Shown here in pieces: positions 1-64,000 of a DNA stretch of 64,000 nt; positions within the stretch are counted from its first letter, which is position 1; each line of letters opens with the position of its first letter. Location of the stretch: assembly GCA_965644495.1 (NCBI GenBank), contig CBFFSA010000009.1, positions 620,001 to 684,000 of the forward strand, given 5' to 3'. The position numbers and the translations under genes were made by a program. The DNA is from Perkinsela sp. CCAP 1560/9 (taxonomy: Eukaryota; Protista; Euglenozoa: Kinetoplastea). The notes under the pieces were generated by a model. That model did not search any database. It had not been told where the DNA came from and saw only the letters and a program-made list of their open reading frames with translations.

Positions 1-109
1 GTTCCTGTGGTAAGTTTATCCCGCTTCGAACTCTACCAGGGCGTCCACGCTCTAAATTCACAGACACGTCGGACCCGTAGCAGAGACGAAGTAACAGGCA
101 ATCATTCAT
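1..109 (-). CDS. N-terminus of an LRR-family protein (runs off the window edge)
   Basis: Manual translation gives MNDCLLLRLCYGSDVSVNLERGRPGRVRSGINLPQE. It ends in the same R-x(3-4)-LPQE motif that starts the LRR genes at 19818-21575 (KIRGAILPQEYDL) and 21833-22603 (KVRGMALPQEYDL). Confidence 0.65.
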   Translation of the reverse strand, partial: MNDCLLLRLCYGSDVSVNLERGRPGRVRSGINLPQE

Positions 110-512
110 AAACGAGAACTGGGAAAATACTTCCAGAGATATTGAAAATGTCTTAGAAATATAGTATAGGTATACTTCCTTAGAAATGGAATGAAAAGTA
201 AATTGAAAACAGAATGTCTCAGAAATAACTTTGTAAGTCATTGTCAGTGTTTGGACTATTATTGTAGGAAAGAGGCAGAGGTAAATTGATTAATGTGTAA
301 GTGACGCTTTGGAATCGGTACCCAATTTTCCTAACCACTGTTTGAATCGTTTTCTATAAGGTTCATATATAAGATACACGTATGTACGTCTGCGAGAGCT
401 CTCCAATGCGCTATTGCTTTCCAAACTTGGATATTTTTACCAACACTAGACTACCCAACAACTTCCTTGTAGACCCCCCGGAGGATATTCTTCTCCGAGA
501 GCGGCTCTGCTC

Positions 513-3500
513 CTATTTTCGTATCGAATGTTCCACCGTGCATCTTAACAGTGCATTTCCTAAATAATCACAGAATTCCATGGCGTGTTTCCCATCCAAA
601 GGGTCGAATTTCAAAGAAACGGGTGGGGATTTTCGATCCGTTTCGACTTTCTGTGTTTGATGAAAGCTACGCTCCGTTTTCTTCCCCTCGGATGATTTGT
701 CATCGTTTGCTTTCAGTTCCTCGTGGTGAGAAAAATATGAAGCTGCGGTCCTTAATGGGTGAAACTCTGGGAGGGCTTCGACAAGAGACGGGATGCAGCG
801 TTCCATAACATGTCGCAGGACAGGAATAATAACCGTCAACGTGTCCTTCTCTTCTTTGAGAAAAACATTAAGGACGCGCAGGGCCTGGGTGTAGGGGTAG
901 ATGAACTCTGCGTTACGCTTCGTTTCAGATGATGTAACGCAACAACAGGTGACTGTATTTTGATCGAATTTGGTTGCTGCCAACCATTGATCTTGTGTCT
1001 GGACTTGTTCCTGTTTCTCCGTGGTTGTTGCTGGGGTCGAAGCATGTCGTAACAGTCTTGTCAGCACAATGTTGTAAAGGGTGACACGGTAGCCCGACTC
1101 GCAAGGTGGAAGCTGATCTCGATCCTCCGGGGATCTTTCGCGCGACACATTGCGCTCAACAGTTTCTTGCGGGATCTTGGGAATCAAGGATCCTGTCTGA
1201 CTGCTCTGTATTGTGCTTCGTAACCGCTTTTGCAACACGTGGAGAGACGTGCACCAGCACGATTGAGAACGTCCAAGCAAGGCAAGCAGTGAGGCAGCTT
1301 CACGATCTGTGAGTGTGGATCCGTATTTAAGGAGGAGAGGGCGCAGAAGTTCTGATTTTCGTGCCTCGGCAAGTGAGTAAAACAGAGCAGCACACGGAAT
1401 GGCATTGTAATGTGCCAGCCCTCCATTAATATCATTAGAGTTCTTTGTTGTGGGCTTTTGTTGATACGTAGTTGGTGTACCTTGACCTCCGCATTGTTCG
1501 GCATACAACCGCAGTGCGATCTCCCATTTCCGCGCTCGTCTCATCTCACGAATTAGATTGTGATAAATGCGGATATTTAAGCGTCTTGGTGGAACAAGGC
1601 AATGGTGAGTTTCCGTCCCCGATAAGGCCTCCGCGTAAATGCTGTTTTGCCGTTGAGCTGTATCTACATAGAGCATACAGGCAAGACTCCATGGAGGCGT
1701 ACGTTCTTTGTAGCGACCTCGACTCATGGTGACTTCACGGGAAACGGGCGGAGTTTTTCTAGACAGAGAGAAAACGTTCAGCACACCATCCAGTAAATGA
1801 ACAAGGGCGTTCTGATATTGCAAGGCTATGGGTTGATTTGGGAACACCAGAGACCGTGGTGTATTGTCCGTGGAAAGAATATCCAATGTATCGCCCCTGT
1901 TTGTGGCAGGTTCACAAGTTTCGTCCCTGCCTGACGAAGAGCCATGTTTAACAGAATACGTGGGTGTCGCCTCAAAATCTTTACTAATTCGGCGAAAATG
2001 GTGTAGAAAATGTTGCAGCAGCGCAAGATGAGCAGGCCACGTGGAGTGTGGACGTTCCCGTACAGCATTGTACACGGAGACGATTAAGAACTCTTCCAAA
2101 GCGACAGCTTGCGTATTACCCATTCGTGAGGAGCACCGTCGAAACAGGTCATCCCAGAAGGTTAAAAGGGATTGCTCAAGATTTACGACGTAGGGTGGGT
2201 AAGTCTCCCGCCGGGTTCCAAAGCCGTCCCACGGCGTAGAAGCTTGATAAGCGGTATTGGGTACCGCGTCCCATGATGCTGGAGCATGTTCCATGTACGC
2301 GGCTCGCTGATAGTCATGTTGTGCCATGAGTGCGTTAATAACGCTGACAAAGGGAGTTAAAGGTGGTCGGCTAAAAGAACGACTCTGGCTACTCGACGTG
2401 TCCTCCCGAGTCTCGGAATCCCATAGCAAAGATAAATTATGCTCTCGCGCGTGGGCATATACTGTCAGCACGGCGTACCAGGTAGTATGCGGAAAGTACA
2501 TGCGACCCCAATTCTGTAGCAGCAGCGCTGTAAAACCATTTCGAACCGCGGGAACACAGTACGGCGAGAGGTATAATTTCAGCGCAACATGCCAACTTGG
2601 ACAACTCCTGCTCGATACCGCCCACTCCCTTCGGAAATCACGCCCCTGTTGGTATTGCACCGTGCTCTTCTCCCTAATCCCCTGCTCAATCTTCTCCGCC
2701 ATCTCCGCCGCACCCCTCGCAGGGGTCGTTAGCCCCATCAAGCACCGTCGAAGCAACCGCCCATGGGTATTCCACCCCTTCTCCACCTCCTGCTGCGTCC
2801 CCACATGCGACGTGAACAACGCCACCGCATACCTCCACAACGGTGGAAGTTGCGGCAGCGGGTCCGCCATCCCCGCTCTCCCCACCCCTCCCCCATACCC
2901 CCTCCGTCCACCCCCCTCCCCCCTGCCTTCTCCCCCCCCTCCCCCCTCCCCCCGCTCCGTGGCCTCCCACAACCTCAACAGCGAGGCCCCGGGGGAGGGG
3001 GTCCGGCCCACCGTCGCCATCACCTCTCCCCAGCTCACCCCTGCGGACCACACCAGCAGGTAGTCCATACACAGCAGCGCGTACCCCGCGAGCGTGGGGG
3101 AGTAGGTGGGGTAGTGAGGAGTAGTCGTAGTCGTAGTAGTGGTCGTAGTCGTAGTACGCGTAGTATCACGATCACCACCACCACTACTACTACTACTACC
3201 ACTATCACTACTGCCACCACGACTACCCCCACCCCCACCACTCCCTGCGGCTCGTGGGTTTACGGTACCGTTGCAGGATACAGTGGGCGATGTGGCGCGC
3301 GGGGCCTGGGGCGTGGGGCCGGGCGGTGGCACAGAGCGCAAGGGCGGCGCGGGGGCCGGAGAGGGAGGAGCGCCAGGGGGCGGTGCGGGGGTGGTGGAGG
3401 TAGAGCGCGAGGGCGTGGAGCCAGGAGGGGGGGGTAGAGGAGGGGGGGGCGGGGGAGGAAGGGGGGGTGGAGGGGGGGCGGGGAGTAGAGGGAGAGGAGG

Positions 3501-4287
3501 GCATTGTAGAGGAGAAGGTGAAGAGAGAGGCTGAAGTGGAGGGAGAGGCTGTGGAGGGAGAGGCAGTAGAGGGAGAGGCTGTGGAGGGAGAGGCTGTGGA
3601 GGGAGAGGCAGTAGGGGAAGGCATTGTAGAGGAAAAGGTGGAGGGAGAGGCAGTAGAGGGAGAGGCTGTGGAGGGAGAGGCAGTAGAGGGAGAGGGAGTA
3701 GAGGGAGAGTCTGGCGTAGTAGTAACGGTTGTGGTAGAGGGGTAGAAGGGGTGGGAGGGGGGGAGGAGGGCACGGGAGAGGTAGGGGAGGGGGTTAAGAG
3801 GGGGGAGGGGGGTGTCTGGGGTGTTGGTGGTGGAGAGGTTGGGGGGAGTGGAAGGGGGAGAGGAGAAAAAGGGCGGGGCGTTGGTGTCGGTTAAGGGTAG
3901 GGTGGTGGGTACAACGGCTGGAGTGAAAGAGGAAGCGGTAGAGGAGGGGAAGGAAGATGGAGTGAGATGGAGGGGAGACTCTGGAAGTTCAGTGTTGGGT
4001 TGGTTGAGGATTCGGACTTCGTCGTGTCCTTTGAGGTCTTGGACAATGGATTCGGAGGAGAAGTCGGATATGGTATCGGATTCCAATTCGACTTTCGAAC
4101 TTTCCTCGTTGGCGTGGTCCCTATTTGAAAAGTTTCGTACTCTGTTCAGCAATTCGTTGAAAGACATGGACTTGACTTTCTTCAAATCGTTTTCCTGAGT
4201 TGTTGTTAAGGTTTCGTCAAACTTTTCTAGCCAGTCATCCTCATTATAGAGAGTCGGAAGAAAGCGTAGAAGAGTGCGCGGGAACAT
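513..4287 (-). CDS. Large helical-repeat (PPR-like) protein, possibly mitochondrial; split into two overlapping frames (3223-4287 and 513-3773) within a low-complexity tract
   Basis: The N-terminus MFPRTLLRFLP resembles a mitochondrial presequence. W-x-x-A-L-x-L helices recur (LWRYAVALF, SWHVALKLY, PWSLACMLY, KWEIALRLY), with PPR-like IYHNLIREMRR and LYNIVLTRL. A frame switch is needed in the G-run/15-bp repeat region. Confidence 0.55.
3490..3710. repeat. 15-bp coding minisatellite (SPSTA repeats on the - strand)
   Basis: Tandem gagggagaggc(t/a)gt(g/a) units. Confidence 0.85.
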
Positions 4288-4658
4288 GCCAAAGGTTCAG
4301 AAGGTCGGTGATGAGTTAAATAGTATAACCCGACAGAACGATGGGAGTAGTGGCAAGAAAATCGAAGGTTTGATATTTCTGATGGCTGAGCGTCAAACGC
4401 CGGCTACAAAATCTCCAAACCTGTCGTGTAGTCATCATAAGTTCTACTTACCGAAGGTCATGACTTCTGAAGGTGTCATAGCAAAGAAATGTGGAATAAA
4501 TGCAATGAAGTTTCATTTACTGTAACTGAAATTAGAGCACACTCATCTTGACATCAATATAGGCAAAGCGTAAAAAACATGCCAATAGATTTATGGTACG
4601 TGTATAAAGTGTGGCTCAACTATTAAATCAAGAGAGGAATACAACAAAGAACATTGTG

Positions 4659-6956
4659 CTATGCACAGTCCCTCGCGCTCAAAGGTGGAGTGAGGTCATC
4701 TGAAGTGTCTGTCCTCGATATGATATGCCGAAGAGAAAATAATGAAGCTTCTTTAGAGGGTCGATCTGTACGAAATCCCCACACTTCATGCGACAGGGTG
4801 GGGTCCAAACTATTCACAATTTCCATGGCTCTCTTGACCAGTCCCGGTCGGGTGGTGTACAGCTCTGTACACTGCCTATGTTTCGAAAGAATCGATAGAA
4901 ACAACGGAAACGCGGCCTGTAGCTCCATCAGCCACTCCCGCACCAGAAATAGTGAAAGGTACATAACCAGGGGAATGCAAAACAGCACTGTCAATGCGGT
5001 ATCCATCCCATGTAGGCGCCACGCCACCAAGGAAGGCACTACACACACCAGTGGAAACAGAAAGAATCCAATGATCAGCTTATACGTCGCCTTGACATCC
5101 TTTCCAAACAGTTTCAAATTACTGCTCGCCTTTGCCTGCTGCGCGTGGTGTTCAGCCATCGTAGACGCTACATACCCCAGTGGGAGTCCTAGCACGGCAA
5201 ACGGAAGCAGCAGCGTCCCCATCACCAGTAACAGCAACACACGACGGAGTAGAATCCGAAATGTGGGCTTCTGCTTCAGTCCCTCAAGCGTCGGGACTTG
5301 GCTATCCTTTACAAACAACGCAGCACACTTGGAGGTGTACGCCTCGACGTCGACACGAAACTGTTTCAGCGCTGTATGCTCGGGGTGGTTCTCTACTAAC
5401 CGACTAAGGTGCCGGAACAGTTTTAAATACTGCTCCGCGGGGAGTGTCATACGAAGCGGTTGGTACAGCCGTCGCAGACTGTGAATAAACCGCAGCGTGT
5501 CCATATCCGGTGCATTTAACGTCACCGTACGTAACGCCGTAGAGAGCTGTCTCAACAGTTTCTCCGTGGTCCCCTTACGATCCTCTGCATATGCCGCACT
5601 AAGCTGCGAGGTCACGCGGATCGGTTTACCAAACTCCACATGGACGACGGAGCGAAACCGGTGACCGTAAAAGTACGTTAGCCCACACGGCACGAGGGTC
5701 GGGGGTACCCCTCGTTGCGCACTCCCCAGGCTAAGCACCGCTACGCCGCTTTTCAGCGGCAGCAGCGAGGGGCGGTCATGGGAGCCCCCCTCGGGGAAGA
5801 TCCCAATCGCGTCGCCGCGCCCCAAGGTGTCGTAGACCTCAGCGTACATGGCGGAGTGGTCGGGGCGGACACTCGCGCGGTACGGGAGGCCGTTGCCGTT
5901 GGGGCTGAGCCCAATACGGAGGTCCGGGGGGAGGCCGGGGTAGGGGGAGTGGAGAATCACAGTCTCGTCGGAGACAACGGACTGGATTTGAACACTCACG
6001 GGGGGCGCCTCGTGGGGGTGAGTCCACGTACGAGGGGTGGAGGGGGTGGGGAGAGACGCCTTTGGGGTGGAGGAAAGGGTCACACTCCGTCCCTCAGCGC
6101 TTCCCCCCTCGTCGGGTGGGGACACTTCCTGGTACACCGCATCGTAGTGTTCCGAGGGTTGGGAGTTGCGCATGCGGCGTACCTCGGGAAGCCACAGTGT
6201 CGTGCCTGGGGAGTACTGGGTAAAGCGGGTGTGTTTCCCCACCAGCATGTTTCCGTGACGGAGCTCTACTACACGTCCCGCCCCCTCCAGGGGTTCAACA
6301 TCCTGGGGACGACTCACGGGGACACACTCCATGAGTGTGGAAAAGAACGCGATGAGTCGTCGACGCAGACTCTTGGCGGCGATAATAAATCGCACCCTAC
6401 GGCGGCAGGTGGAGCGCAGGATTAACGCATCGATAAATTGGTTGTTATGGTTGCCGTAGAACACGACGGGGCCGGTCGAGGGAATGTGTTCGCGACCCAG
6501 GACCACGACCTCACGGTAGAAGATGTGGACGAGAATCCAAAACAGGGCGTCCATCAGGGGCACGAGTACGTAACGCTGGAAGATGCTGAGAGGTGGGAGC
6601 TGCGAAGCGGGTGGAGAGGGTACCTGCGTTGGCGGGGTTTCTCGGAACCGAGCGGATCGGGGTGTATGGATTGGGTTCCGCGGTGTGTTGTTCGAACTAG
6701 AGGCTCCGCGGGGAGTAGAGTACGGGGAAAACGGTTTGCCACGAGGTGTCGAGGATGTTGAGAGGAGGTTAGACTGAGAAGCAGAAGCTCGGTGAACGGA
6801 AGAGGATGTCGGTACGTGTTTCGAGGCAGTACTACGGTTCGCTGGAGTGGGTATAGCACGTTTTACGGAAGACTCGAGCTCCTTTGGTGCGGGCTTTGAA
6901 TTGTCCTGGATGGTAGGCATGGGGGTGTATGTAATGGGTACGTATAGTAGATGCAC
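4659..6956 (-). CDS. Glycerol-3-phosphate O-acyltransferase (fungal SCT1/GPT2 / kinetoplastid GAT type)
   Basis: Acyltransferase motifs NHNNQFIDAL, FPEGGSHDR and LPLKSG, plus C-terminal hydrophobic helices and a GKDVKATYK motif. Confidence 0.9.
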   Translation of the reverse strand: MHLLYVPITYTPMPTIQDNSKPAPKELESSVKRAIPTPANRSTASKHVPTSSSVHRASASQSNLLSTSSTPRGKPFSPYSTPRGASSSNNTPRNPIHTPRSARFRETPPTQVPSPPASQLPPLSIFQRYVLVPLMDALFWILVHIFYREVVVLGREHIPSTGPVVFYGNHNNQFIDALILRSTCRRRVRFIIAAKSLRRRLIAFFSTLMECVPVSRPQDVEPLEGAGRVVELRHGNMLVGKHTRFTQYSPGTTLWLPEVRRMRNSQPSEHYDAVYQEVSPPDEGGSAEGRSVTLSSTPKASLPTPSTPRTWTHPHEAPPVSVQIQSVVSDETVILHSPYPGLPPDLRIGLSPNGNGLPYRASVRPDHSAMYAEVYDTLGRGDAIGIFPEGGSHDRPSLLPLKSGVAVLSLGSAQRGVPPTLVPCGLTYFYGHRFRSVVHVEFGKPIRVTSQLSAAYAEDRKGTTEKLLRQLSTALRTVTLNAPDMDTLRFIHSLRRLYQPLRMTLPAEQYLKLFRHLSRLVENHPEHTALKQFRVDVEAYTSKCAALFVKDSQVPTLEGLKQKPTFRILLRRVLLLLVMGTLLLPFAVLGLPLGYVASTMAEHHAQQAKASSNLKLFGKDVKATYKLIIGFFLFPLVCVVPSLVAWRLHGMDTALTVLFCIPLVMYLSLFLVREWLMELQAAFPLFLSILSKHRQCTELYTTRPGLVKRAMEIVNSLDPTLSHEVWGFRTDRPSKEASLFSLRHIISRTDTSDDLTPPLSARDCA

Positions 6957-9074
6957 GCGAGAGGTCCATAAAAATGTATTGAAACGTTCACACTTAAACG
7001 GTTAAACCATCATTTTTAATAACGTATTATTATAATATTAACCAAAAAAAAGTATAATTAATACTCTTTTTTGGTTAATTTTTTGGTTAATTCTAGGTTT
7101 TGGAGAATGATGAATAATTATATTACTGTGGACCCCCACATGTATAGTGCCCCGTGGTAGCCCCCCATGAGGGTTGAAACTATTCCGGTACGCTCCGACC
7201 CATTCTTCAGTGTACCGTATTTTAGGACGAGAGTTCGTTGATCTTTCAACGACCTGAACGCCCTTTCGTTGAATGTTCAACGAAAGGGCCAACTAGGGGT
7301 AATTTTTAAATGCGAATACCTGGTGGGTTTGCGACATTTGGTGTAGTCCACGTTTGCGACACTTGTTTACTTGTATGGATGGCAAGGTCCAACTGCAAGC
7401 GTAGCCCTCAAATGACAATTTTTTTGTCATCAGATTAAATCTTTCAAGTCGAGCGAATACGCCAAAGACATATAACTCTGCGAGAGCCCTCCAATGCGCA
7501 ATTATTTTACAAAATTGAGCAAATTTTACAATTCTAGACCCCCCCAGACGGAAATTTTCACCCTTTATAAGGCATGCCCAGCTCGAGACGGCGGTAACGA
7601 CAATGAAAATTCGCAACAACAAATACCGTATACCCCCCAGTAATAGAATCGAAGAAGCATTTGAAGAAGCATTGCCTCTATTTTTGTCATCCCCCGAACC
7701 CATTAGCGCACGCCCCTACGGTACCAGTTTTGTACCGCGGCATGCGCTATCTGGGCGTTCCCCTTTTGGATGGCTACCCCGATTGCCATGATAATCGATT
7801 TTGGACCCACTGCCCCCCCCGTTTAAGCACACCTCGTTTTCCGTGAAAAGTGCGCTGAAATGTGGTCTCCTCACTTTCCGCGTAGGTAGCGGTGCGGGTG
7901 CTTCGCTCGGGGAGTAAAATCTACGACGCGAGGTCCTGGTCTCAACCGCAGCAGACGCCCGACTGCTGAGGCGAAAAATATAAAGAAAGCTTTTATGCTT
8001 TCTTTATAGTTATTCGGACCCCTGCATAAAAGAAATGAAAGCAAGGATCTTGGACTCCTCTAGCAAAAAGGTTGGCGCTCCCAGGCTCTTCTAGGCGCTT
8101 CCAGGCGCTCCCATCCAGAGTCACCCCTCTTAGTATTTAATTTTGCTCAACTCTACGAACCGCTAAATAGGACGGAACTAACGTATAGAAACTAATGTAG
8201 AAAAAATGCAACGAATAATCAGCCGGTAGACCGCTTCAGCGTGTATTTCTAGGAGCAAATTAGCGAAAATTAAAGAAATTACAGGGCAATGTAAAGGATG
8301 GGGGTCATACTCTTCTCCGAATAATGTACCCCTCTACTTAAGTGTCACCGTTTTTCGGGAAAAGGGACAATTAAATGGTGGGGTACAGTACTAGTACAAT
8401 TTGCCGCCGTGGTAGTCTGCGGGACGCGAATCTATTAGACGAAACAAAGAGTCACCCCCGCTAGAAGACGCGAAATGCGATCACCAACCAGGGCAAGCAA
8501 AGACTGAGCTGTACGCTGTGAGGAGTGCATTGGGGGGGACGTCAATTCGATTCTATATCTATATTTCGATTCATTCTTAAGAACTGCACTTCAGTTAGCT
8601 ATACGTTCTATGCACGCTGCATTGGTATTTATTCTCTTCGGTGATACTTGTAGGAAGTATGCGTTGTTTTCCAACATAAAATAAAGAACACGCGCGTGTC
8701 AATCATTGTTGTGAAGCTTGTGTACCTAAGCGTCAAAAATTAAACCAGTTTATTAGCACTATAACAATACTTAAAAAGTGGTTTTCTTGTTTCGTATAAA
8801 GGAACTTCTACGAACTCCTGTAAGTTGACTATGCAGAAAAAGTCATCAAGCGATTGACCCAATTCACATAAGTAATAACCAATCAAAAACATGATTGCCA
8901 CGAAATTGCATTCGATACCAAAAATACATCAATTATATTGAAAGTTCGATTTACCCATTCTGCCTCGATTTACACATGCTGTTATCTGGAGTACACACAT
9001 TATGTCTGCATGACACTTCGTGCGGTAAAAACTCCTTCCACCTCTTTCATTACTCTTACTACATTTACAAAAGA

Positions 9075-11492
9075 TTATCGTTTCAGAAAGGCTGGGTTTA
9101 GCGGCAATCTGTCCTCCGTGAAGTACGGGGGAGGGGGAGGGGGCGGTTGTACGGGTTGCAGCACATACCCCTCGTTGAGCATCTGGGACTGTGGAAAATA
9201 CCCTGGAATCGTACCCTCAAAGGGTTCCACAGGATCATACGCATCAAGTGCCCTAGGTGGTTCCAACCCCCCGGCAGATGTTGCGGTCGGCATGTAGGGG
9301 TAGGAGGGGCACCAGGAAGGCTCCATCGGGTACCCACTCATCGCTGGGAGCGGGGAAGCACGAGTCTCCCATCGAGGGGGGCGGGTGTTTCCACCTCGGG
9401 GGTTAAACCGCCCGGCGGGGGTCATCTCGGGTCGACGCACATCATGCGCCCTTCCTCGTCCCGCGTGATGCGAAAAAGCTTTGTGGAGAGGTTTCTCTTC
9501 GTTTCTCATGAGTATGCCGAGGAGGGACCGGCAGCAGGGGTTGTCCCGTAGTGCAGTCTCATGCGCAAGTAAAATCGTGCTTAGCCGTTCCCTGGGTTTG
9601 GAGGGGAGGCGCTGTAATAATTTCTGTATCACATAATTGCCAAAGGGATCCATCGCCAGTCGCATTGCAGGGATCTTGTCGCTGGAATTTTCATCGGAAC
9701 AACAAACTTTTTCGGCGAACTCGAGAACCACCTCCTCATTTCCACAAAGAATAAATTTCTCCATAACATTCGAAGCGAACTTATGACAAGACAGCGCCAC
9801 CGCCTCTGCTGCAAGCAGCTTCCCCACCCTCTCTCGATATTCCGGCGTGGTACTCATGAGTAAGTGTTGGAGCACGTAGTTCCCAAACTCGTCCCGCACT
9901 AAGGTCGCAGTGTGCTGCAATAACTTCTCCAAGAATGGATGCGGTGACTGCGTAAACACATACCGGCTCTGCTCCAACAACCGCTGCACCACACGACAGC
10001 CAAAACTGTGGCACGCCACCTTCTCCGCCTCCGGCAGCAGTTCCTCCACAACAAACCCCACATACGCCGGGGTCGTCTCAATCACCTTCTGCAACACATG
10101 ATTCGCATTCGCATCCACCACCAACCCCCTCACCTCACCTCGAAAACACTCGATCAGCTCCCGCCGCCCCGGCTCCGTCCCATACCGCAGCACGTGCTGC
10201 ACCACGCGACACCCAAACGTGTCCCGGGACAGCGCCAACGTGTGGGGGGCGAGCGCCACCCGCACCCGCTCCCGCACCCCCTCCCCGCCGCACTCCACCA
10301 CGCGCTGCACCACGTAGTTCCCGTACACATCCCGGGAGAGCCCGAGGAGGTCGTCCAGGACCTCGCGGACCACCCAGTCACACGGGCCGGGGGTACTGCT
10401 GAGAGTACTGCTGCCCCCACTACTCCCCTGGGGGAGTACGCCGCTGGTGAGGGCGTGCTGCAGCCAGCGACTCCCCTCCTGGTCCCGGCTGAGTTCGGGG
10501 ATGAACCCGCGGGCGTGGGGGAGTGACCAGCGGGGGCGGTTCGTGTGGAAGTCACGGAGCGTGGGGGACTCGGAGGCGTGGGAGAGGGGCTGTTGCTGTT
10601 GCTGTTGTTGCTGGGATCGTTGTTGTTGGGATCGTTGTTGTTGTTGGGTGACTTGCTGTTGTACGGCGGGGGGATAGGAGGGTACCCGTGTGGTGGGGTG
10701 GGGGTTATCCGGAATAGGGGGGACTACGCCCTCGAGGTGGGGGGTGTCCCTGGAGGGGAGTGGGGTGGGGAGTACGGCAGGGTGGGAGGCTGGGAGGGGG
10801 GGGTAGAGAGCAGGTGGTGGGGGGGTGGGGGTTGGGGTCTCCTCGGGTAACGCAGAGGACAACGGGGATCGAGGGGTTGTGATGGTGGTGGTGGTGGTGT
10901 GACTCTTATTCTCCTTGTGCGCGTGTTGGGGTTTCTTCTTTCGTGGGAATGGTGAGGGCTCTGGGGGATTCAATGAGGGGAGTTGGGGAAGTGGGAGACG
11001 AAAGACAGGACTACGGCACTGGGTGGGGGCGAGAGCGGGGGAGAGGGCCGGGGTGGTGTTTTCCAGTAAGTTCCGTGGGAGCATCTCCGGGGTGGGAATC
11101 CCGCGAAGGTCGCGAAGGGAGAGACCCGGAGGGGAGCGAGACGTGAGGGGGTCCTTAGTGTGGCTACCATTCTGACCTCGCTCCAGTGAGAGGTTCTCCA
11201 GTAGAAGGGGGAACGGGGCGTCGGGATGAGGGATGGAAGTATTGGAGAGAGGAGAGTGTCCGGCGTCCTCTTTTGTTGGGACAGCGCTGTCATGCAAAAA
11301 GAGAGGGGGGAGTAGACGAGGGTCCCGAGGATGTTGTGAGAAGTACCACTCCTCGTAGCTTTTCGTGGTGCGGTAGAGCTCGTTAGCAGGTACGGAAGAG
11401 TGAAGCGGAGTGGTATTGAATGGTGAACTGTTTCGGGGCCGCAGCGCTGGGGAGGATCGAGATCGAGTACGTCGGGGCGTTTCCTTCTCCAT
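9075..11492 (-). CDS. Pumilio/PUF RNA-binding protein
   Basis: Eight Puf repeats: DQEGSRWLQ, DVYGNYVVQ, DTFGCRVVQ, DANANHVLQ, HSFGCRVVQ, DEFGNYVLQ, HKFASNVME, DPFGNYVIQ. The N-terminus is low-complexity Q/P. Confidence 0.95.
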   Translation of the reverse strand: MEKETPRRTRSRSSPALRPRNSSPFNTTPLHSSVPANELYRTTKSYEEWYFSQHPRDPRLLPPLFLHDSAVPTKEDAGHSPLSNTSIPHPDAPFPLLLENLSLERGQNGSHTKDPLTSRSPPGLSLRDLRGIPTPEMLPRNLLENTTPALSPALAPTQCRSPVFRLPLPQLPSLNPPEPSPFPRKKKPQHAHKENKSHTTTTTITTPRSPLSSALPEETPTPTPPPPALYPPLPASHPAVLPTPLPSRDTPHLEGVVPPIPDNPHPTTRVPSYPPAVQQQVTQQQQRSQQQRSQQQQQQQQPLSHASESPTLRDFHTNRPRWSLPHARGFIPELSRDQEGSRWLQHALTSGVLPQGSSGGSSTLSSTPGPCDWVVREVLDDLLGLSRDVYGNYVVQRVVECGGEGVRERVRVALAPHTLALSRDTFGCRVVQHVLRYGTEPGRRELIECFRGEVRGLVVDANANHVLQKVIETTPAYVGFVVEELLPEAEKVACHSFGCRVVQRLLEQSRYVFTQSPHPFLEKLLQHTATLVRDEFGNYVLQHLLMSTTPEYRERVGKLLAAEAVALSCHKFASNVMEKFILCGNEEVVLEFAEKVCCSDENSSDKIPAMRLAMDPFGNYVIQKLLQRLPSKPRERLSTILLAHETALRDNPCCRSLLGILMRNEEKPLHKAFSHHAGRGRAHDVRRPEMTPAGRFNPRGGNTRPPRWETRASPLPAMSGYPMEPSWCPSYPYMPTATSAGGLEPPRALDAYDPVEPFEGTIPGYFPQSQMLNEGYVLQPVQPPPPPPPYFTEDRLPLNPAFLKR

Positions 11493-12434
11493 TCCCGTTT
11501 GACAAATTTGAGAACTATGTACAAAAAGAAGCGTGCGAAAACAGTAGGTTTTTTACAAGTTTCCGCAGAAGTTGATTCACTTCCGGAATAAAACGAACTT
11601 GATTGGAAGTATTGCAAATGAGTTTAAAATAGGGGGTTTTAGCTACTGTAGTGTATAGTAATATATTTCTTAACTATTTGAATACTATACCCCCCCTGCT
11701 TATGAGTTCCCCCAATTCTGGTATGCTTATGAGTTTCTTTTTCTAAGGCGAATATTTTTATACCCACTTTTCGCGAAGCGATTATTGAACTGAACAAAAA
11801 TCAGCTCAAACAGACCTTTTACTGAAAAGTTAAGGGGGCGCCTTATTGGTGTCTAGGGGTTTACGTAGTTTCCACGAATAAGCATCGATTTTTAAACCGT
11901 TTGAGTACCGACGCTTGTCGTGAGTGATATTTCGTGTTCATGACAGACACCCATGATTCACACTTAGTAAACAAAAGCTGTACCCATACGTACGAATTTC
12001 AAGTACGAATCGGTATGGAACCGATTGTGCGCCCATACTTCGAGCGAGATTAGGATATTTCCTGCTGAGGAAAGGGATCAGAAACCATACCCATGAGATA
12101 CCGCGATAAAACAGTAAGGTACACGGCACACAATCACTCTCAAGGACCAAATGGTCACGTGTACGAATATGTCAAAGTATAATAAAAACACCAAAGTAAT
12201 TTTAATATGAAAATATTCTGTTTGATTCAATATTCAAAAAATTGACCCAAACAATTTTGGTCCAAATATACATGAGGGGCAGCGGGTATGATCTCACGTC
12301 ATCTCGCGTGATCTTGTTTTGCCATAGCAGTTTTGACACAGTAAGCGAAAAAACAGTAAAACATAGTATCAGTTTTCTCTTTCATAACGTTTGTATAAAA
12401 ACATACGCCATACATGGTTGTTCTGAGAACAAGA

Positions 12435-12919
12435 AGACCTCCGGCACCACTTTAGCTACGAAACCTGTACTTTCACCAATACAAACACTTATCCCGCTAA
12501 AGTTTGCCAACGAGAATGTAATGTGCGCCAGGAACCGAACTCATTTTTGAAAGATAAACGTACGTTCTTACGTACATTCACAGCCCTCCCAGATTTCCCA
12601 AACTCCTAGAACCTCTCGAAAAAAAAAACGCCGCAAAGCTGAGGAGGTTGTAGCGATCCTGGAAGAGCGTATTGATTCGGAGCCAAGCTAAGCTTCTTTA
12701 ACCGCGGGAACCAACACGTCACGCAGTAACTTACAAAGGCAGAACGCGTCTCCTTCTGATCGTCGAAGCGACAACGTCGAGGATCCGTTAAAGTAAGGAG
12801 ACCTCCGGCACCACTTTAGCTACGAAACCTGTACTGTCACCAATACAAACACTTATCCCGCTAAGGTTTGCCACCGAGAATGTGATGTGCGCCAGGAGCC
12901 GAACTCCTTTTTAAAAGAT
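12435..12919. repeat. ~121-bp direct repeat pair (12435-12555 and 12799-12919)
   Basis: Near-identical agacctccggcaccactttagctacgaaacctgtac...aaagat copies. Confidence 0.9.
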
Positions 12920-13032
12920 GGTGAGAAACAACGTCGTCATGCGGTTTGCAATCATTGCGGAATTGTTTTTCATGTAAGATGTACTCAAACGTAAAGAGGT
13001 GTAAATTTGGGTGTGGGGGGGGGGTGTAAAAC

Positions 13033-13552
13033 ATGGCCAATTTTGGAAAATAATAGCGCATTCGAGAGCACTCGAACGGGGCTCATGAACGTGCACGCAC
13101 GGCATCTGCGTTAATTAGATTTCAAGTGCACGTAAAAAACTCATTTTTTTGGGAGACAAAATCTTGCATTTTTCACAGGTTTTCTGATTTCTCCCCTGAT
13201 TCATGCTACAAAGACGGGGTTGTGGGCGATCACCCGAACACAAAGACTACGAAAGGGCTTATTCTTCGCCTGGGCACGTAAAAGCAAGCTGGCGCATGGT
13301 TCTTGTTGCCGATTACGAAACAACACACTCTTTTTCGCTCTGAAAATTCATGTTCCATAGTGGGCGACTTCAAAAATGGTTGAGTCCCTCGGAATCGTGC
13401 GGATTTGATCATTGCGATCGAAGCAGCGTTTCAAGACCCCTGAAAATCTTTGTCTAGGGAGCAATACCCCCTTGTGCCTAGTTCGGTCATGTTACGTTCA
13501 TGATCCCTGTTCGAGAGCGCTCGAATGCGCTATCGTTTTCCAAAATTGGACA
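13033..13552. mobile_element. MITE-like element with ~60-bp imperfect inverted repeats
   Basis: atggccaattttggaaaataatagcgcattcgagagcactcgaac at the left and its reverse complement at the right. Related motifs occur near 390-430 and 7477-7520. Confidence 0.6.
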
Positions 13553-13768
13553 TCTACCGTAACATGTACGGTAGATGTTACGGTCATTTCATGCAGAGAA
13601 AAATATCCACGAAGGGTGTGGGATGCCGAGGAAAAAAATTGGAAAATTAAAGATGCGACATTTTCCGGAAAACACAGAAAAAACTGTTATAAAGTTTTGG
13701 ACTACTCTTACTGGAGTTCCCATTTTTTTCGGTGGCCCGTTGCTGGAAGTATACACGACGCCAAGATA

Positions 13769-15243
13769 CCCGTCGAGCAGAAAATTTGGTCCACTTTTAT
13801 TTGTCCCCAATAAATTTGGTCCACATAAATATTGGTCCGACTTTATTTTTCCTTCCGCGGCGGACCAAAATACTTTTTGATTTTATTGTCGGTCATTTTT
13901 AAAGTTCAGAACTAGTCATTAGAAAATTTTGCTTTTTTCAAGCGACACTTCTTTTTTTGTTTTCTTGGAATGTCTGTCTTTTGAATGGGTGCAGCAAATC
14001 CTTGATCAAGATGTTTACCCTGCGCACGTTGTTGACCTCGTTAACAATCATAACTCGAATCGGAATCACTATACCAAATATACTGAGGCTGAAGTTAAAG
14101 CAATTTATGAATTGTGTGTCACACGAAAGGTCGCAAGTGTTGTGAGCTTCTGGAACAGCACATAAAGCAAAACAATATCTAAAAGTACGCTCCTTCGTTT
14201 TCTGGAAAACGAAAAGTCCAATAACGATATCAAACCTCGAGGGAGGCCAGGAATTCTCACTGCAATCGAAGAAAAAGAACTTATTAAAAGTTTTGAATTG
14301 CAGAATAAGATGTGTAAAAGTGTTAGCGCTTCATTCGTTTCAGAAATGGCCAAAGGCCTCATTGCTCGAACACGAAAGAATCTTCTAAAAGAGAACGGTG
14401 GCCCCATTGCCGTAAGTGAATCTTGGGCCCGCACTTTTTTTCACGAACATAACTTCAGTGTCCATGCAGCTACCTCAGATAGGCGTGTTTCACCTGACCA
14501 AGTGTGCATTGCTGGACAACCGTGGTTTCGTGAGTTATCTCGGTACAGTATCATCAAACCGGAATTGCTTTTCAATATGGACGAGTTCTTTTGTACACTA
14601 GATAACAACAATCGTTCTTGGACATGGATCCGTCACAAAAAAGGAGTTCCCATTCAGATTGCAAAATCTCGTATTGGATGCACCGTTACAGTGTTAGCAT
14701 CTGCCGAAGGAAGAAGTAAGAGGGCTGAAACCACCTGGGTTTGCCGAGGTTGTGTGCTAATTTTCTATATTATACAGGGGTTTCAAGATATCTTCCCCCT
14801 TGCGGAAATTTGATTTGTTTATCTGTTTTTTCTCATATTCCATATATCCCCCTGGAGTCCCCTAGACCCCCCACCCGGATTCTCCAGCGAACTCCATAGC
14901 CGAAAAAACGACAAGTACCTTTGCCATTGGTTTCTCTTGGGACCTGACTGGGTTTGCCCGGGTTTGCATTTTACTGGTTTCAACCCTCTAAATCAACATT
15001 TAAAATATCAATGAAACAAAAATTCTTAATATTTTAAAGTACCAAATGACTACCATTGTGCGTGTATTAATATGATAAAGTACGATAATAGCATCAAATA
15101 ATTTAAATAGGAAAATATTTTTCTAGTTTCATTGCACGAAAAAATTGGTCCCAATAAATTTGGTCCACATAAATATTGGTCCGACTTTTTTTTCGAGCTC
15201 GAAGGACCAAATTAAAAAAATGTCAAATTTTTTGCTCGATCGG
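13769..15243 (+). mobile_element. pogo/Tigger-like DNA transposon (degenerate)
   Basis: TA|CCCGTCGAGCAGAAAATTT ... AAATTTTTTGCTCGATCGG|TA termini enclosing a pogo transposase remnant. Confidence 0.75.
13957..14813 (+). pseudogene. pogo-family transposase remnant
   Basis: RGRP motif, CENP-B-like ENGGPIAVSESWARTF and PELLFNMDE (first DDE aspartate). Interrupted and truncated. Confidence 0.75.
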
Positions 15244-15299
15244 TATATCAGACAACCTCCTAACACCAGACTACTCTATTCGACCATAATGTTGACGAA

Positions 15300-15735
15300 C
15301 TGTTTCTGGCAGATCCGGGGTATGTAGGATGCTATCACTGCCTTGTGCCCCACAAATTGTCATCGAAAAAATCTTTAACAGAAAATGAAGAGATGTTCAA
15401 TCGACGTCACTCCATGATTCGATCACGTATAGAAAGATTTTTTTCATTTATCGACAAAGTTCGTTTTTTTTCAAGGTACGGATCATAAGATGAAGTGGGT
15501 CAAGTCCGCCGTGCAAATAGTTTCGGCTGCATGCTATGGGTTGTTAGCTACAGATCCTCAGTATGATTTTGATCCGTCCGTGAATTTAAACCTAAAAAAT
15601 GTAAAGGAATCTGAATGTTTATGTAGCATTGTTGTCCCTGCTGTAAAACCATATCGCGAACATCTTACATCAGTGATTCACCATGTTCCATACGATCCCA
15701 AAAAGCCCCGAAAATCTACAAAGAAACTGGAGTGA
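15300..15735 (+). pseudogene. PIF/Harbinger (DDE_Tnp_4-like) transposase C-terminal fragment
   Basis: Manual translation from 15303: FLADPGYVGCYHCLVPHKLSSKKSLTENEEMFNRRHSMIRSRIERFF (ADxGY...FN...R..IE signature). Confidence 0.8.
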
Positions 15736-16995
15736 TGCTTTTTCGAATTAATGTTGGTTGTAGTTTGTGATGGTGTTGCAATTATTTGTTTTTCGCTAAT
15801 GGGGGGGTATGCTTTTTGGGTGTGCAAAGGCCTCTTTTACTGATGAGTGCGTTGATTTTCTGTCCAGCGCACCCTGCAACTATGCCATCCGCGCCCGCTC
15901 AACTACCCTCACCCCGCCGTGCCACCCCCTACCGGTCCTAACACCCCCTCCCCCCGTCCAACCACCCTCGCGAGCCGAATCAGTTCCCGTGAGATCTCGC
16001 GTGATCTCACGTGATCTCGTTTTGGACCTCACCCGCAGCCCCTCACATGTAGTATACAGGTCTAAACTTAATTACGCCCAAACTTAATTAAGCCCAAAGG
16101 CAGATTCTGGGCTTATTTAAGTTTGGGCGTAATGAACGTTATGTTCGAAAAAGTGTTTTTTAAATCCATTAAAAAAGAATTTTCCAATTTTTGTGGATAA
16201 TTTTACGATTCCGAAGGCAGTTCTTGATGAGGTTTCGTCAAGACGAAACACTATCTGAAAGTGAAGAAGAGATTGATGTCCAGACGCTACTTAATTTACT
16301 ATTGAAATGAGAAGATTTTTCAGAAATCCTATAGAATTTTTCTAAAATATTTTTTACCCACATATTTTCCGCGATCACCCCCCGGTGCCCTATCCATACC
16401 TATGTGTTCTATGAACACTTGTCTGTGTTCAGTGGTTCTATGGTTCAATGAACACTTTTATGAACCAATAGAACACTTTTTCGATTTTTTTTCGTGACGT
16501 ACAAACAATTTTTTTTGAAGCTTTGTTTCATTCATATGGCCCCAGATGGTACTACACGACCTAGATCCTCACGTACATGTAGGTACATTGCAGAATAGGT
16601 GGTGCGAATCTGTGCCATCGATATGATTCCAGCGTCAAGGGGGACCACGAAGGGGCCCCAACCCCCAGTTAGGCTGGTCCGAACACGTGTTAGGCGTTTA
16701 ATCAATTCGGCACACGAACGGTTTTAATGCATATAATGTATTCACAGTGCAAAAAGAATGTTTTGTGGAAATGACGACAACAAAGATGAGGAAAAAAATT
16801 CAAATTTTTACTTTGGGGAAAAAAGTCCCCTTTCACTTTTTGTGAAACCCAATGAAAAGTGACCCACACTTTTTTTCTTCGTACAAGCGTCCGTTTGAGC
16901 TGATTTTTGTAGCATTTTGCAGATCTCAACACAAAAGACTTTGAGCGTGAAGAAACGAAACAAAAAGAAGCGAATACGTATATTTTAGAGAAGAA

Positions 16996-17380
16996 CTAAC
17001 ATTTTGTCACTTTTTCACTTGCGATCACAACCTGTCCATGATCCAAATACAACACCGCTCCCCACCCGTGCGACGAAACATCTGTAAAAAGTGTACGGGA
17101 GTGCGGGACCGTATCGGGGCGTGGGGGAGGGTAAATGGGCGTGTTGTGGATCATACTTTGGGTCCACTCCTGAAGATCCATCCGAGCGGCATACGGCAGA
17201 GGGCTCACTTCGTACAAACATTTTGGATCACGGTTTAAAGCGTTAATGCGCCTTCTTACTAACTTCAAAGTAAAATGATGCTCCGGAATCGATTTCCCCA
17301 AAACCAAAGTTTGGAAATGGGCCAGCGCGAGACATTCCTGCATCCAAGCGCGAAGCTGAGGTACGAAGTGTGCTTCGAGG
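16996..17380 (-). pseudogene. VIPER/TATE-like RT-RNase H fragment
   Basis: PPRPDTVPHSRTLFTDVSSHGWGAVLYLDHGQV, closely similar to the RNase H at 33500-33600. Confidence 0.8.
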
Positions 17381-17701
17381 TAAGGTTGCGAGAACTGGCG
17401 GTAATAGAAAACCGTCTAAGTAAGGAAAGAACTGATGGAATTGTATCTTTGCAAACTTGGAATACCTTGAGGAATATTTGTAGGTTATGGGAAAAATATT
17501 GTTTGTTTATACCGTATCAGACACATATAAACTCTGAACTTGGAAGTCATAGATGAAAGCTTTCAAGGTGAAAGTGTTAAGCTTTTCAACCGACTTTAAG
17601 TCGGTCTTATTGCGGTGGTTGTATAACTACCACTCTACCCTCGATTATTGAAAAAAGGTGAACAAAAACAGTGAAAATATAAAGAGAAACACAGTAATAT
17701 A

Positions 17702-18498
17702 AACCCCTCCGCATCAAAAAGGCACCCACCCTTATTTTTTGCACGAGGGGGGCTATCGACTCCCCAGGGTTGGTCTTACAGAAAGTGGAAAGGTGTTATT
17801 GCGCATGAGGCTTGGCCAAGGGGTTGCGATAAGGCAAGTAGCCCGCGAGTTTAATGTCAATGTGAAACATATTCGAAAATATTTGAAAAACAATTCGCCT
17901 GAAAATATTTATACTCTGAGCCCTGAAGTAAAAAACAGAATCAAATGACACCTTGTTGTTCTCCCACCCATCTCAATTACATGTGTTTCGTACGTTAAAA
18001 CATTAAAAAAAGTACCGTTCCCCTCAAACTGTATTTTTCAGCAAGATGGGGCAACGCCTTAGACTGCCAAGGAAACAAAAGCGTACCTTGAGGACGGCAG
18101 CATGAAATTATTGAAAAATTGTCCGCTCAACTCCCACGATCTCTCACCAATAGAAAACGTGTGGAGCATGGTACAAAATCTTGTAGATGAATACAATCCT
18201 GCAACTAGAGAAGATCTCATAAAAAGCGTACGTAAAGCTTGGCGTAAATTGCCTCAAGAATATATTGATGATTCGGTTTAGAGCTTCGATGCTCGCCTCG
18301 AAGCTTGTGTGGCGAGTAGCGGAGAAAAAGTGACAAAATGGTAATCTCTACCTAAAATATACGTATTCGTTTCTTTTTGTCTCATTTCTTCGCGCGCAAA
18401 GTCTTTGTGTTGGGATCTGCAAAATGCAACAAAAATCAGTCCAAACGGACAATTGGCTGAAAAGTTAAGGGTGGGTGCCTTATTGGTGCGGAGGGGTT
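17702..18498 (+). mobile_element. Tc1/mariner element (internally deleted, DD35E remnant)
   Basis: TA|AACCCCTCCGCA..AAGGCACCCACCCTTA TIRs. An HTH (GVAIRQVAREFNV) and FQQDGATP*...SHDLSPIENVW are present. Confidence 0.85.
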
Positions 18499-18844
18499 TA
18501 ATAGAAGAAAAAAAACGTTTCATATAAAAGAGAGCTCCGGTGGTCCAAAACAGAAAAAAAATATTAAAAAAAATGGGGGGTCCAGGGGGAAGGGCATACT
18601 TTTGATAAAAAAAGGTAAAAATATATTTTTCCAAAATCGACTCCTAAAACGTATTTTAAGAGTTTTGGACCTCAGCTACCATTCTACGGCGTTGTTTTCG
18701 TTAGATTCGCCTCCTACCCCTACTGGTAAGGCATCAAAAACGGCCAAAATCCGGGTTGAAATTTCGAAATTTTCGCTTAAAGTTCGGGCTTTTTTACCTA
18801 AAAAAGTAGATTATTCATGATCTTTTGGCAATTTTTCTATTTTA

Positions 18845-18939
18845 GGCTCTTCGTTAACCGCGGTGGTAGTTTTCAACGCGAAGTGCGCAGCATGAGTGAC
18901 TTCTAAGTTGAAAACAACCACCGCGTTTAACGAAGAGCC
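18845..18939. mobile_element. 95-bp Tourist-like foldback MITE
   Basis: TTA|GGCTCTTCGTTAACCGCGGTGGTAGTTTTCAAC ... GTTGAAAACAACCACCGCGTTTAACGAAGAGCC|TAA. Confidence 0.7.
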
Positions 18940-19817
18940 TAAAAAAGAAATTGGATATTGGATTTAGTTTTGTATTTGGATTGGTTCTCCATGTAATCGA
19001 TTGGAGTGGTTCCCCATTTTTCTTCGACGGGCACGAAAGGTTCCTGTGGGACCTAGTCCTCTCATTAGAAATTGTTCAGGGTAATAGATCTGCTCGACTA
19101 AATGCGGGAAACAATAGTTTTTTACAACAACAACAACAATAAAAATATTTTGAAATAAGAAATGCATTACGTTCGGCGAGTACAAAAAAAGCTGCCACGC
19201 GTACTAAGAGAGAACCTCATACCGCGGTATTCTTATACTACATAGCTAGGGCATGTGTAATCACTTGGATATGCGCAAAAACAAAAAAGGTTTATGAAAA
19301 ATATTCAACATGTTCGTGGGATGTATACCTCCCCAAAAAGTGTTCAATGCGTTCTATGTGTTCAATGAACAAAAAAAAGTGTTCATAGAACACATAGGTA
19401 TGCCTATCCCTGGAGGGGAGAGGGCATCGGACGAGGATCGCTCGCATCTTGGCCAACCTATTTGGGCTTAATTAAGTTTGGACATAATTAAGTACGGGCG
19501 TAATTATGTTCAGCACGGTACATGTAGTATATCCAATATTCATGTAGTATATTGGTCCGACTTGTTTTCGAGCTCGAAGGACCAAATCAAAAGAAGTCAA
19601 AGTTTCTGCTCGACCTAAGTTGAAGGCTAGAAGCGGAAAGCGTAGATTTTTGCGCAAAAGTCTAAAAAACCGAAGAAAAAGATCTTTTAAAAGCGGGTTT
19701 TGCTATAACTTAACCCGTTAACACTGTGTGACGATCACTGACGTTTTGATTTCCAGTTCATGGCCACATAGAGGATTACAAACCATTTTTCATTTGGCCA
19801 TCTTTCCTTTCCTTTGG

Positions 19818-21575
19818 TCACTCAACTATTACAACACCAGTTTGTTCAAGGCTAATTCGTGTACTTTTTCCTTTTTTCACGGTCCCGTGCAGCCCAGGAT
19901 TATTTCTTAGAGAGACAACCGACAAGTAAGTAGAGCGCAGCACCAGCTGGACTTCCCCCTCTAAGCAGTTGTCGTTTACCTTAAGCTCGGAAAGACGACC
20001 GGGTACAGATGGAAAATCGGGCACACCCGTAAAACAATTATGACTCAGATTTAGAATTTCAAGTTCTTTCGGAATACCTTTTAACTGAAGGTGCCCTGAA
20101 AACTTATTGTGGCTGGCATCGAATTCAATGCAATTCCTAGGTAACGCGCTGAGGTCAAGATTCCCTTCAAAATTATTGTGTTTTATGCGCAAATAATTCA
20201 TCATTGACACTGTGATATCTTCAAAATTGAACGGACCAGAAAATTTATTTTTGCTAATATCTAGCGCATTCAAGTCCGGTATCATGCCCAATGAGCCAGA
20301 TAACTTATTGTCACTCAAATAGAGATGTGTGAGTGAACCAGGTACATAACGCATATCGAGAACTCCCGTAAAATTGTTACAGGCAAGATTGATCTCTCCA
20401 ATATCAGTTGGTAAATGTGTCAAAACTAACCCTCCAGTAAACATGTTTCCGCTGACATCCAAGTGGTATAGTCTAGCCGGCAAGTTAACTAGGCTCAAAC
20501 TCCCCGTAAATGTGTTATTCGTTGCCTTAAAATATTCAACGTCGTCGGGAAGTTGATCGAGTTCGACCGTACCATTAAAACGATTATCTGAAAAATTAGC
20601 TTCCTGAAGTCCTTGTTCATCAAGCAACTCCAGATCCAAAGTTCCTACGAGGGCGTTCTCCTGAACTAAAAGGCGTGTAAGACTGTTCGGCAAATTATTG
20701 AGGAGTAATTTCCCCGAAAAAAGATTGCAGGAGGCATCGAATGTCTCTATTTGAACCGGGAGAAAGCGAAGGTCCAAGTCCAGCTCGGAGTAATCTTTGC
20801 TTGAATACGTCATACGCGGATGAGAAACTGTACAGCCCGTGAACGCGTTAGAACTTAAATATAAATGCCTTAGATATTTGGGTAACTCGCTCAAATTTAT
20901 TTTTCTTGAAAAACAATTTTCACTTAAATTCAAGGAGCGCAGATCTGTCGGGAGGCTACCCAAGTCTAATCCGCCTTCGAATTGGTTACTTTCCAGACTG
21001 ATCTCCTTCATCGTCACAGGAAAGTCAGAAACGTTTATAGTACCCGTAAATTCGTTAAAACTAATATCCAGATACTTTAGACCCGGAGGCAAATTATTCA
21101 GAATATCAGATCCCGAAAAGCAGTTTGCTGTTACAGATGTTCGCAAAACGGTTCTGGGAAGGTGCTGTAAGTGCAATAGGCCGCTAAGTTCTCCGTTGAG
21201 GCTTGAGTCAAATGAATCTAAGTCCAAATTTATTTCTGTCACTTCCTCTTGTTCATTGCAAGTCACCCCTTCCCACTTACATGCAGGTATGGCTACCGTC
21301 CAGGATGAGTGACGTGGCGATATATCCGCAACAAGTCTTTCTAGGTCATACTCTTGCGGCAGAATGGCACCACGGATCTTCCCGGTACGGCTGGGCTCAC
21401 GGCTGCTCGGCATGTCTCTGTGTTGTTTCCGACGCTTTGCAGGAGGTGGCTGATCATCCCGACCCTGCAACATGAAAAACATCTTCATAAGAAATCGGTA
21501 CGTAGAAAATACGGCTTGAATAACCTTAAAAGATATTCTTCTCAATAATTCGAACACTATTTTCTGGAAGTGCAA
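19818..21575 (-). CDS. Leucine-rich repeat protein (true start may be a downstream Met)
   Basis: LRR N-cap ACKWEGVTC followed by many LPxxLxxLxLSxNxFxGxLxL repeats. Confidence 0.9.
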   Translation of the reverse strand: MHFQKIVFELLRRISFKVIQAVFSTYRFLMKMFFMLQGRDDQPPPAKRRKQHRDMPSSREPSRTGKIRGAILPQEYDLERLVADISPRHSSWTVAIPACKWEGVTCNEQEEVTEINLDLDSFDSSLNGELSGLLHLQHLPRTVLRTSVTANCFSGSDILNNLPPGLKYLDISFNEFTGTINVSDFPVTMKEISLESNQFEGGLDLGSLPTDLRSLNLSENCFSRKINLSELPKYLRHLYLSSNAFTGCTVSHPRMTYSSKDYSELDLDLRFLPVQIETFDASCNLFSGKLLLNNLPNSLTRLLVQENALVGTLDLELLDEQGLQEANFSDNRFNGTVELDQLPDDVEYFKATNNTFTGSLSLVNLPARLYHLDVSGNMFTGGLVLTHLPTDIGEINLACNNFTGVLDMRYVPGSLTHLYLSDNKLSGSLGMIPDLNALDISKNKFSGPFNFEDITVSMMNYLRIKHNNFEGNLDLSALPRNCIEFDASHNKFSGHLQLKGIPKELEILNLSHNCFTGVPDFPSVPGRLSELKVNDNCLEGEVQLVLRSTYLSVVSLRNNPGLHGTVKKGKSTRISLEQTGVVIVE

Positions 21576-21593
21576 TCAATACAATGTATACAT

Positions 21594-21657
21594 GAGGTTT
21601 GCGGATCCCCAAAACGAGATCACGTGAGATCACGCGAAATCATACCCGCACCCTCTC
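21594..21657. mobile_element. 64-bp minimal derivative of the Harbinger-like element at 12274-16044
   Basis: Made of the two ends of that element joined through the GAGATCACG repeats; flanks are ACAT and ACTT. Confidence 0.65.
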
Positions 21658-21832
21658 ACTTGAATGGAAAATACGTTTCTAAATCTCTCCGAAATCACGA
21701 GGTAGATTTCGACGTTGCGATGTGGTGTGGTCGTACAACTAGCATAGTAATTTAATTTTACCGGTACGAAGAACATCAAGTACTCTATGGTGTAAGTATT
21801 AAAAGTATTTTTTTCTAATTTTTAGATGATAT

Positions 21833-22603
21833 TTAGAATGTACTTTCGCTGTCGAACTCAATCTCAAGCCCATCATTATCACTGTAGACCAGTGTCAACC
21901 GTGGATGGTTCAACTTCGCAGTGCCGGAAAATTTATTGCCGTCCAAATGGAGGTACCGCAATGTTACAGGTAACAATTCCAAATCTGGAGTACCACTGAA
22001 AGAGTTTTGGTCCAGTAGAAGATTTGTAAGGTACGGCGGGAGCTTGGTTAGGCAGATCTCGCCGCTGAATCTGTTGTCATTCAGTCGCAAAACATTGATC
22101 GTTTGGGGAAGTTGTGTCAAATCTGGGCGCCCCACCATGTGATTGTGTGCGAGATCGAGTTCCATTAGCATGGGTGGTAAATGCGCAAAGTTGGCTTCTC
22201 CTGAAAGCTGATTCCATGAGACGAAGAAACGAATAAGACTGGGAGGGGAATATTCAAGGTGAATACCTCCAGAAAGGTTGTAGATTTGCACCCAATTGAT
22301 AAAAAAAGCCTTGGTTTGTAGATCGTTGCAACTCACTCCCGCCCACTCACACACCGGGGTGTCTGTCGTCCAGGTAGAGTGCCGGTTTTCAATTTCACGG
22401 ACCACACGCGATAAGTCATATTCCTGGGGCAAAGCCATTCCACGTACCTTTGATGCGCGTTGGGAAGGGGGGTCGAACTCTGCCGTGCGAACAACGATGA
22501 CAGACGGATAATAACTGAGGAGGGTCATGAGAACTTCTCTTCGTATGGAGAAATCGTAGTTGATAAAACGTAAAACGAGAACAAAAAAAGGAGAAAATAT
22601 CAT
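21833..22603 (-). CDS. Leucine-rich repeat protein (shorter paralogue)
   Basis: LPQEYDL...VCEWAGVSC cap plus LPxxLxxLxLxxNxFSG repeats. Confidence 0.9.
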   Translation of the reverse strand: MIFSPFFVLVLRFINYDFSIRREVLMTLLSYYPSVIVVRTAEFDPPSQRASKVRGMALPQEYDLSRVVREIENRHSTWTTDTPVCEWAGVSCNDLQTKAFFINWVQIYNLSGGIHLEYSPPSLIRFFVSWNQLSGEANFAHLPPMLMELDLAHNHMVGRPDLTQLPQTINVLRLNDNRFSGEICLTKLPPYLTNLLLDQNSFSGTPDLELLPVTLRYLHLDGNKFSGTAKLNHPRLTLVYSDNDGLEIEFDSESTF

Positions 22604-22725
22604 TTGAACAACATTGCGCCAAAATAATGAACCTCTTTTACCTTCGATTAAAACCTTTACTCAAAGGGCTTGGTATTCAAGATCAAAAAAAATGTGTTGT
22701 AAAACACTAAGATCGTCACATAAAA

Positions 22726-24440
22726 CTAAGATGATTCCATAACGAGATCCAAAGCAGCCGCCACGCTCTCCATTTCACATATGTTCTTTGTATGATTTTG
22801 CAGTTCCTGTAACAATAGAAACATGACCCTCATAAGTTTTGTGCTCTGAACAAGCTCTTCACAGTAAATCTCGTTCACTACTTCCAGAACAGTAAGCAAG
22901 AGCGTGGATTGCGCACGCTGACGAACATTGCCTTTGGCATACTCCAGTAGCAACAAGAGCTCATCCTCATCCCACCCCGCCAGAGCAATGCGTAGCGCCC
23001 CGCGACGAAATAATTCCTCCAACATCACATACACCATGTCTTCATTCCCCTCAGCCGATTGCGCACGGTTCGTTCTCTGTCCGGACTTTTCCTTCCGCAG
23101 CACATTTTTCTCCTTCCTCCGCCGCAATACCTCCAACAAAGCCTGGCGATGGGAGAAACTACGCAACAAACGGTCATACGCCTTTTCCTTCACCCCCGAG
23201 GCGGCTTGTTTTCCCTCCCACGCCAGAGCATCCGTCCAATGCTTTGCTTTTTTCCGCATGCCCCCGGCTCCCTGAGCTTCCTCCCGCTCTTCGTCAGCCT
23301 CACAGGCGTTTCCCAATGGCCGACGGAGTAACGTGCCATTCTGCATCCCGAGTGCCATCTCCACACCCCCAGGGGCAATCGCCACCGCGCACAGTGGGGA
23401 CTCAAACCGGGGAGGGGCAAACACCAACGCGAGGTCGTTGTCCGTGTCCAACACACACAGCCGGTGGTCCAGCCCGACCGTAAGCAGCCGTGGCAGCACT
23501 GTACTGGTCCCTGGAACCTTCCCACAGAACACACGCATGTCTGTGATCGCTTTACTATGCGCAGCGATCTGAGAAACGCACCCGATCGGACAACCCGCTG
23601 AATTCGCCAACGGGACCACTGCTGAACTTCCTACCCGGGTGTCAAACTTTTGCACCACCCCACTAGAGGTCCCTACATAGAAGTACGTCGGGTCGATACC
23701 ATATTGTACGGTCTGTACCCCCTCCAACGCTAGCCCCCCCGCGTCTCGCCTCCGTTCCCCGCCCCCCCTTACGTCCCAGCTCGCCACCGCTGCACTTTTC
23801 CCCCACTCCCCCCCGCCCACGCGGCTATCCCACACCCTCACCCCCCCATCCGCGGCCCCCGTCACCAGCACCCCCCCCTCGACGGGGTGGTTATCCCCCC
23901 ACGTGATCCGCTCCCCGTGGGCCTCCGCCACCCTCCCCACCACCTCCCCCGTCGGCACGTCCCCCCACACCATAGCCCGGTCCTGGGCCCCCCACGACGC
24001 CACCGTGGTACGGCTCGCCATAAAGCACGCCCCCGCGACCACCCCTGTATGGACCCACCAGTTCCGCAGTACCCCACAGGAGGAACCCGAGCCCGTGCCC
24101 CCGCCCTCATACGGCACCGAGGCCGTGGACAGGGCACGGTTCGTGTCCCCGCGTACTCCTTCTACTCCCCCCCCTCCCCCTGCCCGTGCCACACTCACCT
24201 GCCCCCTCCCCCCGACGGTGTACACCACCAGCCCCCCATCGGGGTCGCGGTAGCGTAGACTGTGGTAGCGGGTGCTGGAGGAGGCACGGAAACCGGTAGG
24301 AGTACTCGTAGTGGTACTACTACCACTACCACCACTACCCCTACGACCACTACTCCCGTGCGTACCGGTACCCCCCATCGGGTAGGAGCAGATGTGGTAG
24401 TCATAGACGACGGTGAGTACGGGGGGTGTCGTCGTCGTAG

Positions 24441-24473
<33 letters not shown>

Positions 24474-24744
24474 CCGTAGTCGTAGAGAGATACGGGGAGT
24501 AGACAAGACAACGGGGTACTGTTGTGGTAGTAGTAGTAGTAGTAGTGGTTGTTGTTGTTGTTGTTGTGCCCCCCATAGAGGGACCGGTGAGGGGGTTGTC
24601 CCGGGGGCTCCAGAAGGAGGTACGCTCGTGGTGGTAGCGTGGGTCACCGGAGGGGGTGGGGGAGGTGGCTGGGGGTGGGGGACGGGGGGTGAGGGGGAGG
24701 GGGTGGGGGGGAAGGGAGGGGAGAGGGGTGGGGGGGAGGGTCAT
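22726..24744 (-). CDS. UTP15: U3 snoRNP protein UTP15-like (WD40 + UTP15 C-terminal domain)
   Basis: WD repeats (TGAADGGVRVWDSR, HSKAITDM, TVGLDHRL) and a C-terminal YDRLLRSFSH...VMLEELFRRGALRIALAG motif. Low-complexity T/S insertions. Confidence 0.8.
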
Positions 24745-25112
24745 GGGGAGGGAGGAGAGGAGAGGGGAGAAGAGAAGAGGGGAGGAGAGGGGAAAAAGTG
24801 GAGAGAGGGTGGGAAGGGGATAAAGGGAACGGGTATATTTTCTTGGGGAACTGGTGGAGTTTCTACAAGTGTAGGGTACAAGTGTTTTTTATAAGTGTAT
24901 GTACAAGCGTATTTTCTTTGCTATGTTCTCTTTAACAGGATTTTGTTTTTAAATACATGTAGAGGGGTAGGGAACAAGAAATCAGAGGGTAATTTGAAAT
25001 AGAGAGGGATAGGCTCCATAGGTGAGAAAGCAATGGGTGGGTTGTTAGCATTTACAAGAAAGGGGGTTGAACACAATCATCGAAGACTTTTCACGATCGC
25101 AGAGCTACATTC

Positions 25113-25562
25113 TCATTTGGCAAGCATCACTGCGCAGAACTCTTTGTAGTCGATTCTACCATCCCCATCGACATCGGCTTCCTTCATCATGTACTCCACC
25201 TCCGCCTCCGTGAGAGTCTCCCCAAACGAAGACATCACCTCGCGTAACTCCTCAGCGGTAATGTATCCATCTTGGTTGTCGTCGAGCACTTGAAACGCTT
25301 GCAGAAGTCTCTCTTCGGCGGTGTTGCTGTACATTGCGCGAGCCATTAATGTAAGGAATTCCGCAAAGTCCATGGTATGGGATCCGTCGTGGTCGATCTC
25401 CTTGATCATGTCCTGGAGTTCTTCCTCAGCAAGGTTCTGACCCACGGCCCGGAGCACCGATCCAAGATCCTTGGTACTGATGATGCCATCTCCGTCCTTA
25501 TCAAAGAGGGAAAACGCCTCCTTAAATTCTGCTATTTGATCGTGGGTGATGGACTCGGCCAT
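25113..25562 (-). CDS. Calmodulin / calmodulin-like protein
   Basis: 149 aa with four EF hands; [18 protein letters not shown] start. Confidence 0.95.
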
Positions 25563-25796
25563 GCATAGATGGGATACGAAAACTTAAAAAGCTTAGTAGA
25601 AGCGTCGAAAAAACAATAGAAACAACAATAGAACTTTTCTGAGTCTTCGAGTCAATGATTCGAGCGTATGATCATCATACGCTTCAAATCTCATAAAAAC
25701 CCTTAAAAACATGATTTTGTGCAAAAGAATGAGCCCCGACGTGTGACATACAGGAAAAGTTCTAATTTGACGCTTCCAATGTAGAGCAGGTATTTT

Positions 25797-26633
25797 CTAG
25801 TCCGATAGCTTTCTTCCTTGGCCTGGGAATTTTGGTTCCTCCGTTGCGGGTGATGAGTCAGTTTTGTTTGGAATGGTTTGCGACTTGTAGAAGGCAGCAG
25901 CTCGTGCGTTTTCCGAGGGTGCAAGGAAATTTATGTGTGAAAAAGAGGGCCCCGCAGGATTCACATCGGCGTCTCTTGACTCCTGTGTGCTGGACGTGGA
26001 AACCATCTTCTCTGAACTAGCCGTACCCTCGGAGTCGAATAACGCAGGAAGGAATTCCACCTCAACGTCGGTTTCCACGATACACACCGCATTCTGTGCT
26101 ACATTCCGTCCCTTGTATTTAGCTGTCAACCCATCGACGTGCAATAGGTACAGTTTCTTGTTGTACTTCAACTGAAGAACATCACCCACAGTGAGTGCGC
26201 TGAAACGGGAAAGAAATCGCTCTAGCACAATCCGAGGGTTAGACAGACGAAGAAATTCACTCTCCTGAGGACGTAATCGCACAAAGTTCCCATGTTGAAG
26301 TTCCACTAGCGTAACGCGCACATTTTCTCCGACACCCAACCCCAGCTGCGTATACACCCAGAGCGGAATCGTACATGTCCCCTCCTCTGCGGTAAATTCA
26401 AGCACTCCGCAGTGCGTGGCACATGCGTCTGTAGAGACCGCGGGGTCGGCGTTTCCGTCTGAGGCAGGGAGATTCTCAATGCGAAAAAGCATTGGAGAGC
26501 GCAGAGTAGGAGCCGCGCTCAACCGGACCATAACAGAATTGGGGAGAATTATTTTTCCTCCCTCGTCAATCTCGTCACGGTTGTGAAAAGCTCCTGTAAA
26601 AGAACTAAGCTCCCAGGAATTAATGTCTAACAT
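25797..26633 (-). CDS. UFD1: Ubiquitin fusion degradation protein 1
   Basis: GGKIILP, PMLFRI, THCGVLEFTAEEG, LSNPRIVLE, IVETDVEVEF and the C-terminal SHP box FPGQGRKL. Confidence 0.93.
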   Translation of the reverse strand: MLDINSWELSSFTGAFHNRDEIDEGGKIILPNSVMVRLSAAPTLRSPMLFRIENLPASDGNADPAVSTDACATHCGVLEFTAEEGTCTIPLWVYTQLGLGVGENVRVTLVELQHGNFVRLRPQESEFLRLSNPRIVLERFLSRFSALTVGDVLQLKYNKKLYLLHVDGLTAKYKGRNVAQNAVCIVETDVEVEFLPALFDSEGTASSEKMVSTSSTQESRDADVNPAGPSFSHINFLAPSENARAAAFYKSQTIPNKTDSSPATEEPKFPGQGRKLSD

Positions 26634-26759
26634 GTATAAAAATTAATGCACAGAATTACCCTCATAATTTCTCTAAATCATGTATTACAATGCACTGTCC
26701 CCCCTCTACATAATTGTCACCGCCCCCTCCTACTTACATCATGTATTTGTCAGTTCTGG

Positions 26760-26861
26760 GAAAAAATGAGGACGTTACGTCTTCCCATTAGGAGCATCCT
26801 ACTTGGGACTGAGTAACGTCCCGTTTTCTCGGCGTAGTAAACGCCTTGTCTAGCCTGGCAC
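26760..26861 (+). repeat. Partial copy of a dispersed structured repeat (see 62381-62565)
   Basis: Long hairpin followed by tctcggcgtagtaaacgccttgtctagcctggcac. Confidence 0.6.
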
Positions 26862-27048
26862 GATGTATGCAAAGGAATTGTAATATACATACATTGTGCG
26901 AGCAAGTGAGTACGGTACTAGAGTACCGTACTCGCCGTACTCGCTCAAAAAATGGTAAATATATAGAACTTGACTATACATAATGTAGTCGTCTTAATCC
27001 TACTAGTAGTTTTTCTTTCTTTCTAAGAGTTAATCCAAACACTATCAT

Positions 27049-28914
27049 ATGGGTCGTTTAAAAAAGCGACGCGCTTCAAGTGAAGTTGCACCCAATTCAG
27101 ATGCTAATACGGGTTCACCGACTCAGCCGTCACCAGCAACTCGCCGAGAGCTCGCGTCGCGCTACGTAATGACCGCAAATTCTCTCCCGGATTCTTTTAA
27201 AGTTGTTCAATGCGCTTCTGACTGTCCTCACGATCACGAGTATACGCCTGATCACGAGTATGACTGACCATGGCATGGGGCAGTTATGTCACTTTGAATA
27301 CAAAACAGAGGGATGTAAATGGTCTTCTCATTGTCGATCAAAAAACTACCTAGTCCACAAAAAAGAGTGTGAAAAGCGAAAGCAAAAAAGTGATCAAACG
27401 AGCGCGAACCGAATTTCAATTTTACAAATAAATGTTTTCTGTCAGAAGGTTCTACCATGTCTTTATACGTTGACGAGCCAACCTTCATCTCAATTTATCT
27501 GGTTTGTGCGTTCTCTTGTGGAGCTCTGGCCCCGTAGCATGACACCAACTCAGTTCCTTGAGCAATTCACTTCAAGTCCCGCTGTATTGCATGCAGCCGA
27601 GGGCAGACTCGCAGATGAGGTGTGGAGTATGCTGCGCATTGACATAGACAGTCATGTTTTTTTTGGCATAGCATGTGACGCGGGAATCGATCGAAACAAA
27701 TCAGAACATATTTAATTAAATGTTCTTTACGTGGGAGCTAAAGAATATGTACTCCCCCCGATATACTCCCCGAAGCATCAGGCCTTCAATAGAAAAACAA
27801 CCGCCGAAGGTTTGATTACAAGTCTCCGTGTTGTTCTAGGAGAAGAGAGGTTGCTGAAGCTAAGTTTCTTAATGGTCGACGGCAGTACCGTTAACCATGT
27901 TGCTCGTGAGTATTCGGAAGGATATCTTAAGAGAGTACATCCCGTTGGAGACCATGGCGTTGCCAATTTCGAGAGAGAAATCGAGAGACAATTTCCAAAA
28001 ATAACTCTGTTGTCGTGTATCGGGCATATGCTAAATAATGTTTGCAAGTCATCCCTGAAATCTTATGAATCGAAGCCCTCCTTTCTCTTCAAAAAGAGTT
28101 TTTCTCTCGCCTTTTGGTCCGGGGGAAAATCCAGTGTTATAAAGGGAAAATACAGAGGTCAAGTACTCGAATTTTGGTTGGCAAAGTTTGATGAAGAGGT
28201 TCTTGAAGCCGAAAAGTCTCTGAAGCAAGGTTACTGGGGATTAAAGGAAACAACTCCCACGAGGTTTAAAGCCGTCCTTGAACATAAGATATTATTAAGC
28301 CCTGAAACGTTAAAAAATGTAGCGCCTCAAGAAGCAGGGTCTCTCGTAGAAAAATCGACCGTCCCGAATATTCAATGGGCAGCTAAAGACGAACTGTTGG
28401 TACAGGGGGCACCCATGGTTCTGGAAGCGGTGAATTTAGCAAAGAGTAGAAAGTCCGTAGCTACGCCAAAGGCGGTGTGACACGTTGGTGTCAAGATAAG
28501 TTCACGTGTATGAAAATTCTTTCTGAGAACTTAGATTCCGTGGAAGCATGCGACGTAGGTAAATCTATTCGGCATTGCCAAGTATTGTTGGAAGAACACG
28601 GAACAGAAGCGCTTCGAAGAGAATGTCTCAGCTTCCTTGATTCATGCAAAGATCTCTATGCTGCCCTGAAAAATTTTCTGACATGATAGGTAAGCCAATG
28701 GCCACAAATGTTGCCCAGACCCTGGAACATTGGAGAGTCTGTAAACGGCCTTTTTTGCTTTCAAAAATTACGTCCAGGTACCGGCAGATACTGCCAGCGA
28801 CTATACATCCATGGATGGAGCGAAAAATATTGCGCCACAATTATGTGCTCCGTTTTTACCAGTACTATTTCTAGAACTTTTCGAGAGCTTTCTAGCTTAT
28901 ATAAAATTATCTAA
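27049..28914 (+). pseudogene. hAT-like transposase remnant
   Basis: IACDAG, MVDGSTVN, the CxxH motif SCIGHMLNNV and (V)TRW across broken frames. Palindromic gagtacgg repeats at 26898-26946 may mark a terminus. Confidence 0.65.
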
Positions 28915-29064
28915 AACTAGAAAGCTTTAGAGTTTACGGCAAGAATTGGGCAAAGAAGATATGGAAAGTGTTTTCCTATACGTGTGGGTATTGGCCCCGA
29001 AAGGATAATGACAGGTTTGTCATACTAATGATGATTTCGCTTGTTTTCTTAATATACAGTTATA

Positions 29065-29989
29065 AACCCCCCACAGCGAATAAGTCACCCCCCTCTTTTT
29101 TTTGTACAACGAGGCTTAGGGGGGTTGCGGCACCACTTTTTCGTTCAAAATTTTGAGATCTGCACGTTCCCGCTGTTTTTAGACCTCTTCACAGATAAGA
29201 AATTAAAACTTATTTTTTTAATGACGTTTTTACATAGTCATGCCAATATTACCCGAAAAATCTCATGTTACTCGACCATGGTGGGAGAAGGGGGTCAACA
29301 TGAAAATGGTGTCACAGATCTTCGCTAGGGGAACGAGATCTCTCGATTGCAACAAAAATGATCAAAAACAGATAACAAACATTCAATTTGTCACATGGTG
29401 GAATATTTGTCTTTGATTGGTTCTTTCTTGAAACGGTGATAAATCAACTTTTTTATCCTGTCCCCTTTACTTTTTGTTTGAAGGGGCCTAAGGGGGTTAA
29501 GATATCATTTTCTCGTTCAAAATTTTGAGATCTACACGTTCCCACCATTTTTAGATCATTTTAGAAACTGAAAAAGAAAATTGTTTTTAGGTTCTATTGT
29601 TTTGCATCGTCATACCACACTAATTTAAGAAAACAAACACTCCGCGGCCAGGCGGCACAAGTGGGTCAATATTAAAAAAGAGCGGCAAAGATCTTTGCTA
29701 GGAGAACGAGATCTCTCGTTCGCAACAAAAATCAGCAAAAACGGACAAAAATAATTGAATTTCTCATGGGAGGAGAAGATTAATTTTGTTAAAGTGTGAG
29801 AAATTGGTCTCTTGAAAAATGTGAAGAAAGTGATAATCCATCTATCGGATGCACGCATTTGAGAGCCTTGGTTCCATGCTATAACGCGCAAAGTCTTTGT
29901 GTTGGGAACGGCAAAATGCAACAAAAATGAGCTCAAACGGACACTTGGCTGAAAAGTTAGAGGGGGGTGACTTTTCGCTGTGGGGGGTT
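29065..29989. mobile_element. Non-autonomous Tc1-like MITE
   Basis: TA|AACCCCCCACAGCGAA(T)AAGTCACCCCCCTCT TIRs, internal duplicated blocks, and a subterminal motif shared with 17702-18498. Confidence 0.8.
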
Positions 29990-30020
29990 TATGTATTTAG
30001 CAGTGACGTGAAAATACGGT

Positions 30021-33000
30021 TTGATGTTAGTCATAGTTCGAAGCACTTTAATTATTCGCGCAAGAAAAATTCGTCAAGAAAAATTCGTCAAGAAAAATTT
30101 TATGACGCAACTTGAACACACGTCGACCCGAAACCTTAGATCATCCCGAAGTGCATCGCCAGCTTCGCAGCAGCTTGAGCCTACCGAGCCGCTGACGCAG
30201 CAGGAACTTAGCAGAGTTGCAATGTCAGTACGCCAAAAATTAATTACCCTTCGTGGAGAAAACCCTGCTCTGTCGGCGCGAGCGGTATTTCGACGAAACG
30301 ATTCTTCTACACGAGAAGCAAAGACCGTACATGGGAAGATTAGGGAAGAAGGAATCGAGTAGAAGGACTCGAGTTATGGGCCGTATGGGAAGATGAACCA
30401 TCGAAGGAATATCCTTTTCCGCACCCGGAGTTACACTATTTTGAGATCCCCATTATTGATCAAACTGAACAACCTTCTTCAACTTCAGCGACGCAGGATA
30501 CGTTTTTCGCTCCTCCACTTGTTGATCCGCAAATAGCCGAACAGGAGCAAGGTATGCAGGATAGAAGAGATCTTATGTTGACCTCACGAGCCTTTGACAT
30601 ACGGTCCATGGATCAATGTCCTTGAAGACGGAGGGTTTCGAACAAGAGACCTGATACGTGAATTGCGGGATGCCCCAGAATTTGGCTTACGACCCAACTT
30701 GTATTTTTCGGACCGATCCGAAAAAATCCGTTGTCAAACAACAAGAGCGTTTCTTTGATACTGTGTTCTGCAAGTGGATTTTGTTTGCACGTATGACGCA
30801 AGGGTGGGATCAAGGAGTGTACCTCGAAATGGGAAGAACTATAATTCAGACACTCCGAGATGCATATTGGAGAGCGCGACGCATTGATGACGATTTGGTG
30901 CATCAAAAACTGGAAAAAGATATCCGTCCCAACGACAAGTTTTATCACCATGTAAGTGAGCAATTAGTAGAACGACAAAAACAGTATACACGTCACTACA
31001 ACAGTTCCTTTTCTTCAACCCCTGCTTATACGAAAGCAAATTTTCAATCTCATGCGAAACCGGTTTTCGTGCCTCAGCACCGGAATACGTTGTTATGCTA
31101 CGGATGTCGCGCCCCGGATCATATTTGGCGAAATTGTCCGAAACGATTCCAGCAGAATTTTCGTTCGCGGGTGGCTGGCCCTGCCTAAGGCAGCAAGAAT
31201 TTATGAAACCTTCCCACCCGAACGGCCAGTACTACAACACAATTCAAGCGAAATCAAACAACTTTTATCACACAAGTACCGAAGAGAAGGAGGATAGAGT
31301 CAAGGCAATTAAATGCGGCAAGTGTAATGAACTTAGAGGGGAGATATCTCACATCTGGGAATTTATACGGCGGCACACTCAGTTTGGAACAGACGTCACC
31401 TGCAAGGAAAAATTTAATGAAATTGATATTGAGGGTAAGGTTTTTAACGCCGGAAATACGAATAGCCTTGGATGCGATGTCAGAAATGTGGAGCGGATCG
31501 ACATGGCAGGCAAGGGCGCGGTTATGGGAGAGACTGACCGCCTTTTGCCTGTGGAAGGGAATTCAGATCACGGCCATGCACGCAGTAGCTTTCTTAGCCA
31601 GTCTGCCGATAAGGGTACAGGGCCAATTGACCTACGCACGCAGTCTCGCATCCATTTTCAACCTTGCGGGGAAAGACACAAACCCGCTAAAGTTTTACGT
31701 AAAGTCGCTCTTGGCAGCGGGAGCGTCGGAACCTTATCGCCAAATGCAACCGCTCACACCGGCACTGTTGAAAAGGTTATGGAACAATCTGCCCAGAAAC
31801 GAGGGACATACCTGGCTGCTCTGTTGGAAGGCGGCAAGCCGCTGGTCCGAGACGGCAGCGCTGACCCGGGATCGTTTTGTCAACGTGACCCCGGCAAGAA
31901 TAGTGATATGGTGGGGCCGGCACACAAAAACATCCCGTTTCAACCCGTACCGGCCCTCGATGTACATAGTCATCGATGGTCCAGGGACCGACCGCCTAGC
32001 AGAGTTTATCATGCAGTTGAAACCCCAGTAACCGATGTCCCGCACATCAGTATCGGAAATAGATGTAAAAATAAGGGAGATTCTCGGATCGGGCTTCGGG
32101 ACACATTCAGCCAAACGCGGAGCAATAACTCATCTCTTCGCAGAGCTGGCCAGGGGAACTATCAGGCTGGAAGACGTCCAGCACCTGGCGAAGCACCAAA
32201 GCTTGGAATCACTGCTCCGGTACAACGCGGATCCTGTGACAACAGCGCTGGCACTCGGGACGCAGAGAGCAACCAGCAAACTTCAAATCTGATGGGAGAA
32301 GAGGATATATTTAGCAAGTACTTAGAGGACGTACCGCACGAAAAAGTCAGGCATACTATAACGCGTACTCGTAGAACATCGAAAGTGGCCCTCCCGGTGG
32401 ATTATAACCTACCTTTGCATATTAAAAGTGAAATACCGAGAATGAAGATCGAAGCACTGAAGAGCATGATGAATCAGGATGCTGCTAGGCGATTTGATGA
32501 CACATGGGCCACTTTACTCCGTTTGCCCGATTCGCCGTCGGTGGAGCCGACGACGAAAAGCTTTCTACCGAAAGCTGACATTCAAGCCCTGTCACAAGCA
32601 GGTTTTATTTCGCAAGTTCGGAAGGAGGAGTTGAAGAACAGACCGTCAATGGATTGGGTAATACCGTTTACGGTGGTGGAGTCGGCGGAGGACAACACTG
32701 AAAGGCGCCGTTTTATCGCGTGGACACGTGAGGATAAAGATAGGATTCGGGAGAACTACTGTATACACCTTACGTTCCGGTACGTCACGCGGCATATTAT
32801 CTTCATCAAGCGAAACAACAATGTGCTGTTAAGCGGGATTTAGCATGTGGGTTTTGGCAAGTGGGTATTCCGTTAGAGCATAGACAGAAGTTTCGTTTCA
32901 AAGATATAGATGGAAATGTTTTTGAACTGAACGTGATGCCTATGGGTCATCGTTGTGCGCCCGAATTGATGCATTCCCTGATGGCAACGCTTGCAGGAGA

Positions 33001-33908
33001 TCCTGAGTATTGCAAACCCAAAACAAGTTTTCTCTACGGGGGGTTGGATGTCTATATCGATGGAATTCGTTTTGCTGGAGATGACAAATTGGTTCGACAA
33101 TATGGAGATTTTATAGACCATCGTGCAAGTTGTGTAAACGCAAAGTTTAAAGACTATGGGTCTCCTCCAGCGACACTTTACACATTTAATGGAGTCACGT
33201 ACTATCACAGGAAAGGACAAGTTGGACTAGGACCAAAGCTGATACGCCGTTTACAACGAGATGATTTCACAGCTGCGACATACGCGTCTTTGGAGTCGGT
33301 TGTGGGACGTTTGATTTTTGCATCGGCTATTATGGGAGTTATCATACCAGATTTTCATTTTGAATTGAAAATAATTCGACGTCGCCTTAATAGATTGAAT
33401 CGCGAACCTAATTTTCTTGATGACAAAGTGCCTTTACCAACTGCCGTGCGAGTAGCTTTAATGACATGGAGAGACACGCTTCTGTACAAATCCCCCGTTG
33501 ATCCACCGCGGCATCCAGGCACTGTACCCCACCGACATATATTATTTACCGATGCTTCTTCTGCTGGCTGGGGGGCAGTGTTATATCTTGATTATGGCCA
33601 AATGTTATGTACAGGGGCACAATGGCCAACTGATTTTCAGTATGAGGTCAACCGAGCCGAGGCGCGCGCAGTACGTCTCGCATTCGAAAAATATGACAAG
33701 CATCTTCATAAGGATACTTGTGCTGATCTTTATGTTTACAATGCATCATGCGTCGCCGCGATTAATCGAAAGATTTGAAACTCCGATGGGATCACAGCAG
33801 AACTGCGCCAACTTTTGCGGTTTCTTGGAAAGAAAGGGATAGCAGTGAAGGCGGAGTATATTCGTTCTAAAGACAACCCAGCTGATCCGTATAGTAGGAA
33901 TTTTTGAC
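30021..33908 (+). mobile_element. VIPER/TATE-like tyrosine-recombinase retrotransposon, copy 1 (gag-YR-RT/RH, degenerate)
   Basis: gag with the CCHC knuckle CYGCRAPDHIWRNC; YR; RT (RDLACGFWQV, MPMGH, YIDG); RNase H (FTDASSAGWG, NRAEARAV, DNPAD). Confidence 0.9.
31327..32292 (+). pseudogene. Tyrosine recombinase (one in-frame stop at 32029-32031)
   Basis: Catalytic ASR, KT, HSAKR, KH and LLRY. Confidence 0.9.
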
Positions 33909-34829
33909 AAATTTATATTTGGATGAGTTCATGGAAGTTTGTTTTAAAATAAAAAAAAACATACATAACTTTTATTTTACCTATTTCCCATTTCGCGTCC
34001 ACGACCAACTATATTATGCCAGGAACTAGGAGACGCCGAAACAAAGGAAAAAGTAGTAATATTTATAGTTTTAGCGGACAGGAGAGTGAGTATGTCTTAG
34101 ATACGTACAAGGAGTAGGCACCTTGGATGTGTTTAATGACGAGCGATTGGGTATATTTGTGGAACTAGCGATTGGGTGGTCCCCGCGTGCGACTACCCGT
34201 TCGTCAGTTCGAGGAGCTATTGGAGAAATTTTCTTTATTTGTTTGTTGAAAAATTATTTGTGATGGAGCCCCATATATAATATTGAGATGTAATACTGTG
34301 CAAGTTCATCATTGATTGTTTTGTAACTTGGAGAAGTTGAACGATTGCACGAATTTTAGACCCCCCCCACCTTTAGACCCGCACCCCTGTATGCATCTGT
34401 GATACAATTTATAGTTTCGTTTTTCTTGTAATTTGAAATATTTTCTGATGAACAATTCTCATCGGTTTGAACTTACAAAGAATTATGAAAGGGGGAGTAT
34501 AATGACCCTTCGGGGCACATAATATTTATATTATGAGATATGATTTGTTTTTTTTGTTTAAAGATTTCATTTATTTAGTTTGGTATAGTGACACTCCTTC
34601 TCTAACCTTTTCATTGGACTGGTTCGCGGAGTTGGCGGACGGGATGCGCGTTCGTAAGTAAAGGAGTTTGTTGTGGATTTCTTTGAAATACTGTAAGTTT
34701 GATTGAAATGGCCAGGTACCTTTATTTCTTTTCATGGATAGGTGGTGAGGATACTAAAGCAGTTGAATTCTTTGAATTGCTTTATGAAGAAAGATATTAC
34801 ATGATTTAGGAATTGGTTTCATTTTATTT

Positions 34830-36480
34830 ATTCTTGTTCATTAAATAGATAGATAGAAATACAGGCATTTATCCCTACTTGAGATGTAGCCTCCCCGGAT
34901 AAAGCCGAGGTAGCTTGGGGGAAGGTGTGCCTTGGCCGCTGAACCATCTGATCTCTTGCGCGTTCGGATATCATACGCAATCGTAGTGATGCGACTACGT
35001 ACGTTGTTCCGCTGTTCCAAGGACATCCTTCCCCGGGCACGTGGGAAGCTGAGCTCCCGCTATTCGGGGCGAACTGGGTGTTGCACCAGTTCGTCCTGAA
35101 CGCCCCACGTCTCCCGAAGGAGAGATTTGTTCGAACGGCTTGCTGGCATAGTTTGGGAGTCTCGAGTCTCAGCTTCAACGGTCTGGACTCTTCAGCTTCA
35201 ACGGACCAAGTTTTCTAGGGTGTTATACCCTCGAGCGGACTTGGCTCCTCAGCTTCAAAGGACTAAACCTCAGCTTCAACGAGCTCGTATCTCTCCGAAT
35301 TCTGACCCTAGCCCCGTTATCATGGGCTAGTTGCAAGCCGTAGATGAGCGGTACCCGACCCGAAAAATGCGGTATCAAGTTCCCCTTAGGGGCTCATCTT
35401 CAGATTGCATTTCGGATATATCCAGAATCCGAGGGAAAGAAATAGTAGAATAGAACGATAAGAAAAAAAAAGATGAGAAGAAAATATTTTACCGCCGTTT
35501 TCCTCTATCTCGCGATTCTTCCTTGTAGCATGCTATCTTGTGTCTCCATTTTGTTTTTTTTGTGCCTTGTATTTCCAGCTAACTGTATCTTGGATTCCCG
35601 ACCTTGCTAAGGCGGCTTGTAGTGTGTCTTGGTATGTACTTCGTTTCTTTTTCACAAAATTATTTCCTTCTGTTGGATAGTACTCTCCGAAACGTATTTT
35701 GTTACGTGTCCTTTCTGACCCCATTCTCGCTATGTGTCCCGCAAATTGTAGCATTCTAATGTCGAACTTTGTTCTTAGGTTTTCCATGTCTGCTATTGCG
35801 AGACTTTCCTTTTGGGATATGTATCTGATCCCTTCTGCGGCTTTGCTGTTGTTTTGCTTTATACATGGTATTCTGAAGGCTGTTTTGATCATTCTAACAT
35901 AATCTTTATTGAGTTTTTTTAAAAAGTTGTGGCGTTAGATTCCAGGTAGCACATCCATATAATAAGCGCGAGATGACACTTGCTTCGAATACAATCTTTT
36001 TCGATTTCCTAGAGATTCCTTTATTCCGCCATATATACGTGAGATTTTTTAAGCAGTACTGTGAGCTCTTGATTCGATTTGTGATTTCCCAGTCCAGCGT
36101 TGTGTTTTCGTCTATTATGGAGCCCAAATACTTGAATCTGGGTACTCGTTCTATTGGAATGTGGTCCATTTCCAAGCGAATTTCCTGATAGCTCGCACAC
36201 CCTGTAGGTTGGATTACCTGGGTTTTCGTTTTGTTAACGTTTATACATATACCCCATCTCTTCGTTACTATGATTGCTGTATTGACCGTTTTTTGTAGTT
36301 CTTCCTCTTTGTCAGACCATAGGACCAGGTCGTCCGAGGGTATCTGTGTCGCCAACTGTTTCACCTAAGTGTTTTTTTCCTCTCGATATTCGCCATTGAA
36401 ACTTTACTCCTATCGGACCGTATTGCAAAGTTTTCCTCATTACAGCATCCATAGTAGCATTGAATAATTCTTTTTCTCTG
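34830..36480 (-). mobile_element. RTE-like non-LTR retrotransposon, 3' fragment
   Basis: DDLVL, INVNKTK, FKYLGS, LLYGCATW and FAGHIARM; GC-rich 3' UTR containing four cagcttcaa repeats. Confidence 0.8.
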
Positions 36481-36598
36481 TTTTAATTTTCATTGTTTTT
36501 CAGCGGCATAATTTACATACAATTGCTAGTTTTGGGCTCACCAAAAAAAACGTTTTTCTATTGGTTTCATTTAGTTTCAGGAAGTTTCGAAGGTCTGG
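36248..36598. repeat. 351-bp direct repeat, copy 1
   Basis: Matches 47390-47740 with about 2 mismatches seen by eye. Confidence 0.95.
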
Positions 36599-36641
36599 TT
36601 AACCTTCTAACTTTCTCCCAAAAAAAAGAAAACTTTTTACT

Positions 36642-36674
36642 CTTTAACGATAAAGATACAGTTTCTGTACCTTG
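36642..36674 (+). other. Relic spliced-leader exon at the 5' end of a CRE element
   Basis: CTTTAACGATAAAGATACAGTTTCTGTACCTTG shares GATACAGTTTCTGTAC with the trypanosomatid SL. No GT intron follows. Confidence 0.85.
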
Positions 36675-36709
36675 AACTATTTTCCTTTTCTTTATATCTT
36701 TCACGCACT

Positions 36710-38410
36710 ATGGTTGTTTCTACTCGATCTAACACAAAACGGGACTCGAGCTTTGAACGTGAGGCAAATGACCACAAACTCGGGTCATGGGATCAATTCC
36801 AGGCGAACAAAGATCTCGTAAAAGGTGCGAGCACGTACGCCGAAGAATTGTATACGACGCCTCTTCCACCGTACCCTTCGCCCGAATCAACGCAGCGCGC
36901 CGACGAGATTGCGATCAGCATTACAAACTCTAGGGAAGGTGCAACTCCTGATACTGGACACGCGCAACCGAACTCGGAGGAGCAACTTTTCTCCAGAGTC
37001 CGTCCGACCGAGCAATCCGACGTCCAGTCTGAAGAAGCGGACTCTTCTACTTCGTCTTCTTGCCCCTCAGGTTTTCGATTCTTGGGAGCAGATGATCCTT
37101 CACCCAGCTAGTTAAAGTCATCCAACAAGGCTGTGAAGGAGCAGTGCATGCGTCATTTTCGGAAATCGGAAGGTCACCACTACACATATGATTCCAGTAT
37201 CCTAGCGTTTCCCGATCTCACACCTCCGAATCTGGACTTTTCTGTATCGAACGATCCGCAGAAACGCAAGAAAAAGAAACGACTCAAGCGGAACGTCACC
37301 TCCAAACCCCCAGGGAAGGACTTGGGCTCCGAGAGTAGCGATGAAACGACCACAGACCATACATCAACCCAAGAGAGTTGCGATTCCAGTGAGGTAAACC
37401 TCAAACGCCATCGAGTTCCCCCAGCCTCAGGAAAAGACGAGTCACATGCAAGCACGCCGACTAAAGCCCAATATGGCACCAGGAAATGTCCTGTGGAATA
37501 TTGTCCATGGCAAACAGGGTCACAAGGCAATCAGTGGTAAGTGTTTTACCATCACGTAGCCCGCAGACACGGGGAGGAAGTTTCGGAAGCGTGGTGGGCA
37601 GGAGAAAGGCGATTCCGATGCTCGGGATGCAACAGGCATTACTCTATATGTAAGCAAGAATACCACAAAAAGCATTGCAAGTTCCACTCACAATCATCTC
37701 AATGTCCAAATATCCATCTTGCCGACGCTAAGGACTCCACCGTATCATCCAGTAACATTACCACCAACCACGAACTTATTCAATCGCCAACTCATTTAGA
37801 ACAAGAACACGCACAGCCCAACGAGCGTACTGCGCGAGACACTCCAACAGGGGAAGATCTCCCGACCCTATCCTCAATCTCCGCCTAGCCTATAAATACG
37901 TGCAAGAACATTCCTAACACTTGTAAGGCCGAGTGGGCGAAAGCACTCACCGAATGCATGGCGACGGCCGTCTACGACAACACCATTGAAGCGTGGACAC
38001 TTCTGGCCATGTTACCGAAATGCGTGATTCCGGCACCACGCCGTGGTGGCGACAAGGGCAAAGCTTCGCACGCCTCCATTGTCCGAAAATGCCTCACCAG
38101 ATGGAAAAACAAGGAATATCAATCACTCTGGAATGAGGCGTCAGCAAGCATGAAGCGCAAGCACAAAAGCACCCCACAGATTCAGAGCATCGAAGAGGAG
38201 GATAGGAAAGCAGCGCTACGAGCAGTCCGCTTGGTGAGGGACGGAGAACTTTCCCGCGCGATGACCGCGCTAACCTCTGAACCACTTGCCCCCAACGATG
38301 ATACGACCTTCCACAAGCTGCAGGCGAAACATCCCTCCCGTCTTCTTGACCCGAGTCCGATCGCCACACTCCCTTCGGATATTAAACCTCTCACGGCCAC
38401 CGCAGAAGAC
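36710..38410 (+). pseudogene. CRE-clade non-LTR retrotransposon, 5' half (LsmAD, C2H2 fingers, pre-RT region)
   Basis: One frame with 3 stops, containing an LsmAD motif, CPVEYC...HVARRH, AWTLLAMLPKCVI..RGG and GELSRAMTAL...LQAKHP. Confidence 0.85.
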
Positions 38411-40070
38411 ATGATGATGATGATGATGATGGGTGCACCCATTTGGCCTTTGCAGGCTGTGGGCCCTCTACCGTCCACGCTAGGGTGGCCCGACGGCTCG
38501 GATATTTCACCGATGCGTACGACCGGTCCTTGCGGACCGGCGGTCGAGCCAGCCGTAGCAAGCCACGGCTGGCACTTCACATAGGACGGGAGTCGGAGAC
38601 GCAGTGAGGCTAGGCCACACACTGACCAGCGGTCCCTACGAGAGGGGCAACCAGTCCTCCGCGCGCCTTCAAAGAAGGTTGTGCAAAAAAGAGAAAAGTA
38701 TCCCTGCTAAATCAAATCCCTACACAAACACCGTCCTAGTTTCTTAGCATCTTGTTATAACCGATGCCGGACAGTATCTGTGGATTTCTTTCACGTTTAT
38801 AGAATTTATTTCATTTTAACGACATTTTACATTTCTTTTTTCGCGCTGGTTTTGAGTCTTCCTTATAGTCTTCTATTGCTTGAATCCACTTGGTTCTGTT
38901 TTGGGCTAACGATTTCCATGAATGTGCAGGTATCCCGGACCTTACACACAGTTTTTCTAGTGCTTGGTCATACGGAGATTTCGTGCAAGGAGAGTTGTGG
39001 CTTACCAAGCTCCCCAATAATGTCTTATTGGGGTGCCTGTGCTCGTCCATTCGTGCGACGTGCCCAGCAAAGTTGAGAACCCTTAGATCGTGAATCAGTT
39101 GGATAGGTTCCATTCCTGACATTCGCAGTATCTCGGAGTTACTGAGGCGTTTTCTTTCTGAGTTGTGATTTCTATTCGTGTTCCGCCGACATTTAAATAC
39201 CATTTTGAGCATGCATAGGTATTGAACTTCTAGTGCATTTTGAAGTCTAGTGGTTAGCGCCCAGGAGGCGCTTCCGTACATCAGTCTCGGTGTTACACAA
39301 ATCTTAAATATAGCTGACTTGCGGTGCCTGGGGATGAATTTATTTTTCCAAATCGATTTTAATTCGTGTATTTTGGCCAGTGCCGATTTGATACGAAATC
39401 CAATTTCAGGCTCTAACGAGGCATCGTCGTCGATAACTGTACCTAGGTAAGGAAATTGTTTTACCTGCTCTATTTTTGAACCGTTTAGTATAAAGTCAGC
39501 TGTATGATATTTTCCAGATTTTTTTGGCTGGATAACCTGTAACTTAGTTTTTGATGTATTAATTGCAAGTGTTCAAGTGTTTTGGCAAGTACTTTAGCAG
39601 ATTCTCTCAATTCGTTTAAATTGTCGCTCCATTGTGCAATATCGTCTGCGTAAGCGGATAGGCCAATAATATCTTCGCCTTGTACTCGGTCTCCTCTGCA
39701 TGATCGTCCTCTAGGCAATCTCCATCCTATTTTCACACCAGGTCGTGCCTTTTGAGAAGCAGTTCTGATAATGCAGTCTAGGACACCATTGAAGAGAATG
39801 CAACTCAGGGAGCACCTTTGTTTTACACCTGTCTCAATTTCGAACTCGGAGCTAGCTGTACCGTCAGCTGCTTTGACTGCTGCCGTGGTTCCGTCGTACA
39901 GGGCTTTTGTTAACTCTACCAACCGTCCACCGATACCCATTTGCCGAAGTACTTCCCACAAGGCTTCTCTCGGTACGCGATCGTATGCTTTCGTAAGATC
40001 GATATACAATACATAGAGCTGTGTTCCTGTTCTGTGGGCTTCCTCAGTAAGCCTTCTGAGTATGAAAATC
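38411..40070 (-). mobile_element. RTE-like non-LTR retrotransposon (5'-truncated) with (CAT)n tail, inserted in the CRE element
   Basis: YIDLTKAYDRVPR, GVKQRCSLS, AYADDI, FPYLG and NFAGHVARM; (ATG)7 at 38411-38431. Confidence 0.88.
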
Positions 40071-40886
40071 GGGTGAGTATGATATCTTCGTTCGGGTGAT
40101 CAACACAGTACTGACCTTCTTGAACATCGTATCCGGATAGATTTGGAGCTACCGGCAGTAATGTCAGAAGAAGCCGCGTTCCTCTGGAGTTTGCTAAAAG
40201 AATGGATGCGTGATGCAGCGCGTCGTGGAGGGATAGAAACGGAAGATTTGCACCAAGTTAGCATTGGCCAAAAGTCGCTCGACAAACTTCGAATTATGCA
40301 AGGGGTTCGGCGTGGGGCAGATTCTGCCTATGTGAGTACCCGATACGAAAATCAACGCAGTGATGATACGCTAGGTAATACTATTCGTCAGAGTATTTCG
40401 TACGGAGCACGGGGTCGAATGCGAAATAGAGGCCGATATCCCACGTTTTACCGAGCGCCTTTTTGAGGTGGATATGTTCTCCCCAGTGCAGCAGGAAAAA
40501 AAATTTCTAGAGGGGGTTTTCAAGGGCGGGGAACTGGCCCGAGAAGTTGACTCTCCGCAGTCCGCCCCCGTGGAAAAAGCCAGTCAGTAAATATATCAAA
40601 AGTCAGTACTATAATAATTCAAAATCCGAAAAATACAAAAAAATGTTTAGAACTATCATTATCGAGCAAGTTCAATTTAAGCCGAAAGCCGTCGAGCAAG
40701 TTAATAGCAAAACAAAAACAATTAAGCAAGTTCATTTTAAACCAGAAGAGTCAGTCACTAAGGTTACCAAAGAGCGGCACCCTTTCGGTAACTCCTGTAA
40801 ATCAGAAAAGCAAAGTTCGCATGAATCGAATAGTGGAAAATCCTATGAAGAAAGCATCCCCAATAATACGGCAATAAAATAGAATT

Positions 40887-41798
40887 ATGCAAGCAAATTC
40901 ATCAAACATGAGAAAAATGTTCCTACCGCGATCTTACCGCGACGACGTTCTTCAGGTGATGAAAGTCATGGGGATAGAAAAGAGGTCATCCCAACAAGTC
41001 TTGGAAGGACTGTGGTCCAGAACAACTTGGATGACGCGAGCAAGATTGTTGCGTATTATGAACACTCAACGCCTCAAGCTAGAAGACGACGACATCATAA
41101 AATTCATCACGAAAGCAAGACTATCAATACAAACAAAAGCAACTTATCTGAAGCATCTGATATCAATGATAGGCTACACCGGAAAACCAGCGCACCATTC
41201 CCGGTTGCTACTGAAGACCTTGATTCGTCGCGGAGCACAACTGCTCATGCACCAAGCGAAGCCAATCACAAAGGAACAGCTCGACCATATAGTCCCATAT
41301 ATGAGGCAAGAAATGGCGGCAACGGTACTTATCGCTTTCAAGACGGCATCGCGTGCGGGGGAAGTTTCGCTCCTTACGCGCAAAGACTTCAAAATTGTTT
41401 GTCCACATTGTATAATCCTGTACTGGGGCCACAAGACAAAGACAACGAAATCGCAGCCTTTCCGCCCAGACACTATGGTTGTTATAGAGGGGGCGTACAC
41501 GAACCGTTTATACCATTATCTACAGAAGCTCAACCCACATTCCCATATCACAACCCTTACGTCACTCCACATTACCCGTTTCCTTCAGCGCCATTTGGGC
41601 AAGGGATACACCTCCCATTCTCTCAAACGGGGTGCCGTACACCATTTGATGGAGCGTGTGGCGTCCGACCAGATTTCTTTGGAGGAAGTCATGCGACTCG
41701 CAAATCATCGGCAGCTTCCTTCGCTCCTACGGTATTCTGGGGTGAACGAGAACACTGCCAGAGCATTGGGGACCCAAAGAGCAACGAGACTTCTTTGA
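40887..41798 (+). CDS. Tyrosine recombinase (intact, 303 aa)
   Basis: TASRAGEV, KTKT, HSLKRGA, ANHR and LLRY. Confidence 0.9.
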   Translation: MQANSSNMRKMFLPRSYRDDVLQVMKVMGIEKRSSQQVLEGLWSRTTWMTRARLLRIMNTQRLKLEDDDIIKFITKARLSIQTKATYLKHLISMIGYTGKPAHHSRLLLKTLIRRGAQLLMHQAKPITKEQLDHIVPYMRQEMAATVLIAFKTASRAGEVSLLTRKDFKIVCPHCIILYWGHKTKTTKSQPFRPDTMVVIEGAYTNRLYHYLQKLNPHSHITTLTSLHITRFLQRHLGKGYTSHSLKRGAVHHLMERVASDQISLEEVMRLANHRQLPSLLRYSGVNENTARALGTQRATRLL

Positions 41799-43187
41799 AA
41801 CCAAGCATTGACTTGGGTATGACATGGGATACGTTAGATGGAGACACAAAATTTTCGAATCGTCGCGTGTGGTCTCGTCCACATCGCCCGCTTCAGCCGC
41901 CAACTCATGAACAAATGAGCTTGCCCTTACATGCCCCAGCGATACGTTCTATTGATTTAGAAAAAATTCGAAAATGGATGACAACGGAAACCAAAAATCG
42001 TTTCGATGAAGTGTGGGCGTTATTAACGTCCCCAATGCGCAAGCGTGCGTATGAACTAACCCCAATTAGCAAAACTACTATTTCAGAAAAAGATATCAGC
42101 CATCTGCTTAAATCGGAAATTATTCACCGAGTAGCCTACGAAGAATTCGAGCGCCGTCCAACGCGTGCTTGTGTGATACCATTCACAACTTATGAAGAAC
42201 GGGAAGAAGGTCCTCGTCGCCGTTTTATCTGTTGGCCAAAACATCAGAATCAAGCGCTCAACAACAAATACATTGCCCATGTACCCATAGGTCAGCCGGC
42301 TTCATACGTAAACAAGATAATTCATGGAACTGCTATGAAACGTGATTTGAAGGCTGGATTTTTTCAAGTTGAGTTACCCGTGAGGCGCGTTGTTATTATC
42401 GTTTTCGCTGCGGACCAGCTACTTATGAAATGACTCGTATGCCAATGGGGCATTGCTGTGCGCCCAAAATACAACAAATTATAACGTCAACATTAGCGGG
42501 ACATGTGGAATACAGTAAAGATAGTATGGATTTACACGGTTTTGATACCTCTAAACTGGACATTTACCTCGATGGCATACGTTACTGTGGAACTGAAGAT
42601 GAAGTCTCGGCCTACGAACTTTTTGTCGACGATCGAGCCAAAAAATTAGACATTACCTTTAAAACTGAAGAATCTTCAAAAGGCACAAACTACAACTTTC
42701 TTGGGGTTGATTACGACCATAATGCAAAGGAGTATAAACTGAGTCAGCGTTTCCTTCATAAAATACCCTTAACTGTCGCTTCACACGCACCATTACACGA
42801 ATTTGAATCCTTATGCGCCAGGCTAGTGTATGCGTCTGCAGTGCTCGGAATCGTAATGCCCAAATATTACTGGGCGATTAAATTTATTAGGCGTCAAATT
42901 TCAAAATTGAACAAAGGGATCATGCACGAATCGGACACGGTAAGGCTCTCCTACGTAGTTTTCGCGCAACTGAATAGATGGACAAGGGAGATAAGAAAGA
43001 ACAATCCTCAGCGCTATATGGAACCACAAGCAGAGCGATTTGCGACCCTTTACACAGACGCCTCTCTTGACGGTTGGGGCGCCGTATTATTTTGCCCGGA
43101 TGGATCCGTTTTTGGCACCGGAGCAGCGTGGCAAACCAAAATGGAAATTAATCATGCCGAAGCCTTAGCAATTGAAAACGCGCTATA

Positions 43188-44334
43188 CAGGGGGGGCCAC
43201 GAAAACTGACTAGCTTCGCATTTTAGCCTCGTGAGGCCGTTTGAGCTAATTTTTGTTGCAAACGAGAGATCTCGTTCTGAATATCGTGTCTACGCTATTT
43301 AGAACTCGTTTGTATAAACCTGATATTTTGCATTTCGAAAATACTGAAATTTAAGACGATTTATTTTGCAAAAAGCATAAAAAATAGTAAAAAAGTTGGT
43401 TTTCTCTTCTTTTTTCTTCACTATGGGCAAGCGGCATAGATTAAACCGTTGCCAATTGTCCCCAGAGCAGTCTTCGTATTCCATACGCATTGTTTGCGCA
43501 CACGAAAGACATCGTGGTACAAGTATTGAAGACACGGCACGAATGATGAACTGTTCTGAGAGCTCTGTCTATCGGTACAAGGCACGTTTTGATGAGTCAG
43601 GTGACGTGGCACGTGCGAGCTACTCGCGCGATAATGCCGTTGATACGGAGGAATTCCGTGCTATGCTCTGTACCCTTGATGATGAGAAAGACACGCCATT
43701 CGGGTGTCCGGGGTTTAAATGGGTACACAAGAGAGTGGACAAGACACTTTATCCTTGTAGTCTGAACACCGTAAAACGGAGTTTGAAAAGGATGGGATAC
43801 GTCATTAAGACTATGTCACACAAACCTTTCTTAACTGCTGAGCACAAGGCTGCCCGATTACAACTTGCTGATTACTTCGATGGATGGAGTCCAGATCAGC
43901 TGTCCCGTGTGGTATGGTGTGACGAGAAGATTTTCCGATGTGGTTCACATGGGAAAAAAATCACATATCTTGCAAAAATCACTGACCCCCCCAAGGAAAC
44001 ACCAGTAGAAATGGATAGGTGGTACGGGGGGAAGGGAGTGCATGTATTCATGGCAACCAGTCTGCGTTGGGAAGTACCCGATGCGTGTTTCCACGAGTTT
44101 TCCCAGAATGAAACCGTAACAAACGAAGTTTTTCTGAGAACAATGAAGAAGCGAAATGGGTTTTTTAACTGGATGCATCGGCGGCCGGGGGCTGCTGTTG
44201 TCCTTGACAATGCGCCAGGGCACGGGGCAGCCCGGAGAATAGGTAAGCTGGAAGGAATTAAAATTATTGACTGGCCTTCGAAATCTCCTGATCTCAATTT
44301 GATTGAGAATTTGTGGAGTATGATGGATGTTTAA
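43188..44334 (+). mobile_element. Tc1-like transposon (right end missing); transposase at 43396-44334
   Basis: TA|CAGGGGGGGCC left end; HTH, WCDE, LDNAPGH and WPSKSPDLNLIENLW. Confidence 0.9.
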
Positions 44335-44773
44335 AATTCTTACGCATGTTTGTCGACAACACAAGCGTAGAGTCTGCCTTGCGCAAAAGGTGGGCAGAGT
44401 CGTATAACATATCTGAAGTTTTGGGACGAGTGCTCTCATACCTAAATGCGCACCACATTACGATATTTCCTGAGTACGTGACAACCAAAGATAATCAAGC
44501 GGATGCCTGGAGCAGAAACCGCTACGATACTTGGCGGTATGGTGGTATTCATGAACTCGCAACTGTGAGCGAAGCCCACTTCTGGAGGCAAAAGCCCCCT
44601 TTTGCGAGCAAGGCCCAACTGTGACCGTAGCCCTGGGACATAATAATATTCTTTGGCGACCCGCGTGCTCCAGCGCGCGGGTCGCACACTGAGAACCTAT
44701 GTTTGCCACTTCCGCAGGATTATGCATTCAATAAAACGCTCGTTGAGTACTCAACGAACCCGGGACGTACCCG

Positions 44774-46001
44774 ACTGCTTTTTATTCCGATTCATCACTC
44801 CCTAGTATGACTTCGCTGGAAATTGATGCGTCTTCGCTCAAGTAGAACGAGCAGTGGCTGTAGCTTACATCCAACTGCTCGTCATTTGCTTCGTACCCGT
44901 AATGAGTGCAGATGCATTCGAGAATGTTAATGAACCGAGTCTGCCACGCTTTTCGGCGCTGCTTTGCCGTAGCCACTTCACGGCGCTTTACCAGTTTCCA
45001 GTGAGTTCGGCCCATTTTCCGATCATCGATTTCTGTCACCGTGACGAACCACCATCCTATTTTTCGGACCCTTTTCCCACGGTTATATTTCCGTTTTCCT
45101 ATGAATGTTTCATCCACTTGCAGTTTGGAAAAGTTAAAATCCGTGTTTTCTTGTTGGTGGAACGCTGCGTTACCATGTGAAGGAACTTTGTAACAGTGCA
45201 TTGCCGCACTCCACGGTTACGACTGATTTGCCCTGTCGCGAGGTTGTTCGCGATGTCCCCCAATATTAGAAGAGTGTCTATATCCACCCCAGAGCGACTG
45301 TTCAAAAAAGGGGAGAATCTAAACGCTCGCGCACGATGGGTTGCGAGCATCGTCAGCACGATACGTACGTATTTCTACGTGTGGTCTTCCGCGTACTTCC
45401 CTCATGTAGTCAGAGCCATGTTTTTCGCAACGAGGGTGTCGAAGCAAATGATGGTTTAACATCCATTCGATGGCGGACTCGTCTTGAGGAATGTGGCGCA
45501 AGTTTTTCCACGAACGCACGCACGCAAACCCAACACATCCACTACAAGTGCGACGAGCAACTTGCGTAGCTGGAATTTCAACTCGTTGATCTTCCCAAGG
45601 CACATCACCATCGCCCTGATTAAAGCGCTCACTGTTTCCACTCAAGCGCTCACTGTTGCGATTCTGGCGATCAATATAAGAAAGAAAACGGCGAACCAAA
45701 TCTTCCGCGTCCTCATTTCGATTGGGGTTGTCGCGCGCCATGAACCGTTAATTTTTTTTGCGAATAGTTGATAAGAAAACACGCTAAACTTGAATATATT
45801 TGCTATTCTTGTTTTCTAGTATTTTCTTCTGAAATTTAATATAAATGTGCACTTCCTGGGCCTACCAAAAGTAAAAAGAATACTCACGATTACGCACAAA
45901 AATACTCGTTGAGTACTCAGTGAAGTGTAGAACACTTCGTTGAGTACTCAACGACCTGTTGTACACTTCACTGAGTACTCAACGAACCCGGGACGTACCC
46001 G
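44774..46001 (-). mobile_element. Merlin/IS1016-like transposon remnant
   Basis: QVDETFIGKRKYNRG signature, an upstream zinc-ribbon-like PRCEKH, and palindrome-rich terminal repeats. Confidence 0.82.
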
Positions 46002-46009
46002 GTATTTTA

Positions 46010-47389
46010 TTTACTCCTGGCAGTCTGCATTCTTGGATTTCGAGAATATCAACACCTGCATTTTCCGCAAGATCAGCTGTCTCAAGCGCGTGCGCCTTCC
46101 ATGTTTCCGCGAGGTCTCCTAACTTTCCAGTCACCTAACTTTCGGTCCACGCTTCGTCCTATCCTCTGAAGGGGTCCAACAGGGAGACCCGCTCGGACCC
46201 CTTTTGTTCTCGCTTGTTAGGCGAGAAATGGCTACGGAAATAATGGCAGGGGCACCCGACCTTCAGCTTAATTTTTGGTATCTTGATGATGGTGTCCTGG
46301 CAGGCAAGGCCTCTGACGTGCGCCATGCTATAGACATCATCGAAATCGGAGGTCCGAAATGGGGACTCAATCTCAATCCCTCAAAGTGCGAAATAATCAC
46401 TCACCCGTCCTCATCCCAGCAAGTCTCCCACTTTCCTGACATTCCAGGACTGAACATCAACACAGAGGGCAATCTGAGCATCCTGGGAAGCCCGATCGGA
46501 TCGAACGCATACCGTCGCCAGTTCTTCATCGACGGCGCGATCTCGCAGGCACAGGAGTCCCTCGAAGCGATCGAGAAACTGGAGGACCCCCAGGTCGCCC
46601 TGTCTTTCATCAGGCAGTGCACAGGGTTCTGCCAGATGGTGTACTCCCTGCGCACGACACCAACGGAAGAACTCATGGATCTATGCCGAAGACTCGACAA
46701 CGCCGTTCAGCGTGCATTGGAAAACTTCTTTTGCCCACAAAGTGATATGGCACGATGGCAAGCGCAAACGGATAAACGGTTCGGCGGTCTCGGCCTTCGC
46801 TCTGCGGAGATGCACGCCACCTCTGCATATGTGGCTTCAGTGGCATTCGCGTCGAATAAGGACCGATGGGATGCGACTGAGGCTGAGGGCTTCTCTTCCG
46901 CTGCGGAAGACATCAACCGTCGCGTAGGGGGTTACCTGGTGGACACATCTACGGGAAAAATCCCCAAAGAATCAATCGTAAAGTCGTGCCCTTTTGCGCC
47001 CTCTGTGTATATGGACTTATCGCAAGAGTTGGCCGTTTTCCGACAACGCGACTTAAGTCACGCAAACTCCGCCAGAGAATTCGATAACTCCTACGCTTCT
47101 GCGGATCCCCGCAGGTGGCGCCAGGTGGATCTCCCAATCGGGGGAAGGGGCCTCAAACTGGGCTTTCACGATCCCCTCAGCTCTCTGCGGTCACGCGTAC
47201 ACCGCCACGGAGTTCCGGACTCTGATTCGGTGGTGGCTCGGGGAAAACATCTATCCTGAAGGCCGTAATTGTCCGGTCCCAAACTGTCGCCTACCGCTCG
47301 GCCCCGAAGGCGACCACGCTTTAGCCTGCAAGTGTGGCCACGGGGTAATCACCAGACATAATACCCTCGCCGAACATTTTTGCACACTG
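46010..47389 (+). pseudogene. CRE-clade retrotransposon, 3' half (RT and CCHC knuckle; truncated before the RLE)
   Basis: GVQQGDPLGPLLFSL, WYLDDG, LNPSKCE, ILGSPIG, GGLGLR and CPVPNC...DHALAC...RHN. Confidence 0.88.
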
Positions 47390-47740
47390 TATACCCCATC
47401 TCTTCGTTACTATGATTGCTGTATTGACCGTTTTTTGTAGTTCTTCCTCTTTGTCAGACCATAGGACCAGGTCGTCCGAGGGTATCTGTGTCGCCAACTG
47501 TTTCACCTAAGTGATTTTTTCCTCTCGATATTCGCCATTGAAACTTTACTCCTATCGGACCGTATTGCAAAGTTTTCCTCATTACAGCATCCACAGTAGC
47601 ATTGAATAATTCTTTTTCTCTGTTTTAATTTTCATTGTTTTTCAGCGGCATAATTTACATACAATTGCTAGTTTTGGGCTCACCAAAAAAAACGTTTTTC
47701 TATTGGTTTCATTTAGTTTCAGGAAGTTTCGAAGGTCTGG
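47390..47740. repeat. 351-bp direct repeat, copy 2
   Basis: Matches 36248-36598. Confidence 0.95.
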
Positions 47741-48072
47741 CGCGATTATTAATGGATACGGAATCGAAGAGTAATGTTCATGCGAAATGGGTTTTCTACT
47801 CGCGAGCTCAACCGGTACGAGCTGGGATTTAATTATGGGGGGTAGGGCACAGTGTGGGGGTAGGAAAACCCCCCGGGTGTTTTTACCTTCCGGGTGTCAC
47901 TTTTTCACTGCATTTCCCTTCAGGGAGGCGGCTTCGTGGAGGGAAATTGTTTGCTAGTTTGGGGTGGGCTGATTGCTTTTAGAAGGAGGAAAAACTAAGA
48001 AAAAAAAGATATTTTATCTATAAAAGGATTTTCTATAGACGCAAATAAGCAAAAAAAAAATCACCAGACCAA

Positions 48073-50430
48073 GTGTACAACACCGTCTCGAAGTGGGGCA
48101 AAGGTACGGAGTGTGTGATTGAGTGGGGTTTTCGACAGCGTGAAGCAAACTACACATCAAAGGGCACTGTCGTTGGTAGAATTGCGCGCAAATCAAATAT
48201 CAAAATAAAAATTTCTTACGAGCCAGCTCCTGGACATGACGGGCCACGTGGTTTCCTTCATCTTCCACAATCGAACAGGATTCGCATATGCAGTCTCCAC
48301 GCTACGAAGTTGATTAAAATCGAGACGGCTACACCAAGTTTAGACGATCATGCGGAGATCATTTCATGTGATGATGAAGAAAGTGATCTGAATCCCCTTC
48401 CGCACATGTCCCAAATAGACCCCTCATTCGCAGTCCACGTAGTAGCAATTTTTCGCGCAATCATACGCGGATATGCGAATGCTGAGCTCGATTCCGAAAA
48501 AGCAGCAATATGGCACAAATTTCTAAATGCTCCACTAGACTCACTTGCCACCGTCCGTGAAATATCCCGAAGAAAGCAACGAGCAGGACATGTGCGTAAG
48601 AGCAACGAGCTCTCCGAAGTTTGCAATCTCAGCGCAGAGCAACGGGCAGAACTAGAGATTGATCGACGCTCAATCCGGAACGCTTTGCAGACAGCGCGAG
48701 CAAGTAATTTAGGGAAAGCTACACGAATTCTCGACAACTTGTACAAGGACCCCTGATGAAAAAGTCAAGAAACTACGCGAGTTGCATCCTGAAGGCAATG
48801 CCATACAAATCCCTGAAGCAGATTTTCCACGTATTGGAATTGTCGAGAAGTCAGAGATTCGCCAAGCAACTGAAAAACTATCCAGAGGAGCCTCACCGGG
48901 ACCAACGGGACTTAGTGAAAGCATGTTGCGACTAATAGTGGATGACGAAGAATCATGCCTTTCACTCTGCCATATGATTCGAGATGTCCTCAATGGCGAT
49001 ATTCCCCTAAGCGTGCGTAAGCGACTCACTCGTTGTAGGATAATTGCGCTGGCAAAGCCCCAGAATGGGATACGACCGATTGCGATGGGAGACACTATTC
49101 TGAAGATCTGCGGTTCCATCGTACTCCAAAGACACGAATGCGCTTTGAAAAAGTTCTTTTCTCCAATTCAACGAGGCATCCTGCAAAAAAAGCGCCTGCG
49201 AATCCATAGTCCACGAACTTTTGAATGAATATGAGGAGGGACATGCATTGCTTACGGTAGACTTTCGGAACGCGTACAACACCCCACAGCGCAACCCTAT
49301 CGCTCAAGCACTCCTAAGAGATCCCATTTTCAAGCCCTTTATGCGCCTATTCTACTTGGAATATGGGATGCCCTCTGAATTGCTGTTCTTCGCCAACAAT
49401 GCGCTACATGCTACCATTAAAAGCTCATCTGGAATTCGTCAAGGTTCTGCACTTTCCTCCATGTACTTTTGTGCTCTTCTACAGGGCCCGCTCAAAGAAG
49501 TCTCGACCCTCTACCCCGAAGTTAAAATTAGAGCGTACCAGGATGACGTGACTCTGAGTCCCAAGAATGCACAATCACTGGAAGCAGCATTTCTGTACTT
49601 GCGAGAGGTTACTGAAGAATTCAACCTGCACATCAACTTCTCGAAGTGCGAGTGGTTCCAGAAGGATGTTCCCAACGCTGACCAGCCACTTCCCTTAGAA
49701 AAGCTGGGCGTAAGCTTTTGCACGGACGCAATCAAGATTTTAGGAGCCTACATTGGAAATGATCAAGTGGTGGAAAACCTGCTCATCAAGAAGATGGAGA
49801 AACATAAATGTCTTTTCCGCCGGCTGCTGCTTATGGGCCCTAGTAATCTCTCACTTGCAATCTTACGCCGTTGTACGATTCCTCGACATGATTATCATTT
49901 AAGAGTACATCGCCCAGGAGCTACATTTCGTTTCGCACAATCGTTTGAGGATCAAGTGAACAAGGTCTTGGAAAAATGGTGTGGCGCAGACGCACAGGCC
50001 CTTAAACTCGCGGCACTTCCACAGAAACTTGGTGGCTTAGGCCTGATTTCCTCGTCTCTAAAGCAAAAATATTTCTTTGAAACCGCTAATAGATCTATTG
50101 AAGAGCAACCTAAACCCAATAACGCTCCGGTAGATCTCAACGGCGGCGACAAAGCTCAGAAGAAAGCACAGAGTCGCGGAGAAGTACGTTTCGGAGAAAG
50201 GCGTTGAAAGTGATTTTTTTCGTTGTCTGGCTGCATCAGATTGCGGCCTCTTACACAATGATACGAAAATGCTGCTGAAGTCACTAGCACAGCGGGCAAA
50301 CCTCAAGTTTGAAAATGTGAAAGAGGCTTTCCAATTGGAAATAGAGAAATTATCTGCATACACGGTGGTTTCTCAGCTCCGAGACTACATTCCCGAGACG
50401 AATTGGGTAGGTGGAATACATCAATAAAGA
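48073..50430 (+). mobile_element. SLACS/CZAR/CRE-like non-LTR retrotransposon (frameshifted; second family)
   Basis: LRELHP, SPGPTG, GIRPIAMG, VDFRNAYN, GIRQGSALS, AYQDDVT, KILGAYIG and LPQKLGGLGL. Confidence 0.88.
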
Positions 50431-50814
50431 TGCACTAAGCCGATTCACAGTACTGCAGAAAACGAAATATCTACGACAAATTGTTTTTAATCAAATATTG
50501 TATGCAATTGTCTTCTAACCCTCCCCACGGAGAGTCGTCGACGCTTATGAAACATGGCACTGCCCGGTACCGAATATAACAAGGTACTAAATAACTAGGG
50601 TGAGTACCTTTATGGTTGCTTTCTTTTGTTTTACTTGAGGTCTGTGCTTGTGCTGTGCGTTTTTTTATCAAAATCGCTCGAATATCCGTTCTGCCTGGTT
50701 ATTGATTGTATCAATGCTTTTTCTCTTCGCACATTCTGCTATATGGATCTGCAGGATTTTCTTTTGATGCAATATACAAATGTATTCTGCCTGTACTGCA
50801 ATCCCTTGATGCTT

Positions 50815-51413
50815 CAATGGCGCCTCATGTACGGCTCTGCGGTGCTTGGAGTAGTTATCCCGAAGTACCATTTCGCCATTAAGGTGACGCAAAGACGGAT
50901 TAACCTCTTAAATCGATTCCCCGGTATCGCAAACAAGGAAGTTGATTTGCCCATGAAAATTCGGGCAAAGCTGGGCGAATGGAGCAACGAATTGGTATAC
51001 AATAGGCCTCGAGAGGCTTTGCCGCACCCGGACTTTGCACCGCACAAAAACAAGCTTTATACCGATGCGTCGGGGAAGGGCTGGGGAGACATATTGTATT
51101 TGGATACCGGTGAAGTATCCATTGTAGTTGGGGGCCCAACTGGCGATGCGAAGTCAACAAGGCTGAGGCGATGGCGGTTCGTCTCTCATTAGAAAAATTT
51201 CAAGCGAAGCTGGAACGAGGGAGCTGCGTCGAACTTTGGATTGACAACACTTCTTGTGAGGCTGCTATTAACCGCAGAATGTGTAAATCAGCCGGCATCG
51301 CTGAGGAGTTAACGAAGGTACTGCAGAGGGCCGAAAAGCGCGGGATCTGCATCCGAGCGCAATACGTTTCAATTAGGGATAATCCTGCTGACCCTATAAG
51401 CAGAGGTGTGTGA
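50815..51413 (+). pseudogene. VIPER/TATE-like RT-RNase H 3' fragment
   Basis: LYTDASGKGWG, WIDNTSC and DNPADPISR. Confidence 0.85.
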
Positions 51414-52031
51414 CCAGTCATCCGCACCTTTTGGTTCTCTCAAAATATTTGATACGAGCGAACGGGCGGTATACGCGTGAGCGGGTTTGGAGGCTGCGGG
51501 GTGTGGAGGGCTATGCCCCTTCACTTCGTACTACATGTATTTATATTCTACAGTACTTTATAGCGCGCAAGGTCTCTTTCTTCATTCTAGAGATATTTAG
51601 GTGCATTAGAACTTCAAACTGATTAATATGAATTATATTTCCATCTTTTTATATTGAATACTTATTCTTTTTATATAGCTTTGACGTTTCATATAATGTT
51701 GCAGTGAGCCCTCGCCGTGAATTTCTAATACTTTACGAGATGAAATTTAGGCGAGGGTCATTTACTTTTATGGGCTGGCCCTTCGGGGCACTTAAGTATA
51801 TGAACTTAAGATTTGGCCCTTTGGGGCACTTTAGTCTATTATATTGTATCCTTATAAATTCTTCTGGTGAAAGTGAAGCATTATTGCGCCAAAAAAAAAT
51901 ATTTTTATTTTTTTCAAATATTGGTTTAAAACAAGTATGTTTTCTTTTAGAGTGTGTCAGATTATTAAAAAATACAAACTTTTTTCTCGGTTTATCATTA
52001 TGAACTGCGCACAACAACACAATTAATTAAG

Positions 52032-52328
52032 TTGTCTGCTAGAAGCCGAACCGTAACGCGCACTGATTGCTGGCGAGCGAGTCGCTCGCTGGGAAACGAC
52101 TTGCGACGTGAGACAGTTAATCATCGACGATCTTTGGTGCACACCAACACTGTTGACCGCATGAATGAGATGCTCAAGAAGTCAGTACGGTCCCGTGGGA
52201 ATGGGGCACTTGGGTGCTTTGATGAAGAAAGAAAAGATCGACCAAAGTTCAGCGGAGAAGTCGTCAATGGTCTGAAGATCGTAAATAGCGAGGGAAATCC
52301 TTTAAAACAGCTGAGCGAAGATCTCTAA
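52032..52328 (+). pseudogene. Merlin/IS1595-like transposase C-terminal remnant
   Basis: TDCWRA...TVNH...VHTNTVD matches the TDxWxxY / VNH / HTNxIE motifs. Confidence 0.65.
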
Positions 52329-52429
52329 TTTGACATCTAGTCGATATACTACTAGTATGACACAGGTGTCACTATGACTACTGTATACAGTGTGTAGGAC
52401 TTATATACACTCTACACCAGTGTAGGACA

Positions 52430-53430
52430 CATCTCGGGCAAAGTTTCGATTTAGAACAAAGTGTGGCGAATTGTTTGAGCTCAAGGTGATGCCTATGGGA
52501 CATCGTTGCGCGCCGGAGGTCATGCATACCATCACGGCAACAATTGCGGGGGATCCGGAATTCTGTCTAGAAAGAGAGGCCTTTGCGGGAAGGTTTAAGG
52601 CGGACGTGTACGTGGATGGATTGCGGTATGCTGGGACGAAGGAACAAGTAGTTCAATATATTGATTTTATTGAGGATAGAGCTCAGAGAGTAGGGGCAAC
52701 ATTTAAAGATTCGGGCGCGGAGCCGATGAAAAATTATGTAATCAATGGGGTGTTCTATTGCCATGAAGGAAAGGTAAAAATGGGACCCAAGATAGTCAAA
52801 AAAATGGCTCGAGATACTTTCCGATATACGACATATGCCAAGTTGGAGTCCGCCGTGGGACGTCTTATACATGCTTCGGCGGTATTAGGGGAACCAATAC
52901 CGGACTATTACTTCCCTTTTAAAGGTTGTAAGACGTAGGGTAAATGCTTTGAATAACAACCCAGATTTGGCAAACTTACGAGTCCCTCTCCCACCTTATA
53001 CGGCTATTACTCTTACGCGGTGGAAGAACCGGTTGATATCTAATGTTCCGATCAAACCTCCGCCGCATCCCGATACGGTTCCTCATTCGCATGTTCTCTT
53101 CACGGATGCATCTTCTACTGGATGGGGAGGTATACTATACTTGGACTATGGTCAGGTGGTGTGTGTAGGCGATCGCTGGGAAGATGATTTCCCGTACGAA
53201 GTCAATCGAGCAGAGACGAGGGACGTTCGTCTTGCGTTCGAACGCTTAGTACATCATTTCAAAACAGATACCTGTGTTGATCTATAGTGGATAATACTTC
53301 ATGTTTGGCTGCGATACGAAAGAAGGCTACACAATCTGACGGTATTAATATAGAACTTAAACAATTATTGAACATAATTCGGAAACAAAGGATTGCAGTG
53401 AAACCACATTACGTATCTACGAAAGAATCC
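52430..53430 (+). pseudogene. VIPER/TATE-like RT-RNase H fragment
   Basis: MPMGHRCAPE, DVYVDG, FTDASSTGWGG and NRAE. Confidence 0.88.
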
Positions 53431-53610
53431 TATAAGCCGTCAATAGAATTTGCCCAGGGGGGATAACAAAAAAAAAATCCCCCCCAACCCCAAAGAAACA
53501 AAAAAAAATCATATTCCCCCCCCAATGGACCTTCATGGTTCATGTATTGGGTAATATAGAGGCAATGCCGCGTTTCATACTTCTCCCCCCTTATTAATCG
53601 CAAAAAAAAA

Positions 53611-53656
53611 GATAAAGATACAGTAACGATAATGATACAGTTTCTGTACCTTGTTG
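53611..53656 (+). other. Relic spliced leader with a partial tandem duplication
   Basis: A9 - GATAAAGATACAGT - AACGATAATGATACAGTTTCTGTACCTTGTTG. Confidence 0.85.
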
Positions 53657-54381
53657 AATTATTTTTTCTCCTTTTCTTTCCTACAACATCTTCCGAACCA
53701 TGGGAGGGCACCCCCCTCAAATTTTCTCTCTATTGTCGGCATCCCCCCTCCCTCTCTCGTCCCATCATTCCCCGGTGTCGTATCCCCCGACCTCTTCCTC
53801 TGCGCGCTCGTTGTTCTTCTGTCTTTCTCTCTTGCGTCCCCCACCCCCGTGCCAGCAGCCCAAATTATACTATACTTGCTCACGGGGTGGGGGCAGACCG
53901 ATTGGGCTGCGGCGTTGTTTCCCCTCGTCTCCGCGTCCGTCCCGCCATGTCTCTCTTTTCGCTTTTCCCCCTTGGCGCGACGGCGTCTTTGCGCTTCGTC
54001 TCCTCCTTGTCTCCCACCCTCGTACAGCAACCTAAAGTATCTGATACTGCTAACGGGGTGGGAGCGGAGGTCACCTCCACGTCTCCCACCCTCGTACAGC
54101 AACACAAAGTATCTTATATTGCTAACGGGGTGGGAGCGGAGGCTCTGGACCGCATGGGCCCCCGCGCGGACGAGTCGGTCAGTGGGGTAGGGCGTAAGTG
54201 GAGGAAGGGAAGGAAGTGTGATGAGGGGCAGGAAGTGGGGGAAGGAAGGAAGTAGGGTGAAAGCTTTTTGGGTGAAGGATTGTAAGTGTGGAGAGTAGGA
54301 AAGTTGGAAAAGTAGATAAAAACATTAGACTCAATACTACTCCCCCCAATTATTTGCAAAAAAAAAGACAAGAAAAAAAGA
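53657..54381 (+). mobile_element. SL-bracketed, A-tailed, apparently non-coding retro-module (SINE-like)
   Basis: Lies between two SL copies, ends in an A-rich tail, contains three related hairpins and has no convincing ORF. Confidence 0.55.
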
Positions 54382-54419
54382 AACTTTAACGATAAAGATA
54401 CAGTTTCTGTACCTTGTTG
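54382..54419 (+). other. Apparently full-length relic spliced-leader exon (38 nt)
   Basis: AACTTTAACGATAAAGATACAGTTTCTGTACCTTGTTG has the AACT start, conserved core and TTG end of the kinetoplastid 39-nt SL. Confidence 0.9.
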
Positions 54420-54447
54420 ACTTATTTTCTTTTTCTTCGTTAACTCC

Positions 54448-55880
54448 ATGGCAGACAGACCTCGCAACGGTTTACTGTTCTGCTCACTCTGCGGCTCGAA
54501 ATTCGAGCCCCTTCTCCCCTCCCATCGGCTGTGTGCAAAGTGCTTCGACACCGCTCGATCTACGTCGCAATCCCAAAGGGACAAACATAAACATCAACCG
54601 CTTGGGCCCGCCAATGGCGGATACAAGCAGAATGCTCTATCTCAGGGTGCAACCCTCTCTCCGGTCCCCGAGTATCCCCCGTGCAATTTTTGCACGAAGC
54701 CTTTCTCTCCCAGGCGACCCTTCCATCGCCTCTGCCCGGAATGTGTCGAGCTCAGGTCACAGCGCCAGGGCTCAGTAAACCCCCTTCCCTCATCCCGTCC
54801 AACCCCCAGGCGGGACCCCACACCAGGGCGCCGAGCTCGTTCGGCTTCCCGATCCCGCACCTCGGACCGCGCCCCCGCGCAGAATCGTCCCTCGGCTAGG
54901 TCGTCGAGCATCCGTCCAGCCGAAGGACCGCGCACGAGATCCCGCTCGCGTGTCTCCTTCGCGCCGAATGTCTCACCTAACTCGTCTGTCGCAAGCATGG
55001 CCAAGACTATGGCTTACCACAGCAATCTACCTCCTCCCAAAGGTACAGAAGGCCTTCAGGCCACCTCAATCCATAACCCCGACAAAGTTCCCTCCCACCA
55101 AGAGCAGCTTGCGACCATCGCCCAAAGAAACGCGGAGGTCCTGGCTGCGGTCTTCAAGCAGGAGCGCACGGACGGTGTGCCACCTGCACTTCGACATGAA
55201 GTGGAGGCACATAGATTTTCGAGCGCTGCCCGGGCCTTGGAGGCCCAATACGTGGGGAAGCGCGATGCCATCTTTGACGAGTGGCTTTCCCTGATGTGTC
55301 ACGACGCTCGTCAAGCACACAGAGAAAAACAACTCGTCGAGGACAAGGCACACCTGTGTCACACGTGTGGCCAAGTTTTCACAGACCAGAGGAAACTCAT
55401 GCAGCATAGAGCCATACACGAGCAGGCTGCAATCAGATCAGCTGCCATTAAACTGTTCCAGGAGCACCGCAAGGGGGTGTCAGAAATACTTAAGCAGCAG
55501 TGGACCTCTTGCGCAGCCGGCCACTCCGCCTGGTTCCAAGAGCTACGGCACATCGCGCTAACCTTCGGCGCCTCCCCCAGGCCTTCTGAAGCCAGGGGCT
55601 GTGACGTTGACGAGCCTCCTCCCCCCAGGGTAGATACCCCTTGGAATGAAAATCTCACCCACCCGGAGGTGAGCAGGTCCGCAGAAACTTGCCCGCCTCC
55701 CGCGCAGGACCCAAGTGACGATCAAACGATGGTGTTCAACCTACATCTAGGCCCTCACGCCGTAGGCAGAATTCAAGTTCCGGTCCCCGCGAACTGCCCC
55801 TTCCAAAGACTTGGCGAAATCATCGGTGCCACGTTGGGGATACCGATGCATCGAATCTGCCTTACGAGTGGGCCTGGTGG
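54448..55880 (+). CDS. Zinc-finger-rich ORF, probably the 5' part of a retroelement, truncated by the downstream element (the frame reads on to 56094)
   Basis: Two CxxC...HRLCxxC fingers, an RS-rich region and a C2H2 finger CHTC...HRAIH. Starts 28 nt after an SL. Confidence 0.6.
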
Positions 55881-55896
55881 GATACAGTACGAGTGG

Positions 55897-55919
55897 GATA
55901 CAGTTTCTGTACCTTGTTG
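55897..55919 (+). other. 5'-truncated relic spliced leader heading the HERO-like element
   Basis: GATACAGTTTCTGTACCTTGTTG, 27 nt before the ATG at 55947. Confidence 0.85.
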
Positions 55920-55946
55920 TTTTATTTCTTTATCGTTTAAATCTAC

Positions 55947-58900
55947 ATGGCGCGACACCGCGCGCAACGATCCCACTCGAATGCGCCGCAGGACCTTACA
56001 CGAGGACCACGCGGCGTTCGCAAGCAAAGCGCAACTCCCACCCATCCTGACGCCTCTTCCAACGAGAACGGAAGTACTCCCGACAATCTGCTAAACGTCA
56101 CGCAAACCGAGCATGTGACTGGCAATTCGGCGAATACCACCGCATCGTCCCCAGCGGAACCCTGTAAGCACAAGTGTCTGAATAAACGTGAATGCTTACA
56201 CTTGTGCTGCAAGCGTCACTTAACTGCGCAAAGTATAACGGATAGCGACACCGTAACATCACATACCGTTATGTCAAAGAAACGAAGGAATTTTGAAGTC
56301 TCCCCGCTTGCCATGGCCCGATCAATTATACTAGTATTCAGAACTCTCTACAACATGCGGAATATTGGCATCATCATATCTAACGTCTTCAGATGGATAT
56401 CTAGCCTCGCCGTTCACCTCCTAGTAGCACCCATCCGCGCAATCCCGTCACCCAACGCCCTCAATCCTTTCCGTCGAAATGTTGGCACACAAAGTATCAC
56501 GACAAAACCGTGTAGGCACATCTGTCTGAACAAAGTCACCTGCAAACACCCTTGTTGCAAACGTCATATACGACACTCCCAGAAGAAAGTCATAAATATG
56601 GTGCCAACAAACAATGGACCCTTTGGTCACGTACTACTAGTCATCACAAGGAACACTCAAACCCTATTGTCCCTATTAACAGGTTGGCTTTCTGAAGCAG
56701 CAAACCCATTACACATTGTCCAATGTATGAACATGGTATATGTGTGCACAGGTAGTACCATCAGGTTCATTACTTCTTCTTGCAGAAAAACGTATGACAT
56801 TTTCCGATCGCCTCTGCTTTTACTGCCCCGGATACGAATAATGCACGAGAAATTTTGTTCAAACGTCGCACGGTTGAAAAAGCAACCACTGAGCATGACC
56901 GCTCTTGACATCATGAAACTTGCACAACGAATAATTCTCTGGTATATCAGGCTTTTCTATATACAAGTAGACACTATGCCACAAAATGACGGAAAACCAG
57001 AACCCGCAACCACAAGCCCCACGAAACTATGCACATCATCCCAGCCATTCACGACTGCAGTCGAGAAAGAAAGCAATCCCTATTTACCAGCAAACCCAAC
57101 AGTCACGCTTAACCACAATGAGATGTACGAGGTGAAAAAGCTGACGGAAAAGCAAGAATTAATCATGCCTTGTCCCAGGGAACAGGAAGGAGAAAACGAT
57201 GAAGTCCCTGGCTGGGTATTTCAAAGCAGCGCGACACAGAACAGGGACGAATCCGCACCACCTGACACAAACCATGAACCACGGCAAAAGCAATACCTTC
57301 ACTTTGTCCAGAGCAGAGCCCGCCCCGTGAAAGTGCGAACAGTAGCAAACCTGATCTGGACATACTTTCCAGATATTCGAAGTGCCAGCGAATCTCCTCT
57401 CGTCCGGGCTAGAATAACCTCTCTCCAAGCAGCACAAGCGGCACTCTCGAAAATGTTATCTGGTAAAAGCAACTCTCATGACTTGGTTGTCGAGCCTTCC
57501 ACAACTGAAGAACTCATGGACCACCGCGGATGCGACTACATACATATCGAAGAACAAAATAGTCAACACATCAGTCGGCATGCCAGCTGGACATCCCTTC
57601 TCCAAGATAATACACTTAAACTCAACGAGAAGTATGCAACAGCGGGAGCACTAGGCCGTGCAGTCATGAAGGCGCTTAACGGAATGGATATACCACATCT
57701 CAGACATCTACGCATTACAGTACATCGAAGACTGGAGGAAGCGGAAGAAGTCAGTTACGAACGTATCTCACGCAGAGAAGCATCACCGAGTCGCATTCAA
57801 CAGAACCGTAGTGCACCGACACTGCGCACTGTACAGCCATGCCGCCACACGTGTCGAAACAAACTTGAGTGCGCACACCTATGTTGCAAAGTATTTGGGC
57901 CACCCTATGCACCAGGGAACGAAACCGGTTGTGAATCCCCAACAACAGTACCCAATAACATACATTCCCAAGTTGAACCCTCCACGCCGACAGTGCAATC
58001 TGACGCCTCTCAAAGTCAAAAAGCAGTAGAACTCCTGCAAAAGCACAATGCAATACTTGGCGGGAAGGTTACCATACGACTCAGCGAAGAGCAATGGCGA
58101 CAGGTTGAAGCGAGAGCAAGTGCACGTTGCAACGAACTTCTAAGCGATACAACGGACAGGAAGACAACTATACGTAACGCGGAACTTCTTAGCGCCGCCC
58201 TAGCCGTATCTGCTTACGAAATAGCGACGGAAGCGAATCCGACAAGGGGCTTCCTCATCAGAGCTAGCACCGGACACGCCCGACGAAGGTATCGACCACT
58301 CGCCACGGAGAGAGTCGCACAAGAACTGAAACACCATCTCACAACCTTGAAAATTTCGCTACGCTATACGAGAAGTAGGACGGAACGAGACGAATTACGA
58401 GCACAAATCAAAGAATGTCGAAAGCTAGTCAGGATACGTGAGGAAGAAGCGACGAAACAAAGAGAAGAAATCGATCAGCGCTGGGCCTCCGAGCGATTTT
58501 CCAGAAATCCGTGGACAGCAGCTTCAGAAACGATCGACAAACCTGACGCTAATGAAGTACAGAATACAACTTACCCGACCTGCGACCGGAACACCATAGA
58601 GACATACTTCGAGTCAAGCTTTAAACCCAGTGAAGAACTCTTCCAACTGCCTCCTCCAGATGTACTCGGACCAGGAGCCGCCCAACCCATGCATTGGGAC
58701 CCAATCACGCGAGACGATGTCACAGCAGCCATCAATATGAAACGGAACTCCAGCTCACCCGGTGCAGACACGATCACCAATCTGATTCTTAAGAAATGTC
58801 CATCCATGCATGATCAATTTGCTAAGGTATTCAATAATCTGATGACTTTCTCGACCTGCCCTCCATCATGGAAAACTGCAATCACTAGGCTGATACATAA

Positions 58901-60800
58901 GAGCGGAGCACCGGAAAACCCCAAAAATTGGCGCCCCATTTCACTGACGAGCGCCCTTGGTAAAGCGTTTCACACAATCATATCGCATCGCCTGACCCAA
59001 CATCTTATTGGACACAATGTGATTGACCCGGAAATACAGAAAGGGTTTCTTCCCGAAATCAATGGGACATTGGAGCACACCCAAACTCTATGCACCCTCC
59101 TCCAGCACTACCAGCGACATAAACGACAGTACTGTCTTGCCCAATTGGACCTCACTAACGCCTTTGGTTCGATCCCGTATAACATTATACTAGCTTCCCT
59201 AGGTTGGGCAGGCATACCCTGCAACGTTGTCGACTACATCAAAGACAGCCTCACTGATGCACACATACGAGTTAAATGTTACGAAGGTCTAACGCGTCCC
59301 ATACATGTAAAGAAGGGAGTCTTACAAGGCGATACACTCTCTCCCACTATATTCTTAGTAGTCATGGAAATCGTATTACGATACGTTCGGTTCTCGTGTC
59401 CAACCTTTGGCATGCGCCTTCCCAACGGCGATAACAACTTCTTGAAAGCGTATGCCGATGATTTAACCATTCTGACCGAAAGTGACCGTGACATGCAAAC
59501 TTCGCTGAACGCACTAACCACGGTGCTCTCCAAAATCGGATTAAAAATCAACGTCACAAAAAGTCGAGTCCAATGTATGAGCACGCGGAAAGGCGAAGAG
59601 CACCCGGGGTACATGACGAGAAGACCTGCAGTAACCACATACGGAGAAAAAATTCCACATATTTGTGACGCCGGAAGCTCATTTCTTGGTATGACCCTCG
59701 CCCCTGGATCTCAGCAGCTAAACGAACTTTTCAAGAAATTAAACTCAAAGCTGAAGGGATGGCTCGAAAACACGAGTGCCAGCGCCCATAATCTCCCGGC
59801 TAAGCTGTGGATCTACAGACACGCTATAATTTCCCGACTTCGGTTTCAGTTTACCATCCACCCCTGCATCTCTTTCAGCTCAGTTCTGCGGCTTCAGAAG
59901 CGAGTCACAGCACACATTCGACGATGGATTAACATGGCTCGTGCCGGTAGCACAGAAGTACTATACTCCTGCCGCGGCTGGAATCTCAAAAGTCTGACAC
60001 AACTCTGGTACGAGTGCACCGGAACGTCACTTACCCAAATGCATCAATCACGAGACCCGAACGTGCTCAAGGCATTGCGCTTCCGCATCCAGGAAGAGCA
60101 AAGGAAGCGTGCGAAAGGTCAAATCCGCCCAGCTGCACAGATAACCGATCATCTTAACGACCCACAGCGCGCACGACAAATACTCCGTGATGCCCACGAA
60201 GAACAAATGATTACACGTCTACGACAACGTGCTCCTGTTGCTGCCCTCTGGTGGCAGTTTCCGTCAGACCCAGAAATGGCACAAGAATTTGCATCTGCCA
60301 TCCATGGGATCCGAAACGAGAAACTCTCGCGATTCATGTCCTCCGTCATGACTCTAACCCCCCTGCCCTCCCGAGTATCCCTTGCACAATGGGGTCGCAA
60401 CTATCACTCTGATACAAAATGTCCCATATGCCGAGACAAACCACAAACAACAAGACACGTCCTTTCATCATGCAACACATCCTTACAACAAGGGAGGTAC
60501 ACACTAAGACACGACATGGTTCTCCGCGAGTTCGCACGACACGTACGCCAATCCCCTGCCACCGAAGCTTGCCACTTTGACCTCACGGGTGAACGGAACC
60601 CACCCCCGTGGTACACCAGTAGCGACCGTTTACTGCGCCCGGATGGCTGGATCAAACTACGGAACGGGACCGAGTTCATCATTGAGCTAACTGTCCCGTG
60701 GGAGGAGAACTGCGAAAACGCACACCGGCGGAAGTCAGAGAAGTATAACTCACTTCCCCACGAGCGCAGAATCGAGAACCCGAACTGCTACGCTAAATAA
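55947..60800 (+). CDS. Single-ORF RLE non-LTR retrotransposon (HERO/NeSL-like) polyprotein, uninterrupted 1617 aa
   Basis: RT (SSPGAD, NWRPISL, QKGF, LDLTNAFGSI, GVLQGDTLSP, AYADDL), CCHC knuckle CPIC...HVLSSC, GRYTLRHD, and RLE RPDG...IELTVPWEEN...KY. Confidence 0.93.
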   Translation: MARHRAQRSHSNAPQDLTRGPRGVRKQSATPTHPDASSNENGSTPDNLLNVTQTEHVTGNSANTTASSPAEPCKHKCLNKRECLHLCCKRHLTAQSITDSDTVTSHTVMSKKRRNFEVSPLAMARSIILVFRTLYNMRNIGIIISNVFRWISSLAVHLLVAPIRAIPSPNALNPFRRNVGTQSITTKPCRHICLNKVTCKHPCCKRHIRHSQKKVINMVPTNNGPFGHVLLVITRNTQTLLSLLTGWLSEAANPLHIVQCMNMVYVCTGSTIRFITSSCRKTYDIFRSPLLLLPRIRIMHEKFCSNVARLKKQPLSMTALDIMKLAQRIILWYIRLFYIQVDTMPQNDGKPEPATTSPTKLCTSSQPFTTAVEKESNPYLPANPTVTLNHNEMYEVKKLTEKQELIMPCPREQEGENDEVPGWVFQSSATQNRDESAPPDTNHEPRQKQYLHFVQSRARPVKVRTVANLIWTYFPDIRSASESPLVRARITSLQAAQAALSKMLSGKSNSHDLVVEPSTTEELMDHRGCDYIHIEEQNSQHISRHASWTSLLQDNTLKLNEKYATAGALGRAVMKALNGMDIPHLRHLRITVHRRLEEAEEVSYERISRREASPSRIQQNRSAPTLRTVQPCRHTCRNKLECAHLCCKVFGPPYAPGNETGCESPTTVPNNIHSQVEPSTPTVQSDASQSQKAVELLQKHNAILGGKVTIRLSEEQWRQVEARASARCNELLSDTTDRKTTIRNAELLSAALAVSAYEIATEANPTRGFLIRASTGHARRRYRPLATERVAQELKHHLTTLKISLRYTRSRTERDELRAQIKECRKLVRIREEEATKQREEIDQRWASERFSRNPWTAASETIDKPDANEVQNTTYPTCDRNTIETYFESSFKPSEELFQLPPPDVLGPGAAQPMHWDPITRDDVTAAINMKRNSSSPGADTITNLILKKCPSMHDQFAKVFNNLMTFSTCPPSWKTAITRLIHKSGAPENPKNWRPISLTSALGKAFHTIISHRLTQHLIGHNVIDPEIQKGFLPEINGTLEHTQTLCTLLQHYQRHKRQYCLAQLDLTNAFGSIPYNIILASLGWAGIPCNVVDYIKDSLTDAHIRVKCYEGLTRPIHVKKGVLQGDTLSPTIFLVVMEIVLRYVRFSCPTFGMRLPNGDNNFLKAYADDLTILTESDRDMQTSLNALTTVLSKIGLKINVTKSRVQCMSTRKGEEHPGYMTRRPAVTTYGEKIPHICDAGSSFLGMTLAPGSQQLNELFKKLNSKLKGWLENTSASAHNLPAKLWIYRHAIISRLRFQFTIHPCISFSSVLRLQKRVTAHIRRWINMARAGSTEVLYSCRGWNLKSLTQLWYECTGTSLTQMHQSRDPNVLKALRFRIQEEQRKRAKGQIRPAAQITDHLNDPQRARQILRDAHEEQMITRLRQRAPVAALWWQFPSDPEMAQEFASAIHGIRNEKLSRFMSSVMTLTPLPSRVSLAQWGRNYHSDTKCPICRDKPQTTRHVLSSCNTSLQQGRYTLRHDMVLREFARHVRQSPATEACHFDLTGERNPPPWYTSSDRLLRPDGWIKLRNGTEFIIELTVPWEENCENAHRRKSEKYNSLPHERRIENPNCYAK

Positions 60801-61506
60801 AAAGGGTTATCCCGTTGTATGCGGGCCTTACCCTGAAAACTCTCTGCTATTATGCAATAATAACTCATGAACAAACAAACCCTACCTACAGTCGCAGGAG
60901 GACTTTGCCTCCACCGAGAGTATTTGGATATCGCTTTCAATCCCTCACCATGGGTCGTCCTACGCCCCCCACGTCTTGGTGTATGACGACACCGGGCACG
61001 GTGTATTACAAACTGATGGCCACATGTCAGAAGGGAACATCCCTTTCTACCTCTGTCGCGCCCTGGACGATAAAGATACATTATCACAGGCTTCATAAAC
61101 ACGCTTGATACCGGTCCCAAGCCCGGCGTCGTCTTCTTAACAAGACGAAGTGTGAGGGTGAAGAGTTTTATTGTACGATAAGGTACGACTTTTTTTTTAA
61201 TATATTTGTCCATCTCTTCGTTTGTTAAACATACAGATATGTTGAACATACTGATTTATTTGAACATACAGGTTTGTTGAATATACACACTATAATCCTT
61301 GGTTCCGACCCAAAGATAGGATATAAATTTTATTTACATGTTGACATGCTATGTGGAACCGAGCCTGGCACTAAATTAGTGATTTTATTCCGGTTCGTTT
61401 TGGCCCTGACCGGGGAAAACATACCGTTCGGCGCCAAAATGAACTACTTCGAGGAAATTTGTGACTCACGGTCGACGATTATTATTATTATAATAACAAT
61501 TTATTA

Positions 61507-62021
61507 TTTGCCTCGAGGTCTTTCGGGACTGACGGTTGGCACTTCACCTTGAGGTTCCTCGGAACTGACGGTTGGTGGTTATACTTTGCCTCGAGGTCCT
61601 TCGGGACTGACGGTTGGCACTTCACCTCGAGGTTCTTCGTAACTGACGGTTCGTGGTTTTACTTTGCCTCGAGGTCCTTCGGGACTGACGGTTGGCACTT
61701 CACCTCGAGGTTCTTCGGAACTGACGGTTCGTGGTTTTACTTTGCCTCGAGGTCCTTCGGGACTGACGGTTGGCACTTCACCTCGAGGTTCTTCGGAACT
61801 GACGGTTGGTGGTTATACTTTGCCTCGAGGTCCTTCGGGACTGACGGTTGGCACTTCGCCTCGAGGTTCTTCGGAATTGACGGTTGGTGGTTATACTTTG
61901 CCTCGAGGTCCTTCGGGACTGACGGTTGGCACTTCACCTCGGGGTTCTTCGGAACTGACGGTTGGTGGTTACACTTTGCCTCGAAGTCCTTCAGGACTGA
62001 CGGTTGGCACTTCACTTCGAG
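61507..62021. repeat. 78-bp tandem repeat (~6.6 units; each a dimer of 36- and 42-bp subunits)
   Basis: tttgcctcga recurs at 61507, 61585, 61663, 61741, 61819, 61897 and 61975. Confidence 0.95.
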
Positions 62022-62380
62022 TGATCATTGAGGATTGGCTTCTCGTAGTCGTAAATTTAATGATTATTGTAAGCAAATATTGCTGATCATCACACAGTAC
62101 CACTGCTGTCTGTGTTGCTTTCCAGGGTACTGGAAGTAATGAAAAAAAATGGATAGAAAGAAAAAAAAATGGATTTGCCAGTGTGACGCACCTTATACGA
62201 CTTGCGCAGTCGGGTCAGTTTTGCACTGCGTTCATTATTCCACGGATTTCGAATGCAATGCCTTTACGGCTACGCATCTGTGTGAAGTATCTAATAAAAG
62301 ATGCTCAACAGATTCCACGCCCCTTAGAGTTTTGTCTCACGTTTGAAAACCTAGAATGATGACAAGAAGGGGAGGAGGGA

Positions 62381-62565
62381 GCTGATCTGCGGTGCCAATG
62401 GGTATTCCTGTCACTGGGCTTGGTCCCGGTATCAAGGTGCTTATGAAGCCTGTGATAATGAGGGTGTTGCCAATCCCTGGTCAGTAATCGGCCCAGGGAC
62501 ATAGCAACTCCCCATTATCTCGGGCGTAGTAAACACGCCTTGGCTTGCCTGGCACTGAGATCAGC
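62381..62565. ncRNA. Candidate structured RNA / dispersed repeat of unknown class
   Basis: Closing stems GCTGATCT/AGATCAGC and GTGCCA/TGGCAC, a long internal hairpin, and homologous segments at 26760-26861 and (inverted) 61079-61125. Confidence 0.45.
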
Positions 62566-62875
62566 CATTGGAAAAAAACAAAGACGAAAGAATAGAAAGC
62601 AGAAAAAAAAAATACAGAAGGCGTATGTATAGATGAATACATTAGTTTCGCCGATTGCTTGAAGTAGTAAGGAAAAAGAGCGAGAGAGAAAACAGAGAGA
62701 AACAGGAATATGCTGACATAAAGCAGTCAGCAAGTATCCATATTCTGGCGAGCGTGAGGGTGGAAATACAGAAAGGGTGAATATAGAATGAGAGAGCAAA
62801 GATGACCAGGATAAGTCACAACCGTATCTAATCTATTAAAACATGCATAGGAACTTGCTCTAAATTTTATTTCTT

Positions 62876-63814
62876 ATGCCGAAGAAACGACCCTCCGTAG
62901 CTACCTCACTCCAAGCTTCACAAAGCCGCTCAGTTCCTATAGTCGGCCACACTCACCACTTTGACGCAAACGTCGATAGCGTAGTCGACCAGGCATGCTC
63001 GACGAAAACGAGCATAAAAATTTCTCTACGTTTTGAGCGCGCAGTCGATGTGAATCTCCTTGTCAAATTTATGGCGGAAATCAGCGAAGACGAATGCGCA
63101 AGTGCAATCATGGATTTCGTTGAAAAGGTATTAGGGGGAGAAACCCTCAGTGAAAAAGCAAGTTTTACAGCCAAACTTTTGGGTGTCCGCCGAACACAGG
63201 ACGTCTCCGAATTCGAGAATTTGATTGGAAACGAAGAACATCGAGGAATTTTGGTTTCCCTCATGCTGGACCCCCCGAAGGAGCCAAAGAAAATGAAAGC
63301 ACGGGAAGGAGAAAAGGAGGACGGGCAACTTACTGTATGGACAGGCACGGAGAATCGTCCTCACCTTGGAGGGCAACTGTGGGAAGCAGTGCACAACCCG
63401 AAGTTTCAAAAATGGGCCGAAAGCTTTCTTCTAACCCGCTACGCTATTTTCTTCAAGGAGATGCTTACGCAAGCAGGAAAAGGTGTATCCCCCAAGGCGG
63501 CACAAGAAAACAAGGCGGTATCAATAGCAGCTAACCATTTCCTTCTAGAACTCGCTGCTCATTTTCTTGTGTTCCGCGCCGATTTTGACGACGTAAAGAA
63601 AGAGGAATCTCTTCTTCTTTGCCGCAAGAACGTCGGATTGCTCCCAGAGACCGACTCCGTAACTATACCGGAGACTCTTTTGAAGGCGAAATCCTTCCAA
63701 AATAGTACTTCAGGCTATGGACGGGGAGGCATGGTCCAAAACAACAGAAGAACATTTGGGCCGGATGTGCGTTATTTCAACCGCCCGCGACCAGTAAATT
63801 TGTATGCCCCTTGA
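62876..63814 (+). CDS. Hypothetical protein, possibly a gag-like ORF of a YR retroelement
   Basis: Clean 312-aa ORF with a helical middle and an R/G/N-rich C-terminus like the gag ends of the VIPER-like copies. No diagnostic motif. Confidence 0.4.
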   Translation: MPKKRPSVATSLQASQSRSVPIVGHTHHFDANVDSVVDQACSTKTSIKISLRFERAVDVNLLVKFMAEISEDECASAIMDFVEKVLGGETLSEKASFTAKLLGVRRTQDVSEFENLIGNEEHRGILVSLMLDPPKEPKKMKAREGEKEDGQLTVWTGTENRPHLGGQLWEAVHNPKFQKWAESFLLTRYAIFFKEMLTQAGKGVSPKAAQENKAVSIAANHFLLELAAHFLVFRADFDDVKKEESLLLCRKNVGLLPETDSVTIPETLLKAKSFQNSTSGYGRGGMVQNNRRTFGPDVRYFNRPRPVNLYAP

Positions 63815-64000
63815 TCTTATCGTTCTAATCGAGAAGGGTTCGTCAAAGGCCTAGAACGGCCAGAAAAGTTTTCTCGGGAAATGAACGATCGAAAGAATAA
63901 ACATGAAAAGGGGCCGTGATTGCCGATCTTGGGGGCAATAGATGTATGTTTTAGTTTTTCTTAATCAGATTCATGTTTGGGCTGAACATAGAGCACGAAT

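What the first reader, a model, noticed from the sequence alone, without database searches (positions are those of the whole stretch)
53611..60800. Stack of spliced-leader-capped retro-modules: SL relics as 5' ends and probable landing pads
Seen: an SL-like exon occurs at 53625-53656, 54382-54419 and 55897-55919 (also 36642-36674). No copy is followed by a GT intron; each is followed by a pyrimidine-rich leader. Three of the four lead to a retroelement ATG 27-35 nt later, and three sit just downstream of an A-run. The result is a head-to-tail train: A-tail|SL-noncoding module-A-tail|SL-ZnF ORF|SL-HERO. Known: kinetoplastid mRNAs receive a 39-nt SL by trans-splicing; CRE/SLACS/CZAR insert into SL RNA genes; relic SLs mark retroposed mRNAs in dinoflagellates. 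Inference: different RLE clades here are trans-spliced, copied back with their SL, and each genomic SL relic becomes a new target for SL-specific elements. That would be a self-seeding cycle outside the SL RNA gene array.
Basis: partly seen in the sequence, partly recalled or inferred. Interest (0 to 1): 0.9.

Follow-up and report, generated by a model that had tools for sequence, protein, structure and literature searches.

The report
Spliced-leader-headed retroelement stack
A pile-up of retrotransposon copies that each begin with the organism's own 38-nt spliced leader, which is unreported for this group as far as I could search; these leader relics are not the landing site of the stacked elements, but they are the exclusive integration site of a different, recombinase-type retroelement sitting right beside the stack.

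Summary
The 19-nt core of the leader is exact at 36656, 53635, 54398 and 55898, against 0.02 expected by chance. It occurs 539 times in this 21-Mb genome. Two tandem genes with a GT intron and an adjacent 5S rRNA gene identify it as the real spliced leader (SL).

What the stack contains:
- a truncated poly(A) retroposon, then a SINE-like element A;
- a LINE-like element B;
- an R2-like (RT plus restriction-like endonuclease) element C.

C did not land on an SL. It sits inside B's ORF, because an intact B copy elsewhere joins 55883 directly to 60882.

Solitary copies of A are flanked by duplications made of an A-run plus a few bases. The "A-tail|SL" junctions therefore reflect insertion into A-runs, not targeting of the SL.

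The landing-pad idea does hold for another element. From 61081, a DIRS/VIPER-like tyrosine-recombinase retroelement (D') splits an SL relic exactly between nt 21 and 22, with no duplication. Ten of 11 outer left ends and 9 of 10 outer right ends genome-wide lie in SL relics.

No RNA or read evidence could be obtained. Other first-stage notes on this genome reported SL-headed elements, but none had been followed up.

The parts
36642..36674 (+). SL nt 3-35 heading a degraded LINE-like element whose ORF1 (36710-37111) has an LsmAD-like domain
   Evidence: Pfam LsmAD at 23.9 bits, just under the cut-off. The same ORF1 type heads several other SL-headed families, one of them over the cut-off.
53505..53610 (+). 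5'-truncated 97-nt copy of a poly(A) retroposon family (Z) plus its A9 tail. It has no SL head.
   Evidence: at least 10 copies. Other copies extend further 5'. About half of the Z tails are followed by an SL head and half by unrelated DNA.
53611..53624 (+). Stray SL nt 10-23 fragment (5' 'stutter') in front of the head of A
   Evidence: About 20 comparable double heads exist genome-wide, with variable break points.
53625..54366 (+). Element A, SINE-like: SL nt 7-38 (53625-53656), leader, conserved ATG at 53700, body, A9 tail (54358-54366)
   Evidence: at least 40 scored copies at 75-95% identity; 582 first-look candidates. 3' ends, TSDs, ORF test.
54367..54381 (+). A-rich spacer between the tail of A and the head of B
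   Evidence: Similar A-rich strings precede other heads.
54382..55883 (+). Element B, 5' part: complete SL nt 1-38 (54382-54419), 28-nt leader, zinc-finger ORF1 from 54448
   Evidence: A 94%-identical intact copy lies at C1:1598010-1601194 (L060), where ORF1 is followed by a second ORF.
55884..55896 (+). 13-nt filler at the 5' junction of C, built from snippets of the flanking B sequence
   Evidence: from comparison with intact B.
55897..60881 (+). Element C, an R2-like non-LTR retrotransposon nested in B: SL nt 16-38 (55897-55919), leader, 1617-aa ORF (55947-60800) with three Cys/His fingers, RT and a C-terminal CCHC + PD..E..K endonuclease motif, 3' UTR without poly(A)
   Evidence: RVT_1 at 4.5e-29. 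Motifs read. Best solved relatives are R2 proteins. Nearest named proteins are R2-type. Other copies have different SL extents and different flanks.
60882..61066 (+). Continuation of element B after the C insertion. B is then cut off.
   Evidence: in L060, 55883 and 60882 are adjacent, with no duplication and no loss.
61067..61080 (+). SL nt 8-21: left half of the SL head of a further retroelement (zinc-finger ORF1 family 3), split by D'
   Evidence: The right half (nt 22-38, then leader and ATG) follows the D' end at window-equivalent 73151.
61081..64000 (+). Left 2.9 kb of D', a tyrosine-recombinase retroelement that runs to window-equivalent 73150. Contains 78-bp tandem repeats (61429-62130) and ORF1 (62876-63814).
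   Evidence: Downstream ORFs: a recombinase-like ORF and an RT/RNase H ORF.
62416..62578 (-). Internal complementary region of D': the inverted copy of its last 120 nt joined to the inverted copy of its first 44 nt (a circle-junction image)
   Evidence: The same junction occurs in 10 other D' copies.

Best explanation
The 38-nt motif (window:54382-54419) is this kinetoplastid-type organism's spliced leader. The region is a pile-up of retroposed copies, each made from an RNA that carried the SL at its 5' end.

Order of the pieces:
- a truncated poly(A) retroposon Z;
- the SINE-like element A;
- the LINE-like element B;
- a later insertion of the R2-like element C into B's ORF1;

How it works, shown:
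- The heads are RNA-derived and are not pieces of SL genes.
- The poly(A)-type elements integrate into A-runs and duplicate them, so poly(A) tails of older copies attract new copies and trains form.
- C integrates elsewhere, with a blunt, microhomology-patched 5' junction.
- D' integrates between SL nt 21 and 22 without duplication or loss. It uses SL relics as its attachment site.

Inferred:
- The SL reached the element RNAs by ordinary trans-splicing.
- D' integrates as a circle through its tyrosine recombinase.
For: SL identity:
- Tandem genes with a GT intron, three stem-loops and a conserved upstream region, next to a 5S rRNA gene.

RNA origin of the heads:
- 539 copies of the core, only 2 with the gene's upstream sequence.
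- 249 heads start at nt 3, others at nt 7-23.
- Six retro-copies of unspliced SL RNA start at nt 3-5 and end in an A-run.
- At least 14 unrelated families carry the same invariant SL although their bodies cannot be aligned with each other. All sampled ORFs are transposon-type.

A-run targeting:
- TSDs are an A-run plus TCTAAA (C1:1473638) or an A-run plus TGAA (C29:83133). Every A copy is preceded by an A-run.
- About 40% of 78 distinct nt-3 heads directly follow a run of at least 8 A.

Nesting of C:
-.

D':
- 10 of 11 outer 5' ends follow SL ...nt 21. 9 of 10 outer 3' ends are followed by SL nt 22-38.
- Paired ends give elements of 3-7.4 kb. In the window's contig the two SL halves fit together exactly.
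- It has an internal complementary region.
- ORF1 is shared by the 98%-identical copies.
- The recombinase ORF has SAM-like domain hits and R...HxxR...Y motifs.
- The RT/RNase H ORF has 1030 relatives. Of the 30 aligned sequences (the ORF plus 29 relatives), 16 hit RVT_1.
Against:
- No copy of the common leader was found with an AG acceptor in place of the SL. The source genes expected under trans-splicing are therefore missing.
- The base before nt 3 is T in about 80% of informative heads, whereas the gene has A. This is unexplained.
- About 20 heads carry an extra partial SL in front. In one case this lies inside the TSD, which simple trans-splicing plus full-length copying does not predict.
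- One junction (C2:561415) looks like a poly(A)-only insertion into an SL with a 13-15-nt duplication. Occasional TPRT insertion into the A-rich 5' half of the SL is therefore not excluded.
- The D' recombinase is frameshifted in this copy, scores below Pfam cut-offs, and PF00589 found no hit inside D' copies.
Confidence: 0.75

Rival explanations
1. The stacked elements are SL-specific (CRE/SLACS-like) and each landed on the SL relic of the element downstream, so the upstream member of each pair is the newcomer and relics seed further insertions of the same kind.
For: - A-tail|SL junctions are very frequent: 9 of 26 A tails abut an SL head.
- A recurrent junction is an A-run followed by SL nt 9 onward: 19 of 23 heads that start at nt 7.
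- C2:561415 has SL nt 3-21, A9, then SL nt 7-38, as expected for a fully truncated insertion with an SL duplication.
Against: - Solitary A copies have A-run TSDs and no SL on their 3' side.
- After the tail of A in the window comes a complete SL nt 1-38, not the remainder of a split SL.
- C sits in an ORF, and other C copies have unrelated flanks.
- SL relics are almost always intact: 249 of 267 through nt 22.
- The nt 7-9 junctions fit microhomology between an A-run and the AA at SL nt 7-8.
Confidence: 0.08
2. The SL head is not re-acquired by trans-splicing at each cycle. It is encoded and inherited: the SL plus the pyrimidine-rich leader acts as an internal promoter and cap-acceptor module, analogous to Pr77 of trypanosomatid retroposons, so SL-headed copies transcribe themselves from the relic.
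For: - No SL-less copy of the common leader with an upstream AG exists.
- Every full-length A copy carries the SL.
- Many families share the leader start AATTATTT.
- T replaces A at SL nt 2 in about 80% of heads, but is G in two SL RNA retro-copies.
- A double head lying inside a TSD implies an RNA that began at an incomplete outer SL.
- Pr77 recruits SL-gene transcription factors in trypanosomatids (PMC8190864, abstract seen).
Against: - The SL is identical in at least 14 families whose bodies are unalignable, while their leaders diverge. This is easier to explain by fresh addition from SL RNA.
- SL RNA itself is retro-copied with the same nt 3-5 starts.
- Promoters of kinetoplastid SL genes lie upstream of the exon (general knowledge).
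- There are no expression data.
Confidence: 0.2
3. Artefact: cDNA contamination or misassembly created SL-headed sequences that are not in the genome.
For: No read-level check was possible. The only other record of this locus is the same assembly (0 mismatches in 11,125 bases).
Against: - Hundreds of copies are embedded in multi-hundred-kb contigs.
- Copies differ from one another by 2-25% and have TSDs.
- Nested insertions have intact paralogous sites.
- SL halves separated by 3-12 kb of D' fit together exactly.
Confidence: 0.02

Closest known systems
Relic spliced leaders on dinoflagellate retrogenes (PMC6050394, PMC5585692, PMC12014239)
   Same: A DNA-encoded SL at the 5' end marks copies made from trans-spliced RNA, and is used there as a tag of retroposition.
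   Different: Here the tagged copies are transposons (LINE-like, SINE-like) and SL RNA itself. No host-gene retrocopy appeared among about 35 sampled heads. The organism has a kinetoplastid-type SL. The relics then serve a second element as its integration site.
SL-gene-specific non-LTR retrotransposons CRE1/CRE2, SLACS, CZAR and NeSL-1 (site nt 11/12 recalled from general knowledge; listed as target-specific RLE elements in PMC4640811)
   Same: The SL sequence is a fixed-position integration target. C shares the RT plus restriction-like endonuclease design.
   Different: A, B and C are not inserted in SL sequence. The SL-specific element here (D') is a tyrosine-recombinase retroelement. It cuts at nt 21|22, makes no duplication, and all mapped targets are dispersed relics, not the two SL RNA genes. 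No SLACS or CZAR protein appeared among the relatives of C (the search is word-limited).
Pr77 hallmark of trypanosomatid retroposons (PMC1874656, PMC8190864)
   Same: A short 5' module shared by autonomous and non-autonomous retroposon families.
   Different: Here the shared module is the SL itself plus a loosely conserved pyrimidine-rich leader. Promoter activity is untested.
DIRS1-type and VIPER/TATE tyrosine-recombinase retrotransposons (PMC6681497)
   Same: D' has three ORFs: one without known domains, a recombinase, and RT/RNase H. It also has an internal region complementary to the start of the left end and the end of the right end, and it makes no target duplication.
   Different: Strict specificity for the SL at nt 21|22 is not described in that paper (no occurrence of 'spliced leader', 'target site' or 'insertion site'). 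D' shows no detectable similarity to the other recombinase elements of this window. Its RT motif C reads YDN.
R2 retrotransposons (solved structures 8gh6, 8ibw, 9nl2)
   Same: The RT of C is closest to R2 proteins, and its C-terminus has the CCHC and PD..E..K motifs.
   Different: C is not in rDNA and shows no shared target in 2-3 copies. It carries an SL head and three CxHxCxNKxxCxHxCC fingers at its N-terminus.

Membership tests
Kinetoplastid-type SL RNA gene (for the 38-mer) | Exon followed by a GT 5' splice site within a short, structured RNA of about 100 nt that ends at a T-run | tested here: met
   Exon followed by GTATGAG, three predicted stem-loops, TTATTT after about 105 nt.
Kinetoplastid-type SL RNA gene (for the 38-mer) | Tandem gene copies with a conserved upstream (promoter) region | tested here: met
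   Two copies 297 bp apart with identical upstream sequence, next to a 5S rRNA gene. Only two copies are present in the assembly.
Kinetoplastid-type SL RNA gene (for the 38-mer) | The leader is found on the 5' ends of mRNAs | not testable with these tools
No RNA data.
Retroposed SL relic (copy of an SL-bearing RNA) | SL at the extreme 5' end of a unit bounded by TSDs and/or a poly(A) tail, without the SL gene's flanks | tested here: met
Retroposed SL relic (copy of an SL-bearing RNA) | A source gene with a polypyrimidine-AG acceptor where the copies carry the SL | tested here: not met
   No such copy was found for the AATTATTT-type leader. The pattern was exact and its anchor loses about 25% of sites.
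CRE/SLACS/CZAR-type SL-specific insertion (for A, B, C) | Element interrupts an SL exon at a fixed position, with the two SL parts on either side | tested here: not met
   The tail of A is followed by a complete SL. C lies in B's ORF. TSDs are A-runs.
RLE-bearing non-LTR retrotransposon (for C) | RT domain followed by a CCHC motif and a PD-(D/E)xK endonuclease at the C-terminus | tested here: met
   RVT_1 at 4.5e-29. Motifs read in the translation. R2 proteins are the best solved matches. The endonuclease fold itself was not modelled.
HERO clade (for C) | Placement with HERO reference RTs in a phylogeny | not tested
   No reference sequences were available. The nearest named relatives are R2-type and unnamed insect proteins.
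Tyrosine-recombinase (DIRS/VIPER-like) retroelement (for D') | RT/RNase H ORF | tested here: met
   The 585-aa ORF has 1030 relatives at E<=1e-3. Of the 30 aligned sequences (the ORF plus 29 relatives), 16 hit RVT_1. Invariant RT and RNase H acidic residues are present. The ORF itself scores 22.9 bits, below the cut-off.
Tyrosine-recombinase (DIRS/VIPER-like) retroelement (for D') | Tyrosine recombinase ORF with the R..HxxR..Y catalytic residues | tested here: inconclusive
   SAM-like N-terminal domain at E=2.3e-4, below the cut-off. ALRPCE, HTLRH and KHY motifs were read across a frameshift. PF00589 gave no hit inside D' copies.
Tyrosine-recombinase (DIRS/VIPER-like) retroelement (for D') | Internal region complementary to both termini, and no target duplication | tested here: met
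   (120 nt at 100% plus 44 nt at 91%). The SL halves abut at nt 21 and 22.

The most novel reading that the evidence does not exclude
A two-tier transposon ecology combined with an encoded leader. In this reading the SL heads are inherited, self-transcribing modules that give LINE- and SINE-like elements a cap-ready 5' end without trans-splicing. Their spread has sown about 500 copies of a 38-nt sequence, and a tyrosine-recombinase retroelement family has adopted that sequence as its only attachment site (nt 21|22). One class of mobile element would thus create the genomic niche of another. The second half is largely shown here. The first half, an encoded self-promoting SL, is the untested part.
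Probability: 0.2. Interest if true: 0.85.

Novelty: new variant of a known kind. Interest (0 to 1): 0.72.

Why it matters
- **Rarity.** SL relics as tags of retroposition are known from dinoflagellates, and SL RNA genes as transposon targets from trypanosomatids and nematodes. Here both occur together in one small genome. Full-text searches found no report of either for Euglenozoa outside the SL gene array.
- **A built-in marker.** The relics mark the true 5' end of retroelement RNAs. This makes the question of how transposons obtain a translatable 5' end in an organism that trans-splices every mRNA directly testable.
- **A possible record of cap-proximal base modifications.** Most heads start at nt 3, and T takes the place of A at nt 2.
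- **A defined recombination system.** D' offers a natural recombinase with a 38-nt target and a known crossover point. It is also a clear case of one transposon class creating the integration sites of another.

Tried and rejected
- **SL 16-mer in the literature.** No paper holds it.
- **Organism identification through the UTP15-like host gene.** Blank.
- **Rfam.** No SL RNA family matched. Only the 5S rRNA gene was found.
- **Source copies with an AG acceptor in front of the common leader.** None found.
- **SL broken exactly after nt 21, apart from D'.** Only about 9 exact cases, several of them point variants.
- **Target specificity of C.** Flanks differ between copies, so none is evident.
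- **PF00589 inside D' copies.** None. The top 150 RVT_1 hits include no D' RT, only a nested LINE on the opposite strand.
- **Similarity of D' ORFs to the other recombinase elements of the window and to solved structures.** None.
- **SL head at 36642 as a processed copy of a host Ataxin-2-like gene.** Considered and rejected. The same LsmAD-type ORF1 heads several diverged multi-copy transposon families.
- **RT jumping onto the free SL exon as the source of the heads.** Considered and thought unlikely. It is not excluded.
- **Genome DNA allowance.** Later flanks were read from pattern matches, and from the public contig that holds the window's own ORF.
Full report
**1. Observation**

The 19-nt core of the motif is exact at 36656, 53635, 54398 and 55898 on the + strand. 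Shuffles give 0.02 matches.

A seed-and-extend map against the full leader gives:
- SL nt 3-35 at 36642-36674;
- nt 10-23 at 53611-53624, followed directly by nt 7-38 (one mismatch) at 53625-53656;
- the complete nt 1-38 at 54382-54419;
- nt 16-38 at 55897-55919;

None is followed by GT. Each full 3' end is followed by a pyrimidine-rich leader and an ATG.

**2. Is it the spliced leader?**

The genome is 21.0 Mb in 110 contigs. It holds 539 copies of the core (at most 1 mismatch) and none of the reversed control.

At C1:~661 kb two copies lie 297 bp apart. They have identical upstream sequence, and the full exon is followed by GTATGAG. The RNA folds into three stem-loops and ends at TTATTT after about 105 nt. 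A 5S rRNA gene (99 bits) lies beside them. The core CAGTTTCTGTAC is the one shared by kinetoplastid and diplonemid leaders (my knowledge).

**3. Six further 'exon + intron' copies are retro-copies of unspliced SL RNA**

They have unrelated upstream DNA. They begin at nt 3-5. They end at ...GGGGCTTA followed by an A-run, where the real gene continues into its T-run.

**4. Classes of dispersed copies**

- About 112 copies belong to a 500-560-bp repeat without poly(A). It starts at SL nt 8-17 (mode nt 11) and keeps 'TTG|GTAC'.
- The rest are SL + leader + ATG heads.
- In about 260 kb of sampled DNA the heads fall into at least 14 families that cannot be aligned with each other.
- Their ORFs are all transposon-type: RT, RNase H, zinc-finger ORF1 or LsmAD-like ORF1. 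No host-gene retrocopy was seen.
- 249 heads contain SL nt 3-22 exactly. About 23 start at nt 7, and 19 of these follow an A-run. Others start at nt 11, 15, 16 or 23.
- This graded 5' truncation, together with poly(A) tails and TSDs, is what copies of an RNA whose 5' end is the SL should look like.

**5. The stack in the window**

- *Z.* 53505-53610 is a 5'-truncated Z copy with an A9 tail.
- *A.* 53625-54366 is element A. Its family has at least 40 scored copies at 75-95% identity, including typical 5'-truncated members.
- *B.* 54382-55883 is the 5' part of B.
- *C.* 55884-60881 is C.
- *B again.* 60882-61066 is B again.

The nesting of C in B is proven by L060 (C1:1598010-1601194). There B runs from the equivalent of 54401 through 55883 straight into 60882-61066 and beyond, at 94-98% identity. 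B there has a second ORF.

The insertion of C caused neither duplication nor loss. Its 5' junction has a 13-nt filler made of snippets of the neighbouring B sequence, and microhomology at GAT.

C has RVT_1. Its C-terminus has a CCHC motif followed by RPDG...IIELT...K..KY. Its best solved relatives are R2 proteins, and its nearest named relatives are R2-type. Other C-family copies carry different amounts of SL and have different 3' flanks.

**6. Why A-runs precede SL heads**

For A copies with both ends in hand, the flanks repeat:
- an A-run plus TCTAAA at C1:1473638;
- an A-run plus TGAA at C29:83133;
- an A-run plus GTTTTA at C13:419696;
- an A-run alone in the other copies.

Every A copy is preceded by an A-run, including copies with no retroelement upstream. 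The machinery that moves A therefore targets A-runs and duplicates them. Poly(A) tails of earlier copies are simply abundant A-runs.

Supporting counts:
- 9 of 26 independent A tails are followed by another SL head, and the others by unrelated DNA.
- Z tails split about evenly between the two.
- Among 78 distinct contexts of nt-3 heads, about 40% directly follow a run of at least 8 A.
- SL relics are rarely interrupted: SL nt 3-16 occurs 267 times and nt 3-22 occurs 249 times.

This does not fit 'landing on the SL' as the origin of the trains. One junction (C2:561415: nt 3-21, A9, nt 7-38) could be a fully truncated insertion into the A-rich half of an SL, so rare events of that kind are not excluded.

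**7. Where the landing-pad idea is right**

At 61081 a repeat begins (5' end TTATCACAG...). Its left flank is SL nt 8-21.

Reading the flanks of all copies by pattern search gives the following.
- Of 21 true 5' ends, 10 follow SL ...nt 21, 10 are an internal junction (see below), and 1 follows an SL-like site.
- Of about 20 true 3' ends (...CACCCTCA), 9 are followed by SL nt 22-38 plus the leader of some SL-headed element, and 10-11 are the internal junction.
- The left flanks are retro-copied heads: T + nt 3-21, A-run + nt 9-21, or nt 8-21 and nt 11-21. None is an SL gene.
- The ends pair up into elements of 3.0, 3.5, 6.4 and 7.4 kb.

The 7.4-kb copy (C1:1601156-1608541) splits the head of the very B copy used above as the intact reference. 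Meanwhile the B copy in the window has an unsplit SL.

The public contig that holds the window (L061, identical over 11,125 bases) shows the right end of this D' at window-equivalent 73150. It is followed by SL nt 22-38, a leader and the ATG of a zinc-finger ORF1 element. The two halves make SL nt 8-38 with nothing lost or duplicated.

**8. What D' is**

- Its last 120 nt (100% identity) and first 44 nt (91%) are present, inverted and juxtaposed, at 62416-62578. PMC6681497 describes such an internal complementary region for DIRS-type elements.
- It encodes ORF1 (312 aa, no known domain), which is shared at 98% identity by the C1 and C8 copies and at 25-52% by a wider superfamily lying next to similar ends.
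- It encodes an ORF with sub-threshold phage-integrase SAM-like hits and readable R...HxxR...Y motifs across a frameshift.
- It encodes a 585-aa RT/RNase H ORF with 1030 relatives. Of the 30 aligned sequences (the ORF plus 29 relatives), 16 hit RVT_1.
- In this copy an R2-like LINE with its own SL head (nt 15-38) is nested on the opposite strand.

Integration of a circle by conservative recombination at ...CA| would give exactly the observed junctions. That step is inferred.

**9. Open points**

- *Missing source genes.* No copy of the common leader carries an AG acceptor instead of the SL. Either such sources are few and differ in sequence, or SL-headed copies are themselves the sources. The invariant SL across unalignable families favours fresh addition. 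The missing sources, the shared AATTATTT leader start and a double head lying inside a TSD favour inheritance.
- *T at nt 2.* The base before nt 3 is T, often AT, in about 80% of informative heads, whereas the gene has AA. Two SL RNA retro-copies have G. This could be a misreading of a modified cap-proximal base or an encoded difference.
- *Double heads.* About 20 heads carry extra partial SL pieces with variable break points.

**10. Literature**

Searches found relic SLs only for dinoflagellates and other alveolates. They also found the Pr77 hallmark and VIPER/TATE for kinetoplastids. Nothing was found on SL-headed transposons or an SL-specific recombinase element in Euglenozoa.

Several first-stage notes on other windows of this genome describe SL-headed elements. 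None had been followed up.

**11. Verdict**

- The reading 'SL-capped RNA copied back' is well supported.
- The reading 'relics are landing pads for the stacked elements, self-seeding' is not supported.
- The reading 'relics are landing pads' is supported for a different element class, D', immediately next to the stack.

Noticed in passing
G000 C1:393086, C1:1167800, C1:1778582 and about 110 more; none in the window: A 500-560-bp dispersed repeat without poly(A). It begins at SL nt 8-17 (mode nt 11) and keeps the exon/intron junction as TTG|GTAC, followed by a small hairpin. It looks like an SL-RNA-derived SINE. D' inserts into its SL part as well.
   Followed up: partly
L051, L054-L058 (C1:410099, C2:801598, C20:10941, C25:23932, C49:34383, C86:12043): Retro-copies of the whole unspliced SL RNA. 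They start at nt 3-5, end at ...GGGGCTTA plus an A-run, and have unrelated upstream DNA.
   Followed up: yes
L004:2222-2340: A 5S rRNA gene (99 bits) lies beside the only two SL RNA genes that keep the conserved upstream region. The assembly holds just two such genes, so the array may be collapsed.
   Followed up: partly
window 53700-54035 and 25 other copies of element A: The 'non-coding' SINE-like element A has a conserved ATG and a proline/serine-rich frame of 150-174 aa. The frame is open in 18 of 26 copies (5 and 3 for the other frames). Its coding status is unresolved.
   Followed up: partly
genome-wide, listed: The base before SL nt 3 is T (often AT) in about 80% of heads that do not follow an A-run, whereas the SL gene has AA. 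Two SL RNA retro-copies have G. This may be a reverse-transcription signature of a modified cap-proximal base, or an encoded difference.
   Followed up: partly
for example C1:1473638, C1:3103802, C4:369044, C8:50819, C38:70374; window 53611-53624: About 20 heads carry one or two extra partial SL 5' pieces in tandem, with break points at nt 13-25. At C1:1473638 the double head lies inside the TSD, so it was already in the RNA or was made during copying.
   Followed up: partly
C16:159299-237449, C10:74659, C2:928535 and others: One SL head (ORF starting MGVFTRSKAK) has the same 17-nt upstream sequence in at least 17 copies, some spaced about 3.76 kb apart. Here the relic sits inside a larger unit that was amplified at the DNA level. 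At C1:1467-1468 kb two SL-headed ORFs lie 1.2 kb apart within that unit.
   Followed up: no
window 36710-37111; L041:1919-3118; L049:3127-3939: Several SL-headed LINE families have an ORF1 with an LsmAD-like domain (Ataxin-2/PBP1 type; 23.9-25.9 bits). This is an unusual ORF1 type.
   Followed up: partly
window 61429-62130: Seven to nine tandem units of 78 bp lie inside the left part of D'.
   Followed up: no
L061:12560-17545 (window-equivalent about 65435-70420), minus strand: An R2-like LINE related to C, with a head of SL nt 15-38 and no poly(A), is nested in D' between its recombinase and RT ORFs.
   Followed up: partly
whole genome: There are 1072 first-look RVT_1 candidates and 53 phage-integrase-type matches in 21 Mb. 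This is an unusually transposon-dense small genome.
   Followed up: no
window 43396-44334: An ORF with DDE_3 and HTH domains (Tc1/mariner-type transposase) lies in the transposon-rich stretch upstream of the finding.
   Followed up: no
window 53838-54136: Element A contains repeated hairpins whose loops include GTACAG and GTATCT, the complements of SL nt 26-31 and nt 15-20. Another first-stage note flagged this. It was not tested here.
   Followed up: no
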